64,000 bases of DNA from contig JBHLMP010000004.1 of assembly GCA_048938025.1 (NCBI GenBank), forward strand, positions 44,903 through 108,902. The letters are read 5' to 3'. Each line of letters starts with the position of its first letter. The stretch's first letter is position 1. The notes below the pieces were generated by a model. It ran no database searches. It was not told the origin of the DNA and saw only the letters and a list, made by a program, of their open reading frames with translations. This document shows positions 1 to 64,000 of this stretch, piece by piece. Source of the stretch: Promethearchaeota archaeon (GTDB taxonomy: Archaea; Asgardarchaeota; Lokiarchaeia; Sigyniarchaeales; SOKP01). The position numbers and the translations under genes were made by a program.

Positions 1-803
1 TTTATTATCTCAGAGGGGATAAAGCTTACATTATTCATTGGTAAATATAAAATCCTTAAATGAACCATTTTAAAGATAGAATTTGGAATGATATCAAGTT
101 CTATGTTATTTAATTCTAAATGAACTATTTCCTTAAACATATTTAGTTTATCTATGAGATTTCCAATAGGATGATCATCAATATGTAAGCTACGAACATT
201 TCCATATACGATATAACATGAATTTGGAATACTGATTTGTTTTTTATAATCTAATATTATTGATAATTCAAAACCAAGTTTTTGATTTATCTTTTGAATT
301 AAATCGAATTCATCTGGAACAAGACCCATATATTGATATAGTTTATATCTTGTTCTAAGGAGACCATATCTCTCAAGAAGATTAATACCATCTCTGCATT
401 CAGAGATATATTTTTCTAAAGTGAATCTATCCCAATAATGTGTTATATATTGCCCTTCTTGATTAATAGCTTTAAAATTGTCTTGAACTGATGTACTTGG
501 TATAGTTGTAGTGATTAAAAAATAACCATCCGTATTATGTATCTTACAAGCACTACGAATATCTCCGAGTTCAGACTCATAAACTGATTTATTTGAGACA
601 GCTTTATTTTTGCATTGTACTAAAAATTTATAATTCTGATGTCTACCAATTACATCCTTTACAGAATATCTAATTATAAGATCTTTTTTTCTATCTGGAC
701 CTCTCGAAGGTCCTTCCACAATTTCAATCCCAATCGATTCTAATAAATCTCTACAGAAAAATTCAAAATCTTCCCCACTAAGACTACTGAAATCAATTGG
801 CAT
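1..803 (-). CDS. Mrr-like PD-(D/E)xK restriction endonuclease domain fused to leucine-rich repeats (3' end runs off the window)
   Basis: Absent from the ORF track because no stop lies in the window. Manual translation from ATG at 803: MPIDFSSLSGEDFEFFCRDLLESIGIEIVEGPSRGPDRKKDLII...FLVQCKNK...GYFLITT...HYWDRFTLEKYI (Mrr_cat pattern), then IVHLELNNIELDIIPNSIFKMVHLRILYLPMNNVSFIPSEI (LxxLxLxxNxLxxIP LRR pattern). Confidence 0.8.
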   Translation of the reverse strand, partial: MPIDFSSLSGEDFEFFCRDLLESIGIEIVEGPSRGPDRKKDLIIRYSVKDVIGRHQNYKFLVQCKNKAVSNKSVYESELGDIRSACKIHNTDGYFLITTTIPSTSVQDNFKAINQEGQYITHYWDRFTLEKYISECRDGINLLERYGLLRTRYKLYQYMGLVPDEFDLIQKINQKLGFELSIILDYKKQISIPNSCYIVYGNVRSLHIDDHPIGNLIDKLNMFKEIVHLELNNIELDIIPNSIFKMVHLRILYLPMNNVSFIPSEII

Positions 804-1157
804 AATTAAAACAAAATCTATATTCTTTTAAATATTTTTAATAAATTTTTGCATATTAAGGTTAAGCACCATAAAGAGACTCTAAAGTATGAAGGGATAC
901 TCCTTAATGATAAAGGGGGTTGCATCGCATTATAAGGGGGGACGTTGGGAGAGAGTGTTTATTATTTGGTATGAAATGTCTCGTTTATTTGATGATTCTT
1001 TCAGTAGTGATTTTGATAGTTACATCGTTAGTTTTTATTCGCTTTTCAATAATCTAAACACAATTCTTCATACTTTTTATAGAATACTTGTTTTTATCTT
1101 TATTGGATATATTAAAAATTAAAAAAATAGAATAGATCAAATAATTGCGATAATAAT

Positions 1158-1676
1158 ATGTATGGCAAAAAAGATGGAAAAAAGTTAAAAATTGTAGATA
1201 TTGGTCAAATTCTAAATATATTACAAACAAACTGGGACAGAGTTGAATTAACAGGTGATCAAATACCATGCTTTTTATCTAGATTGACATATAATACTGA
1301 ATGTAAGGTATATGCTAGTGGCTACCAAGGACCAGATTATAGAAATTATGATTCAGAATATGGATGTCCAATAACAGCAGGAATCAGGGTTGCTCGTAAA
1401 TCAAAAGGGATACCATCAGGGATTATGTGGAAATTTGATGACTATACTGTCTTCAGGAATAATGCTACAGGATTACAGTTCTTAGTTGCAGGACCTTATA
1501 AACACCCAACTGAACATCACATTGGTGATCTTCCAGATGACTATAAATCCATAGAAATCTTTGAATTTAACTATCCTAATTGTCCAAGATGTGGTTTTAA
1601 ATTAAATAGGGAATATCATTGTTGTGATAAATGTGGTTGGAATAAAAAAAACCCTAACCTTTCCCAAGTAGAATAA
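1158..1676 (+). CDS. hypothetical protein with C-terminal zinc ribbon
   Basis: 172 aa ORF with CPRCG...CDKCGW near the C-terminus. Confidence 0.65.
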   Translation: MYGKKDGKKLKIVDIGQILNILQTNWDRVELTGDQIPCFLSRLTYNTECKVYASGYQGPDYRNYDSEYGCPITAGIRVARKSKGIPSGIMWKFDDYTVFRNNATGLQFLVAGPYKHPTEHHIGDLPDDYKSIEIFEFNYPNCPRCGFKLNREYHCCDKCGWNKKNPNLSQVE

Positions 1677-1683
1677 TTAATAG

Positions 1684-1712
1684 AAAAACAAGATTTAGAA
1701 ATTCTTGTTTTT
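1684..1712. terminator. inverted repeat between convergent genes, possible terminator
   Basis: aaaaacaaga ... tcttgttttt forms a 10-bp inverted repeat just after the stop at 1676. Confidence 0.3.
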
Positions 1713-1746
1713 TCACAGGAATTTTCATTGAAATCAGACCCTTAAT

Positions 1747-2391
1747 TTATCTCTTCTTCAAATTCACCTCTTTTTTTAAAATATACTTGATTAGAAAATC
1801 GAGATTTTCTTTTAAAGCATTTTGCCTTGATATAGTACTGCTTTTAACATTTTTGCCATTGAGTATATGGGCTATTTTTTTGGAAACATTTGAGTTTCCA
1901 AATCTTTCTTCAGATCTTAATTGGAGTTCCTGATTCTTTAGGATAATTATATATTCTTTAACAATCCTTTTTACCTTATTTAAATTATTAAATTGGAGCT
2001 TAAGTTGTTCTTCATAATAATTTTTCGTAATTCGATGAGTATTAGCATCAATTTCTTTCCGTTTTATGGCTTTATCTAAGTGTAAAATATATTGCTTCAA
2101 TTTTTTTATTTGGTTTGATAATTCAAAAAAGTTATGTGAATCCTTTACTTGAGAAAGGATTATCTTCTTATTTTGGACAATCTCATTAGAAATTTTTTTT
2201 AACGCTTTAAGTTTAATTGAGAGATCCTCGTTGGGATTTTTTTTTATAGTTTTTTGCAATTTATGTAGCTTTTTGAGTAATATTTCTCTCTGATTATCAA
2301 GTTTATATATCTTATATAGTAAATCTAACTGTCTAAAACCTTCTTCTTCAGGTAATTGGTTATTTTGGTCAAAATTACTTGCTTTTATCAT
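1747..2391 (-). CDS. basic coiled-coil hypothetical protein
   Basis: 214 aa, K/L/E-rich heptad pattern, co-oriented downstream of 2426..5482. Confidence 0.6.
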   Translation of the reverse strand: MIKASNFDQNNQLPEEEGFRQLDLLYKIYKLDNQREILLKKLHKLQKTIKKNPNEDLSIKLKALKKISNEIVQNKKIILSQVKDSHNFFELSNQIKKLKQYILHLDKAIKRKEIDANTHRITKNYYEEQLKLQFNNLNKVKRIVKEYIIILKNQELQLRSEERFGNSNVSKKIAHILNGKNVKSSTISRQNALKENLDFLIKYILKKEVNLKKR

Positions 2392-2425
2392 TTTTTTTCA
2401 CGCTTCTCTTTTTTTTCCTAATAAA

Positions 2426-5400
2426 TTATAGATCTTCATTACTCAATATATCATCAAATACATCTTTCATTTTTTTACCCTTTTTAATTTCTAATTCTAA
2501 TTTTAAAGGTGTGTTTTCTTTTTTCCTTCTATATTTTTTTCCAAAAATCCATTTTGTAAACTTATTTGAAACAAATAAAGAAAATCCACAAATACCTACA
2601 AAGATACATAAAGCTAGAATTGTCCAGAGAATTGAGGACTCTTGAGAAGTTCCTCCACCAGGATTGATGGGTTCAGAAGGATTTATTTCGTATTCATATA
2701 AAATCATTCCATCAGGATGGAATCCATCATAAATTAAAAATTGAACAGAATATTCAATATCATCCAGATTTTCATAATACATTGTAAATTTGGACAAATC
2801 TGAATAATCCTCTCTCTCAAGTTCAACAGATTCTACTAATAAGAAATTTCTATAAATATTCCCAATTATCATTGAATTGGATGCTGGATTTTGCCCTGAT
2901 GAAAATTCATAAGAGATATTCATCTCAAAGATGAGTTCTTGATGTTTATCTATTATTTTCAAGCCTGAATCATGAAACACATAGAATGTTCTAATATTAA
3001 CTGGAACTTGCCCTAATTGCTCATAACCTTTATAGATCGCCACAACCCCTTCTACTTTTGGATGACAACTGGGATTTTCAGGTATTTTAAAATCTTTATA
3101 ATAAGTATTGTTTTCCAATTCCTCAAAATTAATTATTCCGAGCTGTAAGCTTTCAAAAACAACCGAAATGTCATCTCCAAAATCATCAATAATCAAATTC
3201 TGAAATGAAACTGTAAGACTATTAACACCCCCTAAAATTATTTGTTCCATATATTCACATTCAATTTCTAATTCACTATTCAGAGCCATTTCGCAAATCC
3301 AGAGAAAAAAATCTTGGTTAACTATTTGATAGTTTGAATTCATGTAAAACTCATTTAAATCTTCTGAATAAAGCAAATCAGCTAGATTTATTACTAAATC
3401 ATAATTGAATTCAAGACTAATATCCAAAATTTCTGAGATTTTGTATGAATAATAGATATTGTTTATTTTATTGTAGTTTATATTTTGTTGCACAAATTCT
3501 TTGATTTTTTGATTATTTAAATCATAAAGATCAAGTGCTTTTAAAACATATATCATGTAATAAGTGTTTTGTAAGATAATATCGATATTAGAGGTATATT
3601 GAGGATCAAAATATAGTAAGGAGGAGGTTTCAACGATATTTCTTTGAATATATTCACGTAAAGCTACTTTATTAAAAGACAAATCAACAATATTTCCTAA
3701 ATTCAGATGATCTACCAGCAATTCTAATGATTTTATCGCGTAATATGAATATTCAAAAAAGATTTTCTGTAATTGGCTTTCAAGGGAGAAAAAAGTAAAT
3801 CCATGCGTAGGTAAAAAAGCCCCGTACACTTCAGGAAATGAGGAATTTAGAAATTGTGATTGTGTGATGTCTTCAATTAAATTGGTTAAATCAACCTCTC
3901 CTCCAAAATCATCCAATTTAAATAGGGTATTCATTGAATTTAAGGCAAAGTACATAGATTTAAAGGAAGTAAAATAATCAATACTTGTAATGTAATTATG
4001 ATACCCTCTATTATAATATTCAATTGGGTACGAGCGAAATTCAGGCTTTAAACTATCTGCATTTATATAAGGTAGAAAAACATACCAATCTTTAGGATAA
4101 TTATTATACCTGAAAGAATTCTTTATTTCATTATATATACCTTGTATATTTAAATCTGAGACCCTATCAAATAATTGAAACGAAGAGATAATGGTATTAA
4201 GAAGATTAAGGGATGTATATTCTTGAGAGATAAGGGAAAATCCTTTAAGTTGATGATAATTATTAAGTGCTGTTAAAATCTCAGATTTGTCCAACGTAGT
4301 AAGGTTAAAAATTGCACCACTGTTATTTAAAGCTCGAATAACTTGGAAAAGATCCATTAACTCATGCATTGTAACTGTTGTAGAGGAATGCCACGTACCT
4401 TGAGAATTTCTATTATCTAAAATGAAATTGATGACCGAAGTTTCATTTATACCTGAAAAGCCTGTCATTTTAGAAAGATCTAACCCAATTGTGGTTGCAA
4501 TGAGATTAGTTATATTATGTTCAAAAACAGACATTTGAAAATAATTGTCATCTTTATATAACTCATTGAGAAATTGATGAAAGCTGTTACTGTTAATCGA
4601 TTCTTCCATTCCAAAGATTTCTAATGTTTTGATACAGTAATAAGAAGAAAGAAGGTTGGGCTCATGGAGAGGCTTAATACTATCAAATAAACTATCTTTA
4701 TCATTATAAAATCCTCCATATCTCCAATCAGTATTTATTGAATCTTGTAAGTCATTTATATGTTGTATTATCTCATTTTTTCGCACGGTATAACTAATCC
4801 AATCTTCCATTAGCAAATTTAATGCCATAACTGCAAAATATGTATTATCCATTGTAGAAATTTTAAAAGAGTCTTCTAAATCTACATTATATGGTTGACC
4901 GATAAAGCCAATTGTGATAGGATTATAACAACTCCAGATGAAATCGATAAATTTTTGTCTGTCGATTAAGTCTAATTTGTTTAAAATATGTAATGATAAA
5001 ATAGCATAGCAATTGACTTCAAGGAGAGATGTCAAAGGATAATATGCTTGTGAGAAATCTGTGTCCAAGTATCGATAAGAATATTCATCGAAAAATAAAT
5101 TAGATTCTTGATTATAAGTAGAGATTATATAATTCGTTATTGTTGTTTTATTTATTTCACCTAAATTACCAAGAACATCAAGAATATACAACCCATAATA
5201 TGTAGCTTGTAGCGAAGGTTTATAAATTTGAGGAAAATAGGCATATAATTCATAATCACTAAGTTTTCTGTCAAAAATAGCTTCAATATTGTCCATATTT
5301 CTACAGGTTGAAGCTTTTAGTTGATTTTTAGTTCTAGATTCTACTCTCTCATCATAATATTGGTGATCATTGACTGAATCTATTCTATATTTAATATTAT

Positions 5401-5482
5401 TAATTGGATACGTGAAAATAATTTGAGAAACTACAAATATTATTACCAATACAATAGTTTTATTCCTTTTCATGCTGACCAT
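2426..5482 (-). CDS. membrane-anchored extracellular prenyltransferase/squalene-oxidase-repeat (alpha/alpha toroid) protein
   Basis: N-terminal signal-like hydrophobic stretch, repeated TYYGLYIL / TYFAVMAL / SYYCIKTL / SYYAIKSL motifs with GGF/GFIG turns, and a C-terminal TM followed by a basic tail. Confidence 0.75.
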   Translation of the reverse strand: MVSMKRNKTIVLVIIFVVSQIIFTYPINNIKYRIDSVNDHQYYDERVESRTKNQLKASTCRNMDNIEAIFDRKLSDYELYAYFPQIYKPSLQATYYGLYILDVLGNLGEINKTTITNYIISTYNQESNLFFDEYSYRYLDTDFSQAYYPLTSLLEVNCYAILSLHILNKLDLIDRQKFIDFIWSCYNPITIGFIGQPYNVDLEDSFKISTMDNTYFAVMALNLLMEDWISYTVRKNEIIQHINDLQDSINTDWRYGGFYNDKDSLFDSIKPLHEPNLLSSYYCIKTLEIFGMEESINSNSFHQFLNELYKDDNYFQMSVFEHNITNLIATTIGLDLSKMTGFSGINETSVINFILDNRNSQGTWHSSTTVTMHELMDLFQVIRALNNSGAIFNLTTLDKSEILTALNNYHQLKGFSLISQEYTSLNLLNTIISSFQLFDRVSDLNIQGIYNEIKNSFRYNNYPKDWYVFLPYINADSLKPEFRSYPIEYYNRGYHNYITSIDYFTSFKSMYFALNSMNTLFKLDDFGGEVDLTNLIEDITQSQFLNSSFPEVYGAFLPTHGFTFFSLESQLQKIFFEYSYYAIKSLELLVDHLNLGNIVDLSFNKVALREYIQRNIVETSSLLYFDPQYTSNIDIILQNTYYMIYVLKALDLYDLNNQKIKEFVQQNINYNKINNIYYSYKISEILDISLEFNYDLVINLADLLYSEDLNEFYMNSNYQIVNQDFFLWICEMALNSELEIECEYMEQIILGGVNSLTVSFQNLIIDDFGDDISVVFESLQLGIINFEELENNTYYKDFKIPENPSCHPKVEGVVAIYKGYEQLGQVPVNIRTFYVFHDSGLKIIDKHQELIFEMNISYEFSSGQNPASNSMIIGNIYRNFLLVESVELEREDYSDLSKFTMYYENLDDIEYSVQFLIYDGFHPDGMILYEYEINPSEPINPGGGTSQESSILWTILALCIFVGICGFSLFVSNKFTKWIFGKKYRRKKENTPLKLELEIKKGKKMKDVFDDILSNEDL

Positions 5483-5655
5483 TTTCCTATTTTATTATCA
5501 TTTTTTGTTTAACCACTTTTATGTTGGTTATATTTAAATGAAAAAGAAAAGTATTGGACATTTTTGTAAGTCTTTAATTTTGTTTTTTTGTTTATAAATA
5601 AATAACAGAATTAAGGTGAAATTAACTATAAATTAATTTTTACAACAGGAATAAA

Positions 5656-8595
5656 ATGATTAAAGATCTCTCTGAGACCAAAGCTGATTTGACTTGTGAA
5701 GAATGTGGTGAACCAATAAAACATAATCAAATAGACAATAAACCTATATATTGTGAATTTTGTGGTGCTCAATATAGCTCTGTAGATTTGCGACATCCAG
5801 AAATATCACAACCGGAACAGGAAAGAATAAGATTTTCTTATACTACTGAAGAATTAAGCCAAGCAATTAGAAATCTTACCTATCAGAAAATTTATGAATT
5901 GCTGAAAGCTAATTTTTCAATCATCAGCCGTTTAAAGGACCAAGAGGATCTTAAACAATCGCAAATATTAAAACTGGCTAAAAAATTACGAAGAGCATTA
6001 TTATTTCTTTCCCTTCCTTCCAACAATACTGAGTTGCTGACTAAGACCTCAAAGAAAAAGATTGAAAATTTTTTTGAGGACTTCCAAGCAAATTTAAAAA
6101 AAAAGAGAAAAAAGCAATCCAATTATGTGCCTTATTTGACGAAAAATATCAAATTCATTTATAGATTAATCAAGGGAGATTTTGAATTCTCAACTCTTGC
6201 TAAATATAATCAGAAAGCGGTGAATAAATTAAAAACCAAATTTGGGTTTAAAATCAATGCTAAAACTAAAAACGCATTCTCTTACTATTTATCAATACTC
6301 CTGTGTAGAAAAATATATAAAATTATAACAACTCAGGGGCAGATCTTAGATTTAAAACATAGTAGAAATGAATTAACTAAGCAATATACATTAAACACTG
6401 CTAAAGATATAACTGCATTAGTTTTAAACAATTACTTCAAGGGAAATTTCTCAAAAGCATATAGAAAATTAAAAATGGAGCTCGAGATCGATTGGGTTTA
6501 CCGTGAAAGCTTTATTGACCATGTCCGCTCATTAATAAAACTGGTCTATAAATTAGCATATAACAACGGCTATACCTCTAGACTTGGAGGATTTCAAAAA
6601 TTATTTGCTGAAGATTTAAAAGAAAGTAGGTTTTTTGAAGATGACACTATTTTTTCACCCTATTTTAAAGTGAATTTAACTCTGATTCTAAGCAGAATTA
6701 TTCACTGTATTCTTAATTCATCCCAAAATTTAACTCCACTACAATCTGACCCCAGAAAATTAAATCCTACTGATAACCTAAGATCGGCAAATGAGATTTT
6801 AGATGAACTTCTTGCAGATAAAAAAATTAAATCAGAATTTTTAAAGGAGTTTTATAACCTCTCTTTAGAAGAATTTCAAAAAGAATATGAGAATTTACTA
6901 GCCAAATTAAAATCTGATATGCTCTATAAAGAAAACTTTCTATCATTCCTACAAAAACTTATAAATTCTGTTTACAAAATTACACACATCAAAAGTAAAA
7001 AATCGAATCATTCGAAAATAGAATTGGGAATTATCAAAGATCTGGCTAATTATAACTTTAATTGGGAGTCACTCAAAAAAGAAAAATCATGTTTCTACTC
7101 AGAGGAAAAAGATAAAAGATATGATATATTTACAACAGAGATTCCAGAAAATAGTCTATTGTGGCGAGTAAGGGCTTATGTTATTGGATTCTTATTATCA
7201 GATGGTTCAATAAGATATAATCCCTATGAAGTCGCAGCTTCTCAAAATTTAAAAGATAGAGACATACTAGATAATATTAAAAAAGCTTTAGGCGGAGATA
7301 TTCAAGGACCTGACAAAAAAAGTAAGTACTATTGGAGTGTATATAATAAAAGTTTAGTACTAACATTGAAGAAATATGGAATGGTCAAAGCACACTCAAA
7401 AGAACATATCGCAAAGAATCTAGTACCGCCTGATTTTATAACATTGATGATTAATGGAAAGTCAATATTGAGAGACTTTATTAGAGGATTTTATGATGGG
7501 GATGGTTGGATAACTGGTTCTTTTATAAGAGGTGATACTGGTTTCAAAATATTGGGTCCAGAAAAATTTTTAACAATAATACAAGAAATGATTTCAATAG
7601 ATGTTCCAGATATAAAATCATATATTACACCAGAAAGAAAACAATATTTTTTTATTAACAATAAGAAGTACCTTCTTTTTACTAAATCAAAAATATATAA
7701 GAAAGGATACGGTTTTTATAAGCTCTCAACTGAAGAAAAAAAGAAAGGAGAAATAAAGATTTTGGATCATCCTTGGTTAAAGATTCTTCACTTCTCGGGA
7801 AACTTAAATGCTACTAAATTCTTTAACTGGTTATATGAGGATAATGACAAATTTGATCAATATGAGATTAATGGTATAAAAATTTGTGGTACAAGGAAGT
7901 TTAGAAAGGCTATTTCTATATTAGGAGATAAAAAGAAAAGAAAAGAAAGATTAGCTCCTGATTGGAAAGATACTATGACAGAAATTATACCCAAATTAAA
8001 AGCACGATTTTATAAAATAACAGAATTAAGAGATTTAACAAATGATTTACTTCTTGAAGAATTAAGGTCCTTAGGATTAGAACATCTATATGATGGACAA
8101 AAAGCTAAAAATATGGATAAATTTCGAGAAAGATTAAAGTTTTTTGAATATCTAGATAATTTATTAGGACATTATAAAAAATCAAACATAAATTATTATT
8201 TCAGTAAAATAAATCCTCCATCGATAATCCCTAAAGATTTTAAGAGAAGTATCTATTTGATTAAAAACGGAGATATTCGTAAAAACATTAAAAGCTTCAT
8301 AATTTATGTCCTTCTTTTGAAAGATAATCCCATGAAATTTGATGAAATTCTAAAAGAACTCAAGAAATCAAAAATTTTCGATAAGAACACTCTATATATC
8401 AAGAATATTATAATAAATATCGTTGAATTAATATCATTTGAAATTATTTTTATCGAAGAACTTAAAAAACCAAGATTTATATTTAAGAATTTTAAAGATC
8501 AAGATTTATATTTAAATATTTCAAGATTAAAAGTAATTTTAGGAATAGATTTAAAAGAGATTAAATTAAAACTAAAAAAACTATATTATAAATGA
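5656..8595 (+). CDS. large free-standing LAGLIDADG endonuclease-domain protein (Zn ribbon + 3 helical repeats + two LAGLIDADG motifs + probable C-terminal wHTH)
   Basis: CEECG...CEFCG at the N-terminus; YVIGFLLSDGSI and DFIRGFYDGDGWI motifs; no intein splice motifs seen. Confidence 0.8.
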   Translation: MIKDLSETKADLTCEECGEPIKHNQIDNKPIYCEFCGAQYSSVDLRHPEISQPEQERIRFSYTTEELSQAIRNLTYQKIYELLKANFSIISRLKDQEDLKQSQILKLAKKLRRALLFLSLPSNNTELLTKTSKKKIENFFEDFQANLKKKRKKQSNYVPYLTKNIKFIYRLIKGDFEFSTLAKYNQKAVNKLKTKFGFKINAKTKNAFSYYLSILLCRKIYKIITTQGQILDLKHSRNELTKQYTLNTAKDITALVLNNYFKGNFSKAYRKLKMELEIDWVYRESFIDHVRSLIKLVYKLAYNNGYTSRLGGFQKLFAEDLKESRFFEDDTIFSPYFKVNLTLILSRIIHCILNSSQNLTPLQSDPRKLNPTDNLRSANEILDELLADKKIKSEFLKEFYNLSLEEFQKEYENLLAKLKSDMLYKENFLSFLQKLINSVYKITHIKSKKSNHSKIELGIIKDLANYNFNWESLKKEKSCFYSEEKDKRYDIFTTEIPENSLLWRVRAYVIGFLLSDGSIRYNPYEVAASQNLKDRDILDNIKKALGGDIQGPDKKSKYYWSVYNKSLVLTLKKYGMVKAHSKEHIAKNLVPPDFITLMINGKSILRDFIRGFYDGDGWITGSFIRGDTGFKILGPEKFLTIIQEMISIDVPDIKSYITPERKQYFFINNKKYLLFTKSKIYKKGYGFYKLSTEEKKKGEIKILDHPWLKILHFSGNLNATKFFNWLYEDNDKFDQYEINGIKICGTRKFRKAISILGDKKKRKERLAPDWKDTMTEIIPKLKARFYKITELRDLTNDLLLEELRSLGLEHLYDGQKAKNMDKFRERLKFFEYLDNLLGHYKKSNINYYFSKINPPSIIPKDFKRSIYLIKNGDIRKNIKSFIIYVLLLKDNPMKFDEILKELKKSKIFDKNTLYIKNIIINIVELISFEIIFIEELKKPRFIFKNFKDQDLYLNISRLKVILGIDLKEIKLKLKKLYYK

Positions 8596-8633
8596 TAATT
8601 TGAAAAAAAAAAGTGTAAAAAATTAATTAAATA

Positions 8634-10646
8634 TTAACCAATTTCAATATCCATCTTTTTACGTTCTTCAAGTAGCTTTTCAACAACAGAAGGATCTGCT
8701 AACGTTGTAACGTTTCCGATTTCTGTTCCAGAAGCTATAGCTTTTAAGATTCTCCGCATTATCTTGCCACTTCGCGTCTTAGGTAAATCATCGGCAAATT
8801 GAATCACATCTGGCTGAAATACAGGACCGATCTCCTGTCTTACATGCATTCTTATCTCTTTCGATAACTTAGCTGATTTTTCGACTCCTTGGATTAAGGT
8901 TATAAATGCCCAAATTGCTTGTCCTTTGATTTTATGCGGAAATGGAGCTACAGCTGCTTCAGCAACCTTTGGATGGCTTACAAGAGCAGATTCTACTTCC
9001 ATAGTTCCAATTCGATGACCTGAGACTTTAATGACATCATCTAATCGCCCAAGAATCCAATAATAACCATCTTCATCTCGTCGTGCTCCATCACCAGTAT
9101 AATAGTATCCTGGATACTTTTCAAGATATGTTGATTTAAATCTCTCTGTATCTCCCCAAACGTCTCTTAACATTCCTGGCCAAGGTTGTGCCATGGCAAA
9201 ATACCCACCTTCATTTGGTTCTGTAATTTCGTCCCCTTCTAAATCGAAAATGACTGGTTTAATCCCTAAAAAGGGAAAACAACATGATCCTGGTTTTGTG
9301 GGTGTTGCTGTAGCAATTGGTGTCATTATAAAACCCCCTGTCTCTGTTAACCAATGTACGCGTTATGCGTCCATTTTTTGCCAGTAAGTATCAACTATTG
9401 GGGCTTTACCTTTTCCAACGACTTTATGGTACCAGGTCCAAGCTTCGGGATTTATTGGCTCTCCAACAGTTCCTAATACTTTTAATGAACTTAAATCATG
9501 CTTCTTAACTGGTTCATCACCATATCTCATCAAGGCGCGAATTGCTGTGGGAGCTGTATAGAAATGAGTTACTTTATTATGTTCTACAATATCCCAGAAT
9601 CTATCTACATCAGGATATGTTGGAACTCCCTCAAACATTAATGTAGTTGCACCATTAGCTAAAGGTCCATATACAATATAGGAGTGACCGGTAATCCAGC
9701 CGATATCTGCAGTACAGTACCAAATATCACTTTCATGGTAATTAAATACGATTTTATGTGTAAGCGACGTATATAATATATAACCTGCTGTTGTATGTTT
9801 AACACCTTTTGGTTTTCCAGTTGTTCCACTTGTATATAATATAAATAAAGTATCCTCAGAATCCATTGCTTCAGGTTCGCATTCATCGCTCATCCCTTCA
9901 ATAAAATCATGATACCAAATGTCTTTATTAGTGTGGGGAACTTCTCTTCCGGAACGTTTTACTACTATGACATGCTCTATTGTTGGAACATCATCAATAA
10001 TTTGAACAACATCTGATATTTTTGGATAAAATTTCCCTGCTCTTAATGTTTCATCGCTTGTGAATAAGAGTCGTGAGTCAGAATCATCGATTCGATCCTT
10101 TACAGCTTCTTTTGAGAAACCACCAAAAACTATAGAATGAATAACTCCAAGGCGAGCACAAGCAAGCATTATTATTGCTAATTCAGGAACCATAGGTAAC
10201 CAAATGGTTACACGATCTCCCTTTTTCAAACCAAGTTTTTTCATACCATTGGCAACTTTATTGACTTCTTTTAATAATTCAGTGTAAGTATAAGTTTTAA
10301 CATGTCCAGGTTCATCAGCTTCCCAAATAAGAGCCACTGTATCGCCTTTTCCAGCTTTTATGTGCCTATCTAAACTGTTATAAGCAACATTTAGTTTTCC
10401 TCCGACAAACCATTTACCAGGAAACAATTCTGTTTTTTCCCATACTTTTTTATAAGGCTCGAACCAGTCCAGAGATTTAGCTTGTTCATCCCAGAAACCT
10501 TCCATATCTTCGATTGATTGTTTGTAAAGTTTTTTATATTCTTCTAAAGATATACCTGTTTTAGCAAATTTCTTGTTTAACTTAACAGGATCGAAAATAC
10601 GTGTTTCAGTAAGAATACTTTCCATCTTTTTGTCTTTTTCAGACAT
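8634..10646 (-). CDS. acs: acetyl-CoA synthetase (AMP-forming), interrupted by a 30-nt in-frame insertion; 660 aa if the insert is removed
   Basis: ORFs 9363..10646 and 8634..9326 are in the same frame. Motifs YTSGTTGKPKG, GEPINPEAW, DTYWQ/TETGG, YYTGDGA, GRLDD and PKTRSGKIMRR are all intact. Confidence 0.93.
9347..9376 (-). other. putative bulge-helix-bulge mRNA micro-intron in acs
   Basis: 30-nt insert AAAUGGACGCAUAACGCGUACAUUGGUUAA contains an in-frame UAA. Removal restores WQTETGG. It forms an internal hairpin and two 3-nt bulges around a 4-position central helix. Confidence 0.6.
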
Positions 10647-10738
10647 ACCATTTCACTTCTTTGAATTTTATTATATTTGAATTATTTTATGTTATAATTT
10701 TTGTTAATACATTAAAAATTTTAAAGATTCATATTCAG

Positions 10739-10777
10739 TCTCATCGTATTTAAAATTATCATTTTAATAAGACGAGA
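10739..10777. promoter_or_regulatory. imperfect inverted repeat in the divergent acs / CoA-transferase-GNAT intergenic region
   Basis: tctcatcgtatttaaaat-tatc-attttaataagacgaga; the arms match with 2 mismatches and 1 indel. Confidence 0.35.
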
Positions 10778-10922
10778 ATAAGTCAAAAAATAGATATATT
10801 AAATCATTTTTAAACATTTTATTTATAATTTCAAAAAAATTATATGGATAAAAGAGTATATAATAAAACTATTCAATATAATTTTAATAAAATAAAATCT
10901 ATTTTTAGCGTGAGTATTAAAA

Positions 10923-12833
10923 ATGAAAAAGTTAGATTTTCCAGACAATGATTGGAGAAAGAAATGGATAGAGAAAGAGATCACAGCAGAAGAAGCAGTT
11001 AGAAAAATTATCCCAGGGAATAGAGTATTCATAGATTCAGGGTGTGCAGAACCACAGTTATTAACTACAGAATTAATTAAACATTCAGAAACGTTGATCG
11101 ATACTGAAATTCTCCATTTTTTAACAATAGGTCCTGAAAAATATTTCAAAGATAAAGCTGAAGATCTTTTCCGGCATAATGCATTTTTTATTGGAAAAAC
11201 TCTTCGTGAGGAAATAAATAAAGGACAAGCAGATTATACTCCGATTTATGCTAGTGAAATTCCATCTTTATTTGTGACAGGAAGAAAACATATTGATGTA
11301 GCTCTTATACAGATTACACCACCAGATCCTTATGGTTTTTGTTCTTTTGGAATTAATGTTGATATAGCAAAACCAATAGCAAAATCATCTTATATAACAA
11401 TTGCAGAAATTAATCCCCAAATGCCAAGAACGTTAGGCAACAGCTTTATTCATATGAAAGAAATTGATTATTATGTTTATAATGATGTTCCATTATTAGA
11501 ATTTCATTTTGATGAACCGGATGAAATTGCTAAAAGAATAGGACAGAATCTAGCAAATTTAATCGAAAATAAATCAACAATTCATGTTGGTTTTGGTGAT
11601 TTGCCAAATGCTGCTTTAAAATTTTTAGGTGAAAAAAAAGATTTAGGAATGCATTCGCATTATATTACAGACAATATAATACCTCTTATTGAAGAAGGTG
11701 TTTTAACATGTAGGAAAAAGAATTTTCACCCAGAAAAAATTTTAACCAGCTATGCTTTAGGGACTAAGAAATTATATGATTTTGTTAACAATAATCCCTA
11801 TCTTGAGTTTTATCCCTCTGATTATGTTTGTAATCCTAGATTTATTGGAATGAATAAAAAATTGGTGTCAATAAATTCTGCTCGCCAAATTGATCTAACT
11901 GGACAAGTAAATGCTTCTACAGAAGGATATCGATTTTATTCTGGACTTGGTGAAACTATTGATTTTATGAGAGGAGCCGCTTTTTCTAAAGGGGGTAAAC
12001 CGGTTATAATTATACCATCAACATCTAGAGATGGCAAAAAATCAAGAATAGTATCTCATTTAGATGAAGGGGCAGGGATAATGTTATCTCGAGGAGATGT
12101 GCATTATGTAGTAACCGAATGGGGTGTTGCTTATCTCCATGGCAAATCAATTAGAGAAAGAGTACTTGAATTGATTTGTATTGCCCATCCACAATTCCGT
12201 CAATCACTATTAGACGAGGCTAAAAAACTAAATTATGTATATTCTGACCAAGTACTTCCATGTGATGATAATGGGAATATTTGTCTTTATCCCTTTCAAT
12301 ATGTAACTATTTATGAAACACACGATAAACAAAAGATTAGAATACGTCCTGTTAAAACTACTGATGAACCATTATTAAGAGATTTGTATTACTCATTGAG
12401 TGAGAGGGATAGATATTTAAGGTTTTTTGAGTTGAAAAAAGAATTTACTCATTCTAAAACTCAATTTGAAGTAAATATTGATTATAACAATGTTTTTTCC
12501 ATTGGAGCATTTACAGGAGAAATTGGAAATGAAAAGATGATAGGAAATGCTACTTATTATTTAAATCCTAAATTAAATATGGGAGAGTATAGTTTCCTTG
12601 TGAGAGATGATTATAGAGGCAAAGGAATTGGTGGATTTCTCTATCAACAAATAATCATTATCGCAAAAGAAAGAGGATTAAAAGGACTTTATGGAAATAT
12701 TCATATTCAAAATAAAAGTGCTGTCAGAATAATTAGAACAGGTGGATATACTAGAATTACTCCTCCAGGAAATCTTGATGGAAAAGAACTGTTCTATGAA
12801 GTCTTTTTTGATAAAGAGGATTCAACAAATTGA
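10923..12833 (+). CDS. acetyl-CoA hydrolase/CoA-transferase fused to C-terminal GNAT acetyltransferase
   Basis: DVALIQITPPDPYGFCSFG, IDLTGQV, DFMRGA and VVTEWGVAYLHGKSIRER motifs; C-terminal IRIRP...VRDDYRGKGIG (GNAT motif A). Confidence 0.9.
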   Translation: MKKLDFPDNDWRKKWIEKEITAEEAVRKIIPGNRVFIDSGCAEPQLLTTELIKHSETLIDTEILHFLTIGPEKYFKDKAEDLFRHNAFFIGKTLREEINKGQADYTPIYASEIPSLFVTGRKHIDVALIQITPPDPYGFCSFGINVDIAKPIAKSSYITIAEINPQMPRTLGNSFIHMKEIDYYVYNDVPLLEFHFDEPDEIAKRIGQNLANLIENKSTIHVGFGDLPNAALKFLGEKKDLGMHSHYITDNIIPLIEEGVLTCRKKNFHPEKILTSYALGTKKLYDFVNNNPYLEFYPSDYVCNPRFIGMNKKLVSINSARQIDLTGQVNASTEGYRFYSGLGETIDFMRGAAFSKGGKPVIIIPSTSRDGKKSRIVSHLDEGAGIMLSRGDVHYVVTEWGVAYLHGKSIRERVLELICIAHPQFRQSLLDEAKKLNYVYSDQVLPCDDNGNICLYPFQYVTIYETHDKQKIRIRPVKTTDEPLLRDLYYSLSERDRYLRFFELKKEFTHSKTQFEVNIDYNNVFSIGAFTGEIGNEKMIGNATYYLNPKLNMGEYSFLVRDDYRGKGIGGFLYQQIIIIAKERGLKGLYGNIHIQNKSAVRIIRTGGYTRITPPGNLDGKELFYEVFFDKEDSTN

Positions 12834-13045
12834 TTAATCAGTTAAGATAACCCAAGAAAACTTCCAAAGGGCTTTTTTATAAAGGATTGAATAGATTGAA
12901 CCTTATCTAAATTGCTTCACTTCATTTCTAAAAAGCAATCTTTATTACTCGAGATTTCAATTATTACAAGTAAAAAAAGCACAGTTGTTATCACCAAGAA
13001 TTATTTTATGAAGTCTTTTTTGATAAAGAAAATTCCATGGAATAA
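12784..13045 (+). repeat. diverged 50-bp direct repeat duplicating the 3' end of the CoA-transferase-GNAT gene (12784-12833 and 12996-13045)
   Basis: 23-bp identical core tatgaagtcttttttgataaaga at 12795 and 13007; the copies encode ELFYEVFFDKEDSTN* and ELFYEVFFDKENSME*. Confidence 0.85.
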
Positions 13046-13094
13046 ATAAACAATATTTTTATCTTTCTTCTTTAATTATCAATTTTGTTGATTT

Positions 13095-13898
13095 ATGAGA
13101 TTTAAATTTACAGATTTTCATGTTCACACAAGAGATTGGAGTATAGATGTAGCAGACGATGGTCCTGCTTTTGAAGATTATATAAAAGTGGCTGAAAAGC
13201 ACCGAATTAATGTCTGTTTTCTTGATCATTATGAGCTTTATTACATAGAAAATGATAAGACCAATCCGTTTTATGGTGGTAAAATAGATGATTATCTTGA
13301 AGAGATTGATAACTTTAAAGAAACATATGATTTTATACTCAGCGGTTTAGAAGTTGAATATTATGAGGATAAAGAGATTCAACTACTTGAATTAATGGAT
13401 GATTATAGGAAAGAACTTGATTTTATTGGAGGATCTATTCACGAATGGATCATTGGTTATCCAATTACAACAAAAGAGGGTTTAACAGGCTTACTAGAAA
13501 AAAAGCCAATTAAACAAATTATTGATGAATATTTTAGGATTAGTGAAAAAATGATAAATTCGAATATTTTTAAGAATATCTGTCACATTGATACTATTTT
13601 TCGTTATATTAATAATAATGATTTAATACCTACAGATGATTGTGACGTTTCTGATAGTCGAATAATAAATTTAGGTCGTTTATGTATAAAAAATAGAATT
13701 AAGATAGAATTGAACTTATCTGGATTGAGGTTTCCAATAAATAGGACGTTTCCTTCCTTGCATGTTGTGAAAAAATTAAAGAATGAGGGAGGAGAATTTT
13801 TTGTAGGATCTGATTCACATTCAATTGAATATTTCAAAAAACAAATTCCAGAAGTACAGAAAGCTTACAATTTTTTAAATTTAATTCATAAAAATTAA
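13095..13898 (+). CDS. PHP-family phosphatase (histidinol-phosphatase HisJ/HisK-like)
   Basis: DFHVHT, LDH, GLEVE, GSIH, CHID and GSDSH motifs. Confidence 0.85.
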   Translation: MRFKFTDFHVHTRDWSIDVADDGPAFEDYIKVAEKHRINVCFLDHYELYYIENDKTNPFYGGKIDDYLEEIDNFKETYDFILSGLEVEYYEDKEIQLLELMDDYRKELDFIGGSIHEWIIGYPITTKEGLTGLLEKKPIKQIIDEYFRISEKMINSNIFKNICHIDTIFRYINNNDLIPTDDCDVSDSRIINLGRLCIKNRIKIELNLSGLRFPINRTFPSLHVVKKLKNEGGEFFVGSDSHSIEYFKKQIPEVQKAYNFLNLIHKN

Positions 13899-13910
13899 AT
13901 TATTATTAGC

Positions 13911-14627
13911 ATGGAATCAAACGAATTTATAGCAAGAGTGGATAAATGGGATCAAAAAATCATTCTGAAATATAATGGAATAGGAGGAAAAGCATTTACA
14001 TATGTATTAAAACCAATTTCATTTCTTGGGAGAGAAACGGTATGGATTTCTTTAATCGCATTTTATTTATTAATATGGTACGATCCGTTTTTATTTTCTC
14101 ATTTTTCTGCTATATTCTTAAATGGATTTATTTTAATATTCTCAATTAAGAATATTGTTAAAAGATCAAGACCATTTGACAGATTTAATGAAAATAAATT
14201 ACAAGTGTTAGAACGTAAGCCAGTCTCCAAGAGTTTTCCTTCTTGGCATTCGTATAATGTTGTTGCTTATGGGTTATTATTTGGCTTTTTACTAAATTCA
14301 CTTTTGTTGATGATTGTTATGTTATGTATTGCTGTGGTAGTATCTTTTTCAAGAATTCAAATAGGAGTACACTACCCTACTGATGTAATTTTTGGTTATT
14401 TTCTGGGAATTATTGGTTTTATTTTAGCAATCTATATCGTTTCCCCATTATTAAATATGCTTATAATATATTTAGAACAGTTTATTAAACAAGAAATTCA
14501 ATACCAACAAATTAATACAATGTTAATTAAAAACTTCTGGTATCTATTTTTATGTGTTGGTATTTTTTTAGGGATATTTTTATTAGCCATATCACGAGTG
14601 ATTAAAGAATATATTAAAAAAAAATAA
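13911..14627 (+). CDS. PAP2-family membrane phosphatase
   Basis: KNIVKRSRP, SFPSWH and SRIQIGVHYPTDV motifs. Confidence 0.9.
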   Translation: MESNEFIARVDKWDQKIILKYNGIGGKAFTYVLKPISFLGRETVWISLIAFYLLIWYDPFLFSHFSAIFLNGFILIFSIKNIVKRSRPFDRFNENKLQVLERKPVSKSFPSWHSYNVVAYGLLFGFLLNSLLLMIVMLCIAVVVSFSRIQIGVHYPTDVIFGYFLGIIGFILAIYIVSPLLNMLIIYLEQFIKQEIQYQQINTMLIKNFWYLFLCVGIFLGIFLLAISRVIKEYIKKK

Positions 14628-14636
14628 TATGCGTAT

Positions 14637-15896
14637 CTAAAGATCTAAGCGTTTTTTCTTCGCAAACAAGTCTTTTAACTCATCCAGAACCCGTAATCTT
14701 GTATTTTCTCTTGCTCCAACTTTAGCTTGATCTGGGTTAGCAATTCCTATTGGTACGCCACTTTGAGCCATTTGAAATGCTCCTGATTCTATAGCTCGAA
14801 GGCGGCTATCAATATCATTTAATTGTTTAGCCAAACTTTCAGAGAGTCGTATAATAACATTCATCGTTTCTTCTAATGTCTTACCAAGACCATCTACCTT
14901 TCTAAGGGTGGGATCAGCTAAAGAATGAGTATCACTCATTATTTTTTTTATGTATTTAGCAAATTGAGGTTCATGGGAAATCATTGAATAGATAGAAGTT
15001 AAATAAATCTCGACCTCAAAAATAAATTCTTTATTTTGTAATAATTCATTTAATTTCTCCTTTAAAAGCTCAGTATTCAATAAAATTTCAGGATCCTTCT
15101 TCAAATCAGGATCAAATTTATGAATAAAAACTAGAATATATGGATTTTCTTCTAAGGTTATTATTAAATCAATAACTTTACCAAAATAGTCTATTGTTTC
15201 ATCAAATCTATCTGAATCTTGGACGTCAATAACATAAATTAAAAGATCTATTTGCAGAAAGTATTGTTCTGGATTTTCTAAATATCTTGATCTGTATTCC
15301 TCTTGACCTCCTAAATCCCAGATATATAGAGAAAGCTTTTCACTGCCCACATTCATTCGATAAACTCCTTTTGTTGGTTGTGTCTTGATCAAATCACTTA
15401 CGCCTAGACGACCTCCCAGTTTGGATAAGGAGGCAGTCTTTCCAGCATTATCTAGTCCTGCTACTACAATCTTTTGTGCTTGAGTCCCAAAATCTCTTAT
15501 ATCAGCTTCAAAATTAGTAATTATGGAACTTATTGTTATTGCTTTTTTCAAATTTCTTTCAAGTGCAGGAAATTTTTCTTTAAGCTCCTCGATTTTTACT
15601 GACAAATTTTCTTTCATTTCAGATACAGTCGATGGATCCTCTGCGTCTTCAAGAAATTTAATTATACTTTCAAATGGGTTTTCTTTATTTAATTTTGAAA
15701 TTTCACTAATCTTAGAAATTTCGAACAATTCCTTTACAATATTTGATTCTTCTTTATTTAAGAATTTAAATGTATGAATTGGTAATTTTAAAATATCATC
15801 TAAAGTTTTTAGTTTGGTAATCTTAGCATCTTTAGGATCTAAGAATTTAGAAAATACATTTATTACACTAGAAAAATCTGTTTCTGTTTTAGCCAT
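14637..15896 (-). CDS. Arf/Rag-like small GTPase domain protein with N-terminal extension and C-terminal coiled coil
   Basis: GLDNAGKT, PTKG, WDLGGQ and HKFD motifs; ATG at 15896 preferred over TTG at 15908. Confidence 0.88.
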   Translation of the reverse strand: MAKTETDFSSVINVFSKFLDPKDAKITKLKTLDDILKLPIHTFKFLNKEESNIVKELFEISKISEISKLNKENPFESIIKFLEDAEDPSTVSEMKENLSVKIEELKEKFPALERNLKKAITISSIITNFEADIRDFGTQAQKIVVAGLDNAGKTASLSKLGGRLGVSDLIKTQPTKGVYRMNVGSEKLSLYIWDLGGQEEYRSRYLENPEQYFLQIDLLIYVIDVQDSDRFDETIDYFGKVIDLIITLEENPYILVFIHKFDPDLKKDPEILLNTELLKEKLNELLQNKEFIFEVEIYLTSIYSMISHEPQFAKYIKKIMSDTHSLADPTLRKVDGLGKTLEETMNVIIRLSESLAKQLNDIDSRLRAIESGAFQMAQSGVPIGIANPDQAKVGARENTRLRVLDELKDLFAKKKRLDL

Positions 15897-16106
15897 TTTA
15901 GTAATCAATCTTTCTTTTTAATTATATTATGTTAAAATAATTTTTATTATTATTTATTAAACTTTTAAGATACTAGTTAAAAAGATAAAGATTTAAATTT
16001 TCACACCCGTTTTTAATCTAGATCAAAATTTAAATATTTAGTTTATTTTAAATATAATACGAAAAAGTAATAATCCCAATAAAATCCTTTAATAATTTAA
16101 ACTATT

Positions 16107-17024
16107 ATGCCATCTCATTTTGAAGATGATGAATTCTTTGAGGATAAAGATCAAGAATCATGTTGTGATTCACCAAAGATCTCTCAAGAGGATGGTTTCT
16201 ATGTTTGTTTAAATTGTGGCTCTGTATACAGTAGAATTCTCGATGATAGCCCTCGAAGAGCTTTTACTCAAGAAGAGATCCAAAAAAGAAAAAGTAATGA
16301 AAGAGTCTACAGCCCAATTGGCCCCAGAACAATTATAAGAGGTAGTAGAGACGCTCGAGGAACATTATTAAGTCCAAAATATAAATCCAAATTTAATAGA
16401 CTAGCTAAAATTCATAGATCGCTGACTACAAGTTATGAGAGAAACTTATGGATTGCGTTACCAAACCTACAACGCTTACAAAAAAGACTAGGAATTCCTG
16501 ATACTGTTGCAGAAGATGCCCTTAGAATCTATACTCAAACTGTAAAAAAGAAATTGACTATGGGGAGAAGTATTGATACTTTACTTTCGGCTTCAATATT
16601 CGCTGCTTTAAGAGTCCATGGTATTCCAAGAACAGTTGAAGAAATAACAAAAGTAGCACAGATACCAAAAAAGAAGGTTATTAAAAGTTATAGATTAATA
16701 CTCATGGAAGTACTTCCCAAATTAAATTTAAAAGTTCAACACTTTTCACCAATTCGTTATGTTGATAAATTTAATGATGAATTAAAACTTTCTATGCAAT
16801 GTAGAAATATAGCTGTTAAAATAATTGAAAAAGCTAAAGAATGTGGATTTAACTCAGCAGGAAAAGACCCTAAAGGAATTGCGGCAGCAGCAATATATAT
16901 TGGTTCAAAAATCTGCGATGAAAATCGAACTCAGAAGGAAATTAGCAAGTTAGCGCGCGTTACTGAAGTTACTTTAAGAATGAGAGTAAAAGATTTGCAA
17001 AAATATGCTAGCATTGTTGAATAA
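16107..17024 (+). CDS. tfb: transcription initiation factor IIB (TFB) paralog
   Basis: Zn ribbon CC...VCLNCG and two cyclin repeats (GRSID...PRTVEEI; GKDPKGIAAAAIYI...RTQKEISKLARVTEVTLRMR). Confidence 0.92.
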   Translation: MPSHFEDDEFFEDKDQESCCDSPKISQEDGFYVCLNCGSVYSRILDDSPRRAFTQEEIQKRKSNERVYSPIGPRTIIRGSRDARGTLLSPKYKSKFNRLAKIHRSLTTSYERNLWIALPNLQRLQKRLGIPDTVAEDALRIYTQTVKKKLTMGRSIDTLLSASIFAALRVHGIPRTVEEITKVAQIPKKKVIKSYRLILMEVLPKLNLKVQHFSPIRYVDKFNDELKLSMQCRNIAVKIIEKAKECGFNSAGKDPKGIAAAAIYIGSKICDENRTQKEISKLARVTEVTLRMRVKDLQKYASIVE

Positions 17025-17025
17025 T

Positions 17026-20000
17026 CTAAGATTCAGTTTTAAGTGATATTAATTCTTTCTCTTCTTCAAATAGTGGTAAAATCTCTAGCATCTCATTAAT
17101 TTTTGGCAAAAATCTTTCCATTTTATATAATTTAACATCAAGTAAAAACAAGATTAACAAGATATAAAAAGTATCTTCAACTAACTTTCTATTTATTCCT
17201 AAACTATTTAAGAAATTATTCACGTTATCTCTAATGAGTTGTATAGATTCTCCTGCTTTTAATAAAGATAAACCATGGAGAAGTATTAATAGCGAACTAG
17301 TGTTATAATCTTGTCTTTTAGAAATTGTAATAGCTAAATCAAAATATGTTTTACCCGCTTTTTTGAATTCTTTTATTTCTAATAAACTTAATACGTCAAG
17401 ATAATATCGTTTTCTCATAGCTTTTCGTTTAATATAAAAATCACTTTTTTCTCTTCGGATATCTACTGTTTTAGATTTTATTTTGGCAAATCTTTGATCT
17501 ATTTCTATTTTAAATTTTTCTTCTACTTGTTCAATAGATTTTTCACGTATAACTTCTTTTTTGTAATCCTTACCTAAATAATCATAAAGATATTCCAATT
17601 CCTCTTCGAATAGTGGTAAATTCTCTATATAGGAGATTGCCTCTTTAAGTTTAGGTTCATCCTTAAGTTTCTCTAATTCTATTATGTATTCTATTAATTT
17701 TATTGGAAAGCTTTCAGAAATAAGTTTCCATAAATTAGATAACTCTTTTTTAGTTTCATTTAATAATTTAGTAATTTCTTGAGTTTTATTTTGTTTCATC
17801 AGTATTAGACTAGCTAGAACTAAAGATACTCCAGCTAAATTATACTTTTTACGTTTATTAAATGTGACAATGTTATTTCTATAAATTTCTAAGGCTTTAT
17901 CGATTTCTTGATTCTTTATAAAATTTAAAGCTTCTTCAAAATATACTCTTTTTAATCCTTTCCTCTCTCTAAATTCTTTTTCTCTGTCCATTAGGGCTCC
18001 TTGTGCTTTACTTTTAATAATTGATAATCTTTCCTTTAATATTTCTGCCTTCTTTTTTTCTTCTGCTTTTTTAGATTCAAAACCACTTTTTTCTGCTTCA
18101 AGGTTAGCAATTCTTTTATGAATTTCCGCTTTATATATCTTATCTTCAATTTTATCATTATATATATTAGCTTGATGTAGATCATCTAAAACAATATAAA
18201 TTTCAGCAATCTTTTTATATACGTCATCCAAATTAATTTTTAATCGCTCTTCCTTTTCTAAATAAGCCGATGCAATATTCCGTATTTTTTTATCTAATTC
18301 TATTGCTTGATTAATCCCAGATAAGTTTTCTTCACGCTCTACAACGTTCAAAGCTTCTTTTTTAATAATTTTTATAAAAAGAAGGCTTATTTGTTTTGAT
18401 TCATCATAAAGCATTTGATTTCTGAAAATTCTATTTGAATTCTCAAAAATACTTTCATTTCTTTTATAAGTCTCTTGTTTCTTAATTTCTTTCAATTTTA
18501 GGATATATAATGGATATACTCCTGTTAAATACTTTTTTTTCATATCTTCCGTAAGATGTTCATATAAGACAAAAAAATCTTCAAAAATTTTTGCACGTAA
18601 TAATATATCTAGAGATTTTGTTAAGATTTGATCACCAATATCTTCTTTACCAATCATTTTAAGATAATTAGCTTGATTTTTAAGAATATTTGCCGCATTT
18701 AAATGTTCATTTAGCTCTATTAATTTATTAGCTTCTTTGATTTTCTGAGAATTCATGTCCACAATAATATTTAATTCAGCTTCTATAAATTCACCTAGTA
18801 AATCTACTCCTTTTTTAAGATTTTCCTCTATTTCCTTTTTCTTTGATACTTTATACTCATCTTCTGCTATTGAACTTAATTTTGTTAAGTTTTTCTTTAA
18901 TTTTAAAGAACTTAATTTACTAATTAAAATTGTAGAAATACCAAAATTATATTCTTTAAGAAATAAGGTTATCAATTTTTCCAATATTGAATCTAGATTT
19001 TTCTTTTCTACATTATATGATTCATATAAGTTTTCAATTTCATCATAAGTTTGTTTTGCAGCATAAATCTCATTTTGATTAACCTGTTGTTTTAAGAGTC
19101 TTATTAATATATCACTTAATTTCTCTGTTAATTTTTCTATTTCTTCAGATAATCCCTCGCGTTGGTATTTATCTATAGCTCGATATAACTGTTCTCTTGC
19201 CGATTCAAAATCATTTACATTTACTAAGAAATCTCCTTCATCTCTAATTTTTTTTGAGATCTCCTTCAGGATAGTTAACATTTCTTTATGGGATAAACTT
19301 TCAAGAATTCTAAATGCATTTTCAACCCTACAAGCGGAAATCCAAGAATTAATAGATAATCTAAAAGCCTCATGAATTATTTTATCATCTTGTAATTCAA
19401 TGCTGGACCATTGTGCCGCTTTTTCATATATTTTCGCTGCTTCTTCATATTTTCCCTTATTAAATAACCGATTACCATCAGTAATCATTGCTTCAGCATA
19501 TAGCTTTTTATAATTTATTGATTTCCTTCTGTCAACTTTTTCTAAGATTTTACTTGCTTCTAAATATAAGTTGAGTTTTGAATAAAGATAAGCTGCTTGC
19601 TCACTAAGGATAAAATAATCTTCTTTATTATAAATATCAGCGATAAGAGCTGCTTTTTTTACAGCTTGAGCAGCATAATAATAATTTTTGTTATCATAAT
19701 AAATATTTGCCATTTGGATAAATATTGGAAATCTCATCCATGCATTTTCAATATTTAATGGAGAATCACCATTAATCATAGCTAAACATAGAGCTTGAAG
19801 TGCTTGATGAAAATTTTTAGGTTTTAAATTTACGAAAGCTTCTAAACTGAGATAATTGACCCAAATTGTTTCCAATAACTCATTTACAGACATTGGGAGA
19901 ATGCCATTTTGATCATAAAAAATTATAACTGTTGGTATATCTCTTTTAACTGAAAAAATTTCGGGAAGAAGCATTTTAAATAATTCAAATTCTCCTATTT

Positions 20001-20241
20001 CTAAAGGATTTAAAAAATAAATAATTCCATCAGCAGTAGGAAGTAGCTCATCAAAATCAGCTGTAATATTTGTAATTACATCAACTTCTAAATCGCAATA
20101 ATCTTCTAAAACCTTTATTTCCCTGTACCATTCATTATAAGATTCTTTTTCTTCTCCAATTTCATTAAAAGCTTCAGAAATATAAAGGTTAGAGATTTCT
20201 GGATTGCCTGAAAAGATCAAGATTTTGAAGATATATCGCAT
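17026..20241 (-). CDS. large TPR/alpha-solenoid protein with degenerate N-terminal small-GTPase-like domain
   Basis: N-terminal YIFKILIFSG...ADGIIYFLNP...IPTVIIF; TPR-like YEEAAKIYEKAA; duplicated C-terminal module ending LPLFEEE. Confidence 0.7.
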   Translation of the reverse strand: MRYIFKILIFSGNPEISNLYISEAFNEIGEEKESYNEWYREIKVLEDYCDLEVDVITNITADFDELLPTADGIIYFLNPLEIGEFELFKMLLPEIFSVKRDIPTVIIFYDQNGILPMSVNELLETIWVNYLSLEAFVNLKPKNFHQALQALCLAMINGDSPLNIENAWMRFPIFIQMANIYYDNKNYYYAAQAVKKAALIADIYNKEDYFILSEQAAYLYSKLNLYLEASKILEKVDRRKSINYKKLYAEAMITDGNRLFNKGKYEEAAKIYEKAAQWSSIELQDDKIIHEAFRLSINSWISACRVENAFRILESLSHKEMLTILKEISKKIRDEGDFLVNVNDFESAREQLYRAIDKYQREGLSEEIEKLTEKLSDILIRLLKQQVNQNEIYAAKQTYDEIENLYESYNVEKKNLDSILEKLITLFLKEYNFGISTILISKLSSLKLKKNLTKLSSIAEDEYKVSKKKEIEENLKKGVDLLGEFIEAELNIIVDMNSQKIKEANKLIELNEHLNAANILKNQANYLKMIGKEDIGDQILTKSLDILLRAKIFEDFFVLYEHLTEDMKKKYLTGVYPLYILKLKEIKKQETYKRNESIFENSNRIFRNQMLYDESKQISLLFIKIIKKEALNVVEREENLSGINQAIELDKKIRNIASAYLEKEERLKINLDDVYKKIAEIYIVLDDLHQANIYNDKIEDKIYKAEIHKRIANLEAEKSGFESKKAEEKKKAEILKERLSIIKSKAQGALMDREKEFRERKGLKRVYFEEALNFIKNQEIDKALEIYRNNIVTFNKRKKYNLAGVSLVLASLILMKQNKTQEITKLLNETKKELSNLWKLISESFPIKLIEYIIELEKLKDEPKLKEAISYIENLPLFEEELEYLYDYLGKDYKKEVIREKSIEQVEEKFKIEIDQRFAKIKSKTVDIRREKSDFYIKRKAMRKRYYLDVLSLLEIKEFKKAGKTYFDLAITISKRQDYNTSSLLILLHGLSLLKAGESIQLIRDNVNNFLNSLGINRKLVEDTFYILLILFLLDVKLYKMERFLPKINEMLEILPLFEEEKELISLKTES

Positions 20242-20466
20242 TTTTTTAAATAGTTATCAATTTTTTTTTAATACTTATTGTATAAATAATTATGATTCTT
20301 TTTTATTTTTATTTTATAACACAGATGGATATTGATTACAATTCACTCATAAAATTAAGAATATAAAACTTATGATAAAATTTATTATTAGAAGGTTTCT
20401 TTTAAATATAATTATTTAAATTCAAGGATTTATAAAATTTTTTAAGGACAAACTGGAGATTCAACA

Positions 20467-21129
20467 TTGGATTACATTGAAAGGAATTATCATATTATTG
20501 AACAAAGAATGATTGAGCAAATGGAACATTCTATAGAATTAGGAAGACAGTTAATTGAGACAGAATTGGATACAGGGCTATTAAACTTTATCATAAAACC
20601 TATAGTAAAGACTTTTTATGATTTTTGGGCTAAAAATGATGCAAGGTCTGGAACTTTAAGGCAAATTAAAGTTACTTTAGACTCCGGCAAAAATTTATTA
20701 CTTGTTAGTAATTTAGAACAAAATTTTGATAAAATTGTTGAAGAATGCTTTCCAAAATATTTTGAAGCCGATCAAACCTCACGTCAATGTAATAAGCGGC
20801 ATAAAAATTATGAAAGATTAAAACAAGTCTCAAAACAGACTTTTACAAATTATTTGAAAGAAGTAATAGCACTATTAAAGGTTGAGGATAATATTGATAA
20901 TTATGGTGATTTGTGTAGAACCGTATTTAAATCGAAAGAAGAAGCTGAAAAAAATCTCATGAAACAACTAGAATATACAGATAAAGGTATTAAAATAATA
21001 GAGGAGGATCATTCTTTACTGAATTTACCACTAGGGAGAAGGATTATTGTTAGTGCTTTAAGGAAGGGATTTGAGCAAACAAAAAAAGAATTTATTAAAG
21101 CACTTGATGATACATATAATCAAAAATAA
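20467..21129 (+). CDS. hypothetical protein, tandem paralog 1
   Basis: TTG start after GGAG SD; aligns end to end with 21235..21891. Confidence 0.8.
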   Translation: MDYIERNYHIIEQRMIEQMEHSIELGRQLIETELDTGLLNFIIKPIVKTFYDFWAKNDARSGTLRQIKVTLDSGKNLLLVSNLEQNFDKIVEECFPKYFEADQTSRQCNKRHKNYERLKQVSKQTFTNYLKEVIALLKVEDNIDNYGDLCRTVFKSKEEAEKNLMKQLEYTDKGIKIIEEDHSLLNLPLGRRIIVSALRKGFEQTKKEFIKALDDTYNQK

Positions 21130-21234
21130 TTAAATTATTAACTTTTTAGATAATTTAGAATAATATACAACCTATTTTTCTTAAAATAATAAAAAAATAA
21201 TTTTTACTTGATCAGTTCTGCTGGAGAATAAACC

Positions 21235-21891
21235 ATGGATTATTTGGAAAGAAACTATAAAATTTTAGAACAACGAATGATTGATCAAATGGAAATTTCA
21301 CTCAATTATGGAAAATCCCTTATTGATTCTGAATTGAATGTTGGTGCTTTGAATTTTATAGTAAAACCTGTTGTAAAATCATTTTACAAATATTGGAGTG
21401 ATAAAGACGCACGTATCGGTACATTAGAACAGATTAGAGTTACACTTGATTCTGCACTAAGAATAGTGAAAGATGGTGCTTCTAACGAACTATTTGATAA
21501 AGTACTAAGTAAATATTTTCCAATCTACTTGGAAAATGACCAAACAGACCGTCAATGTAAAAAAGATCATAAAAATTATCCGAAATTGAAGGATGTTACG
21601 AAAAAATGCTTTATTGCCCAAGTTGAAGAAAGTATTTTGTTTTTAAAGGTTAAAGAAGAAATAGGTAATTATGATGAATTATCTAGAGCAGCATTTAAAA
21701 CAAAAGAAAAAGCATATCAAGCTTTAAAGCGTCAGTTGGATTTCAATGATGTTGGCATCTCAATTGTAGAAGAAGATGATACAATTTTAAAAGTTCCTAT
21801 GGGCAAAAATATAATTTTAAAAGTACTTCGAAAGGGATTTGAGTTAACAAAAAAACAATTAATAGAAGAACTTGATACTATTTTTAATTAG
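21235..21891 (+). CDS. hypothetical protein, tandem paralog 2
   Basis: GGAG SD; shares MDYxERNY, DQTxRQCxKxHKNY and LRKGFE with the upstream gene. Confidence 0.8.
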   Translation: MDYLERNYKILEQRMIDQMEISLNYGKSLIDSELNVGALNFIVKPVVKSFYKYWSDKDARIGTLEQIRVTLDSALRIVKDGASNELFDKVLSKYFPIYLENDQTDRQCKKDHKNYPKLKDVTKKCFIAQVEESILFLKVKEEIGNYDELSRAAFKTKEKAYQALKRQLDFNDVGISIVEEDDTILKVPMGKNIILKVLRKGFELTKKQLIEELDTIFN

Positions 21892-21922
21892 AACAAGGAA
21901 AAAGTAAACATTTGATATTATT

Positions 21923-22984
21923 TTGACAGAAGAAGCTAATGGAAATGAAGAAAAAAGTCTGTTAAGAACTGTTTTCTTAAATCTCTTAATTAATATTTTC
22001 ATTATTATGACCTATGTATATATTTCAGAACCTTTTGGATCAATCTCAACCAGTTTTATTAAAAGCCAAGATTTTGAAATAGAATTTGGAGTGATACTGC
22101 TTATTTTTACATTTTTATCTTTTCTAGCAGGATCTTATCATGGATTTATAGCTGGTTTTTTAGGTGAATTACTATATCAACTAGCTTTTTATCATGAATT
22201 ATATCTTGAGTGGTGTCTGATTGTTGCTATTTTAGGTTTTTTATGTGGCATATACAAGTATAAACCTTTAAAATATCAAGAAGGAATGAAAACTTATTAT
22301 ACATTTATTATACTAATTGCCATTTCGTTTTTGATAACTGGCATTATCATTTTGTTTTATTACATATTACATCATAGTGAATTTAGTAATGAAACTATAA
22401 TTTTAAATTTTGGTTTCAAATTTTTTATCCAAGCTCTTCTTTCAATTATATTTATAGTTCCTCTGCTTCTCGCATTATATGATAGAGTTTTAGCCAAAGA
22501 AGAAAAATTTATCTATAATATGTTTCTAACTCACCATCCTGTTTCAGCAAGCGACCATACTTTTTATTTTAAATTTGGGAGAACCAGAATTTATCTATGT
22601 TCAAGGTGTTCTGGAGTAATTTTAGGTGGGATTATTGCACTATTTTCAACTTATTTAATAGAAAATATATTTAATTCTGGATTTAGTCCTGAATTAGCAG
22701 TATTTCTTTGTGTTGTGTTACCAATTCCCGGTATTATTGATTGGGGAACCCAAAGGTTGCTATTAAGGAAAAGTACAACTGCTTCAAGATTATTTACAGG
22801 ATTTATTATTGGAAATGCCTTACATTTTATGTCATTTACAGATAAATATTATTTCTTCATTTTATTCCTTGTTATGTTTTATTTCGCTGTTTTTTTTCTA
22901 ATATCATATCTCGGTCATAAAAAAGAATTGAAATTATTAAAAGCTGAAGTAGAAGGATTTTCTTCTGAAGAGAAAGGTTATTAA
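21923..22984 (+). CDS. membrane protein: ECF S-component-like N-terminus plus DUF2085-like C-terminus
   Basis: Multi-TM; GFIAGFLGELL in the N-terminal half; LCSRCSG, DWGTQ and SRLFTG in the C-terminal half. Confidence 0.65.
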   Translation: MTEEANGNEEKSLLRTVFLNLLINIFIIMTYVYISEPFGSISTSFIKSQDFEIEFGVILLIFTFLSFLAGSYHGFIAGFLGELLYQLAFYHELYLEWCLIVAILGFLCGIYKYKPLKYQEGMKTYYTFIILIAISFLITGIIILFYYILHHSEFSNETIILNFGFKFFIQALLSIIFIVPLLLALYDRVLAKEEKFIYNMFLTHHPVSASDHTFYFKFGRTRIYLCSRCSGVILGGIIALFSTYLIENIFNSGFSPELAVFLCVVLPIPGIIDWGTQRLLLRKSTTASRLFTGFIIGNALHFMSFTDKYYFFILFLVMFYFAVFFLISYLGHKKELKLLKAEVEGFSSEEKGY

Positions 22985-23027
22985 TGCTATAATTTACAAA
23001 GAAATACAAAATAATTAGATTCGAAAA

Positions 23028-23558
23028 ATGAAGGTTAAAGAACCAGAAAATGTAATATTTATTCATGGACTCGAAAGTTCTGGTCATGGGTTTAAAGCTC
23101 AATTTTTAAAAAAGCAAATACCTGGGATAATAACACCTAGTTTCAAACAATTCATCCCAGGTATTTCATATAAAATTTTGTTGAAAAAGAGGATGAGCCA
23201 GTTAAATGAAATATTAGAAAGAAAGAATTTATGGATAATTATTGGATCAAGCTTTGGAGGATTAATGGCAGTACTTTATACATGTCAATACCCTTTCAAA
23301 ATCAAACATCTGATTCTTCTTGCCCCTTATTTAGCTACCCCTGAACTAGATCCTGAAAATTTTTCAAATTTACCTCTTAACATTCCTATAATTATTTATC
23401 ACGCCAGACAAGATAAAGTCGTTTCAATGAAAAAGTCTCGAGCAAGAGCAGAACAACTTTTCTCAAATATTACTTATCATATAATTGAAGATGATAATCA
23501 TAAACTCCAATCCACTGTACAAAGAATAAATTGGAAAGAATTGATTCAACACATTTAA
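23028..23558 (+). CDS. YqiA/YcfP-like alpha/beta hydrolase
   Basis: FIHGLESS, GSSFGG nucleophile elbow, D and H catalytic candidates. Confidence 0.85.
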   Translation: MKVKEPENVIFIHGLESSGHGFKAQFLKKQIPGIITPSFKQFIPGISYKILLKKRMSQLNEILERKNLWIIIGSSFGGLMAVLYTCQYPFKIKHLILLAPYLATPELDPENFSNLPLNIPIIIYHARQDKVVSMKKSRARAEQLFSNITYHIIEDDNHKLQSTVQRINWKELIQHI

Positions 23559-23695
23559 CTTAGAAAATTGAAATTTGGAATTTATTATCTATTTCTCTTT
23601 TTGCAATAATTTTTAAAAACTGGACTCCATTTTTTTTAAAATTATTCATTAACATCATTTTATTAACATTTAAAAATCTAAAAAGTGTAATAAAG

Positions 23696-24226
23696 ATGGA
23701 TTGGAGTAATATTGCTGATAAAATTTTTTTATGGTATAATGAGTTTATAGAATGGTATTTAGTACAGCCAATTTATGGTCAGATATTAGTAATTATTGGA
23801 ATTTTGGCACTTTTAGCATTAATAATTACTCTTGTTTATTATCTAATAAAAGGTATTAGTTATTTAATATACTATGCTCTTAAGGGGGTCTATTATCTTC
23901 TTAAGGGTGTTGGCTTTGGTTTTTATAAATTATGTGAAGGTTTTTATTATTTAATATCGGGTAAACCAAAGCCTAAAACGCAAAAACAGGACGTAAGTAC
24001 CCTAAATAAGAAATCTTATGAAAAATCTGAAGATTCGAACAAATTAATGGAAAATCACCCTAATATTATGTACTGCAATATCATATATTGCAATGAGTGC
24101 GGAAATAAATTTTCCGAAAAGATGCATAATAATTTAAAAACTAACGGAATTACTTTCTGTGTACATTGTGGAAAAAGATTTGAATTAAATGTAACTCCAA
24201 AAAATTCAATTTCTATTTATCCTTAG
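23696..24226 (+). CDS. membrane protein with C-terminal zinc ribbon
   Basis: N-terminal TM; CNECG...CVHCG. Confidence 0.7.
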   Translation: MDWSNIADKIFLWYNEFIEWYLVQPIYGQILVIIGILALLALIITLVYYLIKGISYLIYYALKGVYYLLKGVGFGFYKLCEGFYYLISGKPKPKTQKQDVSTLNKKSYEKSEDSNKLMENHPNIMYCNIIYCNECGNKFSEKMHNNLKTNGITFCVHCGKRFELNVTPKNSISIYP

Positions 24227-24295
24227 TCGTATTAAAATCAAAAAAAATTAAAAGAAGCAAATAAAAACAATATTATATAGGTGTAGTTAAATAAT

Positions 24296-25897
24296 ATGTC
24301 AAAAAAATTGTTTGTATGCCGTGAATGTGGATATGTTTTTCCAGAACAACTATCTCATTTAATAGAACAAAATATTCAAGTATATTGTGAGAGATGTGGT
24401 TCACCATTTGTTCTAGAAGGAGTTGAATTTAAACCAGCACCAGTTCCATATAGGAGAAAACCATTACCTTCTCCATTAAGCATATCACAAAAAGATTCAA
24501 CTGTACTAAATAAGATAATCCAATTATTAAACAAAATTGCATTTATCCCTTTATTTATATTCACTTTCGTTAGTTTTAGTTTAATTTTTGGAGTAATTTT
24601 TGATCCCGATAATTGGTTTGATATTTTTTTCAGATACGCTCTTCAAGGAATTATTGGGCTTTCCATTTTAATTTATGATAGAGCTTACATCTCACCAAAA
24701 ATAAAAGAAAGAAAATTTAATGAGATATTTATTGATGCCTTTTGTTGGGGAATATTAGGTTGTGTACTTTACGGTACAGGCGTAATTATTCTTATTAAGG
24801 GCATATTTATCATGCTCTATGTTATAACTGATCGAGAAAATAAAGACTTTAAAGCTTATGATTTTGGATTACTTATTAAAAATTCATTAAATTATTTTTC
24901 AGCTAAAACTGGATTGTTAATAATTTTATTGGGAATATATGGTGTTTATCTTGGTGAATTGTATTTAGTAAGAAATGCCGCTAGAACAATAATTATAGAA
25001 TATCCGGTTTATATAGAAATATCTCGTATGCTATTAGCCTTAATTGTCTTACTAATAATAGCATTAATAGCAATTATAATTGACGCTAAGTCAAAACATA
25101 AAATTAAGGAGAAAAGAGAATTTAAAAAAAGAGATGCTGTTCCTGTAATTATTCGCGGAATATTTGGTACCATATTTTTTGCGGCTGGTATTTTTATTCT
25201 ACTGAAAGGAATATTTCTGTTTCTCCTTACTTTTGGTAAGCCTTCTGAAATTAGAAAAGTTATTCCTAAAGAAGAAGAACAAGTATATTATTTTCAGCCA
25301 TATAAACAAATTGAGCCACCAGATAGAGTCATTCCTAAAGAAAAAGAAGTTGAGTTTCAAGAACCTTCTAAACCTGTTATTAGTCAGCCACCCTCAGCAA
25401 TTCCGCCTAAGGATAAAGTTTTAAAGATTGAGCAACAAAAAGATGTAACGCTTGAGTTAGGTAGAATTGAAAAAGAAGATAAGAAAAAATATAAAAAAGA
25501 AAAAGAAATAAAGGAAAAAGAATTTGAATTAAAACTGCATGAATCTCTTTTACCAGTAAAAGATGAGAAGGATAAGAAATTAGTAAAACAATATTTCTCA
25601 AAAATTTTTACGGTATTATCTAAGGATTTAAGACAACAAATAATTAATCTAAAAATCCCAAAAAAAGAGAAAAAGGAATTATTAGAAGAACTTGTCTTTT
25701 TAACAAAAGAAGAACAAGTTAAATACATCGAAGCCTTAGTTAGTTTATATGAAGAAATACCTCATAAACTAATAGAAAGAATCCGAAAACTCCCTAATGT
25801 TAAACCTAAACATTATGATAAAATTGTGAACCAATTAAAATATATGGATGCTGAAGAGCAAATAAGGTTCATAAAATTTTTAGAGGAAAACGCCTAA
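24296..25897 (+). CDS. zinc-ribbon multi-pass membrane protein with Pro-rich linker and helical C-terminal domain
   Basis: CRECG...CERCG; two repeated TM modules ending ILIKG/ILLKG. Confidence 0.7.
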   Translation: MSKKLFVCRECGYVFPEQLSHLIEQNIQVYCERCGSPFVLEGVEFKPAPVPYRRKPLPSPLSISQKDSTVLNKIIQLLNKIAFIPLFIFTFVSFSLIFGVIFDPDNWFDIFFRYALQGIIGLSILIYDRAYISPKIKERKFNEIFIDAFCWGILGCVLYGTGVIILIKGIFIMLYVITDRENKDFKAYDFGLLIKNSLNYFSAKTGLLIILLGIYGVYLGELYLVRNAARTIIIEYPVYIEISRMLLALIVLLIIALIAIIIDAKSKHKIKEKREFKKRDAVPVIIRGIFGTIFFAAGIFILLKGIFLFLLTFGKPSEIRKVIPKEEEQVYYFQPYKQIEPPDRVIPKEKEVEFQEPSKPVISQPPSAIPPKDKVLKIEQQKDVTLELGRIEKEDKKKYKKEKEIKEKEFELKLHESLLPVKDEKDKKLVKQYFSKIFTVLSKDLRQQIINLKIPKKEKKELLEELVFLTKEEQVKYIEALVSLYEEIPHKLIERIRKLPNVKPKHYDKIVNQLKYMDAEEQIRFIKFLEENA

Positions 25898-25899
25898 AA

Positions 25900-26784
25900 A
25901 TGTCACTTGAGAAAAGAAGAGAAACCAATGGAACTAATGAAGAGGATCTTTTAGAGGACAGTTCATTTAGGCGCTCAGATTTTACTCCTCTTGAATTAAA
26001 AGAGGAAAAAGAAATATTAAAAGCACCAATATCAGAAGATTTAACTGAGATTGAAAAAGACATATTAGAAATTGCAAAAGAAATATTAAAATTAAAACGC
26101 TATGATGCTGAATTTGAGATCGAGTCAGAAAATCAAATACAAAAGTATCCAATAATCGAGAAATTATATGCAAAAAGTATAGCAAAGCTTTCTTATAAGA
26201 AGGGATATAGTAAAGAAGAAATATTTCTCGCAATTCGAAGTTTAGAAGAAAAGAATTGGATAGTTACAAACGAAAGAAGGACGAAATTAGAAATTTTAAA
26301 CAACAAAAAATTAATGAATATTTTAAAATTCATTGAAGACCATCCAGGGATTCATGCGAGAGATGAGAGAATTGAAAAAGAGTTAAAAATCACTCGAACA
26401 CCATTTCTAAAACATGTTATGACTTTAGAAAGATTTAAACTTATTAGATCAAAAAGAATTGGTAAATCTCTACATTATTTTTTAAAAGATCTTTCAGAGG
26501 ATCATGATAAATATAAAATTATCTTTTTAAATCCAATAATTCCTAAAATTATTGAGGAATTCTTTAAAGATGAGTCTATAACAATTTCTGGGATTGGAGA
26601 AGCGCTTGATATTTATTCAGGCACAATACAATATCATATTAACAAATTAAAAGAATTAAACCTTGTAAAAACTGCCAAAAACCAATCAGGTAAAAAAATT
26701 CATTTAGTGAATATCGAAATATTAAAGAAATATAACACGTTTTTTAAAGAACCAGATTTTTCTAGGTTGTTACGTGGACTTTAA
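25900..26784 (+). CDS. multi-winged-helix (ArsR/MarR-like) transcriptional regulator
   Basis: ILKFIEDHPGIH...KHVMTLERFKLIRS and ITISGIGEALDIYSGTIQYHINKLKELNLV. Confidence 0.8.
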   Translation: MSLEKRRETNGTNEEDLLEDSSFRRSDFTPLELKEEKEILKAPISEDLTEIEKDILEIAKEILKLKRYDAEFEIESENQIQKYPIIEKLYAKSIAKLSYKKGYSKEEIFLAIRSLEEKNWIVTNERRTKLEILNNKKLMNILKFIEDHPGIHARDERIEKELKITRTPFLKHVMTLERFKLIRSKRIGKSLHYFLKDLSEDHDKYKIIFLNPIIPKIIEEFFKDESITISGIGEALDIYSGTIQYHINKLKELNLVKTAKNQSGKKIHLVNIEILKKYNTFFKEPDFSRLLRGL

Positions 26785-27660
26785 TTAAAGAAGTTGTTTA
26801 ACTTTTGGTAATACCTTAGTTAACAATTCTATTGCATTATCTATCCCATTTTCCATATCAGGATGAATCTCATTTGAATTAAGCAAGTCAAAATTCGGAT
26901 GTCCGGGTAAGTCTGATACAGAAAGGATTGAAACTGCTTTAAGATTAAACAATTTCCCTAATAAGAATAATATAGAAGATTCCATGTCTATTCCTTGGAC
27001 GTTTATTGATGTCAAAGCTCTTATGAATTCTAAAGTTTCGCAAAATAAAGCATCAGTGGTCCATAAATTAATCTCTTTAACTCTATCAGGTAAAAAGGAA
27101 ACTCCTTTAGTTAAACATAAATCTTTTAATATCTCATTGGGTTTAGATATGAATATAGTATGATTTCCAGCAATTATGTTTTGAAATCTAGCTAAAGGAT
27201 TCGAAATAGAATCTAATTGATTTGCTAACGAAGGATTCGTTCTAATATAATTTGGTGAAGTTCCATCATCACAATAAGCTAATTTTGGGATTAGTATGTC
27301 CCCTATGTTGATTGGATAAATTTCATTTTCAATTCCACCACAAAAGTCAATTCGTATTATCACCTTAGTTTTACAGCGTTTTAAACATTCCATTGTTAAA
27401 GCACAATTAGGAGCTCCAACTAAGGAACGAATTACACTAACTCTTATATCATTTATGGTACCATTATAAACTCTCCCATAATTTCTTTTATTCTGAAGCT
27501 TTTGTAAGATTTTTTTCATTACTAATTTTACTGCAGGAAGTATAACAATCTCATTGATATTAGAAGGGCTAGTTTCTAAAAATACTCTTACTATTTTCTC
27601 ATCTACGCTGATAAACTTTAGTCCAAGATTTAATAATTCACCTTTTATTCTATTTAGCAT
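26785..27660 (-). CDS. nucleoside phosphorylase (PNP/UDP family)
   Basis: GAP, IGDILIP, DGTS, WTTDA, DMESS and VSD motifs. Confidence 0.85.
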   Translation of the reverse strand: MLNRIKGELLNLGLKFISVDEKIVRVFLETSPSNINEIVILPAVKLVMKKILQKLQNKRNYGRVYNGTINDIRVSVIRSLVGAPNCALTMECLKRCKTKVIIRIDFCGGIENEIYPINIGDILIPKLAYCDDGTSPNYIRTNPSLANQLDSISNPLARFQNIIAGNHTIFISKPNEILKDLCLTKGVSFLPDRVKEINLWTTDALFCETLEFIRALTSINVQGIDMESSILFLLGKLFNLKAVSILSVSDLPGHPNFDLLNSNEIHPDMENGIDNAIELLTKVLPKVKQLL

Positions 27661-27966
27661 TTTAAAATCATTGAATATTTGTTAAATATAAATAAACTAT
27701 ACCTTATTCTATTTAAAATTAATATTAATTTTTCTAATATTAATATTTCATATTGAACTTAACATGAGTGGCTCGAGATGGGAGATCATTTTTATTAAAT
27801 TTTTAGTAAGTAAATGAAAAGAAATCCAATTGTTTTGATTATAATTTAAAAGAACTCTCCTAATTACTAATAAACTTATAATTTGTAAGAATATAAATTT
27901 AATATGTTGCTATAATAGATTTATTTATTAAAGCTAATTAGAAATTAGAATTCAAAGGATACTCAG

Positions 27967-29259
27967 ATGAAAAATCGTTTTATCATTGATAACAAAATAA
28001 CAAATGAATTTGTTGAAAAATATACAAAAACAACATATAGAATCATAGGTAAAAATAAACATTCTTTTATCAAACCTTGTTATTGGTTAGAACAAAGATT
28101 AATGACAGGAAGAGATAACAGAAACTGTTATAAAGGAGTTTTCGGTATAAAAAGTCATAGATGTTTACAAAATACACCTTCTTTACCTTTTTGTAATCAT
28201 CAATGTGTATTTTGTTGGAGAGATATAGAAATTGGCTCTCTCGGAGCAGATTTCGTTGTTGAGCCAGATGATCCAAAATTTCTAGTTGATGAAATGATAC
28301 GCCACCAGCAGGATATTATAAAAAACCATTTACCTTTAAGACGTTATTTAGATAATTATGAGATAATGATTGATGTTCTTTATTATATGCTTCTCAATTC
28401 AAATGAAAATCACAATTTAAATTCACTCTCTAATAAAATTCATGTATCCAGAAATAAAATAGAACGTGCGATCAATTTACTAAAAAATCAAGAATATATA
28501 AAACCTAAAGATCAGTTACTTCAAAATTTTGAACTTGATGATGACTTCAGATGTTGTATTGAGTCAAGAGACGAAATTGAATTATTAATAAATAGAGAAC
28601 TAACTACTCCCGATGAAATCATGGAAACTCATAGTGAAGCAATGTATCCGACCCATGCCGCAATTTCTCTAGATGGAGAGCCATTATTATATCCACGACT
28701 TTCTGAATTTGTTGAAGAATTTAGGAAACGAAATATAACCACATTTATTGTAACGAACGGTACACTACCAGAAAAGATTGGAAAATTAGAGCCATTACCT
28801 AGTCAATTATATATAACATTGCCTTCTCCGAATGAAGAGATATATAAAACAGTTTGCCGTCCAATGATTAAAAATGGCTGGGAAAAAATTAAAGAGAGTT
28901 TAAGTTTAATTGAATCATTAGCTTGTAGAACTTTGGTGAGATTAACTGCTGTGAAAGATCTTAATTTAAAAGATCATTATCTTAAAGATTATATTAAAAT
29001 TATTGAAAAGGCGAACCCTAACTTTTTCGAAATTAAAGGATTTACTTTACAAGCTAAAGCTTTATTAATAAAAGAGAGATTAAAAAGTGATAAATCACTT
29101 CAATCCTATTTTCCGGAATACGATTATTTGGAAGAGATTGCCTTAAAATTTGAAGAATTAAGCGGATTTCCTCTAATCTATAAAAATAAAGCAAGTAGAG
29201 ATTTTCTATTCGCAGTAAACTGGGATAAAAATAATGATCCAAAAATAATTAATCCTTAA
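27967..29259 (+). CDS. taw1: 4-demethylwyosine synthase Taw1/TYW1 (radical SAM) with wHTH-like insertion
   Basis: CYK..FGIKSHRC, CNHQCVFCWR, HAAISLDGEP, TFIVTNG and PSQLY motifs. Confidence 0.88.
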   Translation: MKNRFIIDNKITNEFVEKYTKTTYRIIGKNKHSFIKPCYWLEQRLMTGRDNRNCYKGVFGIKSHRCLQNTPSLPFCNHQCVFCWRDIEIGSLGADFVVEPDDPKFLVDEMIRHQQDIIKNHLPLRRYLDNYEIMIDVLYYMLLNSNENHNLNSLSNKIHVSRNKIERAINLLKNQEYIKPKDQLLQNFELDDDFRCCIESRDEIELLINRELTTPDEIMETHSEAMYPTHAAISLDGEPLLYPRLSEFVEEFRKRNITTFIVTNGTLPEKIGKLEPLPSQLYITLPSPNEEIYKTVCRPMIKNGWEKIKESLSLIESLACRTLVRLTAVKDLNLKDHYLKDYIKIIEKANPNFFEIKGFTLQAKALLIKERLKSDKSLQSYFPEYDYLEEIALKFEELSGFPLIYKNKASRDFLFAVNWDKNNDPKIINP

Positions 29260-29270
29260 ATTGATAAAAT

Positions 29271-29918
29271 CTATACTTTTTTTTGTTCTTGGGCTAAAAC
29301 CATTGCTTTTTTTATGATTTTATTATATTGTTCTTTAAAATCCTCAATATTTTCAACCATCTCTCTAAAATATTCCAACCATCTAATCTCTGCTTCATTA
29401 TGCAATCTCCAATGTTTCAAAGGAAGTATGTAAAAAGGATTTAATTTATAAAGAGGATTAGATTTAACTAATTGCTCCCCCTCCTCAGCATGTTTGAAAG
29501 TTTTGTTTCTCTCCTTAATCTGTTTATCTATAGAATCTAATATAAATTGCTTTCCCTTGGTCAGACCAAAAAGCATTATAAAAGGTGTAGCAGCATCTAT
29601 ATCAAAATAAATTTCTTGTGCTTGATTAAGTAAGAAAGAAATCTGTTCCTGAAATTCTTTTTTACCTTTGTTTAATAATCTATAGATTATTTGCTCAGGA
29701 CGATTACCTTCTTGCTTAGATCCTACCTCTTTAATGAATCTATCCCTCTCAAGTTGATTTAATATATAATAAAAAGAGGCATTTGTAGCTTTAATATAGT
29801 GATCATAACGCCATTCTTTTGCTAAAGAAATGAGCTCATAACCACTCATAGGTTTAGGAATTGTGTTCATTACTCCTAATATAAACGTTTTTAATGGTGT
29901 ATATCTCTTTTTTGGCAT
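29271..29918 (-). CDS. PadR-family transcriptional regulator
   Basis: PMSGYEL, SFYYILNQLERDRFI and RPEQIIYRLLNKGK. Confidence 0.85.
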   Translation of the reverse strand: MPKKRYTPLKTFILGVMNTIPKPMSGYELISLAKEWRYDHYIKATNASFYYILNQLERDRFIKEVGSKQEGNRPEQIIYRLLNKGKKEFQEQISFLLNQAQEIYFDIDAATPFIMLFGLTKGKQFILDSIDKQIKERNKTFKHAEEGEQLVKSNPLYKLNPFYILPLKHWRLHNEAEIRWLEYFREMVENIEDFKEQYNKIIKKAMVLAQEQKKV

Positions 29919-30058
29919 AGATATAACTCAACTCTTCATATACTTAATATTAATATTATTTTAATAAATGGTTAAATTGAAATAGTTAGATTTAAATATT
30001 CAATCTTAATTATATATAGTAACATCAATTATTTAAAATTTATGGCGATGTTTGAAAA

Positions 30059-30616
30059 ATGTTGAAAAATAATATAATTACTGAAAAAAAAAGTACTAAT
30101 GCATCAGAGAAAGATATTTCCCTATCAAAATATTCTTGGAAAGATTTTATTCTTTCTATGATCTATCAACCATTATTGATTGCTCAATGCGTTTTAGTAT
30201 TTTTCTTTTACAGTTTTTATCATCTTAATTTTCTTACTTGGTTTGGATGGGTTTTTATGATTTTATTTATGGTAGTTGGATCCTTACCAAAGCAAGCTTT
30301 CAATAGATATGGAGAAATTGAAAAAGGAGAATGTCATATCCACACAACAAGACTAGTGGATAAGGGTATTTATGCCATTATTAGACATCCATATTGGTTA
30401 TGTTGGATATTTCTCAGCATTTCATTGACTTTAATGTCGCAATATTGGTTAATGGTGATCTTTGGTATAATTATATGTTCGATTGTTTATGGAGAAACTT
30501 ATCTTTTAGATAAAGGACTTATAGAAAAATTTGGGAATGAATATAAAGCATATAAAGAAAAAGTCCCCAGAATAAATTTGATATTGGGATTTATCAAGTA
30601 TGTAAAAAGAAAGTAA
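30059..30616 (+). CDS. ICMT/Ste14-PEMT family membrane methyltransferase 1
   Basis: LVDKGIYAIIRHPYW; FGNEYKAYKEKVPR. Confidence 0.85.
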   Translation: MLKNNIITEKKSTNASEKDISLSKYSWKDFILSMIYQPLLIAQCVLVFFFYSFYHLNFLTWFGWVFMILFMVVGSLPKQAFNRYGEIEKGECHIHTTRLVDKGIYAIIRHPYWLCWIFLSISLTLMSQYWLMVIFGIIICSIVYGETYLLDKGLIEKFGNEYKAYKEKVPRINLILGFIKYVKRK

Positions 30617-30646
30617 TTACAAAATTATTAAATAATAGAAAAAAAG

Positions 30647-31168
30647 GTGAATAATGAAAGAATGACTAACAGAAAGGAAAGAAAAATTAGGAATATAATC
30701 TTTACAACAATATTTACTGCCTCTTTCTTAGCTCAAATTATCCTAATGTTCATGTTCTTTAACGAATTGAATTTAATCATTTTGACATATATTGGATATA
30801 TAATTTGGGGATTTAGTCTTTATTTTGGTTTAATTTCATTTTGGACTTTTAAAAAACGAGGGGGAGTACAAAAGGGAAAAAGTTATGTACATACAACAAA
30901 GGTAGTGGAAAAAGGTCCATATGCTATAATTCGTCATCCACAATATTTAGGAGGAATTTTATTTAGTATCAGTATTACATTATGGACTCAATTATGGGTG
31001 AGTTTAATCCTTAGCATCATTATCCTAGTTTTAACATACCAATGGACTTATGTAGAGGATAAAAATCTTATTGATAAATTTGGTGAAGATTATGAGAGAT
31101 ATAAAGATAAAGTACCACGCCTCAATCCTATATTAGGGATAATTAAGTATTATATTCAGAAAAAATGA
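30647..31168 (+). CDS. ICMT/Ste14-PEMT family membrane methyltransferase 2
   Basis: VVEKGPYAIIRHPQYLG; FGEDYERYKDKVPR. Confidence 0.85.
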   Translation: MNNERMTNRKERKIRNIIFTTIFTASFLAQIILMFMFFNELNLIILTYIGYIIWGFSLYFGLISFWTFKKRGGVQKGKSYVHTTKVVEKGPYAIIRHPQYLGGILFSISITLWTQLWVSLILSIIILVLTYQWTYVEDKNLIDKFGEDYERYKDKVPRLNPILGIIKYYIQKK

Positions 31169-31169
31169 G

Positions 31170-31706
31170 GTGAATACCATGTTAACAGATTTTATACCTT
31201 TAATAATATGGAGTGCAATAATGATCTATTGCAGTTATTGGATCATATCCGTGCTAAAAACAGAAACAAAATATGAGATTTCAGAAGCTTTAGCTTTAGC
31301 TTCTTATTTTACAGCTGCAATTCTGGGACAATATTTCGAAATAATTTATCAAAATATATTCTTAACTATAACTGGATTTGTATTAATCTTTATAGGTGTT
31401 TTTATCTTTATTAGTCAGTTGATAATAATGAAAAAATTCGGGCAAGGAGAGCACTGGGAAGATACTACAGTTATAATCAAGAAAGGATGGTTTAAATATA
31501 TACGCCATCCTATGTACTTCGGACTTGCAATTGCTGACATTGGCGTTATAATATGGATTCCTTCTTTTTTTTCAATAATATTTGCCTTAATATCTTTCAT
31601 ATTATGCTTAATGAGCTCGATTTGGGAAGATAAAGTAAATATAGACAAGTTTGGAGATGCTTATAGGGAATATATGAAAAAAGTGAAGCTCTGGGGAATC
31701 TTTTAA
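31170..31706 (+). CDS. ICMT/Ste14-PEMT family membrane methyltransferase 3
   Basis: GWFKYIRHPMYFG; FGDAYREYMKKV. Confidence 0.85.
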   Translation: MNTMLTDFIPLIIWSAIMIYCSYWIISVLKTETKYEISEALALASYFTAAILGQYFEIIYQNIFLTITGFVLIFIGVFIFISQLIIMKKFGQGEHWEDTTVIIKKGWFKYIRHPMYFGLAIADIGVIIWIPSFFSIIFALISFILCLMSSIWEDKVNIDKFGDAYREYMKKVKLWGIF

Positions 31707-32344
31707 AACATATCTTTTAAAAATTTTTGAATAATTTTTTTTAATTTTTCAATATTTATCTTTTGTAAAGCTGAAAACTCGAGATATGGAATTTCTTCTT
31801 TGTTATGGAATTCATGGTCATCTAAATGAACTAAATTTAATTCATAATTCTCTGCCGACTCAATAAATAATTTAATATTTTTATATTTATCAAAGTTAGA
31901 TACTTTGTCTATTTTATTAAAAATTAATAAAATGGGTATATCAAATTCTCTCAAAAATTTTATCAATTCAAAACTTAAAGGTATAGTTTCTTGATTATGA
32001 ATAAAATACTTTTCAATCTCGTCTTTAATTCTTAAAATATTAATAACTACCAAGCCGAAAAAATAATCTTGATGATGTTTCTCAATATGTATAACAATTT
32101 GCTTCTTAATATGCTCTTCTCGTCTATGACTAGCCCGCCTAATATATCCAAAACCAGGAAGATCTATTATTTTATAAGGTAAATCAGTTTGGGTAATAGA
32201 TGTTATTAATAAGGTACTTCCAGGATGCTTTCCTATCTTACCTTTAAATTTTCGCGGATTTGGAAGTAAAAGCCTTGTTATTGAACTTTTTCCTACATTA
32301 GAATTTCCAATAATTAACAAAGAGGGTTTATCATTCATACTCAA
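31703..32344 (-). CDS. engB: EngB/YihA-family GTP-binding protein
   Basis: GNSNVGKSS, PGST, DLPGFG, NKID and SAL motifs. Confidence 0.85.
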   Translation of the reverse strand: MSMNDKPSLLIIGNSNVGKSSITRLLLPNPRKFKGKIGKHPGSTLLITSITQTDLPYKIIDLPGFGYIRRASHRREEHIKKQIVIHIEKHHQDYFFGLVVINILRIKDEIEKYFIHNQETIPLSFELIKFLREFDIPILLIFNKIDKVSNFDKYKNIKLFIESAENYELNLVHLDDHEFHNKEEIPYLEFSALQKINIEKLKKIIQKFLKDMF

Positions 32345-32367
32345 ATAATTATTTACATAAAATCCTA

Positions 32368-33246
32368 CTAAAAATCGAGAAAATCATCTTTAAGAAAATC
32401 TTTATACATTTTTTTCTTTTCTTTTTCTTCAATAACAGGTCTAGTGCTTATTGGTTCACCAGTTTCTTCTAACAATTGTGTTAATTCTTTTACATTCACA
32501 TTTACTTTGAATTTACCATCTCTTAGAAAACGGATTACTTGTTTATTATTTAATGATAATCTTAAAATATAACCTAAACCAAAATAAAATTGATGTTCTG
32601 GAATCGGATCAATTGGAGATTTACTTGTTACCTCTTTTAATACGTCATAAAGTAATTCTTTTGAAGCAATATGATCCTCTACATTAAAAACTAAATAATA
32701 TAACGCATGATACCAAATCTTTTCTCGTTTTTCTTTAAGATAGTTAAGAAATTTTTCGGGAGTTACAATTTCTACTTTTTCTAATTCTTTTCTTTTTGCT
32801 AATTCTTCTTTAATTCTTTGTTCTAATTCTGTGGGAATTACTTGAGGTTTAAATTCTGTATCTTCTTCAGATGGGATCAGCTCTTCCTGTTTAACACTCT
32901 CTATAGCTTCTTTCATCTCCATTAATTCATCCATATCAATTTCATCCATATCAGAAAAATCTGAAAGCATAACTTCTTTGTATTCCTTTTCTTGTTCTAA
33001 TTCTGACACAATTTCAGAGTTTTTAATACCTTCAAAGATCTCCCCATTAGCTAATTCTTCGCTTTCCTTAACTTTTTCAATTGCTTCTTGCATTTCTTGA
33101 AGTTCTTCAAAATCCAAATCATCTAAATCAGAAAAATTAGATTCAAGTGCTTTCATTTCAGTTAGATAAGCTTGTAAATCATCTCCTTCTCCTTCTTCCT
33201 CTTTCTCATTTATATTTTCTTGTCTCTCTTCTTGATTTTCATTCAT
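32368..33246 (-). CDS. hypothetical protein with acidic repeated N-terminus and globular C-terminal domain
   Basis: 292 aa; two ~30-aa acidic repeats. Confidence 0.75.
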   Translation of the reverse strand: MNENQEERQENINEKEEEGEGDDLQAYLTEMKALESNFSDLDDLDFEELQEMQEAIEKVKESEELANGEIFEGIKNSEIVSELEQEKEYKEVMLSDFSDMDEIDMDELMEMKEAIESVKQEELIPSEEDTEFKPQVIPTELEQRIKEELAKRKELEKVEIVTPEKFLNYLKEKREKIWYHALYYLVFNVEDHIASKELLYDVLKEVTSKSPIDPIPEHQFYFGLGYILRLSLNNKQVIRFLRDGKFKVNVNVKELTQLLEETGEPISTRPVIEEKEKKKMYKDFLKDDFLDF

Positions 33247-33370
33247 AATTTCTTTTATTTAGATAGTAGGCATTTTATTCAATTTTTTCTATATTAATAT
33301 TAGTTCTTTAGTTCTTTAAATATTAATATTCGTATAGTTAAAATTGCTCTAAACATTAATTCACTTTAAG

Positions 33371-34078
33371 ATGGATAAAATAAATTTAGAACACTATAAA
33401 GGAATCATTTTTGACCTAGATGGAGTCATTTATGATATTACAGATGCGATCATTAAAGCTGTTGATGATGGAATAGAAAAATACCAATTAAAAGTTAACC
33501 GTGATGCCGTCATGGAGGAAATTGCTCATTTAATCGAAGAAATTCAAAATTATCCCGTTCCTAAAATTCTGTTAAATTCCTATGAGTTACTTAAAATAAA
33601 CTCTTTGGAAGGGCTCAGTTTCTTCAAAAAGTTACGTATAGCTATCTTTTTATTTAACCAGTTTAATAAATATAGAGAAGAAGCTACTATATTCGATGGT
33701 ATAGATGATTTAATCTCAAAATTATCAAAGATTTTCAAATTAGCCATATTAACCAATAATAAAAGTCAATATGCTGAAGAAGTATTAGAGAAATTTAATT
33801 TAACTAAATATTTTGGAACTATAATTGGATTTAATGAAGTGACAGAAGTTAAACCTAACCCGGAAGGAATTCTTAAAATCCTTGAAAAATGGAAGATTAA
33901 ACCCTCAGAAGCTATTTTCATTGGGGATATGACAACTGATATTGAAGCAGGGAAAAATGCTAATGTCAAAATGGTATGTGTTGCTAGTGGGCTAGCTCAA
34001 AAAGAGATTTTAAAGGAACATAATCCGGATTTCCTTGTTGATAATACAGTTGAACTAAAACAGCTTTTTAATTTATAA
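33371..34078 (+). CDS. HAD-superfamily hydrolase (phosphoglycolate phosphatase-like)
   Basis: FDLDG, LTN, KPNPEG and IGDMTTD motifs. Confidence 0.9.
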   Translation: MDKINLEHYKGIIFDLDGVIYDITDAIIKAVDDGIEKYQLKVNRDAVMEEIAHLIEEIQNYPVPKILLNSYELLKINSLEGLSFFKKLRIAIFLFNQFNKYREEATIFDGIDDLISKLSKIFKLAILTNNKSQYAEEVLEKFNLTKYFGTIIGFNEVTEVKPNPEGILKILEKWKIKPSEAIFIGDMTTDIEAGKNANVKMVCVASGLAQKEILKEHNPDFLVDNTVELKQLFNL

Positions 34079-34127
34079 TTTTTAAAAAAAATCTGTAAAA
34101 TAGTAAGAGTAGAATTTTTAAAAAATT

Positions 34128-36380
34128 TTAAGTTCTTTTATAAATAAATCTTTCCCAACTCTTTGTATTGGGGAGTTCCTGTGGCATTCCCTTTCTTTTA
34201 CGAATTTCTAAGATTACATCTTCTTCCAAAGAAGGAGGTACTCTTTCGAAACCTTTAAACTCATATCCGAAAAAAGCCTTTCCCTGTGTAGAGCTTCGGA
34301 TTTCGTCTGCTATACCGATTATCTCTGCAGCAGGTATTTGCCCTTGAATTCTTACATATTCCCCTTCAGGGATGACATTGTTTATTCGACCTCGGTGCCT
34401 ATTAATTATTGAATTTACTCCACCTTCAGTACCCTGTGGTGTTTTTACATCTATTTTTTGTACTGGCTCGTAAAGATGTGGATCAGCATTAAGCATAGCT
34501 AATGAGAGAGCAGAGTAACTCATGCTTGCGGTCTGTGCAAACTGAGTATGGCGGGGATCCTCATGAATTGTTAAATCTATAAATACTGCTCTAATTCCCA
34601 TGGCAGGTTCTTTAGCAATTATGCACTCTTCAATCCAATTTCTAAATGAACTAACTAAATCATTTTTAATTCTATCAAATCGTTGTATTCCAGAAGTTCC
34701 ATTTACTAAAATATTTCCTTTATAAACGTCAACAATACGTCTAGCTTCTTTCGTATCCCAACCTGCCTCTTCTCTTAATATTTTAGCACGCTCTTTTTCA
34801 TCCTGTAAATCAGTAATTCTACCCTCATCAATTAATTCTTCAGTTTTTTCATCTAAAGGTTCTACGTATAACAGAAGACGATTATGAGCATTTGACGATT
34901 TAGTATGAAATTGTTTACTTTTTGTATTTATTTTTTCTCTGTATACTATAATAGGTTCTCCTATATCAATTTTTACCTGATTATTTATTCTTTTAACCAG
35001 AATCTCGATTTGGAGTGGATCGATTCCAGAAAGTATATATTCTTTACTCTCCTTATCAAGGCGGAATTCTGCAGTGGGATCCGCTTGTAGCCACTTCCCA
35101 ACAACGTCCCCTAATTTACCAAGGTCATGTGGATCTTGAGGTTTAATACTTCTTGACACAACAGCTTTACAAGCATAATGGATTTTTTCAAAAGTAGGGA
35201 TTTTGGCAATTTCTTCTTTATCTTTAGGGACCATTTCAGTATGGATAAAAGTCTCTCCAGAAGGACAAATGAATCCATATAAAGCAAAAAGATTTCCTGC
35301 TGGTATCTTAGGAATGTCCAAAAGATCTGTTATCTCCATTACACCTAATCTTTTTACTCGATTTGAAGTTCGACTTCCAAGGAGATAGATTGAGTCAGTT
35401 TGATTGAAGGTTCCAGAGAAAACTCTCCCAATTAAAGTTGCTGCATATTGACGTCTGGGGTCCAAAAATATCTTCGTAATCATCCCATATAATGGTCCGC
35501 TAGCATCACATTTTTGCAGTGATTGTCCCAGTTCTGAGTTCAAATCACCTCCCCAGAGATGAGGAATTCTATATTTAGATGCACTAACAGGATCAGGTAG
35601 ATGATCAACAACCATTCTTAACATCGGCTCATCTAATGGTAGATTATCTCGTAGCCATTGAATATCACCTTCATTATATTTTTCGAATACGGTTATAGGA
35701 GTAAGTTCTTTTTCTTTAAGAATCTGATAAGTAAATCCCCAGCCGTGCTTCGCAGAACCTATTGTTACACTATTCTTTGCGAAGTCCACACCCCAGTCGG
35801 AACCTTCTGGTCTTACTTTCTTTATCAAGTCATTAACTTGGTTTGTTATTATATCTATCTTGGCATATGTATCTTTTGGACTTAATCTGAGCTCACTGAT
35901 TAAACGATCTACTTTATTTATAAAAAGTACTGGTTTACAATATTCTTCTCCGACAGCTAATCGAATATTTGTTTCAGTTTGAGTCATAATGCCTTCTAAG
36001 GCATCAACCAAGATCATAGCACCATCACTGCCTCTTAATGCTCGCGATACTTCTCCTGTAAACGAGATATGACCAGGAGTATCGTTTAATTGTAAAATAT
36101 ATGGTTCTTCATCATCTGGTTTTCTAGGGTCTTTAAAAGCGAGTAATACGACACTTGTAAAAATTGTAATACCCCGTTCTTGTTCTTCATCATCTGAATC
36201 GGTCATTTGGAGTTGCCCTGCATCTTCAGGTCGCATAAGTCCTGCTCTTCTTAACAAGTAATCAGTTGCAGTAGTCTTTCCATGATCGATGTGAGCAGTA
36301 ATACTGAAAATTCTCTTCTTTTGATAAGAACCTTGAACCACGAGCCGTTCTATCTCTTCAGGATTCTTTACTTTTACCAT
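34128..36380 (-). CDS. elongation factor 2 family GTPase, probably the Asgard aEF-2 paralog (aEF-2p)
   Basis: AHIDHGKTT, RGITI, DTPGH and NKVD motifs; the domain IV loop reads HEDPRHTQFAQ instead of HRG. Confidence 0.88.
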   Translation of the reverse strand: MVKVKNPEEIERLVVQGSYQKKRIFSITAHIDHGKTTATDYLLRRAGLMRPEDAGQLQMTDSDDEEQERGITIFTSVVLLAFKDPRKPDDEEPYILQLNDTPGHISFTGEVSRALRGSDGAMILVDALEGIMTQTETNIRLAVGEEYCKPVLFINKVDRLISELRLSPKDTYAKIDIITNQVNDLIKKVRPEGSDWGVDFAKNSVTIGSAKHGWGFTYQILKEKELTPITVFEKYNEGDIQWLRDNLPLDEPMLRMVVDHLPDPVSASKYRIPHLWGGDLNSELGQSLQKCDASGPLYGMITKIFLDPRRQYAATLIGRVFSGTFNQTDSIYLLGSRTSNRVKRLGVMEITDLLDIPKIPAGNLFALYGFICPSGETFIHTEMVPKDKEEIAKIPTFEKIHYACKAVVSRSIKPQDPHDLGKLGDVVGKWLQADPTAEFRLDKESKEYILSGIDPLQIEILVKRINNQVKIDIGEPIIVYREKINTKSKQFHTKSSNAHNRLLLYVEPLDEKTEELIDEGRITDLQDEKERAKILREEAGWDTKEARRIVDVYKGNILVNGTSGIQRFDRIKNDLVSSFRNWIEECIIAKEPAMGIRAVFIDLTIHEDPRHTQFAQTASMSYSALSLAMLNADPHLYEPVQKIDVKTPQGTEGGVNSIINRHRGRINNVIPEGEYVRIQGQIPAAEIIGIADEIRSSTQGKAFFGYEFKGFERVPPSLEEDVILEIRKRKGMPQELPNTKSWERFIYKRT

Positions 36381-36539
36381 TGTAAGTTCACATTGTTATA
36401 ATTTGAAGTAATTATAATATTTTAATTAAATGAGAAAATATGTCAAATCATAAAAATTTTATGAATATAGGCTATAAACTGGATCTACAAAAAAAATGAG
36501 TGAAACTTTAATAAAGCCAAATAGTAATTAAAAATAATC

Positions 36540-36968
36540 CTACTCATTTGTTTTATTATTCCAAATATAAGAAATATAGTCCGTTAACGTTTCATAGTTG
36601 TGAGTAAGAATATCTTCAAATTTTTGATAATATTTCATATTAGTTCCAAATTTGTTTATTTGGTCTCGAGGAAAATATTCAAAGAATTTACTTACTATAT
36701 AATCCAGTTCTTTTTTTACCTGTTTATCTTTCACCTTTTTAGGAAATCTGCCCACAAACATGAATCCCTCTTTAGATACAATTTTTACCTGTAAATTATG
36801 AGTAGCAAAATGGGATAATATATCATTTAAGATGACTTTTGTAAAAGAAGATAATGCACTAATAAAACCTCCTATAAACTGGTCATTGATACTCTCGTTA
36901 TTCTTTTTACTAAATACAACTACTCCTCCTTCTTTTAAAATCCATAAGTCTTGTAAATCTCTTATCAC
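36540..36968 (-). CDS. longin-like domain protein
   Basis: LWILKEGGVVVFS...DQFIGGFISALSSFTK...FMFVGR...ELDYIVSKFFEYF, a longin-type beta-beta-alpha-beta3-alpha pattern. Confidence 0.7.
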   Translation of the reverse strand: MIRDLQDLWILKEGGVVVFSKKNNESINDQFIGGFISALSSFTKVILNDILSHFATHNLQVKIVSKEGFMFVGRFPKKVKDKQVKKELDYIVSKFFEYFPRDQINKFGTNMKYYQKFEDILTHNYETLTDYISYIWNNKTNE

Positions 36969-37134
36969 TATATTTCCTTCTGAATGATGGTAACTAATTT
37001 AATCAGACTAAACATAATATATACTTCGAATATTTAAACTTGCGCTGATTGCGACAAAAAATGTTGTTTGCCTAATTTTAAAATAAAGAAAGAGAACTGT
37101 AAAATACTAGTTATTTTTCTTAATTTCCTCTGGC

Positions 37135-37566
37135 TTATTCAACGTATTTGTAACCTAATTTCTTTAAGGTTTCAATTTCTTTCTGTTTGTGAATTTCTGC
37201 TAACTTATCTTTTGTTTTTTCCCATTCGGGACCAGTTAGAGGATAAATTTTCATTACAAAAAAACATAATAATAAAAATATTGCAGGCAACAACATCCAT
37301 CCAATAATAATACCTGTTTCTATTCGAAAAGATTGCTGACCGGGATCTAAATCTTTATCAAAACCAAAGACTACAATAATAAACAGAAAGACCGATTCTG
37401 CGATACTATAGGCATATTTCGTTACAAAAGAATTAATGCCAGCATACATTCCTTCTCTTCTTTGACCTGTCATATTTTCATCCTTATCAATTACATCTCC
37501 GTTCATTAAAGGAATTAAATATAAAGCACCTGTTAATCCGATACCTAATCCTATAAATCCTATCAT
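37135..37566 (-). pseudogene. 5'-truncated GPH-family (MelB-like) MFS transporter, last ~3 TMs only
   Basis: DVIDKDENMTGQRREGMYAG and YPL C-terminal motifs; only 143 aa, and cca lies immediately upstream. Confidence 0.75.
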
Positions 37567-37592
37567 TGTTATTGAAAAATAAAACTGTAATA

Positions 37593-39050
37593 TTAGATAT
37601 AAAAAGGTAAAACCATTTCTTTTAAAATGAAAATAGTTTTTTTTCCAGAACTAGATTTACACTTTAAAGAAATTGATACATTATAAATACTAAGGTTATC
37701 TGGAATCTTATTCTTAATAAAATCTTTTAAAAATTCAGAGAATTGATAATATCCTCTTTTAGTTTCAACCCATAAATAGCCTTTTTTTTCAAAATGTTCT
37801 GGATTTTTTTCTTTAAATTTATTAGCATGAAATTCTTCTTTAACTGGAGGTCCTCTTCGAATATATGTTGTTGAGATTTGTGGTTTTTCACAATAAATAG
37901 CTATGTTATATTCATCAACTTCATCTTCAAAAAAAATTTCAAAAAATATATTTCCAAATCGTTCTGCACGAGTAAACTCCCTTTCTCCATTAGCTTTAAT
38001 GCTTTCTGCTAGTGAATCTAATTTATCTCTATTTATTGTATAATGAATGTCTTTATTATTATTTCTTAATTCGATAATGAAGATTTTTGATAGAATTGGA
38101 TCTTTTAAATTAGAAAGATCTACTTCTGGTATTGCTTTTTGTATGAAAAATTCTTTAGACGGTTTTTTCAAAAACTTTTTTATTTTTTCGTTACAAAAAG
38201 TATATGCTCTTCCTGATATTGCTGAAGCAACATTTCTATTCTTATCTATTGGATCTATAATTATAAGATAATCATTCTGAAAATGTTGTATTCTCTTTAA
38301 TTCATTGTTATTTCTTTTATAATAATCCAACGGTTTTTGCTTTAGAGTGTGAAAATTTCTAAAAAGTTTTTGGATATTCCCAAAATAATAGATCAATAAT
38401 TCAGCACTGTATCCAATAAATCCAACCTTACCAACAGCACTAGTATCTCCATAACAATGACTAGATTTAAAGAATTGCTTTAATAACCTAACATCATTTT
38501 TCTGTTCAACAGTTAAATTTTCTCTTATAAATTGACCATGCCACGGAGATCTGTCAACTGCGGTGATTGGTCCCTTTTGTTCTATGAACTTTTTATCTAA
38601 ATCAAAATATAGAACAATATCGATTTTTATTTTAATGTTATTTACTACATAATCCACTGTTACATATGGATGTTCAGCATATAGAAGCCGTGGATTTTGA
38701 AATTCTTTTAATGTTAGAGATTTAATAATCCAATTATTACAAAGTCTTAAAAAATCTTTTTTGGATTCTTTTTTTAATTTATTTTTGCTTAGGCCTTCAT
38801 AGGTTGGTTTATATAAATTATAATCTAATCCAATAAATAAGTCGATGTCAAAATCCCCTTTTAATTGAGTTTGTTTGATACCAGTTGATCCCTGCGATTC
38901 AATTAAAGTGTAATTAATGTTTAATTCTTCTGCTTTGCTTTTCAGTAAATGCTTTAATTTCTCAACTATTTCATTAATTAACTTTAACTCTTGATTAGTT
39001 GGAATGATTTCATTTAAGGTGTTTATTAAGATCTCATTAATCGATGTCAT
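37593..39050 (-). CDS. cca: archaeal class I CCA-adding enzyme
   Basis: GS...DFDIDLF, YAEHPYV, TAVDRSPWH, VRLLKQF and DPIDKNRNVASA motifs. Confidence 0.92.
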   Translation of the reverse strand: MTSINEILINTLNEIIPTNQELKLINEIVEKLKHLLKSKAEELNINYTLIESQGSTGIKQTQLKGDFDIDLFIGLDYNLYKPTYEGLSKNKLKKESKKDFLRLCNNWIIKSLTLKEFQNPRLLYAEHPYVTVDYVVNNIKIKIDIVLYFDLDKKFIEQKGPITAVDRSPWHGQFIRENLTVEQKNDVRLLKQFFKSSHCYGDTSAVGKVGFIGYSAELLIYYFGNIQKLFRNFHTLKQKPLDYYKRNNNELKRIQHFQNDYLIIIDPIDKNRNVASAISGRAYTFCNEKIKKFLKKPSKEFFIQKAIPEVDLSNLKDPILSKIFIIELRNNNKDIHYTINRDKLDSLAESIKANGEREFTRAERFGNIFFEIFFEDEVDEYNIAIYCEKPQISTTYIRRGPPVKEEFHANKFKEKNPEHFEKKGYLWVETKRGYYQFSEFLKDFIKNKIPDNLSIYNVSISLKCKSSSGKKTIFILKEMVLPFYI

Positions 39051-39135
39051 ATTACTTGTAAAAATATCAATTAATAATGTAAATAGTATACATACAATTA
39101 AATATTACTTTAGATAAAAAAAAGAATTCTCATTA

Positions 39136-40944
39136 TTACATACCCCACCAAGGATGTTCGTAGGTTCTCTTTAATTTAATATACTCTCTTAAAGCTTGTT
39201 TTTGATCTGTGGTTAATTCATCAATGAACTTTCCCATTAATTGCCTAACGTGAGATTCGGGGACATTTACAAATAAAGTTTCGTCTTTTCCTATATCTCG
39301 ACCTATTTCAATACCACGGATAGAAATAGCTACCTCAGAATCCTTAGATGCTTTTTCTATTGTTTGACCTTTATCTTGAATTTGATGAACTCTTCTGACT
39401 CTTTTTCCTGTGTTAGTTATTAAGGGTACTTTTGGATATAAAGTTCCAGCTTCAACATATACGCCAAATACTGCGGGATCTGAATTTCGAAATATAAAAT
39501 CTGGGAGCATCTTAATCTTTGCTGGTAATACTAATTCATTTAACGCTTTAGCAGTATCTTCCGCTTTCCTAGTTTCAGCATATTCAATATAATCTTCTAA
39601 CAATCGATAAATAACATTATTTGTAAAGATTCTGATATTATCAATATTAGCTTGTTCTTGAGCTTCTGGTAATATCGGAATATTAAACCCTAAAACAGTT
39701 GCAGAATAAGGATCGAAATCTTTGACTATATTTGCATTCATTACATCTTCTTTCTTAATCGACCCAACATCGGCTACACTAATTTTAACTCCATTCTTTG
39801 TAAAAAAACTCACTAAGGCTTCAAGAGAACCTAAAGTATCTGCCTTTAATACTACTCCTGCTTTTTCTGTTCTAATTCTAATAGCTTGAACTTCTTCTTC
39901 AATTTCTTTATAGATAACTTCTTCCTTGGAAGGATCTCCAATTCCCTTAAAAGGTGATCCTGCTACTACATCATCAATATTTGGAGCTAATATTTTTACA
40001 CCAGCTGCGGCACTCACAAATTCTTCCGAATCGAATTTTTGGCGAGGATCTCTGATCTCGTCTAATGGTTTTGGTATTAAAATTGCTCTAACTTTTGATT
40101 TAATTGGCTTTTCTAATCCTCCAACAATAAATTCATCTCCTTTTCTAATAATACCATCATAAATTAATACATCCATTGTTTTTCCTTGACCCTTTTCCTT
40201 CTTTACTTCTAATACAACTCCTTTAGCAGCACCAGAAGAGAATTTTAAATTTGGTGTTAAAAATTGTTGAACTAAACCCATTAATATCAATAATAATGTT
40301 GAAATACCTTCTCCTGTTTTAGCACTTGTAGGAACGATAGCAATCTTTTTAGTGAAATCTTTTATCTTATCATATCTATCTATGCCTTTAAATCCCTCTT
40401 CTAAGAAGTTAGTACTTATTTGCACAAGCTTCTCATCTAAAAAGTCCTTTACATGAGGTTTTTGAGATTTAAAAGTATCTAAAAAGTCAGCATCATTTTT
40501 TGATTTCCAGCCAGATATTCTATCAATTTTATTAGCAGCTATAACGAAAGGTGTTTTTCTTTCTCTCAATATTCTTACAGATTCCCAAGTTATTGGCATT
40601 GTCCCAGCTGTAACATCAATTACTAAAATTGCGATATCTGCAACAGCGCCACCTCTTCTTCTAAGATTCAAAAAAGCAGCATGACCGGGAGTATCAATTA
40701 TTAATATACCTGGAAGTTTAATATCTTTTTCTGCAAATTCTTGTTTTGATTTTTTTAAAAAGTCCTTAATATCTTGAGTTGGAAAGTATGATGCTCCTAT
40801 GTGTTGAGTAATCCCTGCCGCTTCTCTTTTTTGAACAACAGTACCCCTAATATAATCTAAGAGTGATGTTTTGCCATGATCAATATGGCCTAAAATACAT
40901 GCAATTGGGGCTCTAATTATTTTAGATTCTTCTTGAGTAGCCAT
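39136..40944 (-). CDS. infB: translation initiation factor IF-2 (aIF5B)
   Basis: GHIDHGKTS, REAAGITQHIGA, DTPGH, NKID and KADTLGSLEAL motifs. Confidence 0.95.
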   Translation of the reverse strand: MATQEESKIIRAPIACILGHIDHGKTSLLDYIRGTVVQKREAAGITQHIGASYFPTQDIKDFLKKSKQEFAEKDIKLPGILIIDTPGHAAFLNLRRRGGAVADIAILVIDVTAGTMPITWESVRILRERKTPFVIAANKIDRISGWKSKNDADFLDTFKSQKPHVKDFLDEKLVQISTNFLEEGFKGIDRYDKIKDFTKKIAIVPTSAKTGEGISTLLLILMGLVQQFLTPNLKFSSGAAKGVVLEVKKEKGQGKTMDVLIYDGIIRKGDEFIVGGLEKPIKSKVRAILIPKPLDEIRDPRQKFDSEEFVSAAAGVKILAPNIDDVVAGSPFKGIGDPSKEEVIYKEIEEEVQAIRIRTEKAGVVLKADTLGSLEALVSFFTKNGVKISVADVGSIKKEDVMNANIVKDFDPYSATVLGFNIPILPEAQEQANIDNIRIFTNNVIYRLLEDYIEYAETRKAEDTAKALNELVLPAKIKMLPDFIFRNSDPAVFGVYVEAGTLYPKVPLITNTGKRVRRVHQIQDKGQTIEKASKDSEVAISIRGIEIGRDIGKDETLFVNVPESHVRQLMGKFIDELTTDQKQALREYIKLKRTYEHPWWGM

Positions 40945-41043
40945 TTTTCACCACAAATTTGGAATTAATGTATTAATCTTCTTAATATGAATAATATTTT
41001 AAAAAAAGTAAGGAAAAGTAAAGAAATTTTTCTTTCTTAAGAA

Positions 41044-43917
41044 TCAATTATCATTTAAATATTTTTTAAGATACTTTGCGGTATAGGAACTTTTATAATT
41101 AATTATTTCTTCTGGTGACCCTACTACAACTACTTTACCACCTTTTTCTCCACCTTCAGGTCCAAGATCGATAATATAATCTACAGATTTGATAATATCC
41201 ATATTGTGTTCTATGATAATAACAGTATTCCCCTTATCCACTAATTTTTGAAGAACTTTAAGTAAAAAATTAATGTCATAAGATGATAAACCAGTCGTCG
41301 GCTCATCTAAGATATAAAGTGTATTGCCAGTACTAGTTTTTCTTAATTCTCTTGCGATTTTTATTCTTTGAGACTCTCCACCGCTTAGTGTAGTTGATGA
41401 TTGACCTAATTCTAGATATCCTAATCCAACATCTACAACAGTTTTTAAAGTTCTTTTTAAATTCGGATAACTATCAAAAAACTCAAGTGCTTGATTGAAG
41501 GTCATTTCTAAAACGTCTGATATTGTCTTTCCACGATATTTAATTTCAAGTGTTTCAGCGTTATATCTTTTTCCTTTACATAAATCGCATTTAATATAAA
41601 CATCTGGTAAAAAGTACATTTCTTTAAGTATATATCCTGTACCTTTGCATTTCTTACAATGTCCAACTTTTGTATTAAAACTAAATCTTCCTTTTTTATA
41701 TCCTCTTTCTCTTGATTCAGGCAACCCAGCAAAAATTTCTCTAATATAGTCTAATGCTTTTGTATAAGTTGCTGGTACAGACCTAGGAGTTCTTCCTATT
41801 GGTGATTGATCAATATTAATTATTTTATCAATTTTTTCGAAACCAATTATATCATCAAACTCTCCAGCATATAATTTGGAACTACGTGTATTGATTATAT
41901 TATGCAACCCTTTATACAAACAATCAATTATCAGACTGGTCTTGCCTGCTCCTGAAACTCCAGTAATACATGTAAATAAACCTAAAGGTATCTTAACATC
42001 AATCTTTTTTAGATTATTTTCTCTTGCTCCTTTAATTTCTAGATAATCATCATTTATTTTTCGCCTATTTTTTGGAATTTCTATTTTCTTTTTTCCTGAT
42101 AAATACATTCCAGTTAAAGTATCTGAATTTACAATTGTATCCAATGGCCCTTCAGCAACTATTTCCCCGCCTTTTTCTCCTGCTAAGGGACCTAAATCAA
42201 TAATATGATCTGCATTTTGTATTATTGCATTATCATGTTCTACCACTATTACAGTATTACCCAAATCCCTCAATTTTTTCAACATATTTATAAGGCGATT
42301 AATATCTCTTTGATGCAATCCTACGCTAGGTTCATCTAAGACATATAAAACTCCCACTAGACTTGAACCTAATTGAGTGGCTAATCTTATTCTTTCTGCT
42401 TCTCCAACAGATAAAGTATCTGATCGCCGACTAAGAGTAATATAATCTAATCCTACATTTTCTAGAAATGATAATCTATCAAAGATCTCTTTTAAGACTT
42501 CTTTAACTATAGTTTTTTGTGTTTCATCTAGCTCTAATGCCTTGAAAAATTTAATTGATTCTTTAACTGATAATTCTGATAATTCTGCAATATTGAGGTC
42601 ATTAATAGTGACTGCCAAGCTTTCTTGCTTTAACCTTTGACCATTGCATTGGGGGCATTTAACTTTATTCATAAAATTTTCATAAATATCTCGAGCCCAT
42701 TCAGAGCTAGTCTCCATGTATCTTCTGTGTAACCAGGGGATTACTCCTTCAAACGGTCTAACAACATGCCATGAGGATTTAACTTCATTCTTATAATTTC
42801 TATGATTATTATTATCACTTTCAAAATGAAACTCAATTGATTCGTTATCTGTACCAAATAATATCTTATCAAGCTTTTTCGGATCTATATCTTTAATAAT
42901 TGTTTTATTAGTATCAATACCGTAATGCTTAGCAACTTGTTGTAATGATTGCCAAACATATCCTGATTCGGATCCAAATCCAGGAATATTTCTAATAGGT
43001 GTATCTTGAAGTGGAACATCTAAATTATCACCTAAGATTAACCCATAATCAAATTCCATTACTGAACCTAATCCATTGCAATATTTACAACTTCCATGTG
43101 GTATATTAAATGAGAACATTTTGTGGTCTAGTTGAGGAATTGAAATACCACAGTCTACACATGCTAGATGTTCTGAAAATATTTGTTCTGTATTTCCAAG
43201 AATGTCAATAATAACTAAACCATCTGTTAAATCTAAAGCTGTTTCGATTGAATCCGCAAGTCTTGCTCTAATATCTTTATTCATTACTAACCTATCCACA
43301 ATAACATTGATTGTATGTTTCATATTCTTTTCCATTGAAATTTCTTCGTCAAGAGTGTATTGAATACCATCAATCTCAACTCTCCCATATCCCTGTTTCT
43401 TAAGATCTTGTAAGAGTTCTTTATATTCTCCCTTCCGATCTCTTATCACTGGTGCCTTTATTACAAACTTTTGATTTTCTTTGATCGAATCTAAGACTTG
43501 TTGGATTATCTGTTGTGGAGTTTGAGGTTTAATTTCTTTACCACAATTTGGACAATGTGGTATTCCTACATTTGCAAATAATAGTCTGTAATAATCATAA
43601 ATCTCTGTTACTGTACCTACTGTACTTCTTGGATTTTTTGATAATGGCTTTTGTTCAATAGCGATTGCAGGAGATAAACCCTCAATAGAATCTACGTCTG
43701 GTTTATCCATCTCTCCAAGAAATTGTCTTGCATAACTAGATAAAGATTCAAGAAATCTTCTTTGTCCTTCTGCATATAAAGTATCCATTGCTAAACTAGA
43801 TTTTCCACTTCCACTAATACCTGTTATTACTATTAATTTATTACGTGGAATTACGACATTAATATTTTTTAAGTTGTTTTGTCTTGCTCCTTTAATTATG
43901 ATGGAATCTTCGCTCAT
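41044..43917 (-). CDS. uvrA: excinuclease ABC subunit A
   Basis: Two ABC ATPase domains (GISGSGKS, GVSGAGKT), YAEGQRR and zinc modules. Confidence 0.97.
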   Translation of the reverse strand: MSEDSIIIKGARQNNLKNINVVIPRNKLIVITGISGSGKSSLAMDTLYAEGQRRFLESLSSYARQFLGEMDKPDVDSIEGLSPAIAIEQKPLSKNPRSTVGTVTEIYDYYRLLFANVGIPHCPNCGKEIKPQTPQQIIQQVLDSIKENQKFVIKAPVIRDRKGEYKELLQDLKKQGYGRVEIDGIQYTLDEEISMEKNMKHTINVIVDRLVMNKDIRARLADSIETALDLTDGLVIIDILGNTEQIFSEHLACVDCGISIPQLDHKMFSFNIPHGSCKYCNGLGSVMEFDYGLILGDNLDVPLQDTPIRNIPGFGSESGYVWQSLQQVAKHYGIDTNKTIIKDIDPKKLDKILFGTDNESIEFHFESDNNNHRNYKNEVKSSWHVVRPFEGVIPWLHRRYMETSSEWARDIYENFMNKVKCPQCNGQRLKQESLAVTINDLNIAELSELSVKESIKFFKALELDETQKTIVKEVLKEIFDRLSFLENVGLDYITLSRRSDTLSVGEAERIRLATQLGSSLVGVLYVLDEPSVGLHQRDINRLINMLKKLRDLGNTVIVVEHDNAIIQNADHIIDLGPLAGEKGGEIVAEGPLDTIVNSDTLTGMYLSGKKKIEIPKNRRKINDDYLEIKGARENNLKKIDVKIPLGLFTCITGVSGAGKTSLIIDCLYKGLHNIINTRSSKLYAGEFDDIIGFEKIDKIINIDQSPIGRTPRSVPATYTKALDYIREIFAGLPESRERGYKKGRFSFNTKVGHCKKCKGTGYILKEMYFLPDVYIKCDLCKGKRYNAETLEIKYRGKTISDVLEMTFNQALEFFDSYPNLKRTLKTVVDVGLGYLELGQSSTTLSGGESQRIKIARELRKTSTGNTLYILDEPTTGLSSYDINFLLKVLQKLVDKGNTVIIIEHNMDIIKSVDYIIDLGPEGGEKGGKVVVVGSPEEIINYKSSYTAKYLKKYLNDN

Positions 43918-43958
43918 TGTTTTATCTAACTATTTCAATTTATAATAAAAGAAAAATC

Positions 43959-45965
43959 TCATACTTTTATTTTATAATCTGCTTTAATTTCTTTAATTCT
44001 ATCTCTTAAATAAGCAGCATCTTCAAATCTAAGTTCTTTAGCAGCCAGAAACATTTTATTCTCAAGATATTGAATAATTATATCAGTATCTCCTTTTTTC
44101 TCTAATTCTTTGATTTTATCTTTAACTTTTTGCTTTAATCTTTTTACTTCCCGTTCCTTAAATTCCTGCTCTTCAGAAAGAGAATCTAAAATGTTTTTCT
44201 GAATTGTTTGTGGAGTAATGTTATTTTTTATATTATAGTCCATCTGTTTTTTTCTTCTTCTATTTGTCTCATCAATAGCTGCTTTCATAGCTGGTGTCAT
44301 TTTATCAGCATATAAAATTGCTCTTCCGTAAATATTTCTAGAAGCTCTTCCAATAGTCTGAATGAGCGAGCGTGTATCTCTTAGAAAGCCAAGTTTATCA
44401 GCATCTAATATAGCTACAAGTTGAACTTCAGGTAAATCTAGACCCTCCCTTAGAAGATTTATTCCTACTACCACATCCCAAGTTCCATCTCTTAGCTGTC
44501 TTAATATCTCAAAGCGTTCTACAGTATCAACTTCAGAGTGTAGGTACGCAATTTTAATGTTTAAATCAGCATAATATTCAGAAATATCTTCCGACATGCG
44601 CTTTGTAAGGGTTGTGACTAAGACTCTACCTTGGTTATCAACCACTTTTTGGATTTCTCCTAATAAGTCATCAATTTGGGTTTTTGCAGGACGTATCTCC
44701 ACTTGAGGATCAACTAATCCAGTAGGTCTAATTATCTGTTCTGCAGACATTCCACCACTCTTTGCTAATTCATAATCACCTGGTGTAGCTGACATAAAAA
44801 TAATATTTTTAATTTTACACTCCCATTCTTTAAATGTAAGAGGTCGATTATCGAAAGCACTAGGCAAACGCCAACCATATTCAACAAGATTTTTCTTACG
44901 AGAACGATCGCCTTCTATCATTCCATGGATTTGAGGGACAGTAATATGCGATTCATCTACAACAATTAAAAAGTCTTCTGGGAAGTAATCAACTAAAGTC
45001 ATTGGTGGTGTTCCTGGAGCCCTAAGATCGAGATGCCTTGAGTAGTTCTCAATTCCTTTACACCACCCCATTTCTCTCATCATTTCTAAATCGAATTTAG
45101 TTCTCCTTTCAATCCACTCAGCTTCAGCATATCTTTTTTTATTTTTAAAGAATTCAATTTGTTCTTTTAATTCTTGTTCAATTAGTTCCAAGGCTTTTAT
45201 TTTATTTTCTTCTGGAATAATAAAATGAGTTGCTGGAAAGATTCTATAATTAGGTACTTTTTGTAAAGGATTGTTGGAAATAGGATGAATTTCGGTTATA
45301 GATTCAATCTCATCACCGAATAGGGATATTCTGACTGCATTGTTTAAATAAGCAGGATAGATATCAATAATATCCCCCTTTACTCGTACATTTCCGGGTT
45401 TGAATTCAAGATTATTTCGCTCATAGTTCATTTTTACCAGTCGTTTGAGAATTTCAGAACGTTTTTTCTCCATGCCAACCTCTAAATATAGCGCAATTTT
45501 CTCCCAAAGTTCTGCATTTCCCAGACCATAGATACAGGATACTGTTGCTACTATAATTACATCTCTTCTCGTTCTAACAGCGTGTGCCGCGGCAAGCCTT
45601 AATCGTTCAATTTCTTCATTAACACTAAAATCTTTTTCTATATATAAACCAGAAACTGGCATATAAGCCTCTGGCTGATAATAGTCATAATAAGATACAA
45701 AATAATGTACAGCATTATCTGGAAAGAGTTCTTTAAGCTCATTATATAATTGAGCTGCTAATGTCTTATTAGGAGCCATTATTAAGGTTGGTTTTTGAAT
45801 TTCTTGTATAATGTTTGCAATTGTGAATGTTTTACCAGTTCCAGTGGCACCTAATAAAGTTTGGAACCTTTTTCCATTAGAAATATTATCTGCAAGAGTT
45901 TTTATTGCTTCGGGTTGGTCTCCTGCTGGTTTAAACTCTGATTCAAGTTTGAATTTAGCAATCAT
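43959..45965 (-). CDS. uvrB: excinuclease ABC subunit B
   Basis: GATGTGKT, YFVSYYDYYQPEAY, DESH, LLREGLDLPEV and C-terminal UVR domain. Confidence 0.97.
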   Translation of the reverse strand: MIAKFKLESEFKPAGDQPEAIKTLADNISNGKRFQTLLGATGTGKTFTIANIIQEIQKPTLIMAPNKTLAAQLYNELKELFPDNAVHYFVSYYDYYQPEAYMPVSGLYIEKDFSVNEEIERLRLAAAHAVRTRRDVIIVATVSCIYGLGNAELWEKIALYLEVGMEKKRSEILKRLVKMNYERNNLEFKPGNVRVKGDIIDIYPAYLNNAVRISLFGDEIESITEIHPISNNPLQKVPNYRIFPATHFIIPEENKIKALELIEQELKEQIEFFKNKKRYAEAEWIERRTKFDLEMMREMGWCKGIENYSRHLDLRAPGTPPMTLVDYFPEDFLIVVDESHITVPQIHGMIEGDRSRKKNLVEYGWRLPSAFDNRPLTFKEWECKIKNIIFMSATPGDYELAKSGGMSAEQIIRPTGLVDPQVEIRPAKTQIDDLLGEIQKVVDNQGRVLVTTLTKRMSEDISEYYADLNIKIAYLHSEVDTVERFEILRQLRDGTWDVVVGINLLREGLDLPEVQLVAILDADKLGFLRDTRSLIQTIGRASRNIYGRAILYADKMTPAMKAAIDETNRRRKKQMDYNIKNNITPQTIQKNILDSLSEEQEFKEREVKRLKQKVKDKIKELEKKGDTDIIIQYLENKMFLAAKELRFEDAAYLRDRIKEIKADYKIKV

Positions 45966-46111
45966 TGGGACAATATGCAATTTTTGAACTAATTTAAATT
46001 TAAAATAAAATCAATATATAAAAGATAAGTCTTAAGATATTCTAGTGTATTATAACTTATGATTTTTACTAAAAATAGACAAAAAATGAAGAAGATAATT
46101 TAATCATTAAT

Positions 46112-49100
46112 TTATGTGACAAATTCTATATGAGTGTCCTCAGCCCCTTCTACAGTACGGACTATTATGACTAATTCATCACCAGGATTAATAGTACCAA
46201 GTTTAATCTCTATTATAGCCATATCTACTGTTAATTGTAATGAATCACCAGCTCCAATTATAAAATCTTGTTCATTGAACACATCTAAAGAAAAATAAGT
46301 ACCATTTATGTAAACAGAATCAACTGTAACATTTAGTAACCCATTATTGTCGGTTAAAATTGTTAGAGTACCTGAACTTACTGCTGATGTTCCACCATCA
46401 TCAATTTCTATATTATAGTATGTCGAATCAACAATTGCAGTTAGATTTGCTATAGCCTGAGCGGAATTATATGTAGTAACTCTTATATTTACTTGATCAG
46501 ATGCATTAACTTTTAAATCTGTGATATTAAATGATATTAAAGCACATTCTTGTACGTCTAGAATAGCGTTCCCGTAAATAAATTCCACTTCGTTGCTATT
46601 TGAGCAATTTAATATTTCTGTCTCATTAAGATATACGCTATCTAAAGTTACCGGAACATTTCCAGTATTTTTAATAACTAGTCTTCCTGTTTCATTAGCA
46701 TAAATGTAGGAAACTGGTGTACCCTCAAGATTTTCTATTATTTGAACATCTGGTTCATTCCTTATAGTGTGAATGTAACCAATATCTGAAGCTACTGGTG
46801 TTCCGTAGCTTGTTGTAACACAGAGGAGTATTTCTTCATTTACTTCACCATCAATATAGTCTGTTGCATCAACAACAATAATATCTTCCTCATTTGCATC
46901 TAAAGTAAAGTTTCCACTAATCGTAAAGAAATGTTCAAGATTAACTGGTTTCAGCGATTCTGTAAGATATATCGGACCTAATGCGTAAATAACATCACCA
47001 GTATTTTTAACATAAATCTTTATTATGGTACTACCATTGTCATAAGTATAAGCATATGTTTTAGTAAAATCTATTGGTATATGTTTTCGATAATTACTAT
47101 CGATTGCTGCTGCTACTATTTCAGGGGATAGAATTCTATTATCATTATAAATTGTGATCGAATTGTTCTCCTGACTTGAAGTAAATAATATCTCATCTCT
47201 AATATCATTCGGAGTGGCTACTCCGATCTTATTATAAGTTCTTATAGGATAAAAAGATACTGGTGAGTTTTGTAAGTAAATTGTTGCTTTTTCTCCTGGA
47301 TATAGTATCGAAGAACCACTAAGATATTCAATATTCTCGTTGAGAAACGTATTACTGACCATATCGTCGTTTACATAAAACCTATCGAGAACAACAATAG
47401 ATTCTCCTACATTTTCCACCTCAAGGAGAGCATTAGCAGTATCATGATCAATCTGAATAACTTTACTGTTTGCTTTATTGATACGTATTGCTCCTTCTCC
47501 TCCTTCTTTAACAAAAAAGTTACTTGTAGAATTTGAAAATGTAAATTTTTTTTCCTCAAGTGCCTCTGATTCGGCTGTAACATTTATTCTTACAACATCA
47601 TCTTTATTGAAAGTTGTACCTCCAGATTTAATATCAACCCAAACGAGATCATCCTCTCCTGCATTCACTATTTTTGTATTTATTCCTTTACCTAAGGTAA
47701 AATTATATTCCTTCCCATTAACTTTTATACTTGTTATCGATAAGTCTTTCTTCCCAATATTATCTAATTTAAAGGTACCATATCCACTATCAAATATTTC
47801 TGGATTGGTTATCATAAATTTAGAATCTAGAGCTGTATAATCGACTTTGTATAATCTTACCATTCCATTTGGTGAAAAATGTTCTTTAACAAAGACTTTA
47901 AAATCATATGCTCCATATGGCGGAATATGAGCTAGCCACAAATTGCCATCAGCAGCTTGTCGCTGATTAATTTGACTAGCATAATGATTTGCTAAACTAC
48001 CTTCAGGGGTAGAAGCAGGATCCGTAGGAATTCCGTAAAACATGAGTCTTACTAATTGACTATCAAACCATTTATCTCCCATAGCTCCAGTCGTTGAATT
48101 TTGATAGTCATTTTCATCAAATACAGCATTTTCAGCCCAGTTATCCTTTTCAAGGCCCAAACTCTTATAATATTCATAGTGATCATTACATATACGAACC
48201 ATCCATGGCCATTTACCTTCATCCCCGCCTAGTCCAGAATATAAATATCCAAAATATACTAATACATAATCAGCTTTCAGTTCACGAAATATCTCGGCAC
48301 TATAAATTTCATTTGTTTGCATGAATGCCATTCCTGTCATTCCTATTCGTTCACCTTTAAAAGTGGCATTATCATTAACCGTTGTTACGTTTCCTATAGG
48401 TGTGAGCCAATATCCATAATCCCACCATGAAACTACAACAGCAGTACCTGGTAAATTATTTTTCATCCAAGTTAATGATTCTTCCCAATCATGAAGTATT
48501 CCTACTGGTGCCATTTGATTATAAGATAATCGATCAATTGAAACATCTGTTGTATGAACTACCTGAGCAACGCATAAAAATCCTATTATAAGATATACTG
48601 CTAACACTTCAGTATTACCCACAGTACCTTTGACCTGTCTCCTCCTTTTTCTACTTACTACACCTTTTTGTTCTCCTATAAAACCACCATAAATTTTTAA
48701 AATATTAACCAAACCATAGGCTCCTACTAGAGATGCAGCAGGAGCAAATAATAGGATTATACGGATCATAGCTCCAGTGAAATAGAACAATAATAATACA
48801 AAAACTATCATAAAAATATCAGGAGCGTTTAATCTCTTTAAACAAAAATAGATGCCAAGTGGTACTAAAATTAATGGAATCAGAATATTGTAGTAAAATA
48901 CACTCCAGGCACTTGGATTTTGCTCTGCAACTGAGGCAACCAGACTCAAACCTTCTCGTACTAATGGATTTAGCAGAGCATAAAATCTACCACCAAAACC
49001 AAAAGGAATAAGTGCAGGATCAATCCAGATAAGTATTGCAACAATTAATATCACCGGAATAAGCCCCCATTTTATAAGATTAATTAACCCATTATAAAAT

Positions 49101-50002
49101 CTAGGATATTCATTTTTCTTTGTATAAATTAAATGGAAAATTATTAAAATAATTGTAAAGAAAAAAATTCCTCCTGTTTCTAAGCTCGAGAATAGACTTT
49201 CATGGTTAAACCTAATATATAATGAGAATATTAATAAACCAGTACCTTGAGCTCCAGCATATGCTATTAAAATATTTTCATTATATTTCTTTATCAAAAT
49301 TAGAATAACGCAAATTAGTGGGATAATTAAGTATGCAAATTGATATCCGCCCCAACTTAAGGATAAATAACCTAAAAATACTCCACTTAATATTGAATAA
49401 GATATTTTTCCCGTTCGTACCGCTTTTAGAAAAAATAAAAAGATCATTAAAACACTAAAAACACCTATAGTTTCATTATCAAAAAAGCCAGCAATGGTGC
49501 GTTGAAGATAGCCAATATTAAAAGCTAAAAAGAAAGCAGCCATAAGACCCGTCCCTTTACTATGTACTTCCTTTCCCAAAAAATACATAACAAGGACCGT
49601 AATGCCACCCATAATTGCGGGGAAGAAATAACAAACATAATATAATGAGACAGGTATTCCGAGAAATTTAAGAGTTTTATAAATTGTTACAACTGTAAAA
49701 GTCAATCCAGGACGTAAGGTACTTCGAAAATAACCTTCAGGGTACCAACTCTTAAGATCTCGCCAATGAAAATATTCATAAAATGAATGGGTTGACAGAT
49801 ATTCTGAGTTATAATATTGTATCCATGGATCGAAAGCTTTAATAAGAAGTGGCCCTCTTAGGATTGGAGTTAGCCTTACCACTATTGCTAGGGTAACAAG
49901 TAGAAATAATGCTATGAATAATAATATATTTCGAGTTTTGATTGATACAGAAGCTCGAGCGCGATCACGGAAATTTCTAATTGAAGCAATAACTCTAGGC
50001 AT
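46112..50002 (-). CDS. aglB: oligosaccharyltransferase AglB/STT3 with extended C-terminal beta-rich repeats
   Basis: AFDP, FDNE, SVAE, WWDYG and DNAT motifs; multi-TM N-terminal half. Confidence 0.93.
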   Translation of the reverse strand: MPRVIASIRNFRDRARASVSIKTRNILLFIALFLLVTLAIVVRLTPILRGPLLIKAFDPWIQYYNSEYLSTHSFYEYFHWRDLKSWYPEGYFRSTLRPGLTFTVVTIYKTLKFLGIPVSLYYVCYFFPAIMGGITVLVMYFLGKEVHSKGTGLMAAFFLAFNIGYLQRTIAGFFDNETIGVFSVLMIFLFFLKAVRTGKISYSILSGVFLGYLSLSWGGYQFAYLIIPLICVILILIKKYNENILIAYAGAQGTGLLIFSLYIRFNHESLFSSLETGGIFFFTIILIIFHLIYTKKNEYPRFYNGLINLIKWGLIPVILIVAILIWIDPALIPFGFGGRFYALLNPLVREGLSLVASVAEQNPSAWSVFYYNILIPLILVPLGIYFCLKRLNAPDIFMIVFVLLLFYFTGAMIRIILLFAPAASLVGAYGLVNILKIYGGFIGEQKGVVSRKRRRQVKGTVGNTEVLAVYLIIGFLCVAQVVHTTDVSIDRLSYNQMAPVGILHDWEESLTWMKNNLPGTAVVVSWWDYGYWLTPIGNVTTVNDNATFKGERIGMTGMAFMQTNEIYSAEIFRELKADYVLVYFGYLYSGLGGDEGKWPWMVRICNDHYEYYKSLGLEKDNWAENAVFDENDYQNSTTGAMGDKWFDSQLVRLMFYGIPTDPASTPEGSLANHYASQINQRQAADGNLWLAHIPPYGAYDFKVFVKEHFSPNGMVRLYKVDYTALDSKFMITNPEIFDSGYGTFKLDNIGKKDLSITSIKVNGKEYNFTLGKGINTKIVNAGEDDLVWVDIKSGGTTFNKDDVVRINVTAESEALEEKKFTFSNSTSNFFVKEGGEGAIRINKANSKVIQIDHDTANALLEVENVGESIVVLDRFYVNDDMVSNTFLNENIEYLSGSSILYPGEKATIYLQNSPVSFYPIRTYNKIGVATPNDIRDEILFTSSQENNSITIYNDNRILSPEIVAAAIDSNYRKHIPIDFTKTYAYTYDNGSTIIKIYVKNTGDVIYALGPIYLTESLKPVNLEHFFTISGNFTLDANEEDIIVVDATDYIDGEVNEEILLCVTTSYGTPVASDIGYIHTIRNEPDVQIIENLEGTPVSYIYANETGRLVIKNTGNVPVTLDSVYLNETEILNCSNSNEVEFIYGNAILDVQECALISFNITDLKVNASDQVNIRVTTYNSAQAIANLTAIVDSTYYNIEIDDGGTSAVSSGTLTILTDNNGLLNVTVDSVYINGTYFSLDVFNEQDFIIGAGDSLQLTVDMAIIEIKLGTINPGDELVIIVRTVEGAEDTHIEFVT

Positions 50003-50212
50003 TATTTTTTAAATAAGTTTTTTATAATATTATGCTAAAAAGCATAATGAAATTTTGAATATAAAAAAAATCCCTCTCTTTAAAATGTTATCCTTTAATA
50101 GAAACATATTACAATATTCTAAAACTTTGAAAAGAATTTATGAGTTTTAGATTTTTAATAATTTTTATAATGATAACAAAATTAATTTCTTGAAATATTA
50201 CTACTAAATGTC

Positions 50213-51058
50213 ATGGAAAGATGTAGATATCTCTTTAAAATATATTATCTTTGTACTAAGAAGTTTTATGGATCGCAAAGACAAAATGATTTTTTAACAA
50301 TCGAAAATAGCCTTCTAAATTCTTTATTAATAAAGGGATATTTTGAAGATGTTAAAAGATCAGGATTAGAATTTGCGAGTAGAACAGATAGATTTGTATC
50401 TGCTCGCGCTTCTTGCTTCTCTTTCATTACAGAAAAAAAACCTTATTTAATGGAAATTAATTCTGCATTACCTAAAGAAATAGGAGTTTGGGCTTACTCA
50501 GATGTGCCGATGAATTTTTCGTCGAGATATAATGCTATTCTACGTCACTATAAATATATTGTCCCTGAATCAATCACATATCTTCAAAAACAACAATCTT
50601 TAAATCTGGAGATAATGGAAAAAGCTTGTAAAGAATTAGAAGGGACCCATGATTTTATTAATTTCTCTAAAAGAGAAAATGTAAAAAAAAAATCAGTTAG
50701 AGAACTAAAAGTTGTAAAGATGACTATTGATAATAATTTTATAATATTTGATTTTTTAGGTAAAGCTTTTCTGAGACAACAAATTCGCAGAATGGTAAAA
50801 AAGATATTAGAACTTGGAATGAGCAAAATTGACTATGATGATTTTTTATTATTATTTGACAACTCAAGAGATATTTCTTACCAAGGGGCAGATCCAAGAG
50901 GATTGATACTGTGGGATATAATTTATGACGAAAAGATTAAGTTTTTAGAAGATAAAAAATCAAAAGAAAGAATGAAAAATTATTTCTCAAATAAAGAGTT
51001 AAAATGTCATTTTAAACAACAATTATTCCAAATCTTGCAACGAAACAATTCTAGCTAA
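50213..51058 (+). CDS. truA: tRNA pseudouridine(38-40) synthase
   Basis: GSQRQ, SRTDRFVSA, RHYKY, GTHDFINF and FLRQQIRRMV motifs. Confidence 0.9.
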   Translation: MERCRYLFKIYYLCTKKFYGSQRQNDFLTIENSLLNSLLIKGYFEDVKRSGLEFASRTDRFVSARASCFSFITEKKPYLMEINSALPKEIGVWAYSDVPMNFSSRYNAILRHYKYIVPESITYLQKQQSLNLEIMEKACKELEGTHDFINFSKRENVKKKSVRELKVVKMTIDNNFIIFDFLGKAFLRQQIRRMVKKILELGMSKIDYDDFLLLFDNSRDISYQGADPRGLILWDIIYDEKIKFLEDKKSKERMKNYFSNKELKCHFKQQLFQILQRNNSS

Positions 51059-51994
51059 TAATGCTTGTAATTGAATATCTTCTGTACTACCTTGACTCAA
51101 TCGAAATTCAAATTCAGCCAAAATTTTAGATAATTCAATTTTTAAATCTTCTATTATATTCAAATTGTAAACTTCTCTATGAATATTTTTTATAATATTT
51201 TGACCTGAAAGACCATAATCATTGATTAAATCATATAATTGCTTTATTGAAAGTTGTAATTGACCTTTTAAGGCAGTTTGTAAAATTTCTTTTATTTTTT
51301 CTGGAGGTACTTCACCTGCTACTCGAAAAACAATTTCTTGATCTACTTTTTTAGAAATAGTTCCACAGGATTGCAAATAATTTATCGCTCTTCTACAATC
51401 TCCTCTAGAAACATCAGTTAAAGCGTTTAAACCATCAGGCGTGAGTGCGATATTCTCTTGCTGAGCGATATATTTTACCCTTTTTTTAATATCGTCATTA
51501 TTCAAAGAAGAAAATCTAAATACAACACATCTAGATTGGATGGGGGGAATTATTTTATTAGAATAATTGCATATCAAAATCATCCGGCAATTATTTGTAT
51601 ACTTTTCCATTGTTCTTCTCAATGCTTGTTGAGCCGGAGAAGTCATATTATCTGCTTCATCTAAAATTAAGATTTTAAAAGATATATCGAGAGGGGGTCT
51701 CGCTTTTGCGAAATCTTTAATATAAGTTCTTATAACATCAATACCCCGAGCATCACTCGCATTTAACTCTAAATATGTTCTATTAACTAACATTTTTCTA
51801 TCATATAGTTCTCGAACTATTGCTAATGCTGAAGTAGTTTTACCTGTTCCAGCAGGTCCAGCAAAAATCAAATGTGGCATTGATTTATTTTTGACAAATT
51901 GTTTTAAACGCTTAATAATACCCTTTTGATTTACAATATCATCCAATATCCTTGGTCGATATTTTTCGACCCATGGTCTATTTTCAAAAGACAT
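51023..51994 (-). CDS. rfcS: replication factor C small subunit
   Basis: PWVEKYRP, GPAGTGKT, ELNASDARG, DEAD and SRC motifs; no intein. Confidence 0.95.
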   Translation of the reverse strand: MSFENRPWVEKYRPRILDDIVNQKGIIKRLKQFVKNKSMPHLIFAGPAGTGKTTSALAIVRELYDRKMLVNRTYLELNASDARGIDVIRTYIKDFAKARPPLDISFKILILDEADNMTSPAQQALRRTMEKYTNNCRMILICNYSNKIIPPIQSRCVVFRFSSLNNDDIKKRVKYIAQQENIALTPDGLNALTDVSRGDCRRAINYLQSCGTISKKVDQEIVFRVAGEVPPEKIKEILQTALKGQLQLSIKQLYDLINDYGLSGQNIIKNIHREVYNLNIIEDLKIELSKILAEFEFRLSQGSTEDIQLQALLARIVSLQDLE

Positions 51995-52111
51995 TATCTA
52001 TTAAATTTAAATTGAAAATTTTTATTAATATTTAAGAAGAAATTATTAAGAATTTATTTTTCTTACTTCTTTTTAATGATTTAAATTAAAAAAAATTAAT
52101 GAGATTTTTTT

Positions 52112-53419
52112 ATGAATGATTTTAAAATAACAAAAATTAAAGCTAGATGGATTTTAGATTCTAGAGGGAATCCTACCGTGGAATCAGACGTTTATGTAGG
52201 AAATGTTTTCTCTAGAGCAGCAGTACCTTCAGGCGCCTCAACTGGTGCTTTAGAGGCACTCGAACTACGAGATGGTGGGAAAGCTTTCATGGGAAAACAT
52301 GTTACTAAAGCAGTGACAAATGTCAATGAAATACTCGCAAAAAAATTAACAGGTTTTGATGTAAGAGAACAAACAAAATTAGACGAAGAAATGATAAGAC
52401 TCGATGGAACAGAAAACAAGAGCAAATTAGGCGCTAATGCAATATTATCTATTTCATTAGCAGTAGCAAAATTGGCAGCTAAATTGCTGAATAAACCATT
52501 ATTTATACACTTAAATGAGTTAACTTACAATAAGACTCGAGAACAATACTTGTTACCTTTACCATGTTGTAATATCATTAATGGAGGGGAACACGCTGGA
52601 AATAATTTAGCAATACAAGAATTTATGGTATTACCAATAGGTGCCCCAACCTTCTCTAAAGCAATTCAAAATGCAGCAGAAGTATATCATACTTTGAAAA
52701 AATTATTAGGAAAAAAATATGGACCCTCTGCTGTTAATGTTGGTGATGAAGGAGGATTTGCACCAAATTTGTCAGAAACTCGAGATGCAATAAATAACAT
52801 TATAGAAGCTATTGAGGAGGCAGGATTTATGATGGGAACTGATTTTGTAATAGGAATGGATGCCGCTGCAAGTGAATTTTTTAAAGATGAATTATATAAT
52901 ATTGATGGTAGGAAACTAACAGAAGAAGAATTGTTACAATATTACCTTGATTTAATTCATGATTATCCTTTGAAATCTATTGAAGACCCATTCAATGAAA
53001 AAGCATTTAGAAGTTTTACAAATTTAACAATCAAAGTTGATAAGTCAATTCAGATTGTAGATGATGATCTTACTGTTACAAATATCAAATTACTTGAGAA
53101 AGCAATTAAAGAAAAAGCTGGAAATGCATTATTACTTAAAGTTAATCAAATTGGATCCTTAACAGAAGCAATTAATGCATGTAAAATGTCATTTAGAAAT
53201 GGATTTAATGTAATGGTTTCACATAGATCTGGTGAAACTGAAGATTCATTTATTGCAGATTTGGCAGTTGGGCTTTGTAGTGGCCAAATAAAAACAGGGG
53301 CTCCAGCAAGATCTGATCGAAATGCAAAATATAATCAACTTCTCAGAATTGAAGAATTATTAGAACATAACGCAAAATATCCTAAAAGTTTTGATTCCTG
53401 GAAAGATTTTCAAAAATAA
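52112..53419 (+). CDS. eno: enolase
   Basis: DSRGNPTVE, PSGAST, GDEGGFAP, SHRSGETED and IKTG motifs. Confidence 0.97.
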   Translation: MNDFKITKIKARWILDSRGNPTVESDVYVGNVFSRAAVPSGASTGALEALELRDGGKAFMGKHVTKAVTNVNEILAKKLTGFDVREQTKLDEEMIRLDGTENKSKLGANAILSISLAVAKLAAKLLNKPLFIHLNELTYNKTREQYLLPLPCCNIINGGEHAGNNLAIQEFMVLPIGAPTFSKAIQNAAEVYHTLKKLLGKKYGPSAVNVGDEGGFAPNLSETRDAINNIIEAIEEAGFMMGTDFVIGMDAAASEFFKDELYNIDGRKLTEEELLQYYLDLIHDYPLKSIEDPFNEKAFRSFTNLTIKVDKSIQIVDDDLTVTNIKLLEKAIKEKAGNALLLKVNQIGSLTEAINACKMSFRNGFNVMVSHRSGETEDSFIADLAVGLCSGQIKTGAPARSDRNAKYNQLLRIEELLEHNAKYPKSFDSWKDFQK

Positions 53420-53444
53420 TAATACAATTTTTGTTAAATTTCTT

Positions 53445-54089
53445 TTACTTTTTGATAAATCTATAAATATTTACATTAATTTTTTTCTTTTTTTGAGTGT
53501 GAAATTGAAACGTTTTTTCAAGAACCATTTTTAATGGAAACACATAATCAATAATCCAATTAAATTTTTTAATGAATCTTGAAATAAATCTATGACTTTT
53601 ATCACTAGCCAAATGAATTGAGTAAACAACATCAGAAAAGGCAAATGCTCTTTCCAAAAAGATTCTATCAGCAGTTTTTCTTTGTACTCCAAATGGTGGG
53701 TTCATTATAGTTGTTATTTTCATATCAGAAGGCAAAAGAAGTCTTTTAATTTCAAAGTTATTCATATCAGAACATATAGGAAAAATTATTTGTTCAAGAT
53801 CGAGAGATTGAATATTTCTCTTTAAAATTATCAACGCATCCCAGTCGATGTCAATACTTATTACGATATGGGCTTTTATAAAGGCACAAGCTATAGATAA
53901 TCTACCTGTACCAGTGCCAAGGTCAAATATTAAATTATGCTTAATATCATTGAATTCAAAACCCGCAAAAAAAATGATATCAACCGCACTTTTTGCGTCG
54001 ATACAATATTGTTCTAATTCTATTTTAGGTTTAATGAAGGTTTCAGTGTTTTGAATTATAGAAACTAAATCCTTTTTGTTGATTTTCAT
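53445..54089 (-). CDS. METTL5-like RNA adenine methyltransferase
   Basis: PKIELEQY, DLGTGTG and MNPPFG motifs. Confidence 0.88.
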   Translation of the reverse strand: MKINKKDLVSIIQNTETFIKPKIELEQYCIDAKSAVDIIFFAGFEFNDIKHNLIFDLGTGTGRLSIACAFIKAHIVISIDIDWDALIILKRNIQSLDLEQIIFPICSDMNNFEIKRLLLPSDMKITTIMNPPFGVQRKTADRIFLERAFAFSDVVYSIHLASDKSHRFISRFIKKFNWIIDYVFPLKMVLEKTFQFHTQKKKKINVNIYRFIKK

Positions 54090-54205
54090 CCGATAAATTG
54101 TTTACTCTTTTATGATTAAATTTATAATAAAATTTATTTATTTTATTTAATAATATTTACTTAAAATGAAAGAGATTGAGAAATTAAAAAATTATATCAA
54201 TAATT

Positions 54206-54805
54206 ATGAGTAAAAAACTTTTGAAAAATAAAGATATTGTTCTAACTGGACAATACCTTGGAGTAGTAGAAGAATTTTTACCTGATAAACAAACTACTTT
54301 TATTAAAGAAGGGCAAATTTATGCTAGTAAATCAGGCTTAATTAATATAGATGAAAAAAAAAGAGAAATAGAGATAAAAACTCATCAAGAAAAAGATAGG
54401 AAAGTTGTAAAAAAAGGAGATATTGTAATCGGCACAATACTTTTTCTAAGACAATACTCTGTTGGTGTTAATTTTTATACAGTAAATAGTAAAATTCATT
54501 TTAATAGTTATTATTTTGGAAATGTTCATGTTTCTCAGATTTCAGATAGATACATCGATAAAATTCATGACGCCTTCCAAATAACTGATATTTTAAGAGC
54601 AATTGTTATTGAACAAAATTACAATGAGTATAACTTGAGTACTGTCGGTAAAAATTTAGGAGTTATTTATGCTGATTGTGTGATCTGTGGAACCCCTCTT
54701 AAAAAAATCGGTTATAATAAGTTACGATGCCAGAGATGCGGTAATGTCGAAACAAGAAAAATTGCTGATGATTATGGAAATGTAAATGAAAGTTTAAGAT
54801 TTTAA
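54206..54805 (+). CDS. csl4: exosome RNA-binding subunit Csl4
   Basis: EEFLP, S1 domain HVSQIS, LGVIYADCVICG...CQRCGNVETRK. Confidence 0.92.
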   Translation: MSKKLLKNKDIVLTGQYLGVVEEFLPDKQTTFIKEGQIYASKSGLINIDEKKREIEIKTHQEKDRKVVKKGDIVIGTILFLRQYSVGVNFYTVNSKIHFNSYYFGNVHVSQISDRYIDKIHDAFQITDILRAIVIEQNYNEYNLSTVGKNLGVIYADCVICGTPLKKIGYNKLRCQRCGNVETRKIADDYGNVNESLRF

Positions 54806-54877
54806 TTTATAATTTAAATGTGAATTTATTTATTAGATATATATACTACTCGAATTGAATTAAATAAGGGTAAATTT

Positions 54878-55096
54878 TTGAGAAAAGCACGAAGAAAAGT
54901 TATTCATTTTTATAATAATAGCGGTTCTTTAGATAATGTAATTAAATTTCTTGAGGACGTTCAAAAAAAGATAGATTATCTTAATTTAAATATTACTGTT
55001 GAAGGGAAAGATATTAAAATAACATTATTTGGAACGAGAGATCTTCAATATTTAGCGTCTGAAAGATTAAAAGATTTAGCAAATCGATATTTATAA
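54878..55096 (+). CDS. small protein, possibly DUF2067 N-terminal-like
   Basis: 72 aa TTG-start ORF between csl4 and rpoL, the position DUF2067 occupies in other archaea. Confidence 0.5.
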   Translation: MRKARRKVIHFYNNSGSLDNVIKFLEDVQKKIDYLNLNITVEGKDIKITLFGTRDLQYLASERLKDLANRYL

Positions 55097-55184
55097 AATT
55101 TTGTTTTGGTATTCAGTAAACCATAAAAAATTTATTATATAACCTATTATTATTAACAAATCCGAATATTTTGGAGTTGAAATA

Positions 55185-55706
55185 ATGGCAAAGAAAAAGT
55201 CGGTTAAACCCTTAGAAGAGAAAGACGAAGAATTCGATGAATTAGAAGATGAATTGTTGGAAGATGAGGATTTTGAGAGCGTTTATCCTAAATTAGAAAA
55301 GGAAACAAAGGAAGGTGATGATAAATCACGAATACCCTCAACTGTAGATAATGAAGTTAGCGAATATCCAGAAGAAGAATTAGAATATGAGATGGAAGAA
55401 GAAGTTAAATTTCCTAGTTATAGATATCTGAATCTAAAAATAAAGAAGGATATTGGTAAGAATGATTATGAGTTAATTGTTGAAGGGCAATCTCATGGAT
55501 TTTGTAATATTCTTGTTAAACATCTTTTAGAGATCGAAGGAGTAAATATTGCTGCTTATAAAGATACTAAAATTGAACCCTCAACAATTTTCATCAGACT
55601 TGAAAATTTAAAAAAATATAAAATTAAAGAGATTCTTCATAGAGGGATTGAATCTTTAAGAGATGAAGTAAAGGAAGTTCAAAAGCTATTTAAAAAGATT
55701 ACTTAA
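55185..55706 (+). CDS. rpoL: RNA polymerase subunit L (Rpo11) with acidic N-terminal extension
   Basis: EGQSHGFCNILVKHLLEIEGVNIAAY; follows csl4; GGAG SD upstream. Confidence 0.8.
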   Translation: MAKKKSVKPLEEKDEEFDELEDELLEDEDFESVYPKLEKETKEGDDKSRIPSTVDNEVSEYPEEELEYEMEEEVKFPSYRYLNLKIKKDIGKNDYELIVEGQSHGFCNILVKHLLEIEGVNIAAYKDTKIEPSTIFIRLENLKKYKIKEILHRGIESLRDEVKEVQKLFKKIT

Positions 55707-55764
55707 ATTAATATTCATCTTTTTTATGAAAGATTTATAAGAAGCAATAATTCAACTTATCTTA

Positions 55765-56217
55765 ATGGATTATGAGTTTTTAATTAAGGACTTAAATAGA
55801 ATTAAATCTCAAAAGAGCATAGGAACTGACAAAGGTTTAGCAAAAATAGGAGACGGAATAGTTAATCTTGCATATTCGGTTGCCAAATCCACCTTTTTGA
55901 CTAAAAATAATTTACAACATAAAATATACAGAACTGGCTCTAAAGTCAGTAAACGAATTCTAGCAAGTGCTTTAAAAAATGCTAATATGAAAGATTTTGC
56001 CAAAAACAGGGCTGATGCTCATGATCTTGCTGACACTGGAGAAGCTTTAGTAGCTTATATATGGTTAAGTAAAAATATGACTTTAAAAGAAATTATAACC
56101 TTTCTTTCTAATCATTTATCAGGGGATTTAACGAATAGATCTGAAGAAATTAAAAGTGCCATTGTAGCCTTTACTAATTTGTTTAATAATATTAAAAAAT
56201 TCTTACCTGAGAAATGA
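55765..56217 (+). CDS. archaeal RNase III-domain (mini-III-like) protein
   Basis: DKGLAKIGDGIVNLAYS and ADTGEALVAYIW. Confidence 0.8.
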   Translation: MDYEFLIKDLNRIKSQKSIGTDKGLAKIGDGIVNLAYSVAKSTFLTKNNLQHKIYRTGSKVSKRILASALKNANMKDFAKNRADAHDLADTGEALVAYIWLSKNMTLKEIITFLSNHLSGDLTNRSEEIKSAIVAFTNLFNNIKKFLPEK

Positions 56218-56221
56218 TAGA

Positions 56222-56779
56222 ATGAAAGATAATCCCATAACCATAGGATTTGATGATGCTACATTCGAGCTTAAAACTGGTTTAGAAACAACTCAACTAA
56301 TAGGAGTTTTATGTCAGGGAATAAGAATGATTAAAGTCGTTAAAAGTGAAATAGTTATTGATGGAAATGATGCAACTGAGAATTTGATAAAACTTGTAAA
56401 ACAAAATGAAAATATCCAATATGTTTTCACTCACACAATCACCTTTGCGGGTTTCAATATTGTTGATTTAGAAGAAATCTATCTTGACACAGGTAAGCCA
56501 ATAATTGCTGTTACTGAAAAGAAAGTAGATCTTGATTCTGTCATTAAAGCTTTGAAAAAGAAATTCCCATCCAATTATCATAATAAAATTAAAAATATTT
56601 TTAATGCTGGAGAATTGTATGAAACAGACGTAAATACTGCTGGTGGATTTTCAAAAGTGTTTTTTCATTCTAAGGGACTCAAAGTTGCAGAAGTTGAAGT
56701 ATTACTGAATAAAATCAATATAGATTCAAAATTACCTGAGTGTGTTAGATTAGCACACTTAATTGGAAGAATCTTTTAA
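56222..56779 (+). CDS. DUF99 / endonuclease V-like protein
   Basis: GFDD, DGNDAT, ITFAGFNIVD and LPECVRLAHLI motifs. Confidence 0.85.
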   Translation: MKDNPITIGFDDATFELKTGLETTQLIGVLCQGIRMIKVVKSEIVIDGNDATENLIKLVKQNENIQYVFTHTITFAGFNIVDLEEIYLDTGKPIIAVTEKKVDLDSVIKALKKKFPSNYHNKIKNIFNAGELYETDVNTAGGFSKVFFHSKGLKVAEVEVLLNKINIDSKLPECVRLAHLIGRIF

Positions 56780-56834
56780 GAATGATCCTAAACTAAAAAA
56801 AGTATTGTTTTTAAAACGACAATAAGTATGATAT

Positions 56835-57314
56835 TTAATTTGTACTAATCTCGTATTCTAAAATATTCCTCATTCTTTCACGCAATTCCAATCTTATTGC
56901 TGACATTCCATATGTTTTTATACCTAGCTTTTTTTGAACTTTTTTAGCACTTAAAGCACCAGGAAGATCCTGCTTGTTCGCGATAGCAATTATTTTCGTA
57001 TCTAGATATTTAGAAAATTTTTCGAAAATCTCTTTAGTTTTTTTAACATTCTCTTCTGTAGAATCACATACCAAAATGGTTAAACCAGCACCTTTTAGAA
57101 AGTCTTGCCACATGAATTGATATCTTTCCTGACCTCCCAAATCCCATATATTTACCTTATTACCATTAAGTAATGAATTCTCTATTTCTAAACCGACAGT
57201 TGGATTTCTTTCGTTTGGAATATTTCTGCCTTGCAGCAAGTAAAGTAAAGAGGTTTTTCCTACACCACTATTCCCTAAAAAGCATATTTTAGTCTTTGTT
57301 GTAAGAACTTTAAT
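56835..57314 (-). CDS. Arf/Rab-like small GTPase, apparently with a non-canonical start codon
   Basis: The frame extends upstream of the called TTG through TKICFLGNSGVGKTS (P-loop) to a TGA at 57315-57317; PTVG, WDLGGQ, NKQD and SA motifs present. Confidence 0.85.
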   Translation of the reverse strand: MKVLTTKTKICFLGNSGVGKTSLLYLLQGRNIPNERNPTVGLEIENSLLNGNKVNIWDLGGQERYQFMWQDFLKGAGLTILVCDSTEENVKKTKEIFEKFSKYLDTKIIAIANKQDLPGALSAKKVQKKLGIKTYGMSAIRLELRERMRNILEYEISTN

Positions 57315-57503
57315 TCAACCTTTTCTAATTAAAAATACCTTAATTAGAAAAGATTACTAACACTTCAAAAATTAAAATAATATTCGCATATCATGAGAGT
57401 ATTCTAAAAAGAATACAGAATAATGTTAAAAATTCTAAAAATAGAATTTCAAAAAAACAAATAAATAAGTAGTATATAATAAAAAAATTCAAAAAAAAAC
57501 TTT

Positions 57504-58802
57504 TTATGCTCCTGTGGTTAGGTCCTTCACAATCCCAACCGCCACAGTTCTACCCATATCCCTTACAGCAAATCGACCCATTTCTGGTATTTCTGCATAC
57601 TTCTCAAGGCACATTTTCTTGATAGGACTTAATTCAACAATTGCAGTTTCATTTTTCTTTAAAAATTTCGGTGAATCTTCAATGACAGCTCCCGTTTTCT
57701 GATCAAGTTTTTTAGATAAACTGGTAAATTTTGCTGCAATTTGTGCAGTGTGAGCGTGAATCACAGGCGTATATCCTTGAGCTATTGCAGTTGGATGCCA
57801 AATGACGATTATCTGTCCTGTCCATTTTCCCTTGGGTGTTATCACTGTTGGAGGATTTGAGGGGTGACCTAAGCAATCACCTCTCCCAACATCTTGCATT
57901 GTTATTCCTCTAATACTAAATCCAACATTATCTCCAGGTTCTGCTTGAGGAATTTCCTCATGGTGCATCTCAATGCTTCTAATTTCACCTTCGAAGCCAG
58001 ATGGCATGATAACGATTTTATCACCTTTCTTTAATACTCCCGTTTCTACTCTTCCAACAGGAACAACTCCAGTTCCTTTAATTCTATATGCATCTTGAAT
58101 TGGAAGTCTTAAGGGTTTATCTAAAGGTTTTTCTGGAATTATAAATTGATCAATTGCATCGATTAACGTTGGACCATCATACCAAGGCATTTTATCACTT
58201 TTTTTTGATAAATTCTCCATTGCCATTCCGCTTGTTGGTACAAAAGGTACTTCTTTAAGCTTGAATCCAATATTTCTTAAAAGATCTCCTACCGCTTCCT
58301 TGCATTCATTAAACCTTGCCTCAGAATAATCGTAAACATCAGCTTTATTTATAGCTACGACAATTTGTTTTACACCTAAAGTCTGTGCTAAATAAGCGTG
58401 TTCACGAGTTTGTCCATTAGCCGCTATTCCGACTTCCATTTCACCTTTCTTACCAGATACAACAAGAATGGCAGCATCAGCTTGGGACGCACCTGTAATC
58501 ATGTTTTTAACGAAATCGGCATGACCGGGAGCATCAATAATCGTGAAATAGCGATGTGGAGTTTCAAATTTTCGAAAAGCTAGATCAATAGTAATACCAC
58601 GTTGTCGCTCTTCTTTTAATTTATCAAAGACGAAAGCGTAGGACCAAGAATCTCTGTCATATTCCTTTGCTATTTTATCTAGTTCTCTTGCTTCTCTTTC
58701 GGTAACTGCGCCTGTTTCTATTAACAGGGCACCCATCATGGTGGATTTACCGTGGTCTATGTGTCCTATAATAACGAGATTCAAATGTTGTTTTTCAACC
58801 AT
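57504..58802 (-). CDS. tuf: elongation factor 1-alpha
   Basis: GHIDHGKST, RGITID, DAPGH, NKAD and GRFAVRDMG motifs; ATG at 58802. Confidence 0.97.
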   Translation of the reverse strand: MVEKQHLNLVIIGHIDHGKSTMMGALLIETGAVTEREARELDKIAKEYDRDSWSYAFVFDKLKEERQRGITIDLAFRKFETPHRYFTIIDAPGHADFVKNMITGASQADAAILVVSGKKGEMEVGIAANGQTREHAYLAQTLGVKQIVVAINKADVYDYSEARFNECKEAVGDLLRNIGFKLKEVPFVPTSGMAMENLSKKSDKMPWYDGPTLIDAIDQFIIPEKPLDKPLRLPIQDAYRIKGTGVVPVGRVETGVLKKGDKIVIMPSGFEGEIRSIEMHHEEIPQAEPGDNVGFSIRGITMQDVGRGDCLGHPSNPPTVITPKGKWTGQIIVIWHPTAIAQGYTPVIHAHTAQIAAKFTSLSKKLDQKTGAVIEDSPKFLKKNETAIVELSPIKKMCLEKYAEIPEMGRFAVRDMGRTVAVGIVKDLTTGA

Positions 58803-59107
58803 TTTAATCAATTTCCTTAATTTTAATTTATAAATATAATTTCAAATAATTTCTTATTTTAAATTAAATGATAACTTCTTTAATGATATCCTATATATAT
58901 TTTTTACTATAATTATATCATAAATTTAGGGTTATGGAAAATTAAGTAAGTTTAAAGCCAGTATTATGATTTCTAAAATTCCTTTATTTTGAATATAATT
59001 TTTAAAAACTAGCTCCAAAGATGAAACATTTCTCTTTAAAAAGAAGTTCGGTATTTTTCATTCACTGTATAGAAATTTAAGAAATTTAAAAAAAATAAAA
59101 AAATTAA

Positions 59108-59428
59108 TTATCTTTTCTTAAATATTGCCTTCCTTCCTCCAATAATAATTAAGGGTACTGTCTCAAGAATTATGAGGAATACATAAGAATTTCCAAAAGG
59201 TTTTATAGCTCCATCAACATCATTCTCATAGAACACCTGAAGGCATCTATATAGATGTATCTGCTTCTGATGAAACTATTAAAATAATGGGTTGGATCTT
59301 TTCTATATTGGAGAAGTATTAAATATTACCGCTGGAAGTTTTTTACTAGCTTATTCCGTTGAATTAGGTGAACGGTATCTAGGGATGGCTGCACTTTTTT
59401 TCATAATAAGAGGTTTCTTATACGCCAT
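59108..59428 (-). pseudogene. degraded remnant of a membrane-anchored surface protein
   Basis: One frame with several stops, ending IKPFGNSYVFLIILETVPLIIIGGRKAIFKKR*, which looks like a C-terminal sorting/TM anchor with a basic tail. Confidence 0.4.
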
Positions 59429-59598
59429 TAGAATTATATACTTTTTGCCAGTATTATAATCCTTATGTAATATTATAATTACTCTTTTTTTTCATATTAA
59501 TAAGTATTTATAAGATAATAAAATAAAAAAATAATAGAACGTTAAATAAAAGTAAAAATTTATAATAATTGATATTAAACATAAATCTACTCGAGATT

Positions 59599-60420
59599 AT
59601 GGTTAAAAGTAGAACTAATTTCCCAAGGGAAGGAGAATTTGTAATTGGCAAGGTAAAGCAGATTGAAAACCAATACGTCTATTTAGATTTAGTCGATTAT
59701 ACAGGATTAGCTTCTGAAGAATTCGCAAAAGGGTTCATTCATGTATCTGAAATATCTTCAAGGTGGATAAAGAACATCCGTAATTATGTTAGGATTGGTC
59801 AAAGAGTTGTACTTCGAGTATTAAGAGTTGATCAACAAAAAGGACATGTTGATTTGTCATTAAGAAGAGTGAATTCGGCTCAGAAAGAAAACAGGTTAAA
59901 AGAATGGAAATATGCTGTTAAATTTGAAAATTTATTACAATTTCTTACTGAAACAGAAGGTATTAATCTTACCCTAGATCAAGCTTATGATTTGATTGGT
60001 TGGCCAGTTCTAAATCAGTTTGACTCTTATCAAGAAGCTCTTGAAGTTCTTAAAGAAAATGGTGTTGAAATATTAAATGATTTAGAAGGTGTGTCAGAGG
60101 ATGTTAAGAAAATATTATTAAAAATCATTGAAGAAAATGTAAAGATTTCAACGGTAGTTATATCAGGAAAAATAAGGCTATCGTTTAACTCCGAAAATGG
60201 AATTGACCAAATCAAAGAATCTTTGATTGAAGCTAAGGGAATAATTGAGTCAAAAGAAACTCGAAGTATAAATATAAGTTATATTGCGGCACCGCTTTAT
60301 CGATTAGAAATTATTTCAAAAGATTATTTAGACGCAGAAAATATTTTATCAGACGCTCTTGAAATTATCGAGCAAAAGACAGAACAATATAATGGTAATT
60401 TTGAATTTATTCGAGACTAA
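59599..60420 (+). CDS. eif2a: translation initiation factor 2 alpha subunit
   Basis: FPREGEFV, HVSEISSRWIKNIR, KGHVDLSLRRV and APLYR motifs; ATG at 59599. Confidence 0.95.
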   Translation: MVKSRTNFPREGEFVIGKVKQIENQYVYLDLVDYTGLASEEFAKGFIHVSEISSRWIKNIRNYVRIGQRVVLRVLRVDQQKGHVDLSLRRVNSAQKENRLKEWKYAVKFENLLQFLTETEGINLTLDQAYDLIGWPVLNQFDSYQEALEVLKENGVEILNDLEGVSEDVKKILLKIIEENVKISTVVISGKIRLSFNSENGIDQIKESLIEAKGIIESKETRSINISYIAAPLYRLEIISKDYLDAENILSDALEIIEQKTEQYNGNFEFIRD

Positions 60421-60611
60421 TGAATATGACAAAATATCTTCAAAAATGTAAAGAATGCAATAAATACGGATTACAGAATCCAGAATCAAAATGCCGTTAT
60501 TGCGGTGGTCAATTAATAAATCCCAAACCACCTAAATTCTCCTTAATGGATAAGTATGGAAAATATCGATTAAAATATTTCAAAGAAGATTTCGATAAGA
60601 AATTTAAATAA
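60420..60611 (+). CDS. nop10: H/ACA RNP subunit Nop10
   Basis: CKEC...CRYCGG...PPKFSLMDKYGKYR; follows aIF2alpha. Confidence 0.92.
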   Translation: MNMTKYLQKCKECNKYGLQNPESKCRYCGGQLINPKPPKFSLMDKYGKYRLKYFKEDFDKKFK

Positions 60612-60612
60612 A

Positions 60613-61281
60613 TTAAGAGAGTTCTATTTTTTCTGCAAATTTTTCATAAATAAGGATTTTAGCATTCTCAAAAGGCAAATTTGCAATATCTTCTTTTTCA
60701 AACGGACCATAATTTATAAGATCAATTCCTACTAATGGAGGGGTTTTTTTCAAAAATCTTATTAGAGTATAATTAAAATCTTCCTTTGTTTCTTTAATTA
60801 CTGATTCAAAAATCTTAGCAGTTTTATCCTCACTCAACATTTTAGGTTTATCACCCCGGATTTCTTTACCTACTTCTATTACGCCTATTTTTTCAGGAAT
60901 TATGTCCTCAATTTCTTCATAAAGAGAATGTCTCTTTAATTTCTTATATCCTTTAATAGAACTTACTAAATTTTGATAAAATAATTTTTCAGCTTCAATA
61001 ACGTCATCTAAATCAATTTCTTTCAATGTTAAAGCAAAATTTATTATTTTAATTTCTCGAATCTTTAAGAGATCCTTAAATAAATAATTGAAATTATCCT
61101 TATAAGATTCTAATAGTTGACTCTTTATATCATCTTTTTTCTCTTCTTCATAATCGTTTACATTGGTGATAAGTTTTTTATATTCATCAAAAATATCTTG
61201 AGATAGAGCTGTTAATTCTGTTTGTTGAAATTCATTGAGCCAATGCTGATATAACTTCTCGTAATCCTTTCTTAATATCAT
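60613..61281 (-). CDS. GINS complex subunit (Gins51/Gins15 type)
   Basis: Helical A domain (LLKIREIKII) and C-terminal B domain (IRFLKKTPPLVGIDLINYGPFEKEDIANLP); downstream of priS. Confidence 0.88.
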   Translation of the reverse strand: MILRKDYEKLYQHWLNEFQQTELTALSQDIFDEYKKLITNVNDYEEEKKDDIKSQLLESYKDNFNYLFKDLLKIREIKIINFALTLKEIDLDDVIEAEKLFYQNLVSSIKGYKKLKRHSLYEEIEDIIPEKIGVIEVGKEIRGDKPKMLSEDKTAKIFESVIKETKEDFNYTLIRFLKKTPPLVGIDLINYGPFEKEDIANLPFENAKILIYEKFAEKIELS

Positions 61282-61346
61282 AAAAATTGAAATAGACACT
61301 TAATAGTAAATAATAAATTAAATTCACATAAAACTTTATTATTTAT

Positions 61347-62624
61347 TTAAATTGATTTTGCAACTTCTCTACATAATAAAAAAACAGCTACATGATGGGG
61401 GACCTCAATTAAATCTCCTTTTTTGTAAGGTCCATATCTTTTACCTTTGATTTTTGTTATAGGAACGTCATTTTCTATGATTTTTAGTTTATGGGTATTC
61501 TTTTTACCTAGAAATACAATTGGATCAAGCTTTTCCTTACTTTCATCTAAAGGGTTAAAATCATCAAATTCATCTAGAGCAATTTCTTGGACTTTAAACC
61601 CTGTCTTCCCATGTAAAGAACCGGGATATCTAATAAGTCTATGAATATCAATTGTAACAGGTATATCAATTTCCACTCCAATTTCTTTCACAATACCTCT
61701 TAAAAATTTTTTCCATGTGTCTGGAGTAAAACCTTCTATAGACCATATATTTCTTTCGTTAATCGATAACATTTCCAGAAATTCATCTTTATAATTCAAT
61801 AATGATTTTATAGTTGGTGAATTTAACCCAAATTTTCTTTTATTAATCAATAAGTCATTTATCTCGGAATTAGGCTTCTTTAAAATTTTCTCTATGTAAT
61901 CCATTATTTTTCCTGCCCATCCAATATTATCTTTGAAAAATCCATAGACAATATTTCTATGTTCCCTTAATCCTAAAATTTCAAATGAGATGTTTTGACC
62001 TGTTATGTAATCAGCGAGTTCCCTTCTTTCTTCACTTAATAAAGATCTTACTCTTTCATTTTCAATTTTTAAGTGATAACCTCTATGACCTGAAAATGCT
62101 ATTTTTATTTCTTCGGTATTGATTCCAAAATCTGGAATCAAAAAATCGTAAATCAATTTTATCATTTCATTTTTAGCAACATTTAAGCAATCTTCACAAA
62201 TCCAACTCAATCTTTCTAACTTTAAATTTCCACATTTTGAACATTTTTCTGGCATTCCTTTTCCTCTTTTATTACATTCTTTACAATGCCAGATATCATG
62301 CTCTTCTTTACATGGAGTATAAAAATGATCCACATCAATATCTATAATCAAATCGCAGCCTTGATAACCTTTTCCTTCCATATCTGGAATTTCTGGTTGA
62401 GAATAAAGTGAACCACTTGAATAAGCATGTCTTGGAGCTTTTATTTTAAAAAAATCTATTAAACTTTTTGAATTTTCAAAGCTAAGATGTCTTTCCATTA
62501 CTTGTTCTTCCCAAGGGATGAAACCATATTCTCGTTTATTGAAAAAACTAACCATTGGAATTTTAGAGTAATTCTCTTCATAGTACCGTTGAAAAATCCG
62601 TTTTAAATAAAACCTTTCAGTCAT
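61347..62624 (-). CDS. priS: DNA primase catalytic subunit
   Basis: REYGF, DLIIDIDVD, FSGHRGYH and DIHRLIRYPGSLHGKTG motifs; likely ATG at 62624. Confidence 0.95.
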   Translation of the reverse strand: MTERFYLKRIFQRYYEENYSKIPMVSFFNKREYGFIPWEEQVMERHLSFENSKSLIDFFKIKAPRHAYSSGSLYSQPEIPDMEGKGYQGCDLIIDIDVDHFYTPCKEEHDIWHCKECNKRGKGMPEKCSKCGNLKLERLSWICEDCLNVAKNEMIKLIYDFLIPDFGINTEEIKIAFSGHRGYHLKIENERVRSLLSEERRELADYITGQNISFEILGLREHRNIVYGFFKDNIGWAGKIMDYIEKILKKPNSEINDLLINKRKFGLNSPTIKSLLNYKDEFLEMLSINERNIWSIEGFTPDTWKKFLRGIVKEIGVEIDIPVTIDIHRLIRYPGSLHGKTGFKVQEIALDEFDDFNPLDESKEKLDPIVFLGKKNTHKLKIIENDVPITKIKGKRYGPYKKGDLIEVPHHVAVFLLCREVAKSI

Positions 62625-62631
62625 TTTTTTC

Positions 62632-63798
62632 TTAAATTTTATCCTTATTTTTGATCTTAGAGGATTGATATTGTTTATATTGAATGTAAAATAATGGATG
62701 AGAGATTTTTTTTTGATTATTATTCTTTTTTGAAAAATAGCCATCTAAGCATAATTCATCATTATGCTTTTGAGCCATACATAAATTTAATGATTTAATT
62801 GTGGAACATGCATGAGGAACATAACCTTTTTTTCTTGCGAATTCTACTTGGTATGTGGTTTTTTTTTCGTCATAGTCTGGTTGTTTTGAAAAGATATTGA
62901 TAATAAATTCTTTTGGATAATTAAGAGCTAATAAAAAGAAAACAATGATTAATCTTTCTGTGTGTTGAAGGTTTTGACCTATTTCTGCTTTCATTAGAAT
63001 CTCATTCATGCATGGAGGAAAATTTTTTGATATGTCTTCTCCCTTTTTAAATGCTGTTTCAAAAGAATACTCAAACCTTTCTTTTTTCAACTCCCAATCC
63101 GATATTATCCTATCATACAAATCTTTGAATTCCTGAATTTTTAGGAGATCTTCTTTGAGATTATTTATATTCTCTTTATCTCCCTCAAACTTTAAGATTT
63201 TCATACGTACATACTCTTGTATTAATCTACTCAGGTTCTTAGGACGGAGATATACATATCCATCTTTAAGAGGATTATTAATCAATTTTCGAAAATCATC
63301 CTTTAATCTAGAGGATAATTTTAAATAATCTGAAAAATGTATTTTAAATTTGGTTTGTAGGGTTTCTAGTTGATCTTTTATAGCAATTTTCCTAAATATG
63401 ATTGGCTCTTGCTCATATTTAATGTCAAGTTTTAAATCTTTACAGATCGAATATAAATTAGAATCATTTTCAGTTGCTAGTTCATTATACGTTATTTTAG
63501 AGTATAAGTTTGCTACTCTATAAGAGATTGATTTGTTATTGAGTATAATTAATAACATCCTTAAAGATAAATAGAAATAGATGTTTAAATCATCTATTTT
63601 GTAATAAGAGAAATATTCTAAATTATCAAAAGCAGATTTGAAGAATTCATAGATTCTATCCCGTAGAACCTCTTTAGAAGAATCTGTAATAATATCTTTA
63701 ATGAATTCTATAGGATTTATAGAAGCAAGATCTGAACAATATATTTTTAAAGAAGGAAGCCAAGGATAGTGTTTTATTAAATCAAAATCATTACTCAT
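62632..63798 (-). CDS. priL: DNA primase large subunit
   Basis: FPPCM, HTER, PDYDEKKTTYQV and C-terminal Fe-S cysteines. Confidence 0.92.
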   Translation of the reverse strand: MSNDFDLIKHYPWLPSLKIYCSDLASINPIEFIKDIITDSSKEVLRDRIYEFFKSAFDNLEYFSYYKIDDLNIYFYLSLRMLLIILNNKSISYRVANLYSKITYNELATENDSNLYSICKDLKLDIKYEQEPIIFRKIAIKDQLETLQTKFKIHFSDYLKLSSRLKDDFRKLINNPLKDGYVYLRPKNLSRLIQEYVRMKILKFEGDKENINNLKEDLLKIQEFKDLYDRIISDWELKKERFEYSFETAFKKGEDISKNFPPCMNEILMKAEIGQNLQHTERLIIVFFLLALNYPKEFIINIFSKQPDYDEKKTTYQVEFARKKGYVPHACSTIKSLNLCMAQKHNDELCLDGYFSKKNNNQKKISHPLFYIQYKQYQSSKIKNKDKI

Positions 63799-63919
63799 AT
63801 TTTATATAATCTCCGATTAAAAATATCTTTCTCTTAATTAAAAAGAATGATTTGATTAGGCTTTAATAATTTAAGAGTAAAGGGATTTAATATAACTTTA
63901 TTAGAATTAAAGCTTTGGG

Positions 63920-64000
63920 TTAGAACTCATCCATATCTTCATCTTCTTCAAATTCTACCTCTTCGACTCTAGGGGCAAGGAAATAACTTAGTTCTCCACC
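63920..64000 (-). CDS. pcn: PCNA C-terminus (partial)
   Basis: Manual translation GGELSYFLAPRVEEVEFEEDEDMDEF*; lies upstream of priL. Confidence 0.85.
   Translation of the reverse strand, partial: GGELSYFLAPRVEEVEFEEDEDMDEF

What the first reader, a model, noticed from the sequence alone, without database searches (positions are those of the whole stretch)
9347..9376. Candidate 30-nt bulge-helix-bulge mRNA intron in an Asgard acetyl-CoA synthetase gene
Seen: the two acs ORFs share one frame. The mRNA reads UAC UGG CAA AAA AUG GAC GCA UAA CGC GUA CAU UGG UUA ACA GAG ACA GGG GGU. Removing exactly 30 nt gives YWQTETGG and a 660-aa enzyme with no other lesion. Three registers give the same product, and register 9376-9347 gives BHB geometry. 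That geometry is: exon pairs C-G and U-A; 3-nt bulge AA|C; central helix GGCA/GGUU (G.U, G.U, C-G and one A-G mismatch); 3-nt bulge AA|A; then the intron stem AAUG/CAUU, a G-A mismatch, ACGC/GCGU and an AUAAC loop. A more distant exon-exon stem, UAAAGCCCC/GGGGUUUUA, encloses the site. Established: archaeal EndA cuts BHB motifs after the second bulge nucleotide and RtcB ligates the exons; short mRNA introns of this type are known in crenarchaeal cbf5. Inference: this is a spliced protein-coding intron in an Asgard metabolic gene, which I do not know to be described. Splicing could act as an on/off switch for acetate activation because the unspliced mRNA carries a stop codon. Caveat: the central helix is weak and was folded by hand.
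Basis: partly seen in the sequence, partly recalled or inferred. Interest (0 to 1): 0.92.

Follow-up and report, generated by a model that had tools for sequence, protein, structure and literature searches.

The report
Mini-introns splitting an Asgard acs gene
A 30-base insert carrying a stop codon in this archaeon's acetyl-CoA synthetase gene is very probably a real intron cut out of the messenger RNA by the tRNA-splicing enzyme, and relatives carry up to five such introns in the same gene, which is almost unheard of in archaea.

Summary
The acs gene (minus strand, 8634-10646) carries a 30-nt insert (9347-9376) with an in-frame TAA inside the invariant YWQTETGG motif. Removing it gives a 660-aa enzyme.

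- The same insert sits at the same site in 9 further sequence variants from related Promethearchaeia (Asgard) genomes and metagenome contigs. Their stems covary.
- One relative, G043, has five such inserts (30-33 nt) in acs. Others have two to four.
- Seven acs sites were found. More such inserts interrupt genes for an acetoacetyl-CoA-synthetase-like protein, CdhD, a thiolase and an acyl-CoA dehydrogenase.
- All 32 distinct instances fit the bulge-helix-bulge geometry, with cuts that restore the reading frame exactly.
- Cutting them restores one open frame in 13 of 13 acs loci.
- The two closest intron-bearing acs genes differ by dS 0.57 at dN/dS 0.047, so they are not pseudogenes.
- The genome encodes two EndA paralogues and RtcB.

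Caveats:
- The central helix of the focal intron has only 3 of 4 pairs.
- Energy models do not favour the BHB fold.
- No other protein-gene intron was found in this genome.

Only cbf5 of Crenarchaeota turned up as a precedent in my literature searches.

The parts
9377..10646 (-). acs exon 1 (ATG at 10646; ends ...TAC TGG CAA A). It encodes ACAS_N and most of the AMP-binding domain.
   Evidence: ORF and translation. Pfam PF16177 and PF00501 profile positions 6-321 of 384. TIGR02188 930 bits.
9347..9376 (-). 30-nt BHB intron I5 (AAAUGGACGCAUAACGCGUACAUUGGUUAA), with the in-frame TAA at 9363-9365.
   Evidence: It is absent from 29 of 29 relatives first fetched. The alignment shows an exact 30-nt gap. 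BHB register. Nine variants covary.
8634..9346 (-). acs exon 2 (starts CA GAG ACA GGG; stop codon at 8634-8636). It encodes the rest of the AMP-binding domain and AMP-binding_C.
   Evidence: PF13193. The spliced ORF is 660 aa.
9379..9382 (-). Central helix H, exon strand (GGCA).
   Evidence: It pairs with 9349-9352 (GGUU): G.U, G.U or G-C, C-G, plus an A.G that pairs in only 2 of 9 variants.
9349..9352 (-). Central helix H, intron strand (GGUU).
9376..9378 (-). 5' bulge AA|A. The predicted cut lies between 9377 and 9376.
   Evidence: Geometry. In L157, L175 and L239 this is the only register that gives the product.
9346..9348 (-). 3' bulge AA|C. The predicted cut lies between 9347 and 9346.
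9353..9375 (-). Intron hairpin h' (9367-9375 pairs with 9353-9361; loop 9362-9366).
   Evidence: Present in the MFE fold. Four of its pairs show changes on both sides among the variants.
9383..9387 (-). Outer helix h, 5' exon strand (pairs with 9341-9345).
   Evidence: Pattern ||x||. 83% of cells are paired in the 9 variants.
9341..9345 (-). Outer helix h, 3' exon strand.

Best explanation
The 30 nt at 9347-9376 are an archaeal bulge-helix-bulge intron in the acs pre-mRNA.

Proposed mechanism: exon 1 supplies the outer helix strand, the 4-nt GGCA strand of the central helix and two bulge bases. The intron supplies a 9-position hairpin, the complementary GGUU strand and two bulge bases. The (alpha-beta)-type splicing endonuclease EndA encoded in this genome cuts after the second base of each 3-nt bulge. 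RtcB joins the exons to read UGG CAA ACA GAG (YWQTETGG), and the intron is released, probably as a circle. Unspliced RNA would give a 427-aa truncated protein.

This intron is one member (I5) of a family of 30-60-nt introns. The family is scattered over at least seven sites of acs and over other acyl/acetyl-CoA genes in Promethearchaeia.

What is shown: the anatomy, conservation, covariation, frame restoration, purifying selection and presence of the enzymes. What is inferred: cleavage, ligation and circle formation.
For: 1. Real and specific. The insert is in an independent contig of run X1 at depth 43.5. It is exactly 30 nt relative to G012.

2. Shared and old.
- A pattern search finds it in 2 of 54 genomes of the genus, G000 and G043.
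- It is present in 6 of 49 GTDB contigs that cover the site.
- It is present in 4 of 43 metagenome contigs that cover the site.

3. Structure under selection.
- Nine distinct I5 variants give 85.0% paired cells, against 31-50% when partners are slid.
- 12 cells have changes on both sides (0 of 500 shuffles) and the covariation score is 0.304 (0 of 500).
- In L157, L175 and L239 the BHB register is the only register that restores the product.

4. Sister introns.
- G043 acs has 5 inserts of 32, 33, 30, 30 and 30 nt.
- 35 instances (32 distinct) occupy 7 acs sites and 4 other genes. All have H of at least 3 of 4 pairs in the true geometry.
- Scores have a median of 15, against 7 for the mirror geometry, and the true geometry is higher in 30 of 32.
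- I1 shows 96.5% paired cells and 6 covarying pairs.
- The aacs-like intron shows two G-C to A-U double changes between G053 and G001.

5. A motif-free census compared 1.03 Mb of G043 with G000 (0.71 Mb aligned). The only 3 frame-breaking coding inserts all have H 4 of 4. In-frame indels score 2-10.

6. The host gene is alive.
- Cutting the introns restores one ORF in 13 of 13 loci.
- G000 against G043 gives dN/dS 0.047 at dS 0.57. Intron-less pairs give 0.04-0.09.
- I5 differs at 1 of 30 nt between these two genomes.

7. Machinery. The genome has two EndA paralogues and RtcB. ARAGORN calls an intron in 18 of 32 tRNAs. Asgard EndA is reported as the (alpha-beta)2 type with the L1 loop, which gives broad specificity (PMC5829648, passages read).
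Against: - There is no RNA evidence. The only RNA contig laid (X19) covers 9787-10036, not the junction.
- The MFE fold forms symmetric internal loops. The BHB fold of I5 evaluates at -3.0 kcal/mol against an MFE of -11.6 in G000, and at -1.2 to -6.2 against -7.8 to -12.4 in the other variants.
- The central helix has only 3 pairs, two of them G.U in G000. Its fourth position is unpaired in 7 of 9 variants.
- Taken alone, I5 scores only P about 0.01 against random inserts and about 0.05 given a hairpin.
- No excess of ORF-fusing BHB motifs over a mirror control was seen in G000 (1438 against 1342). No other intron was found in the 0.71 Mb of G000 that could be compared.
- Counts of carriers are not independent. 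Metagenome and genome contigs may come from the same organisms; L157, L158 and L239 are identical at I5, and L252 looks like G043.
- EndA cleavage of so weak a helix is untested.
Confidence: 0.85

Rival explanations
1. A disabling insertion: acs is a recent pseudogene in this lineage and the hairpin insert is mutational debris.
For: An in-frame TAA lies in an invariant catalytic motif. The insert is absent from most relatives: 29 of 29 first fetched and 52 of 54 genomes of the genus by pattern. The genome holds many other AMP-binding paralogues.
Against: The same insert persists in lineages dS 0.57 apart at dN/dS 0.047. There is no second lesion in 13 of 13 carrier loci once the inserts are cut. 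The stems covary. G043 has five precise inserts and no other damage. This is the only acs over the family cut-off in the genome.
Confidence: 0.04
2. Removal at the RNA level by a different route from EndA and RtcB, for example another structure-specific nuclease and ligase acting on the hairpin.
For: The hairpin is the thermodynamically dominant feature. The staggered bulges are not favoured by energy models. The central helix is imperfect.
Against: In all 32 distinct instances the frame-restoring cuts fall exactly after the second base of two 3-nt bulges set 4 positions apart. The mirror geometry fits far worse, with a median score of 7 against 15. No other archaeal system with that signature is known to me (recalled).
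Confidence: 0.06
3. Translational bypassing: ribosomes hop over the 30 nt, as in phage T4 gene 60 or the byp elements of Magnusiomyces mitochondria (both recalled, not read here).
For: The inserts are short and hairpin-bearing, lie inside coding sequence, and carry a stop codon early in the insert.
Against: Bypassing needs matching take-off and landing codons. I3, I6, and I5 in L157, L175 and L239 have a single register, meaning no repeated base at the two ends. The UGG...UGG pair at I5 would replace the invariant Q by L. The BHB geometry and its covariation are not explained by this model.
Confidence: 0.03
4. Stop-codon read-through or a tolerated 10-residue insertion, or an assembly artefact.
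For: 30 nt is a multiple of three. One related insert (L177, 42 nt) has no stop.
Against: I1, the CdhD and I6 inserts (32 nt) and the 44-nt insert break the frame. The motif is invariant in 29 of 29 relatives. The insert is found in an independent contig and in many assemblies.
Confidence: 0.02

Closest known systems
cbf5 pre-mRNA intron of Crenarchaeota (Watanabe 2002; Yoshinari 2006; Yokobori 2009; PMC2738675 abstract and outline read, the others seen only as citations)
   Same: It is a BHB-type intron inside a protein-coding gene, removed by the tRNA splicing endonuclease. It is linked to hetero-oligomeric EndA and shows lineage-specific presence and loss.
   Different: The cbf5 case is one gene with one intron in Thermoproteota (Crenarchaeota). 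Here the hosts are metabolic genes (acs, aacs-like, CdhD, thiolase, acyl-CoA dehydrogenase) in Promethearchaeia. There are up to five introns per gene and at least seven sites in acs, with a very patchy distribution: 13 carriers among 112 unique sequences. Splicing is not yet shown here, whereas it was shown for cbf5 according to that paper's abstract.
Non-canonical BHB introns of Asgard tRNA genes (bioRxiv 10.64898/2026.10.13.758758, passages read; PMC11291895, passages read)
   Same: The geometry and the predicted enzymes are the same, the introns occur in the same organisms, and they show repeated gain or loss. This genome also has intron calls in 18 of 32 ARAGORN tRNAs.
   Different: The host RNA is a translated mRNA, so an unspliced copy ends at a stop codon. 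The exon half of the motif is constrained by codons rather than by a tRNA fold. Neither paper's passages that I read mention protein-coding hosts.
Translational bypass elements (T4 gene 60; mitochondrial byps). Recalled, not read here.
   Same: Short hairpin-bearing inserts with stops inside ORFs that do not inactivate the gene.
   Different: Those elements need matched take-off and landing codons and act at the ribosome. Here there are no matched codons, and the geometry is that of an endonuclease substrate.

Membership tests
Archaeal BHB (EndA-dependent) intron | [quoted passage not shown] | tested here: met
   Met in the relaxed sense. I5 in G000 has 3 of 4 H pairs plus an A.G. 4 of 4 pairs occur in L246 and L255. 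All 32 distinct instances have at least 3 of 4.
Archaeal BHB (EndA-dependent) intron | Cuts after the second bulge base on each strand give the functional junction | tested here: met
   These cuts restore YWQTETGG and a 660-aa ORF. The same rule restores the ORF in 13 of 13 loci.
Archaeal BHB (EndA-dependent) intron | Flanking helices h (exon-exon) and h' (intron) | tested here: met
   h is ||x|| and h' is ||||x||||. In the 9 variants 83% and 88% of cells are paired.
Archaeal BHB (EndA-dependent) intron | Structure kept by compensatory change | tested here: met
Archaeal BHB (EndA-dependent) intron | Host encodes the splicing endonuclease and RtcB ligase | tested here: met
   PF01974 at C66:88427-88651 and C33:14707-14955. 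PF01139 at C68:33115-34422.
Archaeal BHB (EndA-dependent) intron | Cleavage and ligation observed (spliced RNA, circular intron, in vitro cut) | not testable with these tools
   One RNA run was laid. Its only contig covers 9787-10036.
Archaeal BHB (EndA-dependent) intron | BHB fold is thermodynamically accessible | tested here: inconclusive
   The BHB fold evaluates at -3.0 against an MFE of -11.6 kcal/mol. Nearest-neighbour models penalise bulges and ignore the protein.
cbf5-type pre-mRNA intron | Sits in the cbf5 (pseudouridine synthase) gene of Desulfurococcales or Sulfolobales | tested here: not met
   The host is acs (TIGR02188, 930 bits) in a Promethearchaeia relative.
Translational bypass element | Identical take-off and landing codons flanking the gap | tested here: not met
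   Single-register instances have no repeated base at the ends.
Acetate--CoA ligase AcsA (TIGR02188), host gene | Score over the curated cut-off across the full model | tested here: met
   930.2 bits against 724.95, model positions 3-628, one TAA.

The most novel reading that the evidence does not exclude
Promethearchaeia (Asgard archaea) carry a family of EndA/RtcB-spliced mini-introns (30-60 nt) in protein-coding genes of acetyl- and acyl-CoA metabolism, with up to five in one gene. The intron positions are old and shared across the genus. They have been precisely lost many times, or they spread laterally. On this reading the closest prokaryotic relatives of eukaryotes already have 'genes in pieces' that are processed by the ancestor of the eukaryotic tRNA-splicing machinery. 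Because unspliced mRNA ends at a stop codon, splicing may also gate acetate activation.
Probability: 0.6. Interest if true: 0.95.

Novelty: new variant of a known kind. Interest (0 to 1): 0.88.

Why it matters
In the papers I could search, BHB introns in archaeal protein-coding genes are known from a single gene, cbf5, in Crenarchaeota. If these introns are spliced, four things follow.
1. Archaeal mRNA splicing is not a one-gene curiosity. It is a recurrent state in the lineage nearest to eukaryotes.
2. Gene callers split or discard such genes in Asgard MAGs, which distorts metabolic reconstructions. Here the affected functions are acetate activation, the Wood-Ljungdahl CdhD subunit and beta-oxidation enzymes.
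3. The scattered presence and absence at fixed sites gives a tractable system for studying intron gain and precise loss without a spliceosome.
4. It raises a testable question: how is splicing ordered relative to coupled transcription and translation in archaea?

Tried and rejected
Searches and scans that led nowhere
- I searched the insert against the own genome at up to 7 substitutions and found no second copy. An exact 22-mer search in metagenome contigs gave 0 hits.
- The genome-wide scan of G000 for ORF-fusing BHB motifs gave 1438 hits against 1342 for the mirror control. A refined list gave 209 against 202. The top hits are ordinary gene junctions with a ribosome-binding site and a start codon. 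The scan is not specific, so it says nothing either way about rare introns.
- Many 'stops_inside' rows for AMP-binding paralogues are not inserts. 11 of 12 newly fetched loci are colinear with G000 paralogues by blastx; only L130 has the 10-codon insert.
- The G014 acs contig ends 14 codons past the I5 site, so it is uninformative.

Reads
- X4 shows a relative without the insert, as a loose end at 9379.
- X5 holds near-identical pieces but has no cover over 9251-9470.
- RNA run X19 has one contig away from the junction.
- None of this bears on splicing.

Corrected or unsettled analyses
- My first automatic register choice for metagenome introns was wrong for L175, L176 and L177. It was corrected.
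- The L177 42-nt insert at site I2b has no stop and a weak motif (score 10), as does the L254 60-nt insert. I count them as introns only tentatively.

Tools and literature
- Literature searches found no report of BHB introns in Asgard protein-coding genes. The library lacks most subscription journals, and supplements were not open, so tables of split genes in Asgard genome papers could hold such cases.
Full report
**What is in the window**

On the minus strand, 8634-10646 encodes an acetyl-CoA synthetase. It scores 930 bits against TIGR02188 (cut-off 725) over model positions 3-628, with one TAA inside. The frame reads ...DTYWQ KMDA* RVHWL TETGG.... It is the only acs over the family cut-off in this 3.52-Mb, 88-contig genome.

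Three registers remove 30 nt and give the same product. The register 9376-9347 places two 3-nt bulges (AA|A and AA|C) around GGCA/GGUU. There are two plus two exon-exon pairs outside and an AAUG-G-ACGC / GCGU-A-CAUU hairpin inside.

**Is the insert real?**

A Logan contig of run X1 (662 nt, depth 43.5) covers 9178-9839 without a single difference. X1 may be the sample the genome came from. It is an independent assembly, but not an independent sample.

**The insert is lineage-specific but not private**

- In 41 related genomes, every acs orthologue of the genus spans 1854 nt with no stop. This one spans 1884 nt.
- 29 of 29 relatives' loci read YWQTETG uninterrupted. G012 has identical flanks minus exactly 30 nt.
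- The insert has no second copy in its own genome.
- A pattern search over all 54 genomes of the genus found it once more, in G043. It sits at the same site with one change, in the loop, which turns TAA into TAG.

**The key result: G043 carries five inserts**

G043's acs carries five inserts relative to G000 and G012. They are 32, 33, 30, 30 and 30 nt long and lie within about 330 nt of coding sequence. Removing each one restores the conserved protein, and the first is not a multiple of three.

I scored the canonical geometry. On each strand this is helix, 4-nt H strand, 3-nt bulge cut after base 2, then helix. All five fit in one of their allowed registers: H is 3-4 of 4 pairs, h' is 5-10 pairs and h is 2-5 pairs.

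**More carriers**

Among metagenome contigs, 71 loci were returned and 43 cover the I5 site. Among GTDB genome contigs, 69 loci were returned and 49 cover the site. Their titles read Promethearchaeota or Promethearchaeia, with a few carrying other Asgard names (lineage). Equating Promethearchaeati with 'Asgard' is from my own knowledge.

These sets add acs genes with one to four introns, at seven sites in all:

| Site | Position on the G012 CDS | Length (nt) |
|---|---|---|
| I1 | 947 | 32 |
| I2b | 1037 | 42 or 60 |
| I2 | 1047 | 33 |
| I3 | 1091 | 30 |
| I4 | 1200 | 30 |
| I5 | 1275 | 30 |
| I6 | 1520 | 32 |

I5 is present in 4 of the 43 metagenome loci and 6 of the 49 genome loci. These sets may overlap in origin. 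L157, L158 and L239 are identical at I5, and L252 looks like G043.

An acetoacetyl-CoA-synthetase-like paralogue carries a 30-nt intron with a TAA at ...SWMM|WNW... in two genomes, G053 and G001.

**A census that does not use the motif**

I compared 1,026,075 nt of G043 with G000 by blastn. 711,552 nt aligned at about 85% identity. I listed every indel of 14 nt or more whose removal leaves at least 60 open codons on both sides.

- Thirteen strand-rows qualified. Only three break the frame.
- All three are in G043, and all three have H 4 of 4 in BHB register (30, 32 and 44 nt).
- The ordinary in-frame indels score 2-10.
- The hosts, named through the intact G000 orthologues, are CdhD, a thiolase and an acyl-CoA dehydrogenase.
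- No further intron was seen in G000 in that sample.

**Statistics of the motif**

The score is 2 x H pairs, plus pairs in the first 4 positions of h, plus pairs in the first 6 positions of h'.

- The 32 distinct instances have a median of 15 (range 10-18).
- The mirror-image geometry gives a median of 7 (maximum 13), and the true geometry wins in 30 of 32.
- Random 30-33-nt pseudo-inserts in G000 have a median of 8, a 99th percentile of 14 and a maximum of 17 among 20000.
- The focal intron scores 14 (P about 0.01; about 0.05 for H and h once a hairpin is given). It is among the weaker members and would not be convincing alone.

**Covariation**

| Alignment | Distinct variants | Cells paired | Slid controls | Changes on both sides | Covariation score |
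|---|---|---|---|---|---|
| I5 | 9 | 85.0% | 31-50% | 12 cells (0 of 500 shuffles) | 0.304 (0 of 500) |
| I5 subset | 5 | 83.5% | 29-49% | 4 pairs (0 of 500 shuffles) | 0.212 (3 of 500) |
| I1 | 3 | 96.5% | 26-44% | 6 pairs (2 of 500 shuffles) | 0.491 (2 of 500) |

In the nine-variant I5 alignment, the number of pairs with such a change (4) and of further pair types (12) did not exceed the shuffles (264 and 429 of 500).

The aacs-like intron differs between G053 and G001 by two G-C to A-U double changes in h'.

The pair next to the 5' bulge (A.G in G000) is unpaired in 7 of 9 I5 variants, so the central helix of I5 is effectively 3 bp. In L157, L175 and L239 the BHB register is the only one that gives the product.

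**The host genes are alive**

- After cutting every predicted intron at the predicted sites, 13 of 13 carrier loci give one open frame containing YWQTETGG. Ten are full length (659-667 aa). L158, L252 and L255 are cut by the end of the locus.
- On 625 codons, G000 against G043 gives dN 0.027, dS 0.57 and dN/dS 0.047. Intron-less pairs give 0.04-0.09.
- Branch-private changes (non-synonymous / synonymous) are 13/64 for G000, 10.5/70.5 for G043 and 17.2/57.8 for the intron-less G012.
- I5 differs at 1 of 30 nt between G000 and G043 despite dS 0.57. That points to constraint on the intron, or to recent transfer.

**Machinery**

The genome has two EndA-domain genes, RtcB and intron calls in 18 of 32 ARAGORN tRNAs (boundaries not verified). 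Passages of PMC5829648 state that Asgard archaea have (alpha-beta)2 EndA with the L1 loop, which is linked to broad specificity. A 2026 preprint reports heavily interrupted Asgard tRNA genes and two EndA paralogues in 44 of 60 genomes.

**Distribution**

On a FastTree of 112 unique spliced acs sequences, the 13 carriers are scattered over the whole tree. Rows with an ORF under 1800 nt were dropped, among them L158 and L252. Fitch minimum changes are 9 for I5 (10 carriers), 6 for I1 (6 carriers) and 5 for I4 (5 carriers).

G012 groups with G000 (94/75 support), with G043 outside, yet G012 lacks I5. I5 sequence types look clade-specific by eye. That would favour old introns with many precise losses over lateral spread, but I did not test this.

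**What speaks against**

- No RNA covers the junction.
- Energy models prefer symmetric internal loops. They put the BHB fold of I5 at -1.2 to -6.2 kcal/mol against MFEs of -7.8 to -12.4.
- In G000 itself this is the only protein-gene intron found. A genome-wide ORF-fusing BHB scan shows no excess over the mirror control.
- The regulatory 'switch' idea has no evidence for or against it.

**Rivals**

- A pseudogene does not fit the selection, the covariation or the multiplicity.
- Ribosomal bypass lacks matched take-off and landing codons.
- Read-through cannot handle the 32- and 44-nt members.
- Another nuclease is possible, but it would have to mimic EndA's cut rule.

**Verdict**

It is one member of a family of BHB mini-introns in protein-coding genes of Promethearchaeia. 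In the literature I could search only the crenarchaeal cbf5 intron is a precedent.

Noticed in passing
G043 loci: L069:3836-3867 (+), L104 (C7:117701, minus), L123 (C24:542, minus); L065:1936-1965; L130: Every intron host found is an acetyl- or acyl-CoA gene: acs, an acetoacetyl-CoA-synthetase-like gene, CdhD, a thiolase and an acyl-CoA dehydrogenase. Three of these came from a census that was blind to function. This could reflect high expression, a shared regulatory logic or chance (n = 5 genes).
   Followed up: partly
window 10923-12833 (+): The divergent neighbour of acs is a fusion of acetyl-CoA hydrolase/transferase domains (PF02550, PF13336) with a GNAT acetyltransferase domain. Such a protein could plausibly acetylate and so regulate ACS; this is inference only.
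   Followed up: partly
window 5656-8595 (+): A 979-aa ORF next to acs has no Pfam hit at E <= 0.001. It is lysine-rich with a zinc-ribbon-like N-terminus and, by eye, a stretch resembling a LAGLIDADG motif.
   Followed up: partly
L177:3527-3590 and L254:3566-3625: Site I2b holds a 42-nt insert without a stop (L177) and a 60-nt insert (L254). Both have only weak BHB scores (10). They may be decaying or exonised introns, or introns with a larger internal structure.
   Followed up: partly
G000:C51:13967-14200 (minus), outside the window; also G043:C48:37814-38071: A short acs C-terminal fragment (model positions 548-628) with TAA stops inside, about 40 kb from the full gene. It may be a gene remnant.
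   Followed up: no
G043:C82 end and C39 end; run X5 over window 9251-9470: Assemblies tend to break near the intron-bearing part of acs. The two G043 contigs overlap by 55 nt just after I5, and X5 has a hole there. This may reflect coexisting intron-plus and intron-minus alleles. It was not tested.
   Followed up: no
G000 genome, 32 ARAGORN tRNA calls: 18 of 32 tRNA calls carry an intron call, several at non-canonical positions. Only 32 tRNAs were found in a 97%-complete genome, which suggests more interrupted tRNA genes were missed.
   Followed up: no
G000:C20 near 34200: A run of N (withheld or unassembled bases) lies inside a coding region that also shows several in-frame length differences from G043.
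   Followed up: no
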